Source of the DNA: Vibrio alginolyticus NBRC 15630 = ATCC 17749 | GTDB taxonomy: Bacteria; Pseudomonadota; Gammaproteobacteria; Enterobacterales; Vibrionaceae | DNA: 32,000 nucleotides | Assembly: GCF_000354175.2 (NCBI RefSeq) | Contig: NC_022349.1 | Location: 2,820,001 to 2,852,000 of the forward strand | Direction of reading: 5' to 3' | The notes under the pieces: generated by a model | The model's input: only the letters and a program-made list of their open reading frames with translations | Told to the model about the DNA's origin: nothing | The model's database searches: none | Translations under genes and position numbers: made by a program | Shown here: positions 1-32,000 of the stretch, in pieces | Numbering within the stretch: the first letter of the stretch is position 1 | Layout of the letters: the number at the start of each line of letters is the position of its first letter

Positions 1-132
1 GTAACTCCTCAGCCGACAAACACTGCTCCTTCTTCTCCAGCTTCGTCGAGCCAAAGTTCTGCGGCTCCAAAGCAAGAAAAGGAAAGTGGTTATTTAGATA
101 TACCGGCATTTTTGCGTCGTCAGGCTGATTAA
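1..132 (+). CDS. ftsZ: Cell division protein FtsZ, C-terminal end (5' part outside window)
   Basis: Frame 1 is open from nt 1 to TAA at 130-132. It reads ...SSQSSAAPKQEKESGYLDIPAFLRRQAD*, the conserved FtsZ C-terminal peptide. It lies directly upstream of lpxC, as at the end of the dcw cluster. Confidence 0.85.
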   Translation, partial: VTPQPTNTAPSSPASSSQSSAAPKQEKESGYLDIPAFLRRQAD

Positions 133-233
133 TCTTTAACCCATAAATTTGACATGGCTCAAAATTATGGTAGCATTCACGGTCGACGTTACAGACGGCC
201 GTGTTTTGTAGCAAATTTTTGAGAGGCAAGCAG

Positions 234-1151
234 ATGATCAGACAACGTACTCTGAAAGAAATAGTGAAAACAACTGGTGTGGGTCTCCACTCTGGTCGTA
301 AAGTCACACTTACTCTGCGCCCGGCTGCTGCAAATACAGGTATCATTTACCGTCGTACAGATGTAAATCCACCTGTAGATTTTCCAGCTGATCCAGCTTC
401 GGTTCGTGACACCATGCTTTGTACTGCATTGGTAAACGATGAAGGTGTGCGTATTTCAACTGTTGAGCACTTGAATGCGGCACTTGCTGGTATGGGCATC
501 GATAACATTGTTGTCGAAGTAGACGCACCTGAAATTCCGATCATGGATGGTAGTGCAAGCCCATTTGTATACTTGCTACAACAAGCAGGTATCGAAACGC
601 AAAATGCGCCAAAACGCTTCATCCGCATCAAAAAGCCAGTTCGTTTTGAAGATGGTGATAAATGGGCAGAATTTGTACCATTTAACGGCTTCCGTATGGA
701 CTTCGAAATTGAGTTTAATCACCCAGCGATTGAATCAGACGAGCAACGTTTGCTGTTTGATTTCTCGTCAAAAGGCTTTGTTCGTGAGATTTCTCGAGCA
801 CGTACGTTTGGCTTTATGCGTGATATCGAATATCTACAATCTCAAAACCTAGTTTTGGGTGGTAGTTTTGACAATGCTATCGTTTTGGATGATTACCGTA
901 TTCTTAATGAAGAAGGTCTACGCTTTGAAAATGAGTTTGTGACTCACAAAGTGTTGGATGCGATTGGTGACCTTTACATGTGTGGCCACCCAATCATTGG
1001 TGAATTCCGTGCCTTTAAATCTGGCCACGGTTTAAATAACCAACTGTTACGTGCTGTTCTTGCAGATCAGGAAGCGTGGGAGTGGACTACATTCGAAGAA
1101 GAAGTCGGCTCACCAGTAGCATTCGCAGAACCAAATATGGTGCTTGCGTAA
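234..1151 (+). CDS. lpxC: UDP-3-O-acyl-N-acetylglucosamine deacetylase LpxC
   Basis: Track ORF 201-1151. I place the start at ATG 234 ([24 protein letters not shown]...), giving 305 aa. This matches the E. coli LpxC N-terminus (MIKQRTLKRIV) and length. The ftsZ-lpxC synteny is conserved. Confidence 0.95.
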
Positions 1152-1172
1152 ATACTTGGCATTAGAATTAAT

Positions 1173-1200
1173 AAAAAACCAGGCTTATGCCTGGTTTTTT
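1173..1200. terminator. Bidirectional rho-independent terminator between lpxC (+) and dciA (-)
   Basis: aaaaaa-CCAGGC-ttat-GCCTGG-tttttt. A perfect 6-bp stem (1179-1184 / 1189-1194) is flanked by an A-run and a T-run, so it reads as hairpin plus U-tail on both strands. Confidence 0.7.
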
Positions 1201-1264
1201 GCTATTTGGCTTTAATCCTGGATTTATCAATAACATTCAAGTTTTCAGCATATTGAAATAACGT

Positions 1265-1723
1265 TCACTTACGATCTTCCTTTTCTGCTATATCGGCTAA
1301 TCGTTTTAAACGCTCTTGAATTTTCGGTGGCGCCATGTCGGCAATCGTCATTAATGACTTTGCTGCAGATGCGGTTAGTGGTGGACGCTTAGGTCTGTCG
1401 TCTTGTTGAAAGCGGTTTCGATATAGTGAAGGATTGATCCTCACTTCAACGCTCATCAGCTTGGCAAAGCCTTGAGTACGAAGTTTATTTAGGATCATGA
1501 GGCGATCGTAATCGATCTTCATTTTGATCGCGGCACTAGAGACATCGATCAATAGATGGCCGTTACGAACATTCGCTACTCGGCAATGATCGGCCGTCCC
1601 CGTGGGTAAGACCTCTTGCAAAGCTTGGTTAAGCTGTAAGATTTCTCCAGCATGTTCTTGAATCTGCTTGAACTGTGACTCAGCAATAACATCTTCAGTC
1701 GAGGTTGGACGGTGATCACGCAT
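1265..1723 (-). CDS. dciA: DciA-family (DUF721) replicative-helicase loader candidate
   Basis: 152-aa ORF. The central pattern HCRVANVRNGHLLIDVSSAAIKMKIDYDRLMILNKLR fits the DUF721 core as I remember it. A DUF721/DciA gene in the lpxC-secA interval is also the arrangement I recall from Pseudomonas and Vibrio. Family assignment is from memory, not a search. Confidence 0.65.
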   Translation of the reverse strand: MRDHRPTSTEDVIAESQFKQIQEHAGEILQLNQALQEVLPTGTADHCRVANVRNGHLLIDVSSAAIKMKIDYDRLMILNKLRTQGFAKLMSVEVRINPSLYRNRFQQDDRPKRPPLTASAAKSLMTIADMAPPKIQERLKRLADIAEKEDRK

Positions 1724-2130
1724 AGGTAAAATCTAATTTTGTTGAGATATAGCTATTCTAGAGCAGCTTTCTATCAAGGTATAGTTTACATTAACGTCTT
1801 TAGCTTCAGTTTTACAATGTAGCAAGGTAAAAAGCAAAGTTTGCTCTGGATGGATTACACATATTGCGGTATGCAATATCGGCTAATCAGTCACCACTTT
1901 AAGTAAAAACTTCAGAGTGCTTCAAACAAATACGTCTATTTATGGTTGTATCGATTAAAAATCCTTACACTAAGCCACATTGTTTCAAAACTTAGCCTTG
2001 AAATATGGATGTTTGAACTCAATATCTTTGATAAATGATTTATCTCAGTATTCTTAGTTCCAAACTGGCAGAGACTGAAGGCATTATGAGTAGATCGGGA
2101 ACGGTCTGAATAAAGAGAGATTCACGAAAA

Positions 2131-4860
2131 ATGATAACTAAGCTACTGACAAAAGTGATTGGCAGTCGCAACGACCGAACACTGCGCCGCCTTAGAAAAA
2201 TTGTAAAAGAAATTAATAACTTTGAGCCAACATTCGAAGCTCTAAGTGACGAAGAGTTAAAAGCAAAGACGGTTGAGTTCCGTGAGCGCCTAGAGAAGGG
2301 TGAAACTCTTGATAAACTACTTCCAGAAGCTTTTGCTACGGTTCGTGAAGCATCTAAGCGTGTCTACGGTATGCGCCACTTCGACGTCCAGCTTATCGGT
2401 GGTATGGTTCTAAATGCGGGTCAAATCGCTGAAATGCGTACGGGTGAAGGTAAAACGCTGACGGCAACGCTCCCTGCTTACCTAAATGCCCTAGCTGGTA
2501 AAGGCGTTCATATTGTAACAGTGAACGATTATCTAGCTAAACGTGATGCAGAGACAAACCGCCCTCTGTTTGAATTTTTAGGTATGACTGTTGGCGTAAA
2601 CGTGCCAAACATGCCTCCTCAAGAGAAAAAAGAAGCGTACCAAGCTGACATCTTGTACGGAACGAACAATGAATTTGGTTTTGACTACCTTCGTGACAAT
2701 ATGGCTTTCCGTAGCGAAGATCGCGTACAACGTGAACGCTTCTTTGCAGTTGTCGATGAGGTGGACTCAATCCTAATTGATGAAGCTCGTACCCCTTTAA
2801 TCATTTCTGGTCCTGCTGAAGATAGCTCTGAGCTATACACCCGAATCAACCTTTTGATCCCGCATCTTAAAAAGCAAGACAAAGAAGACTCTGAAGAATA
2901 TCGTGGTGATGGTCACTACACTGTTGATGAGAAATCAAAGCAAGTATACCTCACAGAAACGGGCCAAGAGTACGTTGAAGAACTGTTGGTGAAAAATGGT
3001 CTTATGGAAGAGGGTGACACACTTTACTCTCCGACTAACATCAGCATGTTACATCACGTGAATGCCGCTTTGCGTGCTCATGTGTTGTTTGAGCGCAACG
3101 TTGATTACATCGTTACTGACGAAGGTGAAGTAGTAATTGTTGATGAACATACTGGTCGTACAATGCCAGGTCGTCGTTGGTCTGAAGGTCTTCACCAAGC
3201 AGTAGAAGCGAAAGAAGGCGTTAAGATTCAAAACGAAAACCAAACTTTGGCTTCGATTACCTTCCAGAACTATTTCCGCTTATACGAAAAACTGTCTGGT
3301 ATGACAGGTACTGCGGATACTGAAGCGTTTGAGTTCCAATCTATTTATGGCTTGGAAACGGTGGTTATCCCAACCAACAAACCAATGATTCGTAACGATA
3401 TGCCGGATGTAGTGTACCGTACCGAAGCTGAGAAGTTTGCTGCAATCATTGAAGATATCAAAGAGCGCGTTGCGAAAGGTCAGCCAACATTGGTTGGTAC
3501 CGTATCGATTGAAAAATCAGAACTTCTTTCTAACGCATTGAAGAAGGCTAAGATCAAACACAACGTATTGAATGCAAAATTCCATGAGAAGGAAGCGGAA
3601 ATTGTCGCTGAAGCGGGTATGCCTGGTGCGGTAACTATCGCGACCAACATGGCCGGTCGTGGTACGGACATTGTGCTTGGCGGTAGTTGGCAATCAAAAG
3701 TGGAAGCTTTGGAGAACCCAACTCAAGAACAAATCGATGCGATTAAAGCAGAGTGGAAAGTGGTACATGATCAAGTACTAGATGCTGGTGGTCTACACAT
3801 CATTGGTACTGAGCGCCACGAATCTCGCCGTATTGATAACCAGCTACGTGGTCGTTCTGGTCGTCAAGGTGATGCGGGTTCATCGCGCTTCTACCTATCT
3901 ATGGAAGACTCTTTGTTACGTATTTTCACTTCTGATCGTATGGCGAGCCTTATTCAAAGTGGTATGGAAGAAGGTGAAGCTATTGAATCGAAAATGCTTT
4001 CTCGCTCAATTGAAAAAGCACAGCGCAAAGTGGAAGGTCGTAACTTTGATATCCGTAAGCAGCTACTAGAATACGATGATGTGGCGAACGATCAGCGTAA
4101 GGTTGTCTACGAGCTGCGCGACGAATTGATGAACGTTGAAGACATCAGCGGTATGATCGAGCAAAACCGTGAAGATGTGCTAACCGCGGTTATTGATGAG
4201 TACATCCCGCCACAATCACTAGAAGATATGTGGGACGTTGAAGGTCTGCAAGAGCGCTTGAAAGCAGACTTCGATCTTGATGCGCCAGTGAAGCAATGGC
4301 TTGAAGAAGACGATAAGCTTTACGAAGAGGCGCTACGCGAGAAGATCATCAATCTAGCCGTTGAAGTGTACAAAGAGAAAGAGGAAGTGGTGGGTGCGCA
4401 AGTGCTTCGTAACTTCGAGAAATCGGTTATGCTTCAAACTCTGGATACGCTTTGGAAAGAGCACTTGGCAGCAATGGATCACTTGCGTCAGGGTATTCAC
4501 TTACGCGGCTATGCGCAGAAGAACCCGAAACAGGAATACAAGCGTGAATCGTTTGAACTGTTTGAAGGTCTACTAGAAGCGCTGAAAACTGATGTGATTA
4601 CTGTTCTATCTCGCGTTCGAGTTCAGCAACAAGAAGAAGTTGAACGTATGGAAGAGCAACGTCGTGCGCAAGCTGAAGAGGCCGCTCGTCGTGCTCAAGC
4701 GCAACACGCAGCAGCACAAAACCCTCTTTCTGAAGGTGAAGAATCTGAAGAAGGTTCAAGTCAGCCAATGGTACGTGATGAACGTAAAGTAGGTCGCAAT
4801 GAGCCTTGCCCTTGTGGTAGTGGTAAGAAGTATAAACAGTGCCACGGCAAGATCGACTAA
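2131..4860 (+). CDS. secA: Preprotein translocase ATPase SecA
   Basis: 909-aa ORF. N-terminus [25 protein letters not shown]; Walker [10 protein letters not shown]; DEVD motif ([23 protein letters not shown]); C-terminal zinc-binding tail [16 protein letters not shown] agagaga lies upstream of the ATG. Confidence 0.97.
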
Positions 4861-4884
4861 CGTATTAGTCAGATAATTTTTTAA

Positions 4885-4910
4885 AGAGTCGCCTAGGCGG
4901 CTCTTTTTTT
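4885..4910 (+). terminator. Rho-independent terminator after secA
   Basis: agagtcgcc-ta-ggcggctct. The stem has one G-U pair and the innermost pair probably opens to form the loop. It is followed by a T-run at 4904-4910, 25 nt after the secA stop. Confidence 0.65.
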
Positions 4911-5015
4911 AAGCAAATTCTGTGGCTGTCGAATTTCATAAGTTTTGATAGCATCGGATAGTTTTAGAGATGCAAAGACCGTTGAAGTGTAACGGCTTGA
5001 GAGTTAGGAACCCCT

Positions 5016-5414
5016 ATGAAAAGAATTCACATAGTCGCGGCTATTATTTTTAACCAAGACAAATCAAAAATTTTTATTACAAAGCGTCCAGACGACAAGC
5101 ATAAAGGCGGGTTTTGGGAGTTTCCCGGCGGGAAAGTCGAGTCAGGAGAAAGTATTGAACATGCTCTAGCAAGAGAACTTGAAGAAGAGGTAGGAATTGA
5201 AGTTACTGAGCAAGCCCTTTTCGAGCATTTGGAATATGACTATCCAGACAAATCACTTAAGTTTGATTTTATTACGGTATCTAAGTTCAGTAATGAGCCT
5301 TACGGCCGAGAAGGTCAAGAAGGTCGCTGGGTTGAGATAAGAGAATTGGGTAACTATGCCTTTCCTGAAGCGAACGTGCCTATCTTGGAGCGTGTCGTAA
5401 AAGAGTTCGCTTAA
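5016..5414 (+). CDS. mutT: 8-oxo-dGTP diphosphatase MutT (Nudix hydrolase)
   Basis: 132-aa ORF with a complete Nudix box GGKVESGESIEHALARELEEEVGI (Gx5Ex7REUxEExGU). SD aggaa precedes the ATG. secA-mutT synteny is as in E. coli. Confidence 0.85.
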   Translation: MKRIHIVAAIIFNQDKSKIFITKRPDDKHKGGFWEFPGGKVESGESIEHALARELEEEVGIEVTEQALFEHLEYDYPDKSLKFDFITVSKFSNEPYGREGQEGRWVEIRELGNYAFPEANVPILERVVKEFA

Positions 5415-5455
5415 GCCTGATGAACTTGCTTGTGGTAACCACGGTATGTTGTTAG

Positions 5456-6334
<879 letters not shown>

Positions 6335-6348
6335 ATACATAATTATTC

Positions 6349-6370
6349 GCCGGCGGTAGCCGGCTTTTTT
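6349..6370 (+). terminator. Rho-independent terminator after dapB
   Basis: GCCGGC-ggta-GCCGGC-tttttt. Perfect 6-bp GC stem (6349-6354 / 6359-6364) plus a T6 run, 15 nt after the dapB stop. Confidence 0.8.
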
Positions 6371-6681
6371 ATATCTATAGAATTATTTGTAAATGAAATG
6401 ATTCTAACAGAAAGTATTTTGGTGCTTACTTTTGTCGTTGTTTTGGTTGTTTTGTGGGTGTTTTGGGTTTTGATATCTAAAAACTAATGTCTTTTTTGTC
6501 GAGTGAACGTTTGCGTGAAAAATTCATACTTTTTTGTGATCTCTAAAAAGTTCAAATTTGTAAAATTCATTAAACCTCTATGCCTCTCTATGTAATAGCA
6601 TGTAAAAGTTATCTTTTTGGGCCTTACTGATTCAAAATGACCTTACTCGCTAGAAATTAATCATTTATTTTTGATTGTAGG

Positions 6682-6710
6682 TTGACAGGTTTCGAGTCCA
6701 ACTTTAGAAT
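6682..6710 (+). promoter_or_regulatory. Candidate sigma-70 promoter for carAB
   Basis: TTGACA (6682-6687), a 17-nt spacer, then TAGAAT (6705-6710). The -35 is a perfect consensus and the -10 matches 5 of 6. It sits about 100 nt upstream of the carA start. Confidence 0.45.
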
Positions 6711-6768
6711 ACCGCCAATTTGTCTGAAATACCTATTTATGTAGATTTTATAGGTAAAGGAAGGCATG

Positions 6769-6807
6769 TTTGCAGTTTGATTTATTTTTTTTGCATTTTT
6801 ATTCTGG
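6769..6807 (+). promoter_or_regulatory. Candidate tandem ARG boxes (ArgR operator) overlapping the carA SD
   Basis: Two 18-mers, tttgcagtttgatttatt (6769-6786) and tttgcatttttattctgg (6790-6807), are separated by exactly 3 bp. Against the E. coli ARG-box consensus WNTGAATWWWWATTCANW they show 4 and 3 mismatches in the 16 specified positions. Two boxes 3 bp apart is the canonical ArgR operator geometry. Confidence 0.35.
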
Positions 6808-6815
6808 AGGTTGTC

Positions 6816-7955
6816 TTGGGTAAATTAGCACTGTTGGTCCTAGAAGATGGGACAGTGTTCCGCGGAGTGTCCATAGGGGCAGATGGTCTTTCCGTTGGTG
6901 AAGTCGTTTTTAATACCTCGATGACGGGGTATCAAGAAATCCTCACTGATCCTTCCTATTCTCAGCAAATCGTCACTCTCACTTATCCTCACATTGGCAA
7001 TACCGGAACCACTTCCGAAGATGAAGAATCCTCTTCCATTCATGCACAAGGCCTTGTGATTCGCGATCTTCCTCTAATCGCTTCTAACTTCCGTAACGAA
7101 CAATCCCTCTCTGATTATCTTAAGTCTCAAAATATCGTTGGCATCGCTGATATCGATACTCGTAAGCTCACTCGTATCCTGCGTGAAAAAGGTGCTCAAA
7201 ACGGCTGTATTGTTGCGGGCAACAACCTCGACGAAGCTTTGGCACTAGCGAAAGCAAAAGAATTCCCAGGCTTAAAAGGAATGGACCTTGCGAAAGAAGT
7301 TACAACAAAAGAAGCGTATCAATGGAAGCAAGGTTCGTGGACGCTTGAAGGTGGACTTCCAGAGGCGAAAGATGACAGCGAGCTGCCATACCACGTTGTC
7401 GCTTACGACTTCGGCGCAAAACGCAACATCTTACGAATGTTGGTTGACCGTGGCTGCCGCTTAACGGTTGTACCTGCAGAAACGTCAGCGGAAGAAGTTC
7501 TGGCACTAAATCCAGATGGCGTATTCTTATCAAACGGCCCTGGTGACCCAGAACCATGTACTTACGCGATTGAAGCAACCAAAGTGTTCCTAGAAAAAGG
7601 CCTGCCAATTTTTGGTATTTGTCTAGGTCACCAAATTCTGGCGCTAGCATCAGGTGCGCAAACGGTGAAAATGAAGTTTGGTCACCACGGTGCAAACCAC
7701 CCAGTAAAAGATTTAGAGCGTAACGTTGTGATGATTACCTCGCAAAACCACGGCTTTGCGGCAGATGAAGCAACATTACCGGAAAACTTACGTGCTACTC
7801 ACGTATCGCTATTTGATGGCTCTTTGCAAGGTATCCACCGCACAGACAAGCCAGCATTTAGCTTCCAAGGTCACCCAGAAGCGAGCCCTGGTCCACATGA
7901 CGCGGCACCGCTATTTGACCACTTTATCGAACTAATCAAAAAACACAGCGCTTAA
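6816..7955 (+). CDS. carA: Carbamoyl-phosphate synthase small (glutaminase) subunit CarA
   Basis: The track ORF starts at 6720, but the homologous part begins at [17 protein letters not shown] (E. coli: [17 protein letters not shown]). TTG at 6816 lies 5 nt after SD GGAGG (6806-6810), giving 379 aa. The catalytic GICLGHQ motif is present. The carB 3'UTR complementarity ends exactly at this start. Confidence 0.92.
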
Positions 7956-7971
7956 TTCGGAGTAGTAGATA

Positions 7972-10900
7972 ATGCCAAAACGTACTGACATTCAAAGTAT
8001 TCTAATTCTTGGTGCTGGTCCGATTGTTATCGGTCAGGCATGTGAGTTTGACTACTCTGGCGCACAAGCGTGTAAAGCTCTTCGCGAAGAAGGCTACCGA
8101 GTTATCCTAGTTAACTCTAATCCAGCAACGATTATGACTGACCCAGAGATGGCAGATGCGACTTACATCGAGCCGATTCAGTGGGAAGTTGTACGCAAGA
8201 TCATCGAGAAAGAACGTCCTGATGCAGTTCTGCCAACTATGGGTGGTCAGACAGCACTTAACTGTGCGTTAGATTTAGAGAAGCACGGCGTTCTCGCAGA
8301 GTTTGGCGTAGAGATGATTGGTGCAACGGCTGATGCAATCGACAAAGCGGAAGACCGTTCTCGTTTTGATAAAGCGATGAAGTCTATCGGCCTTGAGTGT
8401 CCTCGCGCAGATACAGCGAAGAGCATGGAAGAAGCTTACAAAGTTTTAGATATGGTTGGCTTCCCTTGTATCATCCGTCCATCGTTCACCATGGGTGGCA
8501 CTGGTGGTGGTATCGCGTACAACAAAGAAGAGTTCGAAGAAATCTGTCGTCGTGGTCTGGACTTATCTCCGACCAACGAACTTCTTATCGATGAGTCACT
8601 CATCGGTTGGAAAGAGTACGAAATGGAAGTCGTTCGTGACAAAGCGGACAACTGTATCATCGTATGTTCAATCGAGAACTTTGACCCAATGGGCATCCAT
8701 ACGGGTGACTCAATCACGGTTGCTCCAGCACAAACACTGACTGACAAAGAATACCAGCTTATGCGTAATGCATCGCTAGCTGTTCTGCGTGAAATCGGTG
8801 TTGAAACAGGTGGTTCAAACGTACAGTTTGGTATCAACCCGAAAGATGGTCGTATGGTCATCATCGAGATGAACCCGCGTGTATCTCGCTCTTCTGCGCT
8901 AGCATCAAAAGCAACAGGCTTCCCAATTGCGAAAATTGCCGCGAAACTGGCTGTTGGCTTTACGCTAGACGAACTACAAAACGACATCACAGGTGGTGCA
9001 ACACCTGCGTCATTTGAACCAACTATCGACTACGTCGTAACTAAGATCCCTCGCTTTAACTTCGAGAAATTTGCTGGTGCAAACGATCGTCTGACAACTC
9101 AGATGAAATCGGTTGGTGAGGTAATGGCGATTGGTCGTAACCAACAAGAATCTCTTCACAAAGCACTGCGTGGCCTAGAAGTTGGCGCAACTGGTTTTGA
9201 TGAGATGGTCGATCTGGAAGCGCCAGATGCACTGACTAAGATTCGTCACGAACTTAAAGAAGCAGGTGCAGAGCGTATCTGGTACATCGCCGATGCATTC
9301 CGAGCGGGTATGTCAGTCGACGGTGTGTTCAACTTGACTCAAATCGACCGCTGGTTCCTGGTTCAAATCGAAGAAATTGTAAAACTCGAAGAACAAGTCA
9401 AGGCGGGCGGCTACGCAGGTTTGACCAAAGAAGTGCTTCGTCAGATGAAACGCAAAGGCTTCTCTGATGCTCGCTTGTCTAAATTGCTTGGTGTCGCTGA
9501 AAGTGAAATTCGCCGTGCTCGTGAGCAGTTTGATATTCATCCGGTTTACAAACGTGTGGATACATGTGCAGCAGAGTTTTCTTCTGACACGGCTTACATG
9601 TACTCATCTTACGATGAAGAATGTGAAGCAAACCCAACAGACAAAGATAAGATCATGGTTCTTGGTGGCGGTCCAAACCGTATCGGCCAAGGTATCGAAT
9701 TCGATTACTGTTGTGTTCATGCATCACTTGCGCTGCGTGAAGACGGTTACGAAACCATTATGGTTAACTGTAACCCAGAAACGGTATCTACTGACTACGA
9801 TACGTCTGATCGTCTGTACTTCGAGCCAGTAACTCTGGAAGATGTACTGTCTATCGCTCGCGTTGAAAAACCAAAAGGTGTGATTGTTCAGTACGGTGGT
9901 CAAACGCCACTTAAACTGGCTCGTGCTCTAGAAGCGGCTGGTGTGCCAATCATTGGTACTAGCCCAGATGCTATCGACCGTGCGGAAGACCGCGAACGCT
10001 TCCAAGCCGCTGTTGACCGTTTAGGTCTACTTCAGCCAGAAAACGCGACAGTAACAACGATGGAGCAAGCGGTTGAGAAATCGAAAGAAATTGGCTTCCC
10101 ATTAGTTGTTCGTCCATCTTATGTACTCGGTGGTCGTGCGATGGAAATCGTATACGACGAGCAAGACCTGCGTCGCTACTTCAACGAAGCAGTAAGCGTA
10201 TCGAACGAGTCTCCAGTTCTGCTAGACCGTTTCTTGGATGATGCAACCGAAGTTGATATTGATGCTATCTGTGACGGTGAACGCGTCGTTATCGGTGGTA
10301 TCATGGAGCACATCGAACAAGCGGGTGTTCACTCTGGTGACTCTGCATGTTCACTGCCTGCATACACGCTAAGTCAGGAAATTCAAGACAAGATGCGTGA
10401 GCAAGTTGAGAAGTTAGCATTCGAACTCGGTGTACGCGGTTTGATGAACACGCAGTTTGCTGTGAAAGACAACGACGTTTATCTAATTGAAGTGAACCCT
10501 CGTGCTGCTCGTACGGTACCATTCGTATCGAAAGCGACAGGCGCTCCTCTAGCGAAAATCGCTGCACGTGTAATGGCGGGTCAATCTCTAGAGTCACAAG
10601 GCTTTACTAAAGAGATTATCCCTCCTTACTACTCAGTGAAAGAAGTGGTTCTGCCGTTCAACAAATTCCCTGGTGTTGACCCTCTATTGGGCCCTGAAAT
10701 GCGCTCAACAGGTGAAGTAATGGGTGTGGGTGCAACGTTCGCAGAAGCTTACGCGAAAGCAGAGCTAGGTTGTGGTGCGGTTTATCCTGAAGGTGGTCGT
10801 GCGCTACTGTCTGTACGTGAAGGTGATAAAGAGCGTGTTGTTGACCTAGCTTCTAAGTTAGTGAAACTGGGTTACCAGTTGGATGCGACACACGGTACTG

Positions 10901-11205
10901 CTGTAATTCTGGGCGAAGCGGGTATTAACCCACGTTTGGTAAACAAAGTACACGAAGGTCGTCCACACATTCTTGACCGCATCAAGAACAACGAATACAC
11001 CTATATCGTAAACACGGCTGCTGGTCGTCAAGCGATTGAAGATTCGAAAGTTCTACGCCGTGGTGCACTGGCAGAAAAAGTGAACTACACAACGACACTG
11101 AATGCAGCGTTCGCTACATGTATGTCTCATACTGCAGACGCAAAAGCGTCAGTAACTTCGGTTCAAGAGTTGCACGCTAAAGTGAAAGCGAGTCTAGACG
11201 CGTAA
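7972..11205 (+). CDS. carB: Carbamoyl-phosphate synthase large subunit CarB
   Basis: 1077-aa ORF. N-terminus [42 protein letters not shown]. The duplicated ATP-grasp halves are visible (second half ...[24 protein letters not shown]...). It starts 16 nt after the carA stop. Confidence 0.97.
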
Positions 11206-11282
11206 CAGATAAAAATCAGTAAGCTCATTAATCAGGGCTTACATGACAACCTCATTGCCCGCTCATTTGAGCGGGCTTTTTT
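11206..11282 (+). ncRNA. carZ: CarZ-like 3'UTR-derived sRNA candidate (5' end not determinable here)
   Basis: The carB 3'UTR folds as hairpin GTAAGC/GCTTAC (11219-11224 / 11237-11242), then a single-stranded stretch, then the terminator. The single-stranded stretch contains GACAACCTC (11245-11253), the exact reverse complement of GAGGTTGTC (6807-6815), which covers the carA SD up to the TTG start. As I recall, a carAB 3'UTR sRNA (CarZ) that represses carAB was described in V. cholerae. Confidence 0.5.
11257..11282 (+). terminator. Rho-independent terminator of carAB
   Basis: GCCCGCTC-attt-GAGCGGGC (11257-11264 / 11269-11276) followed by tttttt (11277-11282). Confidence 0.85.
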
Positions 11283-11700
11283 ATATCGAGGTTTTTCTAA
11301 AATGAAGAGCATTAAAGTGTGCTAGGAACGATTGGTATGCTTCGCTTTTGAAGATCATTAAGCTAATGATGGCAAGCAATGTACCCAAAGATGAAGAAAT
11401 AGTACTACCACTTGCTGCAACAAAATTAATGCTGCAAGTGAGAATGATAAAAGAGATAGTAAGTAAGTTTATTTTTGCAGCAATACTTAATCCTTTGCTT
11501 ATTGTCAGAATGTTTGGAATGCATACAACAACAACCGTAATAGCTCCCAATGTAAGAAGGTAAGTATCTAGAGCAATGTGTTGAGTGAAAGAAAACCAGT
11601 CATTCCAAATGCTCAAGCTAATAGCCAGACCAATAGTCAATGCCAAGTATAAACATATACTTAGTGAGATGTTTGCTATGCTAATTGATTTAGTATTCAA
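11281..11700 (-). CDS. Small polytopic membrane protein (about 4 TM helices), unknown family; candidate immunity/partner protein
   Basis: 139-aa ORF, almost entirely hydrophobic, with about four TM-length segments (SIANISLSICLYLALTIGLAISLSIW; LLTLGAITVVVVCIPNIL; INLLTISFIILTCSINFVAA; LGTLLAIISLMIF). Start is TTG at 11700, 8 nt after GAGGA (11709-11713). It overlaps the stop of the upstream gene by 11 nt. Low GC. I recognise no motif. Confidence 0.6.
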   Translation of the reverse strand: MNTKSISIANISLSICLYLALTIGLAISLSIWNDWFSFTQHIALDTYLLTLGAITVVVVCIPNILTISKGLSIAAKINLLTISFIILTCSINFVAASGSTISSSLGTLLAIISLMIFKSEAYQSFLAHFNALHFRKTSI

Positions 11701-12604
11701 CTTTCAATTCCTCATAGATTCCAATTGCAAGATTTCTTAACTCTCCCGAATAACCGCTTCCTACTATGCTAATTGAGCCTCCAATTGCATCTAGAAGCTG
11801 ATGAGAAATGGATGCGGATATTGTTGCTTGTGAATACCTCTTAGGAATTTCTCCTGACAACATTAGCTGTTTACGAGCTTTATTCGAAATGCTCGGAAGG
11901 TTTTTACGGATGATTTCTTTAGTTAATCTTGTTCTTTCTTGTCTGTTTAAGCCTTTTAGAATCTCGGGAACGCCTTTCTTAGTGGTTTGCTTAAGAGATT
12001 GAACCATTTTTATCGTTTGATATCCACTAGCGCCCGCTCCAGCTAAGGAGATGTAATCTAAAGCTTTAGTTGTATTTTGATACCACTCATTACTGTCTAT
12101 ATCCGATAATTTGTCTGGTGATTTAGATACCATACGGGTTCTTGCTACTCCAATAGCACATTGAGCTGTGGCAGCAACAGTAGCGGCGTGTGAGATATAG
12201 GACATAGTTACGCCCACAGGACCACTTACTGGTATTGTTAGCCCCGAACCAACTACCCCAATCCAGCCAATCGCTGCACCAATACAGCTAATGCTCGCTG
12301 ATAGAAGCTCTTGATTGAATCTTGATTTTGACTCTTCCTGTTTTATTTTTTTTGCAAATTCTTGAGATGATTGTAATTTTATCGGTTCTCGTAGAATGAT
12401 AAAGGTAGGATTGATATGGCATGTGGATTTAAAGTCTCTTAAGCGTACAACGGTGAATTTGTTATCAATATAAATTACACCCGCACCGCTAGTCTCTGGT
12501 TTAGCGTCAATAACGCTGAATAGCTGATTAACATTCACTATCTGTTCGATTTTTAAGCGTAATTGCTGCTCTTTTATTGATGGTCGAGTTAGTAAGGCTT
12601 CCAT
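11690..12604 (-). CDS. Hypothetical 304-aa protein: N-terminal soluble domain plus Gly/Ala-rich membrane hairpin; unknown family; candidate membrane-acting effector
   Basis: ATG-initiated ORF, long for this AT-rich context. Residues 99-154 (LLSASISCIGAAIGWIGVVGSGLTIPVSGPVGVTMSYISHAATVAATAQCAIGVA) form two adjacent hydrophobic, small-residue-rich helices. Two further Gly-rich patches occur (ISLAGAGASGY; AIGGSISIVGSGYSG). No signal peptide and no catalytic motif I recognise. Confidence 0.72.
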   Translation of the reverse strand: MEALLTRPSIKEQQLRLKIEQIVNVNQLFSVIDAKPETSGAGVIYIDNKFTVVRLRDFKSTCHINPTFIILREPIKLQSSQEFAKKIKQEESKSRFNQELLSASISCIGAAIGWIGVVGSGLTIPVSGPVGVTMSYISHAATVAATAQCAIGVARTRMVSKSPDKLSDIDSNEWYQNTTKALDYISLAGAGASGYQTIKMVQSLKQTTKKGVPEILKGLNRQERTRLTKEIIRKNLPSISNKARKQLMLSGEIPKRYSQATISASISHQLLDAIGGSISIVGSGYSGELRNLAIGIYEELKVEY

Positions 12605-12853
12605 TATTTTCGTTTTTTATCAGATTAAATATTTCCTATTAAGACAGCATTTTCTTTTTCTATCAAAATATTAAGAGGCTCTTGAGGTGAGGCTCTATAT
12701 TTGGATGTAATTGATATTTTTAATGTATCATTCTCTAGATTTATTGACTGATGAAAATTAGGAATAGATTGGTGTCTTGACTTTCCATTGGTAGTTTTGT
12801 GAATAAGTGCTACCGTTTCTTCCTCTTTGATACCTCTTCAAAAAGGAAGTGTA

Positions 12854-13633
12854 GTGGAAATCACGGTTGAAATTTTGTTGGCCTTATTTTTGGTTGCGAC
12901 TGCCGCAGGCTTTATTGATGCGATGGCTGGTGGGGGAGGGCTCATTACGCTCCCTGCGCTTTTGGCTGCGGGGTTGAGTCCGACTCAAGCTCTAGCAACC
13001 AATAAGTTACAAAGTTCGTTTGGCAGTTTCTCTGCTAGCTGGTATTTCGTGCGTAACGGTATTGTTAGCTTAAAGGAAATGCGTTTTGCGATACTCTGCA
13101 CTTTTATAGGCGCTGCAATCGGTGCCGAGGCTGTGCAGTTTATTGATGCTAGCGTACTCACCAGTTTGATCCCTGTTCTTTTGATAGCCATTTCCCTCTA
13201 TTTTTTACTCGCGCCAAGTACGCGAAAAATCGATGGAGAACCAAAGTTATCTGAAGCGATGTTTGCGCTATGCATTGGTGGCGGAATCGGTTTCTATGAT
13301 GGCTTTTTTGGCCCTGGGACTGGATCTATTTTTACTGTTTGTTTTGTTGCACTAGGTCACTTTTCTTTGGTCGAAGCCACAGCTAGAACCAAAATCCTCA
13401 ATTTTACGTCAAACATAGCGGCACTACTCTTTTTTATCTTAGCTGGGTTGCCAGTGTGGAAGCTTGGCTTAACTATGGCTGTTGGCGGTTTTCTTGGTGC
13501 TCAGTTAGGGGCGAAGGTCGTGGTAAGTAAAGGACAAAAATGGATTCGTCCTCTAGTTATAGTGATGTCGATGCTTATGGCAACGAAACTTCTTTGGCAA
13601 CAACATCAGCAATGGATTCTGTCAGTGCTTTAA
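12854..13633 (+). CDS. yfcA: TauE/SafE-family inner-membrane protein (YfcA homologue)
   Basis: Track ORF 12827-13633. I place the start at GTG 12854, 5 nt after SD aaaggaag, giving (M)EITVEILLALFLVATAAGFIDAMAGGGGLITLPALL... This aligns with the E. coli YfcA N-terminus (MFEFSLDTLLLLFAVAFVAGFIDSIAGGGGLITIPALM). The GFYDGFFGPGTGS motif is also conserved. Confidence 0.85.
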   Translation: MEITVEILLALFLVATAAGFIDAMAGGGGLITLPALLAAGLSPTQALATNKLQSSFGSFSASWYFVRNGIVSLKEMRFAILCTFIGAAIGAEAVQFIDASVLTSLIPVLLIAISLYFLLAPSTRKIDGEPKLSEAMFALCIGGGIGFYDGFFGPGTGSIFTVCFVALGHFSLVEATARTKILNFTSNIAALLFFILAGLPVWKLGLTMAVGGFLGAQLGAKVVVSKGQKWIRPLVIVMSMLMATKLLWQQHQQWILSVL

Positions 13634-14429
13634 CTCGTTCGCTGCGATATGTGCTGTGACGTAAGCAGATATGTATTGGTCGAACTAACTGATCTAGCTC
13701 TTCAAAGTCATAGCAGAACTTAGATGTGATATTAAGTGTCGTTAGGATAGATTTAGGGATTAAAGCGGGAGCCATACCTCCCAAAGCCAGTTGTGCTGCC
13801 GCAGTATACGAATCCATTTCCATCAAAGGTTCGATTCCGTGTTTGGATAAAATAGCTTGTTGATATGTGTTGGCAGGGTTAGTTAGGTCATTGGTCAAAA
13901 TAGCTTTAGGTAGTTGTGAAAGTGAATGTCGACTGACAATTGAGAAAGGTTCATCGGCGAGGTGAAGGCTCATTAATCCATGATGAGGTGGTAGATAGCC
14001 AGCGCAAAATCCCAATGTTGCTTTGCCTGATTTCACATTCTCAATAATGCGTGGCGTATGATTGGTCGATATTCGTATGTACTGATCATGGGCAAAGTGT
14101 TCTGCCATGATCATGCTGAGGTATCCAGCGACTAAGGTTTCAGAGCAGTCTATCTTGATCAAAGAAGTATCTTCTATTTGTTGTTGATCATAGATCTGAC
14201 CTCTTAACTCATTGAACGTTGGCTCGATCGTGTTGATGAGCGCAAGGCCATCGGAGGTCAGCTTTATGTGCCGACCATTTGGCTCTATCAATTTTTTTCC
14301 TAACTTCTTCTCTAGATTTGAAATACGTTTACTCACGGCAGATTGACTAATATAGAGTTGACTGCCTGTGCGGCTCATGGTTTTTTCTTTACTGAGGACA
14401 AGTAACGTTTCAATACCTTCAAGCAACAT
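13575..14429 (-). CDS. LysR-family transcriptional regulator
   Basis: 284-aa ORF with an N-terminal winged HTH (TMSRTGSQLYISQSAVSKRISNLEKKLGKKLIEPNGRHIKLTSDG) followed by a substrate-binding-type domain. Its 3' end overlaps the yfcA 3' end by 59 nt. Confidence 0.85.
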   Translation of the reverse strand: MLLEGIETLLVLSKEKTMSRTGSQLYISQSAVSKRISNLEKKLGKKLIEPNGRHIKLTSDGLALINTIEPTFNELRGQIYDQQQIEDTSLIKIDCSETLVAGYLSMIMAEHFAHDQYIRISTNHTPRIIENVKSGKATLGFCAGYLPPHHGLMSLHLADEPFSIVSRHSLSQLPKAILTNDLTNPANTYQQAILSKHGIEPLMEMDSYTAAAQLALGGMAPALIPKSILTTLNITSKFCYDFEELDQLVRPIHICLRHSTYRSERVKALTESIADVVAKEVSLP

Positions 14430-14511
14430 AATGATTAATGAAAGTTAGGAATGGTTGAGATAATTTAGCGAATTGCCCAAGAATTGGCGAATCAAATGAG
14501 CATAAATGAGA

Positions 14512-14534
14512 GGAGCCGACACTTGGTCGACTCC
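14512..14534 (-). terminator. Weak candidate terminator after yadS
   Basis: GGAGCCGAC-acttg-GTCGACTCC, a 9-bp stem with one mismatch. On the minus strand only a partly T-rich tail (ctctcatttat) follows. Confidence 0.3.
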
Positions 14535-14557
14535 ATGGTGAGTGATGTTGTTTGTGT

Positions 14558-15178
14558 TTAACGGTTAATGGCGAAAGTTGGCAGGGATAGATGCCAACGA
14601 ATCGCACCGAGACGTATAATGAGCGTTGAGATTACACCAGCGAGTAAAGCCGTTGAGTGGTCATAACCCATGTTTACCGCCATCGTATGGAAGATGCCGC
14701 CAATAATACATGCCGTAGCATAGACTTCACTTCTTAATACCATAGGAACTTCGCGAGCCAGCACGTCTCGTATAATGCCACCGCCACAGCCAGTAATAAC
14801 CCCCATTATCACCGCGACCATCCCAGATGCATTGTAGGCGAGTGCCTTTTCTACTCCTATTCCCACAAACACAGCGAGACCGATGGCATCACAAACGGGT
14901 AACACCCACCATGAGAGTCGCTTGGGTCTTCGAATAACAAGCATGGTTAGTAGACACGTAACAAATATCACCCATAAGTAAGTCGTATCTGTTATCCAAA
15001 ATACGGGAGTGGCACCAAGCGCCATGTCTCGGATTGTTCCGCCACCTATAGCAGTCACACTGCCGAGCACGATAACGCCGAATGGATCCATTTTTAAACG
15101 GCCCGCCAGTAATACGCCAGAGATAGCGAAAACAGCGGTACCGAACAAATCGATCATATAAAGCAGCATGGAGTCCAT
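14558..15178 (-). CDS. yadS: UPF0126 / TRIC-type inner-membrane protein YadS
   Basis: 206 aa. LLYMIDLFGTAVFAISGVLLAGRLKMDPFGVIVLGSVTAIGGGTIRDMALG and ...GVITGCGGGIIRDVLAREVPMVLRSEVYATACIIGG closely match E. coli YadS as I remember it. The position next to btuF and mtnN is the same as in E. coli. Confidence 0.88.
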   Translation of the reverse strand: MDSMLLYMIDLFGTAVFAISGVLLAGRLKMDPFGVIVLGSVTAIGGGTIRDMALGATPVFWITDTTYLWVIFVTCLLTMLVIRRPKRLSWWVLPVCDAIGLAVFVGIGVEKALAYNASGMVAVIMGVITGCGGGIIRDVLAREVPMVLRSEVYATACIIGGIFHTMAVNMGYDHSTALLAGVISTLIIRLGAIRWHLSLPTFAINR

Positions 15179-15247
15179 GTTACTTAGTACCTTTAAATAG
15201 TGTGAGAAAAAATGGGCGGAAATTGTACGGTATTTGCCACGAAATCG

Positions 15248-16072
15248 TTAGCGTTTTTGACGAACGCTTTTAAAGTGCTCACACACTTCCTTGATCGCGT
15301 TCAATGTGCGTGGTGTGGGACGGTTAATCCAATCAGAGTTTAGGGACCAGATGTGTTTGTTTTTAAGAGCAAGAAGCTCATTACTCCACTCAGTCCACAT
15401 ACCATCGTTACTCATTGCGTGACGAGAAGTAAAAATAACCTCTGGCTGGCGAGTAATGACTTGCTCGATGCTAACTTGAGGATAAGGCGCGCTAGATGCG
15501 GCGAAAATGTTCTCACCACCGCAAAAAGTAAAGACTTCACTTGGCCAGTTCTTTCCGGCGACAGTGATGATAGGCTTTTCACTCAACTGATAAAAGTAAC
15601 GAACTTTCTCGTTCGTGTTGTACTGTTCTTTTAGTGTACTCAGTTGCGTTCTAAAATCTTCAGCGGCCTTTTTTCCTACTTGTGGAGTTTCGCTGTATTG
15701 GCTGAGTTGCTCGATATTATTGGCGATATCTTCTAATGAACCTGTAGTGGAGTAATAGATAGGAATACCGAACTGTTTAATTTTCTCCAACTCTTTAGCG
15801 GGGTTTCCGGCTGGCCAAGCAATCACTAAGTCCGGCTGAAGAGCAATAATACGCTCTAATTTAATTCCTTGATAATTTGAGACTCTTTCTAGCTGCTTTG
15901 CCTGTTCTGGATAATCGCTCATTTCGCTGACAGCAACAAGCTGCTCTCCTAGCCCTGCTGCAAAGGCAATTTCGGTGGCATGTGGAGCTAAACTTATAAT
16001 GCGTTGAGCGGGTTGAGCGAAGGTCGCTGTCGAAACAAATAGCGTTAATGCGAAGCATAATTTATTCATCAT
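15248..16072 (-). CDS. btuF: Vitamin B12 ABC-transporter periplasmic binding protein BtuF
   Basis: The track ORF extends to 16282, but that part overlaps the upstream gene. Start at ATG 16072 (or 16069) gives MMNKLCFALTLFVSTATFAQPAQRIISLAPHATEIAFAAGLG, a signal peptide followed by the BtuF-type start of the mature protein (274 aa). The ATGA start/stop overlap with the upstream gene supports this start. Confidence 0.85.
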   Translation of the reverse strand: MMNKLCFALTLFVSTATFAQPAQRIISLAPHATEIAFAAGLGEQLVAVSEMSDYPEQAKQLERVSNYQGIKLERIIALQPDLVIAWPAGNPAKELEKIKQFGIPIYYSTTGSLEDIANNIEQLSQYSETPQVGKKAAEDFRTQLSTLKEQYNTNEKVRYFYQLSEKPIITVAGKNWPSEVFTFCGGENIFAASSAPYPQVSIEQVITRQPEVIFTSRHAMSNDGMWTEWSNELLALKNKHIWSLNSDWINRPTPRTLNAIKEVCEHFKSVRQKR

Positions 16073-17022
16073 AATCCTTGATAAATTATTCCTAAAAGCA
16101 AACTTTGGATTGCGATCCAAGCCAGGACGCGCCAAACGAGCAGCGTATGTATTTGTGAAAGGTGAATAGCCGATGGCGCAATGCGCCCACCGATTTTTGC
16201 GCGCTCTGCACGCACACCTTGATAGATAGCAGGGCCGCATAAAGACAGTTGTAGTTTGTGTCCGATAGTACATAACACCCAACTAGGTCCTGGTAAGGGC
16301 CAAGACTTCGCTTGCTGTTGTATTCCAGAGAGCACATTACTTGTATTCTTTCCGGCAGCTAAAAGTATGGCAAAGAGACGAAGTGGAATAATATCCAGAG
16401 TAGCAACCAGTTGAATCACAGGTTTACCAAAGGGCAAATATTGGCGTCGGCTAGGGGACCACACTCGCGCTAATTCTGTTGTGAGTCGATACATTAACGC
16501 ACCAATACCACCTGTTAGTGCGTACCAAAATAGCACGCCGATCACGTTGCGGCTGTATCCCATAATCAGGGTTTCTGAGCCAGCTTTACCTATGCCAACG
16601 ATCGAGAGGTTACCAGTGTCGCGATTAAGATATGGTTGCAGTAATGCTCGACATTGGGCTTTGTCTTCCGAAGAGATACTTGTGACGAGCTGTTTCGTTA
16701 ACGTTTCGCTGTTGCGCCAGTCTAGCGCAAGGATCAATAGAACCAGTTCATATAAAGGGATTTGCCAAACAAATGGCTTTACTGCAATCAGTAATATCAA
16801 GCAAGGAAACAGCATCAAGCCTAGTGCAAGACTGCCTGAGATTACACTCTGTGAGTAATTGTGATTATTGTTCACTTTGTTGGCTAGCTGTTCTGCTAGC
16901 TTTCGCCATAAAGTGATGGGGTGCGCTGAATGGGGGATTGGCACTAGAAGGTGCAAGATCAGTGCGCCCCACATTATAAGGAGCGCACCGTTGGCATAAA
17001 ATGACTGAAAAACTTCTTCCAT
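16069..17022 (-). CDS. CobD/CbiB-family integral membrane protein
   Basis: 317-aa polytopic membrane ORF. The overall pattern (N-terminal PITLWRKLAEQL, central ...GKAGSETLIMGYSRNVIGVLFWYALTGGIGALMYRL) resembles the CobD/CbiB family as I remember it. It sits between mtnN and btuF. Family assignment is from memory. Confidence 0.65.
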   Translation of the reverse strand: MEEVFQSFYANGALLIMWGALILHLLVPIPHSAHPITLWRKLAEQLANKVNNNHNYSQSVISGSLALGLMLFPCLILLIAVKPFVWQIPLYELVLLILALDWRNSETLTKQLVTSISSEDKAQCRALLQPYLNRDTGNLSIVGIGKAGSETLIMGYSRNVIGVLFWYALTGGIGALMYRLTTELARVWSPSRRQYLPFGKPVIQLVATLDIIPLRLFAILLAAGKNTSNVLSGIQQQAKSWPLPGPSWVLCTIGHKLQLSLCGPAIYQGVRAERAKIGGRIAPSAIHLSQIHTLLVWRVLAWIAIQSLLLGIIYQGL

Positions 17023-17033
17023 GAATGAGTCGT

Positions 17034-17729
17034 TTACTTAATGAGTTCCAGCATTTTGAATACCATTTCGGAAGAGCTTTTTGCTGCTAGAGGTAGGAAC
17101 TCATCAAAGCTCATTGGTGATTCTTTATCAGCGACATCAGAGATTGCACGCACAACAACAAACGGTGTGTTGAATTGGTGACAAGTTTGAGCGATAGCAG
17201 ATGCTTCCATTTCTACAGCGATAACAGACGGAAAGTGTTTACGAATAAACTCTTGACGCTCAGCAGTACAAACAAACGCATCGCCAGTACAAATTAGGCC
17301 GCGAACCGCATGAGTGTTTTCCATTTGTGCTAGGGCTTTTTCTGCTAAGTCCATTAGCTTGTCATCCGCTTTGAATGCAGCTGGTTGACCGGCCATTTGG
17401 CCAATTTCATAACCAAAAGCGGTTACGTCTGCATCGTGATGACGAACTTCTGTAGAGATAACTACATCGCCAAGGTTTAAGCTTGAATCGAAACCGCCAG
17501 CAGAGCCTGTGTTAATCACAACGTCTGGTTGGTATTCATCAAGAAGGATTGTCGTGCCCACTGCCGCTGCAACTTTACCGATGCCCGATTGTAGTACGAC
17601 GACTTCGACATCGTTAATTTGACCAGAGAAAAACGTACAACCTGCTTTATTTACAGTTTTGCAGTTTGTTATTGCTTGCTTCAGGATGGTCACTTCTTGT
17701 TCCATCGCACCGATGATACCAACTTTCAT
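17034..17729 (-). CDS. mtnN: 5'-methylthioadenosine/S-adenosylhomocysteine nucleosidase
   Basis: 231 aa. [18 protein letters not shown]..., ...INTGSAGG..., ...[30 protein letters not shown] match Pfs/MtnN. SD aagagag upstream. Confidence 0.93.
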
Positions 17730-17792
17730 AACACTCTCTTTAGGTAAATATTTTAGTTGGCCGAGAGTATAGCACTCCCCGTTGGCAGTTTT

Positions 17793-18221
17793 CTATTTGA
17801 TGAGCTTAGCTTGAGTGAGCTTTTCTCGTAATTGATCGGCGCGCTTTCTGTTTACGCCAAAGTCAGAGTAGCCCACACGAGATTCCGAGCGCACAATCAG
17901 TTGGTCTCCTGCTATTTTTAGTTCGAGGTCATCCACGAAGCGCATGATTTTAGATGTGCACTCGATACGAAGGTAGTTGCTTTCTTTCACCGCGGTTTTC
18001 GCGCCTGGCAGTTCAAGCGCAACTTGCTCAATAGCGTCGATGTTCGCTGAATCAACTAAGATGAATGGCGTTAGGTTGTATTTTTCTCGCGAGTCTTGGG
18101 TGGAGACGCAGTTTGGTTTGTCACCACAAGGTGATTGAGAACGATCCGTCATGGTTGTGACTCCTTGGCTACAAGCGGTTAAGCCGAGCAAAGTAATGGA
18201 AAGGAGAGCGGCTTTTTTCAT
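17793..18221 (-). CDS. DUF1499-family lipoprotein
   Basis: 142 aa. Lipoprotein signal MKKAALLSITLLGLTAC (lipobox LTAC). CGDKPNCVSTQD and ...RSESRVGYSDFGVNRKRADQLR fit the DUF1499 pattern as I remember it. Confidence 0.7.
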   Translation of the reverse strand: MKKAALLSITLLGLTACSQGVTTMTDRSQSPCGDKPNCVSTQDSREKYNLTPFILVDSANIDAIEQVALELPGAKTAVKESNYLRIECTSKIMRFVDDLELKIAGDQLIVRSESRVGYSDFGVNRKRADQLREKLTQAKLIK

Positions 18222-18260
18222 TGTATTTACTCTTATAATTTGCTTCTAATTATATGGATA

Positions 18261-18295
18261 CAAAAGAAAAAGGATCCAATAATAGGACCCTTTTT
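18261..18295 (-). terminator. Candidate terminator after gltD (E. coli-type pair)
   Basis: On the plus strand AAAGGATCC-aataata-GGACCCTTT (9-bp stem, one mismatch). On the minus strand the hairpin is followed by tttttcttttg. It lies 17 nt after the gltD stop. Confidence 0.55.
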
Positions 18296-18311
18296 GTGAG
18301 GTTAACTGAGA

Positions 18312-19727
<1,416 letters not shown>

Positions 19728-19744
19728 TCAAACATCCTCCATGA

Positions 19745-22700
19745 TTACTGTGCTTGAACACGCAGCTCTGCGGCACTGCGGCTCTGGTGACCAAGTAGCG
19801 TGCGAAGATCTGCCGCTTGTGGTTTCACCAAATAGAACTTTGGAATCCATTCATCAAAGTTCGCCAAAATATTTTCAGCATGACTCGACCCTGTTTCTTC
19901 AAGGTGTTCCGCAATTAGGCCACGCAAATGTTCTTGGTGGATGTAAAGATCGGACAATGAGATGGCTTCGACAGACTCAGTATTAACTCGACCTTCAAAG
20001 CTTTGGTTCTCATCCAGAACATAGGCAAAGCCTCCAGTCATACCCGCGCCAAAGTTCACACCTGTCGCACCAAGAATGGCAACAATACCGCCAGTCATAT
20101 ACTCACAAGCGTTATCGCCAGCACCTTCAATGACGGCTATCGTACCTGAGTTTCGTACGCCGAAACGCTCACCTGCTTTACCGGCTGCAAATAGTTTACC
20201 GCCGGTCGCGCCGTACAGACAGGTGTTACCAATGATGGTTGCTTCATTACACTTAAATGCAGTGCCAAGGTGAGGTTTGATAACCACTTTACCACCCGCC
20301 ATGCCTTTGCCCACGTAGTCGTTCGCATCGCCCGTGAGGTAAAGCTCTACACCACCTGCGTTCCAAACACCAAAGGACTGGCCTGCGGTGCCGTCAAGAT
20401 AGATTTTGATAGGGGAAGCCGCCAACCCTTGGTTGCCATAGCGTTTTGCTATTTCGCCAGATAAGCGTGCACCAACAGAACGATCAGTGTTGATGACATT
20501 GTAGAAGAAACTTGCCGATTGACTGTTTTCGACCGCATGCATGGCATCATCAACGATCTTTTGGTTGAGCTCAGCTTTATCAAACGGTTTGTTTGGCTCT
20601 GTCCAAAATAGCGGATGGCCCTCAGGTGATACTGGAGCTTCTAGAATATTGGATAGATCCAGCTTGGTCTGTTTCGCTGTAAATCCCTCTACTGACTCAA
20701 GTAAATCGGTACGACCAATCAAGTCCGTCAGCTTTTCAACGCCAAGTTCGGCGAGTAATCCGCGCACTTCGTCTGCCAGGCCGATGAAGTAATTCATCAC
20801 CATTTCTGGTAGACCTTTGAAGTATTCTTTACGCAGTGTCTCGTCTTGAGTCGCAACCCCAGTTGCACAGTTGTTGAGGTGACAAATTCGTAGGAACTTA
20901 CAACCCATAGCGACCATTGGCGCAGTACCAAAACCGAAGCTTTCTGCACCTAAAATTGCGGCTTTAACTACGTCTAAACCAGTCTTTAGACCACCGTCTA
21001 CCTGTAAGCGGATCTTATGACGCAGACCATTAGCAACCAGAGCTTGTTGTGTCTCTGCCAACCCCAACTCCCAAGGGCTACCAGCGTATTTTACCGAAGT
21101 TAATGGGCTTGCTGCGGTACCACCGTCGTAACCCGAAATGGTAATAAGATCAGCGTAAGCCTTGGCTACACCCGTTGCGATGGTGCCGACACCTGGCTCG
21201 GAGACGAGTTTTACCGAAACCAGCGCATTCGGGTTGACTTGTTTAAGGTCGAAGATCAGTTGGGCCAAATCTTCAATCGAATAGATATCGTGATGCGGAG
21301 GAGGGGAGATCAGAGTCACGCCTTGTACCGAATAACGCAGTTTTGCGATTTCTGCGGTGACTTTGTGTCCTGGTAGCTGTCCACCTTCACCCGGTTTCGC
21401 ACCTTGTGCCACCTTGATTTGCAGTACATCCGCATTAGTCAGGTAATGCGGCGTTACACCAAATCGGCCAGAAGCAATCTGTTTGATACGTGAGTTACGC
21501 TCAGTACCGAAACGGCGAGGATCTTCACCGCCTTCACCCGAGTTAGAGTAACCACCAAGACGGTTCATCGCCGTTGCAAGTGCTTCATGCGCTTCTGGGC
21601 TAAGTGCGCCAATGGACATTGCCGCTGAGTCAAAGCGTTTGAACAGTTCAGTGCGTGGTTCTATTTGCTCAAGTGGCAGCGGTGAGTCTGATTTTTTCAG
21701 CGACATTAAGTCACGCAGCATGGCAACAGGGCGTTGGTTTACCTGCTTAGCAAAGCTCTGATAGTCGTTACTTTCGCCAGATTTAACGGCCTGTTGCAGC
21801 GTGCCGACGACATCCGGGTTGTAAGCATGATACTCACCTCCATGGACGTACTTTAACAAGCCTCCATGATCAATCGATTTGCGTTTCGCCCATGCTTTAC
21901 GAGATAAGTTTGTAAGATCTTGCTGGAAGTCGTCAAAATTCGCGCCTTCAATTCGAGTTGTGACGCCTTTAAAACACAGATCGACCACATCTTGGCTCAA
22001 GCCAACTGCTTCAAATAGTTGTGAGCAGCGGTAAGAGGCGATGGTTGAGATCCCCATTTTCGACATGATCTTGTACAGGCCTTTGTTGATGCCGTATTGG
22101 TAGTTTTGCATCACATCGCGGTAGTCTTTCTCTAGCGCTTTATCATCAATCAGTTTACCTAACGCTTCATAAGCAAGGTATGGGTAAACCGCAGTGGCAC
22201 CAAAACCAAGCAAGACGGCAAATTGGTGTGGATCACGGGCTGTTGCGGTTTCGACAACAATGTTGGCATCGCAACGCAAGTTCGCGTCAATCAGACGAGT
22301 TTGAACGGCGCCGACTGCCATTGCTGCTGGAATTGGCAACTTACCTTTGACCAAGGCTCTGTCCGAAAGCACCACTAAAACCGTGCCTTCACGAACGACT
22401 TGCTCTGCTTGCTCACACAGATCATTAATGGCTTGTTTAAGATCTTTTTGTTGTGGGTCGTAGTTGATATCGAGAATGGTATTACGGTAATGATCGTCAC
22501 TCAGCTCTAGTAGTTGCTGCATGTCTGAATAGAGCAGTACTGGAGAATCAAAGGTTACACGATGCGCGTGGCCATCGGTTTCACAGAAGACGTTCATCTC
22601 CTGGCCGATGCTGGTCGCCAGCGACATGACGTGTTTCTCACGCAGCGGATCGATTGGTGGGTTGGTGACCTGCGCGAACTTCTGACGGAAGTAATCAGTC

Positions 22701-24208
22701 ACCAAGCGCTCTTTCGAAGAAAGAACCGCCATCGGGGTGTCATCACCCATCGAACCGACGGCTTCTTGCCCCATATCACCGAGGACACGCAATATTTGAT
22801 CGACTTCTTCATTGCTCATGGCAAACTGCTTTTGATAAGTCTTAAGCAAGTCTTCATCAAAGCTACGCTCACCTACTTGATCTTCAGGCAGTTGAGAGAA
22901 CGGTGTTAGTTTGCGAACGTTGTTCTCCATCCATTCGCGATAAGGGTGACGAGATTTCAGATCATTATCGATCTCGCTAGATTGCCAAAGCTTACCTTTA
23001 CGAGTGTCGATGACGAGCAATTCCCCCGGACCTACACGACCTTTTTTGGCAACTTCATCTGGGGCGTAATTCCAAATCCCTACCTCAGATGCCAGAGTGA
23101 TCAACTTGTCTTTGGTAATTACATAACGAGCTGGACGCAGACCGTTTCGGTCTAGGTTACAAGCAGCATAACGACCATCGGATAGTACGATACCTGCTGG
23201 ACCATCCCATGGTTCCATGTGTTTGGAGTTGAAATCGTAAAACGCACGCAAATCCGGATCCATGTCAGGGTGGTTTTGCCATGCTGGCGGCACAAGCATA
23301 CGCATGGCACGGAAGATATCCATGCCGCCAGCTAAAAAGAGATCTAGCATATTATCTAAGCTAGACGAGTCTGAGCCTGTCTCGTTCACAAACGGTGCTG
23401 CAGTTTGTAGGTCAGGCAGCAGTGGTGACGAGAACTTGTAAGCACGAGCGCGTGCCCATTGTCGGTTACCTTCAATGGTATTGATCTCACCATTATGAGC
23501 AAGGTAGCGGAACGGTTGAGCTAATGGCCAACGCGGTTGAGTGTTGGTAGAAAAACGCTGGTGGAACAGACAGATAGCAGATTCCATACGTAGATCGGCA
23601 AGATCAAGATAAAAGCGCGGTAAGTCCGCAGGCATGCATAGGCCTTTGTACACCAAAACTTGAGTCGATAAGCTACAGATGTAGAAATCCGGATCTTCGG
23701 TGATTTGTTTCTCGATGCGACGGCGTGCGATGTAGAGACGACGTTCAATGTCGCGTTCGCGCCAACCTGCCGGTGCAGAGACAAAGACTTGCTGAATATT
23801 TGGAAGCGAGTTGGCCGCAATTGGACCGAGTACTTCTGAATTAGTGGGTACTTCACGCCAACCAGCCACAGTTAGCGTCTCTTGCGCCAGTTCTTTGTTG
23901 ACGATGTCTTTAGCGAGTTGAGCTTTGACTGGATCTTGGTTGAAGAAAATCATCCCTACGGCGTATTGCTTGCCAAGGTTGAAACCATTTTCTTCGGCAA
24001 TAAGACGTAAATAGGAATCGGGCTTTTGTAATAGAAGACCACAACCATCACCAGTTTTACCATCGGCGGCGATACCACCACGGTGAGTCATGCGGTCAAG
24101 TGCAGAAATTGCTGTACGTACCAGCTTGTGGCTTTGTTCGCCTTCCATATGCGCGATCAAGCCAAATCCACAGTTGTCTTTCTCAAGACTTGGATCATAA
24201 AGAGCCAT
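19745..24208 (-). CDS. gltB: Glutamate synthase large subunit GltB, E. coli-type
   Basis: 1487 aa. [27 protein letters not shown]... and the C-terminus ...[17 protein letters not shown] are collinear with E. coli GltB. The Ntn-amidotransferase catalytic Cys follows a short propeptide. SD agggaga upstream. Confidence 0.97.
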
Positions 24209-24527
24209 TGCAATTCTCCCTTTGCTTATCCGTCATCCCGACAGATATATCAACACTGCTTACGTTGATATCGATGACTAACCATGCGTCATCTTTATAG
24301 CTTTATGTATAATTATTCAGTAAAAGTTGTGAAATATTTAACATTTTTTGAGTGTTTTATTTTCATCAACTTCACAAGCTATAGCTTATTGTAAAAAAGG
24401 TCAAGTTATTAGTGGATCATCACGTGAATATACGATTTACCATTTAATAAGCTAAAATAGTTTAATAATTTCAAATAGATAGAAAATTGATTGTTACAAA
24501 AAAGTAACATTTGATTCTGTGGGAGAT

Positions 24528-24554
24528 AAAAAAGACCAGCATAAAATGCTGGTC
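24528..24554 (-). terminator. Rho-independent terminator of the second gltBD operon
   Basis: Minus strand reads GACCAGCA-tttta-TGCTGGTC-tttttt (stem 24547-24554 / 24534-24541, U-run 24528-24533), about 100 nt after the gltD-2 stop. Confidence 0.75.
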
Positions 24555-24656
24555 AAAATAGAAAGATTGGAAGGAATTGTTTTCTTTCTTCACCGATAGC
24601 CATCGATATTGCTGATGGCTATTAGGCAATTGAAAGAGAGAAGCATGACTGCTTCG

Positions 24657-26126
24657 TTAAGCAGAAAGCATCAGTGAATCTGCTTTTGCTTCTAGGTTTG
24701 TGCCACCCATTAGGTAATCATCGATAGCACGGGCACATTCGCGGCCTTCATTGATACAACGAACCACCAAAGATTGGCCTGTTCGCATATCACCAGCAGC
24801 AAATACGCCTTCTTGGTTAGTAGCAAAATCTTGAGTTGCTACGTTACCGCGATCGTCTAGTGCGATATCCAGTTGAGCAAGTACGCCTGTTGGTTCAGGG
24901 TGTAGGAATCCCATCGCTAGAAATGCCATATCACATGGAATCACACGCTCGCTGCCTTCTACTTCTTTGAAGCTTGGACGCTCGCCTGGTTTCGCATCTT
25001 GCCAAACGATATCAGCTAAACGAAGACCGGTAACTTCACCTTTGTCATTGCCGATGAACTCTTTGGTTAGGATATTCCAGTGACGATCAACGCCTTCTTC
25101 ATGAGACGTCGAAGTACGTAGGATCATCGGGTACTGTGGCCATGGCATATTGGCAGGACGTTTCTCTGGTGGAATCGGCATGATTTCAACCTGAGTGATG
25201 CTTGCTGCACCGTGGCGGTTTGATGTACCTACACAGTCAGAACCCGTATCACCACCACCGATAACGACAACGTGTTTACCCGCGGCGTGAAGTTCTTCAC
25301 CCTTAAGATCCATGTCGTTGGCACGGCGGTTATTTTGACCTAGGAATTCCATCGCGAAGTGAACGCCTTTTAGTTCACGACCCGGAACGGGCAAATCACG
25401 AGGAACGGTTGAACCACCAGTCAGTAGAACCACATCGAACTCTTGACGCAGCTGCTGAGCATTCACATCAACACCAACATGTTGGTTAACTTTGAATTCA
25501 ATACCCGCTTCTGCCATCAGGTTGATCTTACGATCAATCACGTCCATACCCAGTTTGAAATCTGGGATACCAAAACGTAGCAGACCGCCTACTTTCTCGT
25601 CTCGCTCGAATACTGTTACAGTATGACCAGCGCTGTTTAGCTGCTCAGCAGCCGCAAGGCCAGCTGGGCCCGAACCGATGATCGCAACGGTTTTACCAGT
25701 GCGAGAACGTGGTGTTTTTGGTTTGGCGTACCCTTCACGATACGCTGTTTCTACGATGGTTTTCTCGATATTACAGATAGTGATTGGGTCTTGGTTGATG
25801 CCAAGTACACAAGCACTTTCACACGGAGCAGGGCAAACACGACCAGTAAACTCTGGGAAGTTATTGGTTGAGCTTAGAATGTTCCATGCTTCTTCCCAGC
25901 TATCACGATAAACCGCATCGTTAAACTCTGGGATGATGTTACCGATAGGGCAGCCGTTATGACAAAACGGCACACCACAATCCATACAACGAGAAGCCTG
26001 AGTATTGATCTTGTCACCAAACTCCTCGTTCAGAACGAACTCTTTGTTGTTCTTGATGCGTTCAGCTGGGTCGATCTTCTGTGGTAGTTCACGACCATGC
26101 TCTAAAAATCCAGTAGGCTTACCCAT
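24657..26126 (-). CDS. Glutamate synthase small-subunit paralogue (second, divergent type)
   Basis: 489 aa. [26 protein letters not shown]..., Fe-S cysteines [20 protein letters not shown], dinucleotide fold [14 protein letters not shown]. It is clearly a GltD-family protein, but the sequence differs from the 18312-19724 copy along its whole length. Its ATG shares one base with the upstream stop (TAATG). Confidence 0.9.
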
Positions 26127-29100
26127 TATACGGCCTCCACTTGAGTTTCGTTTCCTTGAGACTGTGCTTCAGCTTTACGCTTTTGAAGAACCGCTTTGTA
26201 GTCACGCGGCATTACCTTAACCATAGAGGCTAGGCTTGCTTCAAAGTTGTCTAGGAAAGACTGAGCGACTTCACTTCCTGTGAATTGAACATGCTTAGTT
26301 AGCATGTCGAGTAATAGATCTCTGTCTTCTTGCTCGATTGGGTCTAGGTCTACTAGCTCTGGGTTCAGTTTTGACTCAAAGTCACCTGATTTATCCCATA
26401 CGTAAGCCACGCCGCCACTCATACCAGCGGCAAAGTTACGACCTGTTGAACCAAGGATAATTGCTGCACCGCCAGTCATGTATTCACAACCGTGGTCACC
26501 GACGCCTTCTACTACTACTTTCGCACCTGAGTTACGAACACAGAAACGTTCACCAGCCATACCGCGAATGAAAGACTCACCCGAAGTTGCACCGTAGAAA
26601 CACACGTTACCAACCACGATGTTGTCTTCCGCGACAATGCTTGATTTCGCATCTGGATAAAGTACTAAGGTACCGCCAGATAAGCCTTTACCCCAGTAGT
26701 CGTTCGCGTCGCCTTCCACTTCGAACTTCACGCCCTTAGCTAGGAATGCACCGAATGACTGACCCGCAGAACCTTTGAACTTCACGTTCATTGGCTTAGG
26801 TAGACCTGCATCTTTGTACACTTTCGAGATTTCGTTCGACAGCATGGTACCTGCAGAGCGGTCCGTGTTAACGATAGGGAACTCGGCATTCACCGCTTCG
26901 CCTTTCTCTAGTGAAGGAATTGCCGCTTTAATCAGCTTACGGTCTAGCACTTCTTCTAGGTTGTGATTCTGCTGAGCTTGGTTGAATACACCATCAGCTT
27001 CACGTGGTTGCTCAACGTGGAGAACAGGAGACAGATCTAGGTTCTTGTATTTCCAGTGAGAAATGTCTTGGCGAATCTTCAGCTTCTGACCTTGACCGAC
27101 CATTTCATCGATAGTGCGGAAGCCAAGTTCAGCCATGATTTCACGTAGACCTTGTGCCATGTATTGGAAGAAGGTTACGACGTCTTCAACGCGACCATCA
27201 AAGCGCTCGCGAAGCGTCTTGTTCTGAGTCGCGATACCAACAGGACAAGTGTTCTTATGACACTTACGCATCATGATACAACCTTCAACCACTAATGCTG
27301 CGGTTGCTACGCCCCATTCTTCTGCACCAAGTAGTGTTGCCACTGCAAGGTCGCGAGGTGTCTTCATCTGACCATCCGCTTGAACCACGATACGGTTACG
27401 TAGACCGTTCTTCAGTAGCGTTTGGTGCGTTTCTGCCAAGCCAAGTTCCCAAGGAAGACCTGTATGGCGGATTGAAGACATTGGGGATGCACCTGTACCG
27501 CCGTCGAAACCTGCGATTAGTACAACGTCCGCTTTCGCTTTCGCGACACCAGAAGCGATCGTACCTACGCCTGCTTCTGATACCAGCTTCACGTTTACAC
27601 GGCCTGCGCGGTTCGCGTTCTTCAAGTCGTAGATAAGCTGAGCCAAATCTTCGATTGAGTAGATATCGTGGTGTGGTGGTGGAGAGATAAGGCCAACGCC
27701 CGGAGTCGAGTGACGCGTTGCACCGATCCAGTCATCTACTTTATCGCCTGGTAGCTGACCACCTTCACCTGGCTTCGCACCTTGAGCCATTTTGATTTGT
27801 AGCTCTTCAGCGTTAGTTAGGTAGTAAGAGGTTACGCCGAAACGACCTGAAGCCACCTGCTTGATTGCAGAGCGTTCCCAATCGCCGTTCTCTTTGCGCT
27901 CGAAACGCATTGGGTCTTCACCACCTTCACCAGAGTTCGATTTCGCGCCAAGACGGTTCATCGCAACTGCCAGTGTGGAGTGTGCTTCGTAAGAAATAGA
28001 ACCGAATGACATAGCGCCCGTCGCGAAGCGTTTCACGATGCTTTCAATTGGTTCGACTTCGTCGATAGAGATAGAACCTGCTGGGTTCTTAATGAATTCT
28101 AGCTGGCTACGCAGAGTTACTGCGTTGTCACCTTGTTTATCTACGGCTGTCGCGTACTGCTTGAACTGATCGTAGTTCTTGTTGCGCGTAGACTCTTGCA
28201 GTAGAGAAATGGTTTCTGGGTTGAATAGGTGCTTCTCACCACGCTGTTTCCATTGGTAAACACCACCAACATCCAGCATTTGAATTGGGATTTCGCGTTG
28301 TGGGTAACCGATGCGGTGACGGATCAGCACTTCTTTGGCGATATCATCAAGGGTTAGACCTTGGATACGAGAAACTGTACCTGTGAAGTATTTGTCTACC
28401 ACGGATTTATGGATGCCCAAGGCTTCGAAGATTTGCGCACCATGGTACGACTGTAGCGTTGAGATACCCATCTTCGAGAAGATCTTCAGAAGACCGCCAT
28501 TGATCGCTTTACGGTAGTTGTTGAACAGATCACGAGGGTTCGCTTCTGGATCCAACTTCTTCGTACGTTGAAGTTCAATGATGGTTTCAATCACTAGGTA
28601 AGGGTTAACCGCATTCGCACCGTAACCAAGTAGCGTTGCAAAGTGGTGCGTTTCACGCGCGTCACCAGTTTCAACCACGATGTCACACTTCGCACGTAGA
28701 CCTTTACGGATCAAGTGGTGGTGCACTGCGCCAACTGCCAGCATTGCTGGGATCGCCGCGTGGTTTGAATTCACTGCGCGGTCAGTGAGTAGGATGATTG
28801 AGTAACCATCGATAACCGCGTCTTCTGCGTATTGGCAGATACGTTTTAATGCACGCTCAAGTTTGCCTTGATCTTCACTAGCTTGGAATACGATATCCAA
28901 CGTTTTCGCTTGTAGGTGCTCGTTATCGATCGCACGCAGTTTTTCAAGCTCTGAGTTCGCCAGAACCGGCGATTCTAATTCGACTTTCTGACAGTGAAGT
29001 GGTGTTTCAGTCAGAAGGTTTTGGTCTTTACCCAAGTAAGTGTTCAGCGACATAACCATACGCTCACGGATCGGGTCGATCGGTGGGTTGGTTACCTGTG

Positions 29101-30676
29101 CGAACAGCTGCTTGAAGTAGTTAGAAAGATGTTGAGACTGATGAGATAGAACCGCAAGAGGCCAGTCGGCACCCATTGCTGATAATGGCTCTTTCGCGTC
29201 ATTCGCCATTGGAACGATGATTTCGTTCACTTCTTCAGTGCTTACGCCAAACGCTTGTTGGCGGTGTAGAAGGTGTTCTGGCTTAGGTTGGCTGAACTGG
29301 TTGCTCGCATCTGGCAGCTTCTTCAAGCTCAGTAGGTTTTCTTCTACCCATTTCTCGTAAGGCTGTGCCGTTGCGATGGTGTCTTTCACTTCTTCATCGG
29401 AGATGATGCGACCTTGCTCTAGGTCTGCAACGAAGATACGACCCGGTTGTAGACGACCACGGAACTCTACGTTCTCTGGTTCAATATCCACAACACCAGA
29501 TTCAGATGCCATCACTAGGAAGTTATCTTTGGTCACTGTGTAGCGAGAAGGGCGCAAACCGTTACGGTCTAGTGTCGCACCAACTTGAACACCATCAGTA
29601 AAACATACGGAAGCCGGGCCATCCCATGGTTCCATGATGTTCGCATGGTACTGATAGAACGCGCGACGTTTAGGATCCATGTTTTTGTTTTCTTGCCATG
29701 CTTCCGGAATCATCATCATCAATGCGTGTGGCAGGCTGCGACCAGACAGAACTAGGAGCTCAAGTGCCATGTCAAAGTTAGATGAATCCGAGCTGCCTTC
29801 CTGACAGATTGGAAGAAGCATGTCGATTTCAGCCTGAGTAAACAGGTCTGATTCTAGGATTGCTTCACGGGCTTTCATCCAGTTCAAGTTACCGCGAACT
29901 GTATTGATTTCACCGTTGTGGGCAATGTAACGGAAAGGCTGTGCAAGACGCCATTTCGGGAAGGTATTGGTAGAGAAACGAGAGTGTACCAGTGCCAGTG
30001 CAGTCACCATGGTCGGGTTTTGCAGATCAAGGAAGTACTGCGGTACTTGCTCGGTCGTTAACTGACCTTTGTACACCAATGTCTTGTAAGACATAGAGTT
30101 AATGTAGAAGTCGTCACCAATGTTCGAAACGCTTTCTAGGCAAACACGTACAGTGTAGTTACGAAGCACGTACAGTTTGCGTTCTAGTTCTTCAGGTGTG
30201 ATGCCAGGGCCACCAGAGATAAACACATGCTCAAACTGAGGCTCTGTGCTTAGTGGGTCTGCACCGATCATTGAGTTGTCGGTTGGCAGAACGCGGTAGC
30301 CGATAACTTCAAGATCTAGACGCTGTGCATTACGTTCTAGAATGTCACGGCATTGCTCGCGTTTGTATTCGTCTTTCGGGAAAAGAACGACACCAACACC
30401 ATACTTTTCAAACGAAGGCAGTTTAATGCCTAGCTTAACGGCTTCTTCTAATAGGAATTCATGAGGTTTTTGTAGCAAGATACCCGCACCGTCACCGCTG
30501 CATGGGTCACAACCTTGACCACCACGGTGTTCCATGCGAGCCAGCATATCCAATGCTTGAGTCACTACTTCATGAGATTTACGGTTTTTAAGGTGAGCAA
30601 CAAAACCGATACCACAAGCGTCATGCTCCAGTTCCGGAGTGTACAGACCCTGTGGATTTTGCTCTCTATCTACCAT
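26126..30676 (-). CDS. Glutamate synthase large-subunit paralogue (second, divergent type)
   Basis: Track ORF runs to 30724. I place the start at ATG 30676, 7 nt after SD GGAAGGA, giving MVDREQNPQGLYTPELEHDACGIGFVAHLKNRKSH (1516 aa). The glutaminase, FMN/Fe-S (…[19 protein letters not shown]…) and C-terminal beta-helix (GDANDYWGKG) regions are all present. Confidence 0.9.
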   Translation of the reverse strand: MVDREQNPQGLYTPELEHDACGIGFVAHLKNRKSHEVVTQALDMLARMEHRGGQGCDPCSGDGAGILLQKPHEFLLEEAVKLGIKLPSFEKYGVGVVLFPKDEYKREQCRDILERNAQRLDLEVIGYRVLPTDNSMIGADPLSTEPQFEHVFISGGPGITPEELERKLYVLRNYTVRVCLESVSNIGDDFYINSMSYKTLVYKGQLTTEQVPQYFLDLQNPTMVTALALVHSRFSTNTFPKWRLAQPFRYIAHNGEINTVRGNLNWMKAREAILESDLFTQAEIDMLLPICQEGSSDSSNFDMALELLVLSGRSLPHALMMMIPEAWQENKNMDPKRRAFYQYHANIMEPWDGPASVCFTDGVQVGATLDRNGLRPSRYTVTKDNFLVMASESGVVDIEPENVEFRGRLQPGRIFVADLEQGRIISDEEVKDTIATAQPYEKWVEENLLSLKKLPDASNQFSQPKPEHLLHRQQAFGVSTEEVNEIIVPMANDAKEPLSAMGADWPLAVLSHQSQHLSNYFKQLFAQVTNPPIDPIRERMVMSLNTYLGKDQNLLTETPLHCQKVELESPVLANSELEKLRAIDNEHLQAKTLDIVFQASEDQGKLERALKRICQYAEDAVIDGYSIILLTDRAVNSNHAAIPAMLAVGAVHHHLIRKGLRAKCDIVVETGDARETHHFATLLGYGANAVNPYLVIETIIELQRTKKLDPEANPRDLFNNYRKAINGGLLKIFSKMGISTLQSYHGAQIFEALGIHKSVVDKYFTGTVSRIQGLTLDDIAKEVLIRHRIGYPQREIPIQMLDVGGVYQWKQRGEKHLFNPETISLLQESTRNKNYDQFKQYATAVDKQGDNAVTLRSQLEFIKNPAGSISIDEVEPIESIVKRFATGAMSFGSISYEAHSTLAVAMNRLGAKSNSGEGGEDPMRFERKENGDWERSAIKQVASGRFGVTSYYLTNAEELQIKMAQGAKPGEGGQLPGDKVDDWIGATRHSTPGVGLISPPPHHDIYSIEDLAQLIYDLKNANRAGRVNVKLVSEAGVGTIASGVAKAKADVVLIAGFDGGTGASPMSSIRHTGLPWELGLAETHQTLLKNGLRNRIVVQADGQMKTPRDLAVATLLGAEEWGVATAALVVEGCIMMRKCHKNTCPVGIATQNKTLRERFDGRVEDVVTFFQYMAQGLREIMAELGFRTIDEMVGQGQKLKIRQDISHWKYKNLDLSPVLHVEQPREADGVFNQAQQNHNLEEVLDRKLIKAAIPSLEKGEAVNAEFPIVNTDRSAGTMLSNEISKVYKDAGLPKPMNVKFKGSAGQSFGAFLAKGVKFEVEGDANDYWGKGLSGGTLVLYPDAKSSIVAEDNIVVGNVCFYGATSGESFIRGMAGERFCVRNSGAKVVVEGVGDHGCEYMTGGAAIILGSTGRNFAAGMSGGVAYVWDKSGDFESKLNPELVDLDPIEQEDRDLLLDMLTKHVQFTGSEVAQSFLDNFEASLASMVKVMPRDYKAVLQKRKAEAQSQGNETQVEAV

Positions 30677-30754
30677 AGATACATCCTTCCAGTTCAATGT
30701 CGACGCAAAAGTACCGGGCAGCAAATACTACCTAGACTATTGATTACGTCTTGT

Positions 30755-30880
30755 CCTTTATATTTATTATCGCCACCGATCTAGGTTGACCGGTCTTGAT
30801 TCCTTTCCGTATCTCGCAGGAAAAGTTTTGCGAGAAAAACAATCCTTGGTGGTATCCCTTTATTTATTATCACTATCTAG
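30755..30880. repeat. Pair of related direct repeats about 100 bp apart in the gltB-2 upstream region
   Basis: cctttatatttattatcgccaccgatctag (30755-30784) versus cctttatttattatcactatctag (30857-30880). The core tatttattat is at 30761-30770 and 30861-30870, exactly 100 bp apart. A 7-bp inverted repeat TCTCGCA/TGCGAGA (30812-30818 / 30829-30835) lies between them. Confidence 0.6.
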
Positions 30881-31033
30881 TGATTTATATAGGTAGGAGT
30901 GGGATAACACCGACAAATCCCGCAGTGTGCTTTGTAATAAAAGTCACAAAAATAACGGGGTTGTGTAAGTATCCTACAATTTTGTCACTTCAGAATGCAA
31001 TGAAAAACTCGGCGTTGTGACCCAATTTTTTCG

Positions 31034-31097
31034 TTTAATTATGCATTTTTAGTTTAACATTTACGCAACATGAACGATTTTTGTCTTTAATTATGCA
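31034..31097. repeat. Perfect 12-nt direct repeat TTTAATTATGCA x2 in the yhcC / gltB-2 divergent region
   Basis: tttaattatgca occurs at 31034-31045 and 31086-31097, spaced 52 bp apart (about 5 helical turns). Confidence 0.6.
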
Positions 31098-31227
31098 AGT
31101 TTATTGATTTTGACCCGCATGATGGGTGTTTGAATTGATTAATATTGTGTGTTTTTTCTTGCAGGGATGTAATTTATTTACACAGATCGTAGTGAGATTG
31201 ATTACGATTTATTGTTGGTGAGAATTT

Positions 31228-32000
31228 ATGCAGTTACATGAGTTGGTCAATACAATCGGCCAAGATCTTCAGCGTCGATACGGTGAAAAGGTTCATAAGT
31301 TAACATTGCACGGTGGATTTAGTTGCCCTAACCGCGATGGCACGATTGGGCGGGGAGGATGTACATTTTGCAATGTGGCTTCGTTTGCAGATGAAGAAGT
31401 CCAGATAAAAAGCATTCACGAACAGTTAAAAGATCGCGCAGGTGAAATTCACAGAGCGAAGAAGTATCTCGCTTATTTTCAGGCCTACACCAGTACCTAT
31501 GCAGAAGTACAAGTTCTCAAAAACATGTATGAGGAAGCACTAAAGGCTGCAGACATGGTTGGTCTTTGTGTGGGGACGCGTCCTGATTGCGTCCCTGATG
31601 CGGTATTGGATTTACTGTCGGGCTATGTACAGCAAGGTTATGAAATTTGGCTAGAACTAGGTCTTCAAACCGCAAACAATGACACCCTCAAACGTATCAA
31701 TCGTGGTCATGACTTTGAGTGTTATGCCGAAATCACTAAGCGTGCTCGAACACTCGGAATCAAGGTTTGTACTCACTTAATTGTGGGTTTACCCAAAGAA
31801 ACCCGCGCCGAAAATATTGAAACGCTGCAAAAAGTGTTGACCGTGGGAACGGATGGCATCAAGTTACATGGCTTGCATATTGTCGAAGGTAGCACCATGG
31901 CGAAAGCTTGGCGTGCTGGAAAGCTAGAAGCCCCTGAATTAGAAGAATATGTTGCGATCGCCAGTGAAATGATTCGTATGACACCACCAGATGTGATTTA
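31228..32000 (+). CDS. yhcC: YhcC-family radical SAM protein (TIGR01212-like), 3' end outside window
   Basis: Open frame from ATG 31228 to the window end; it is absent from the track because it has no stop. MQLHELVNTIGQDLQRRYGEKVHKLTLHGGFSCPNRDGTIGRGGCTFCNVASFADE... is almost collinear with E. coli YhcC (MQLQKLVNMFGGDLTRRYGQKVHKLTLHGGFSCPNRDGTIGRGGCTFCNVASF). It is divergent from a gltB gene, as in E. coli. Confidence 0.9.
   Translation, partial: MQLHELVNTIGQDLQRRYGEKVHKLTLHGGFSCPNRDGTIGRGGCTFCNVASFADEEVQIKSIHEQLKDRAGEIHRAKKYLAYFQAYTSTYAEVQVLKNMYEEALKAADMVGLCVGTRPDCVPDAVLDLLSGYVQQGYEIWLELGLQTANNDTLKRINRGHDFECYAEITKRARTLGIKVCTHLIVGLPKETRAENIETLQKVLTVGTDGIKLHGLHIVEGSTMAKAWRAGKLEAPELEEYVAIASEMIRMTPPDVI

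Follow-up and report, generated by a model that had tools for sequence, protein, structure and literature searches.

The 32-kb window (the whole stretch of 32,000 nucleotides analyzed here) carries, between carB and yfcA, a stand-alone putative toxin and immunity gene pair of the Ssp4 family. The pair consists of two minus-strand ORFs that overlap by 11 nt (11690-11700) and encode proteins of 304 and 139 aa, just as the initial annotation of this DNA had described them. The remainder of the window is made up of housekeeping genes, all of which could be identified (lpxC, dciA, secA, mutT, dapB, carAB, yfcA, lysR, and two gltBD pairs), as had also been stated. The features of the interval are the following:

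11206..11283, plus strand: left boundary, the conserved carB 3'UTR with a terminator hairpin at 11257-11276 (terminator scan, cross-Vibrio conservation)
11281..11700, minus strand: gene of the putative immunity partner (139 aa) with four predicted TM segments, TTG start, Sip4-like architecture (ORF, hydrophobicity)
11284..12743, no strand: the whole inserted islet, ~1.46 kb (1,460 bp), from its junctions against 10 empty-site species; its right edge falls somewhere within ~12727-12743
11690..12604, minus strand: putative Ssp4-family T6SS effector gene, 304 aa, ATG start (ORF, NF053808 match, Dataset EV2 cluster listing)
11708..11713, minus strand: Shine-Dalgarno sequence GAGGAA of the immunity gene, in the 3'-terminal part of the effector gene and separated from the TTG by 7 nt (sequence reading)
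12605..12743, minus strand: effector upstream region within the insert, presumably containing the promoter (83% identity to the V. parahaemolyticus allele)

The GC content of the 1,460-bp insert is 0.366 against 0.46, and no other stretch of that size in the window is as low (z = -3.7 relative to non-overlapping windows of the 32 kb). The low-GC interval reported earlier is thereby borne out, and the hand counts behind it (32, 40, and 29 G+C per 100 nt) were exact. GC and GC3 are 0.39 and 0.30 in the effector gene and 0.34 and 0.31 in the immunity gene, compared with 0.42-0.49 and 0.39-0.46 in the flanking genes. A search for flanking direct or inverted repeats gave chance-size matches only, with no terminal repeats or target-site duplication, and no IS, integrase, or tRNA was found within the interval, in line with what had been noted. 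A sigma-70 consensus scan of the effector upstream region found no strong or convincing site. The stop codon of the immunity gene (11281-11283) lies within the T-tract of the carB terminator. The carB 3'UTR itself is conserved across Vibrio species, gives a sub-threshold CyaR-like match over its full length (27.9 bits), and is complementary over 9 nt to the SD region of carA; together with its terminator, it is probably an orthologue of the CarZ sRNA (PMC7398697).

The carB-yfcA site is empty in at least 13 other Vibrio species, which have just 171-375 bp between the two genes, in a survey that covered Vibrio species other than the closest ones of the Harveyi clade. The cassette is therefore a true insertion. 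Genomes of the V. alginolyticus group, including conspecific ones, carry at least three alternative cassettes at this same site. Both the presence/absence polymorphism and the alternative cargo that the initial annotation had raised are thus found.

The 304-aa protein is identical to AGV18440.1 of V. alginolyticus and matches the NCBIfam equivalog model NF053808.1 ('Ssp4 family T6SS effector') with 309.9 bits (E 1.4e-92), about 10 bits above the curated cutoff of 300 bits. The match spans residues 18-295 of the protein and 3-280 of the 280 profile positions; the model is also passed by the effectors of types A and B and by those from Pseudomonas. In addition, two members of the same 90% cluster as the 304-aa protein, A0A7Y0QXI4 (179.7) and A0A7Y4B2A5 (180.4), are listed in Dataset EV2 (PMC12669606), where homologues were collected with the authors' own Ssp4 HMM at a score threshold of 100. 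The cassette is, by its sequence, a listed member of an already known family, so the proposal that it represents an undescribed module does not hold. Of the statement that neither protein belongs to a recognizable family, the half that concerns the 139-aa protein stands: profile searches (Pfam, NCBIfam, PADLOC) gave no family match for it. Pfam gave nothing significant for the 304-aa protein either.

It is important to note where this protein is placed within the family. Its place is in the 'marine genera' group, with only ~26-30% identity to members of the Enterobacterales group. No sequence with the C47/C123/C165 signature of Serratia Ssp4 was retrieved by profile search or by an Enterobacter-seeded homologue search, and the Enterobacterales-group member P0150 was used for comparison in its place: the alignment runs end to end (26% identity, E 7e-28). 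The protein has exactly three cysteines, C62, C107, and C149, all of them invariant in our alignment (A1). The last two are invariant in 54 sequences and have the same 42-residue spacing as Serratia C123/C165, and the first is at a group-specific position that differs from that of the Enterobacterales group. A Gly/Ala-rich hydrophobic region, which the initial annotation had correctly pointed out, begins at residue 100. The AF2 models are of low confidence (pLDDT 59.3 and 64.8) and their tertiary structure is unreliable; the secondary structure they give (N-terminal helices, three or four strands, then helices) is compatible with the Ssp4 fold of about 13 helices and one beta-sheet. Foldseek against the PDB returned no match at E <= 0.001, and a sequence-profile search of the PDB yielded a chance match only.

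The 139-aa protein contains four hydrophobic 19-mers (11-29, 42-60, 73-91, and 99-117), in accordance with the four segments previously recognized in it. The K/R counts of its loops are 1/0/1/0/3, an enrichment at the termini from which an N-in/C-in topology is predicted, as for Sip4. Its gene has its own SD and the 11-nt overlap with the effector gene, so that the translational coupling suggested earlier is supported, and overlaps of 1-11 nt between the effector and the downstream gene recur at homologous loci. An identical 139-aa protein is found on 190 contigs (377 index blocks), always 3' of the effector. Comparison by hhalign with the proteins encoded downstream of five further Ssp4-like genes revealed no similarity (probability <=14%).

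The founder of the family has been characterized in Serratia marcescens Db10 (Fritsch 2013; Mariano 2018; Reglinski et al. EMBO J 2025). In Serratia, Ssp4 is a T6SS effector that depends on Hcp and forms cation-selective pores; it is neutralized by Sip4, an inner-membrane protein with four TM segments and an N-in/C-in topology (Reglinski et al. EMBO J 2025, PMC12669606). It has three essential cysteines (C47, C123, C165), requires DsbA of the target, and does no harm when cytoplasmic; secretion by way of the T6SS and Hcp, toxicity in the periplasm, and the cation-selective pore are experimental findings on this founder only. The Vibrio pair shares with Ssp4/Sip4 the NF053808 family, a similar length, three cysteines of which the last two are identically spaced, Gly/Ala-rich hydrophobic helices (predicted here), a small gene downstream whose product has four predicted TM segments, and an orphan site among housekeeping genes (the ilv cluster in Serratia and carB-yfcA here). 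The low-confidence models of the 304-aa protein would agree with Ssp4 in being mostly alpha-helical and having a single small beta-sheet. The pair differs in its marine-genera sequence, in the position of the first cysteine, in the shorter putative immunity protein (139 aa), and in being known from sequence alone.

Based on these similarities, we consider it very probable that the interval is an orphan Ssp4-family effector/immunity cassette, not linked to T6SS genes and located 3' of the carB terminator, which would work like Serratia Ssp4. By analogy with the Serratia work, the 304-aa protein would be loaded as Hcp-dependent cargo onto one of the T6SSs of the host and fired into the periplasm of Gram-negative neighbors, where DsbA of the target would oxidize it through the three conserved cysteines. 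Its Gly/Ala-rich helices would then enter the inner membrane, and the protein would oligomerize into a cation-selective pore that collapses the membrane potential, stopping growth without lysis. The coupled 139-aa protein, a putative four-TM inner-membrane protein, would shield the producer and its kin. The hcp neighborhood of a Pseudomonas homologue, the two antibacterial T6SSs of V. alginolyticus, the substitution pattern of the effector, and the polymorphism of the site also favor this model. Against it stand the distance of the Vibrio copies from T6SS genes, the 12G01 secretome tables (see below), the narrow margin over the NCBIfam cutoff, the shifted first cysteine, the low confidence of the AF2 models, the dissimilarity of the 139-aa protein to other downstream proteins, and the damaged alleles of some strains (L007, L112).

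Three other explanations have to be weighed against this one. In the first, the locus is a defensive relic in which the immunity gene protects against Ssp4-type attack and the strain does not, or no longer does, deploy the effector. Several observations are consistent with it: the immunity protein is identical on all of those 190 contigs while the effector also occurs in truncated forms of 268, 243, and 171 aa; the effector is frameshifted at one locus (L007); V. harveyi L113 keeps an immunity homologue with 66% identity and has no effector; and the T6SS1 and T6SS2 secretome tables of V. alginolyticus 12G01 contain no evident Ssp4-like protein, though 12G01 carries this allele class. Nevertheless, the effector is intact in this window and full-length at most of the loci examined, and its variable sites among type-A alleles (17 synonymous versus 5 conservative nonsynonymous) indicate purifying selection on the protein. 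We therefore regard the relic explanation as unlikely.

The second explanation, a membrane toxin/immunity pair independent of the T6SS (for example, a bacteriocin-like pair or an addiction-type module stabilizing the islet), is highly improbable. It would agree with the position of the Vibrio copies examined, which are all orphans far from T6SS genes (none of these genes lies in the window or adjoins any of these copies; the description of the Ssp4 family allows orphan loci), and with the cassette proteins, in which neither a signal peptide nor a marker of T6SS delivery was recognized. Against it, the founder is T6SS- and Hcp-dependent, and some homologues adjoin hcp: this is the case of a Pseudomonas homologue (P0037, 39% identity), which has a second paralogous pair on the opposite side. 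The cassette, in addition, has no export, lysis, or signal-peptide feature of its own. An addiction module is further disfavored because the founder is harmless in the cytoplasm. Plasmid-borne copies were also sought, with a single weak Klebsiella match. The third explanation, an anti-phage or abortive-infection system of two genes, which would depolarize the host membrane on infection, was offered in the initial annotation and has only the layout in its favor (a low-GC islet in which a small polytopic protein accompanies a larger, membrane-active one); we find it scarcely credible and reject it because PADLOC gave nothing significant (best match PDC-S29, E 0.024, 12 bits; none for the 139-aa protein), while the match to a T6SS effector family is strong and phage or defense genes are absent nearby.

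An Ssp4-like action would place the cassette in the class of orphan membrane-depolarizing effectors with polytopic immunity proteins, and to this extent the earlier comparison with Tme/Tmi was appropriate. With Tme/Tmi (Fridman et al. 2020), the pair has in common that an orphan Vibrio effector, ~300 aa long, would act from the periplasm on the membrane potential, and that the immunity proteins encoded downstream are diverse and have TM helices. The Tme domain is C-terminal, and its hallmark is a DxxK that hardly varies, after which come a TM helix and a flanking D. The 304-aa protein has no DxxK and belongs to another family, so it is not of the Tme/Tmi kind; Tme1, moreover, is a T6SS1 effector. 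A comparable relationship exists with Ssp6/Sip6 (Mariano et al. 2019) and other ion-selective T6SS pore formers (Tke5, VasX), which are small alpha-helical T6SS cargo depolarizing the inner membrane and neutralized by a membrane immunity protein, as is proposed for this pair; their sequence families are unrelated to the one described here, and Ssp6 is confined to the Enterobacterales. V. alginolyticus is a pathogen of aquaculture and humans with two antibacterial T6SSs, and the cassette would add to its known weapon set, leaving the known mechanism of the Ssp4 family unchanged. In practical terms, hundreds of V. alginolyticus genomes contain this pair under the label 'hypothetical protein' (or, mistakenly, 'NAD synthetase'), and it can now be named, from its sequence, as a putative pore-forming T6SS effector of the Ssp4 family and its putative immunity partner.

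The carB-yfcA site has other occupants as well. A type B Ssp4-like pair is found there in V. parahaemolyticus, V. vulnificus, V. owensii, and some V. alginolyticus (P0009-P0016; L011, L104). The window cassette and the type B pair share the insertion site, the orientation, the promoter region, the first ~46 codons, and the family (type B scores 340 bits with NF053808). They differ beyond residue 46, where identity is 47%, and in the downstream gene: the 154-aa protein of type B is unrelated in sequence and presumably represents a distinct immunity specificity. The upstream region and first ~45 codons of the effector are 83% identical to the V. parahaemolyticus allele, and a recombination breakpoint lies near codon 46. 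A type C pair (289 aa + 141 aa), unassigned to any family and absent from this window, is present in V. alginolyticus/diabolicus genomes. PADLOC found nothing significant for the alternative cassettes. The immunity gene is disrupted at another locus (L112); an inversion through inverted repeats I4/I5 within it was considered and rejected, because the patch has been replaced by unrelated sequence.

These allelic replacements lead us to a more tentative proposal with three parts. First, Harveyi-clade vibrios may have a recombination hot spot just 3' of the carB/CarZ terminator, where membrane-targeting effector/immunity cargo would be swapped by homologous exchange; the anchors of this exchange may be carB at one end and, at the other, yfcA together with the promoter and the first ~46 codons of the effector. 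Second, the type C pair could constitute an undescribed T6SS effector/immunity family. Third, divergent toxins could have a delivery (Hcp-loading) module in common, formed by the ~46 conserved residues at the N terminus. That all three parts are correct jointly is possible, with the balance of probability somewhat against it. The allelic series at this one fixed site, which comprises types A, B, and C, truncated effectors, and immunity-only loci, offers a natural system in which to follow the exchange and loss of effector/immunity specificity.

The two minus-strand genes between carB and yfcA were located in the window at exactly the coordinates that the initial annotation had given them:

11690..12604 (-): effector ORF, 304 aa, ATG start
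11281..11700 (-): small ORF, 139 aa, TTG start, overlapping the effector ORF by 11 nt
11708-11713 (-): Shine-Dalgarno GAGGAA, within the effector 3' end, 7 nt ahead of the TTG start
11283/11284: left edge of the insert by junction mapping, directly after the carB terminator T-tract
~12727-12743: right edge of the insert by junction mapping, just short of a conserved motif that precedes yfcA

The 304-aa protein has no significant match in Pfam or PADLOC and is matched by the NCBIfam equivalog NF053808.1, "Ssp4 family T6SS effector", with an E-value of 1.4e-92 and 309.9 bits (curated cutoff, 300 bits), over profile positions 3-280 of 280. Its exact match is AGV18440.1, and UniProt A0A7Y0QXI4 and A0A7Y4B2A5, members of the 90% cluster of AGV18440.1, are listed as Ssp4 homologues in Dataset EV2 of PMC12669606, with HMM scores of ~180 under an authors' threshold of 100. 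The protein had therefore already been catalogued as an Ssp4 family member; since both family and cluster membership are published, the finding is already known, and the earlier description of the module as undescribed does not hold. Public records name the protein "hypothetical protein" or, wrongly, "NAD synthetase". The second label is found in UniRef on several cluster members, is supported by no result in this analysis, and looks like a propagated misannotation.

Our word-indexed search identified 42 homologues, with identities of 99% in V. alginolyticus, 81% in V. hyugaensis, 60% in V. nigripulchritudo, ~51% in V. parahaemolyticus, V. vulnificus and V. owensii, and ~40% in Thalassomonas, Pseudoalteromonas and Pseudomonas, while a profile search of 1.84 billion cluster representatives gave 561 relatives, of which 138 reached E <= 1e-30. 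In BLASTP, an Enterobacter member of the group containing Serratia Ssp4, not Ssp4 itself, aligns over 294 residues at 26% identity (E 7e-28). Cysteine occurs exactly three times in the 304-aa protein, as C62, C107 and C149, and all three are invariant in the marine/Pseudomonas alignment; C107 and C149 remain so once Enterobacterales-group members are added. This pair is near-universal in the family at a spacing of 42 residues, that of Serratia C123/C165, and the position of the first cysteine is group-specific. In Serratia marcescens Ssp4, C47, C123 and C165 are all essential, and DsbA of the target cell is required (PMC5792426). Two AlphaFold runs gave models too weak for a fold claim (pLDDT 59.3 and 64.8), in which the predicted order (a pair of helices at the N terminus, a small sheet, further helices) is compatible with the published description of Ssp4. 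Neither fold nor sequence searches yielded a PDB relative, in agreement with the Ssp4 authors (PMC12669606).

Reglinski et al. (EMBO J 2025; PMC12669606) described the Ssp4 family. They report that the Serratia protein is a T6SS cargo effector that depends on Hcp, and that it is toxic only when in the periplasm, where it causes no cell lysis. It dissipates the membrane potential, and the pores that it forms in vitro are selective for cations. Its immunity protein, Sip4, lies in the inner membrane with four TM helices in an N-in/C-in topology. The homologues make up three groups (Enterobacterales, Pseudomonas and "marine genera", with Vibrio in the third), usually with a small downstream gene and often with distant T6SS genes (PMC12669606). 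We consider it very probable that the cassette is an orphan pair of this family working as described for Serratia, in which the 304-aa effector and the 139-aa immunity protein would act in the Ssp4/Sip4 scheme. This corresponds to the class first named in the initial annotation, an orphan membrane-depolarising T6SS effector/immunity pair. Its analogy with Vibrio Tme/Tmi fails: Tme effectors are defined by a DxxK motif, whereas the 304-aa sequence lacks it.

The 139-aa protein has four hydrophobic segments (11-29, 42-60, 73-91 and 99-117) and is enriched in Lys/Arg at both termini, from which an N-in/C-in topology is predicted; for Sip4 the same topology is experimental. The identical protein was found on 190 contigs. 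In Ssp4 family loci the effector gene and the one downstream of it repeatedly overlap, by 1-11 nt, and the downstream proteins of other Ssp4-like genes have 146-165 aa, 3-4 TM segments and basic C-terminal tails. The comparison of the 139-aa protein with these by hhalign gave no significant similarity (probability <= 14%); immunity proteins commonly diverge to such a degree. By eye only, otherwise dissimilar immunity candidates share [KNRS]-[ST]-x-x-Y-x-x-[FLM] directly C-terminal to the last TM helix and ahead of the basic tail, in the window (11281-11700, minus strand) and in the loci of relatives L104:6832-7296, L101:8912-9406, L101:6882-7322 and L098:8915-9412.

Composition sets the 1,460-bp insert apart as the GC minimum among same-length stretches of the 32-kb window (z = -3.7), and our recount reproduced the earlier hand counts of 32, 40 and 29 G+C per 100 nt. 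GC and GC3 are 0.39 and 0.30 in the effector gene and 0.34 and 0.31 in the 139-aa gene, against 0.42-0.49 and 0.39-0.46 in flanking genes. The remaining genes are housekeeping (lpxC, dciA, secA, mutT, dapB, carAB, yfcA, a LysR regulator, cobD with related genes, and two gltBD pairs). The two adjacent glutamate-synthase-like large/small subunit pairs lie in tandem at 18312-24208 and 24657-30724 on the minus strand (1487 + 470 aa and 1532 + 489 aa). The carB-yfcA interval contains no IS, integrase or tRNA, and a search for terminal repeats flanking the insert gave none that was meaningful.

The polymorphism predicted for this interval was borne out by both empty sites and alternative cassettes. 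In at least 13 Vibrio species, including V. sonorensis, V. sinaloensis, V. profundi, V. hepatarius, V. anguillarum, V. ouci and V. comitans, the carB-yfcA gap is only 171-375 bp, with no trace of either cassette gene; in other species unrelated cargo occupies the spot, namely an IS66 element, a beta-barrel-like gene of 165 aa or a multi-gene block of 4.7 kb. Ahead of yfcA, the motif TTGACTGATGAAAATTAGGAATAG (12744-12767, plus strand) is conserved in numerous Vibrio species, empty-site ones among them, and may be a yfcA promoter or operator. In V. penaeicida (L115:9001-10384), an Ssp4-like pair of 305 + 157 aa lies directly downstream of carB with an Indigoidine_A/PfkB operon in place of yfcA; a related Vibrio sp. 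(L114:9001-10324) shares this far flank but not carB.

Cassette types alternating at carB-yfcA among genomes with identical CarB
Type A (window type): 304 + 139 aa; NF053808, 309.9 bits
Type B: 304 + 154 aa; NF053808, 340 bits; effector sharing 51% identity with that of A and 99% with the V. parahaemolyticus allele
Type C: 289 + 141 aa; no family match; the 289-aa protein is unrelated in sequence and has three hydrophobic segments

Between types A and B, DNA identity is 83% across the promoter region and the first ~45 codons, beyond which blastn detected no similarity. The A-like allele of V. hyugaensis matches type B at 97.8% identity in residues 1-46 and at 46.9% thereafter, a switch that clearly points to a recombination breakpoint near effector codon 46. 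The V. alginolyticus-group type B effector, by its closeness to the V. parahaemolyticus allele and its distance from type A, implies exchange between species; type B pairs are located at L104:6832-8200 and L011:8001-9369. Type C was found at L106:7058-8349 and in L109 and L110, and truncated in L103 and L111 (V. alginolyticus/diabolicus genomes). Its 289-aa protein has its hydrophobic segments within residues 150-223, neither protein matches Pfam, NCBIfam or PADLOC, and the two are a candidate effector/immunity pair outside assigned families. The modest leads that remain are this pair and the recombining effector/immunity site beside carB.

A less favoured reading, to which we give a small probability, is that the cassette is mainly a defensive relic retained for its immunity gene. 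It is compatible with the pseudogenes: effectors truncated to 268, 243 and 171 aa; a 1-nt deletion at codon 30 that frameshifts the effector at L007:5097-6011; and, at L112:6810-7229, an immunity ORF broken by a ~58-nt patch beside an intact effector. An inversion in the L112 gene was rejected, the patch being a replacement by unrelated sequence; the L112 and L007 lesions are either real decay or assembly errors. V. harveyi (L113:3015-4393) has a 130-aa immunity homologue (66% identity) and a DUF1240-like 142-aa membrane protein, with no effector. Against the relic stands the ratio of 17 synonymous to 5 conservative nonsynonymous variable sites among type-A effector alleles, which indicates that the effector protein is under purifying selection despite these cases of decay.

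The relic would also accord with secretome silence. V. alginolyticus 12G01, which has the type-A allele class (EAS75238.1), possesses two antibacterial T6SSs, and its published T6SS1 and T6SS2 secretome tables contain no evident Ssp4-like protein (PMC4549250). No T6SS-related gene is present in the window or beside any Vibrio copy examined, and our literature search turned up no experiments on an Ssp4 member from Vibrio; given these three observations, delivery of the effector by a Vibrio T6SS is only what we infer. In Pseudomonas, the homologue P0037 (39% identical), with a 164-aa gene downstream, directly adjoins hcp, and on the opposite side of the same hcp is a second Ssp4-like pair (308 + 146 aa) whose effector also passes NF053808. 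This single orphan hcp between two paralogous pairs with 49% identical effectors (L101:5956-9406) is an Hcp-centred auxiliary module. A toxin/immunity module independent of T6SS is very improbable, and the abortive-infection system that the initial annotation also proposed, for which PADLOC gave no supporting match, is the least probable of all.

Between the carB stop codon and its terminator, 77 nt are conserved (11206-11283, plus strand), with a full-length CyaR-like Rfam match below threshold (27.9 bits; gathering score 47). Here GACAACCTC (11245-11253) is perfectly complementary over 9 nt to GAGGTTGTC, which covers the carA Shine-Dalgarno (6806-6814). This 3'UTR is probably orthologous to CarZ, the autoregulatory sRNA from the V. 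cholerae carAB 3'UTR (PMC7398697). The cassette sits immediately after the CarZ-like terminator, with its transcription directed towards it.
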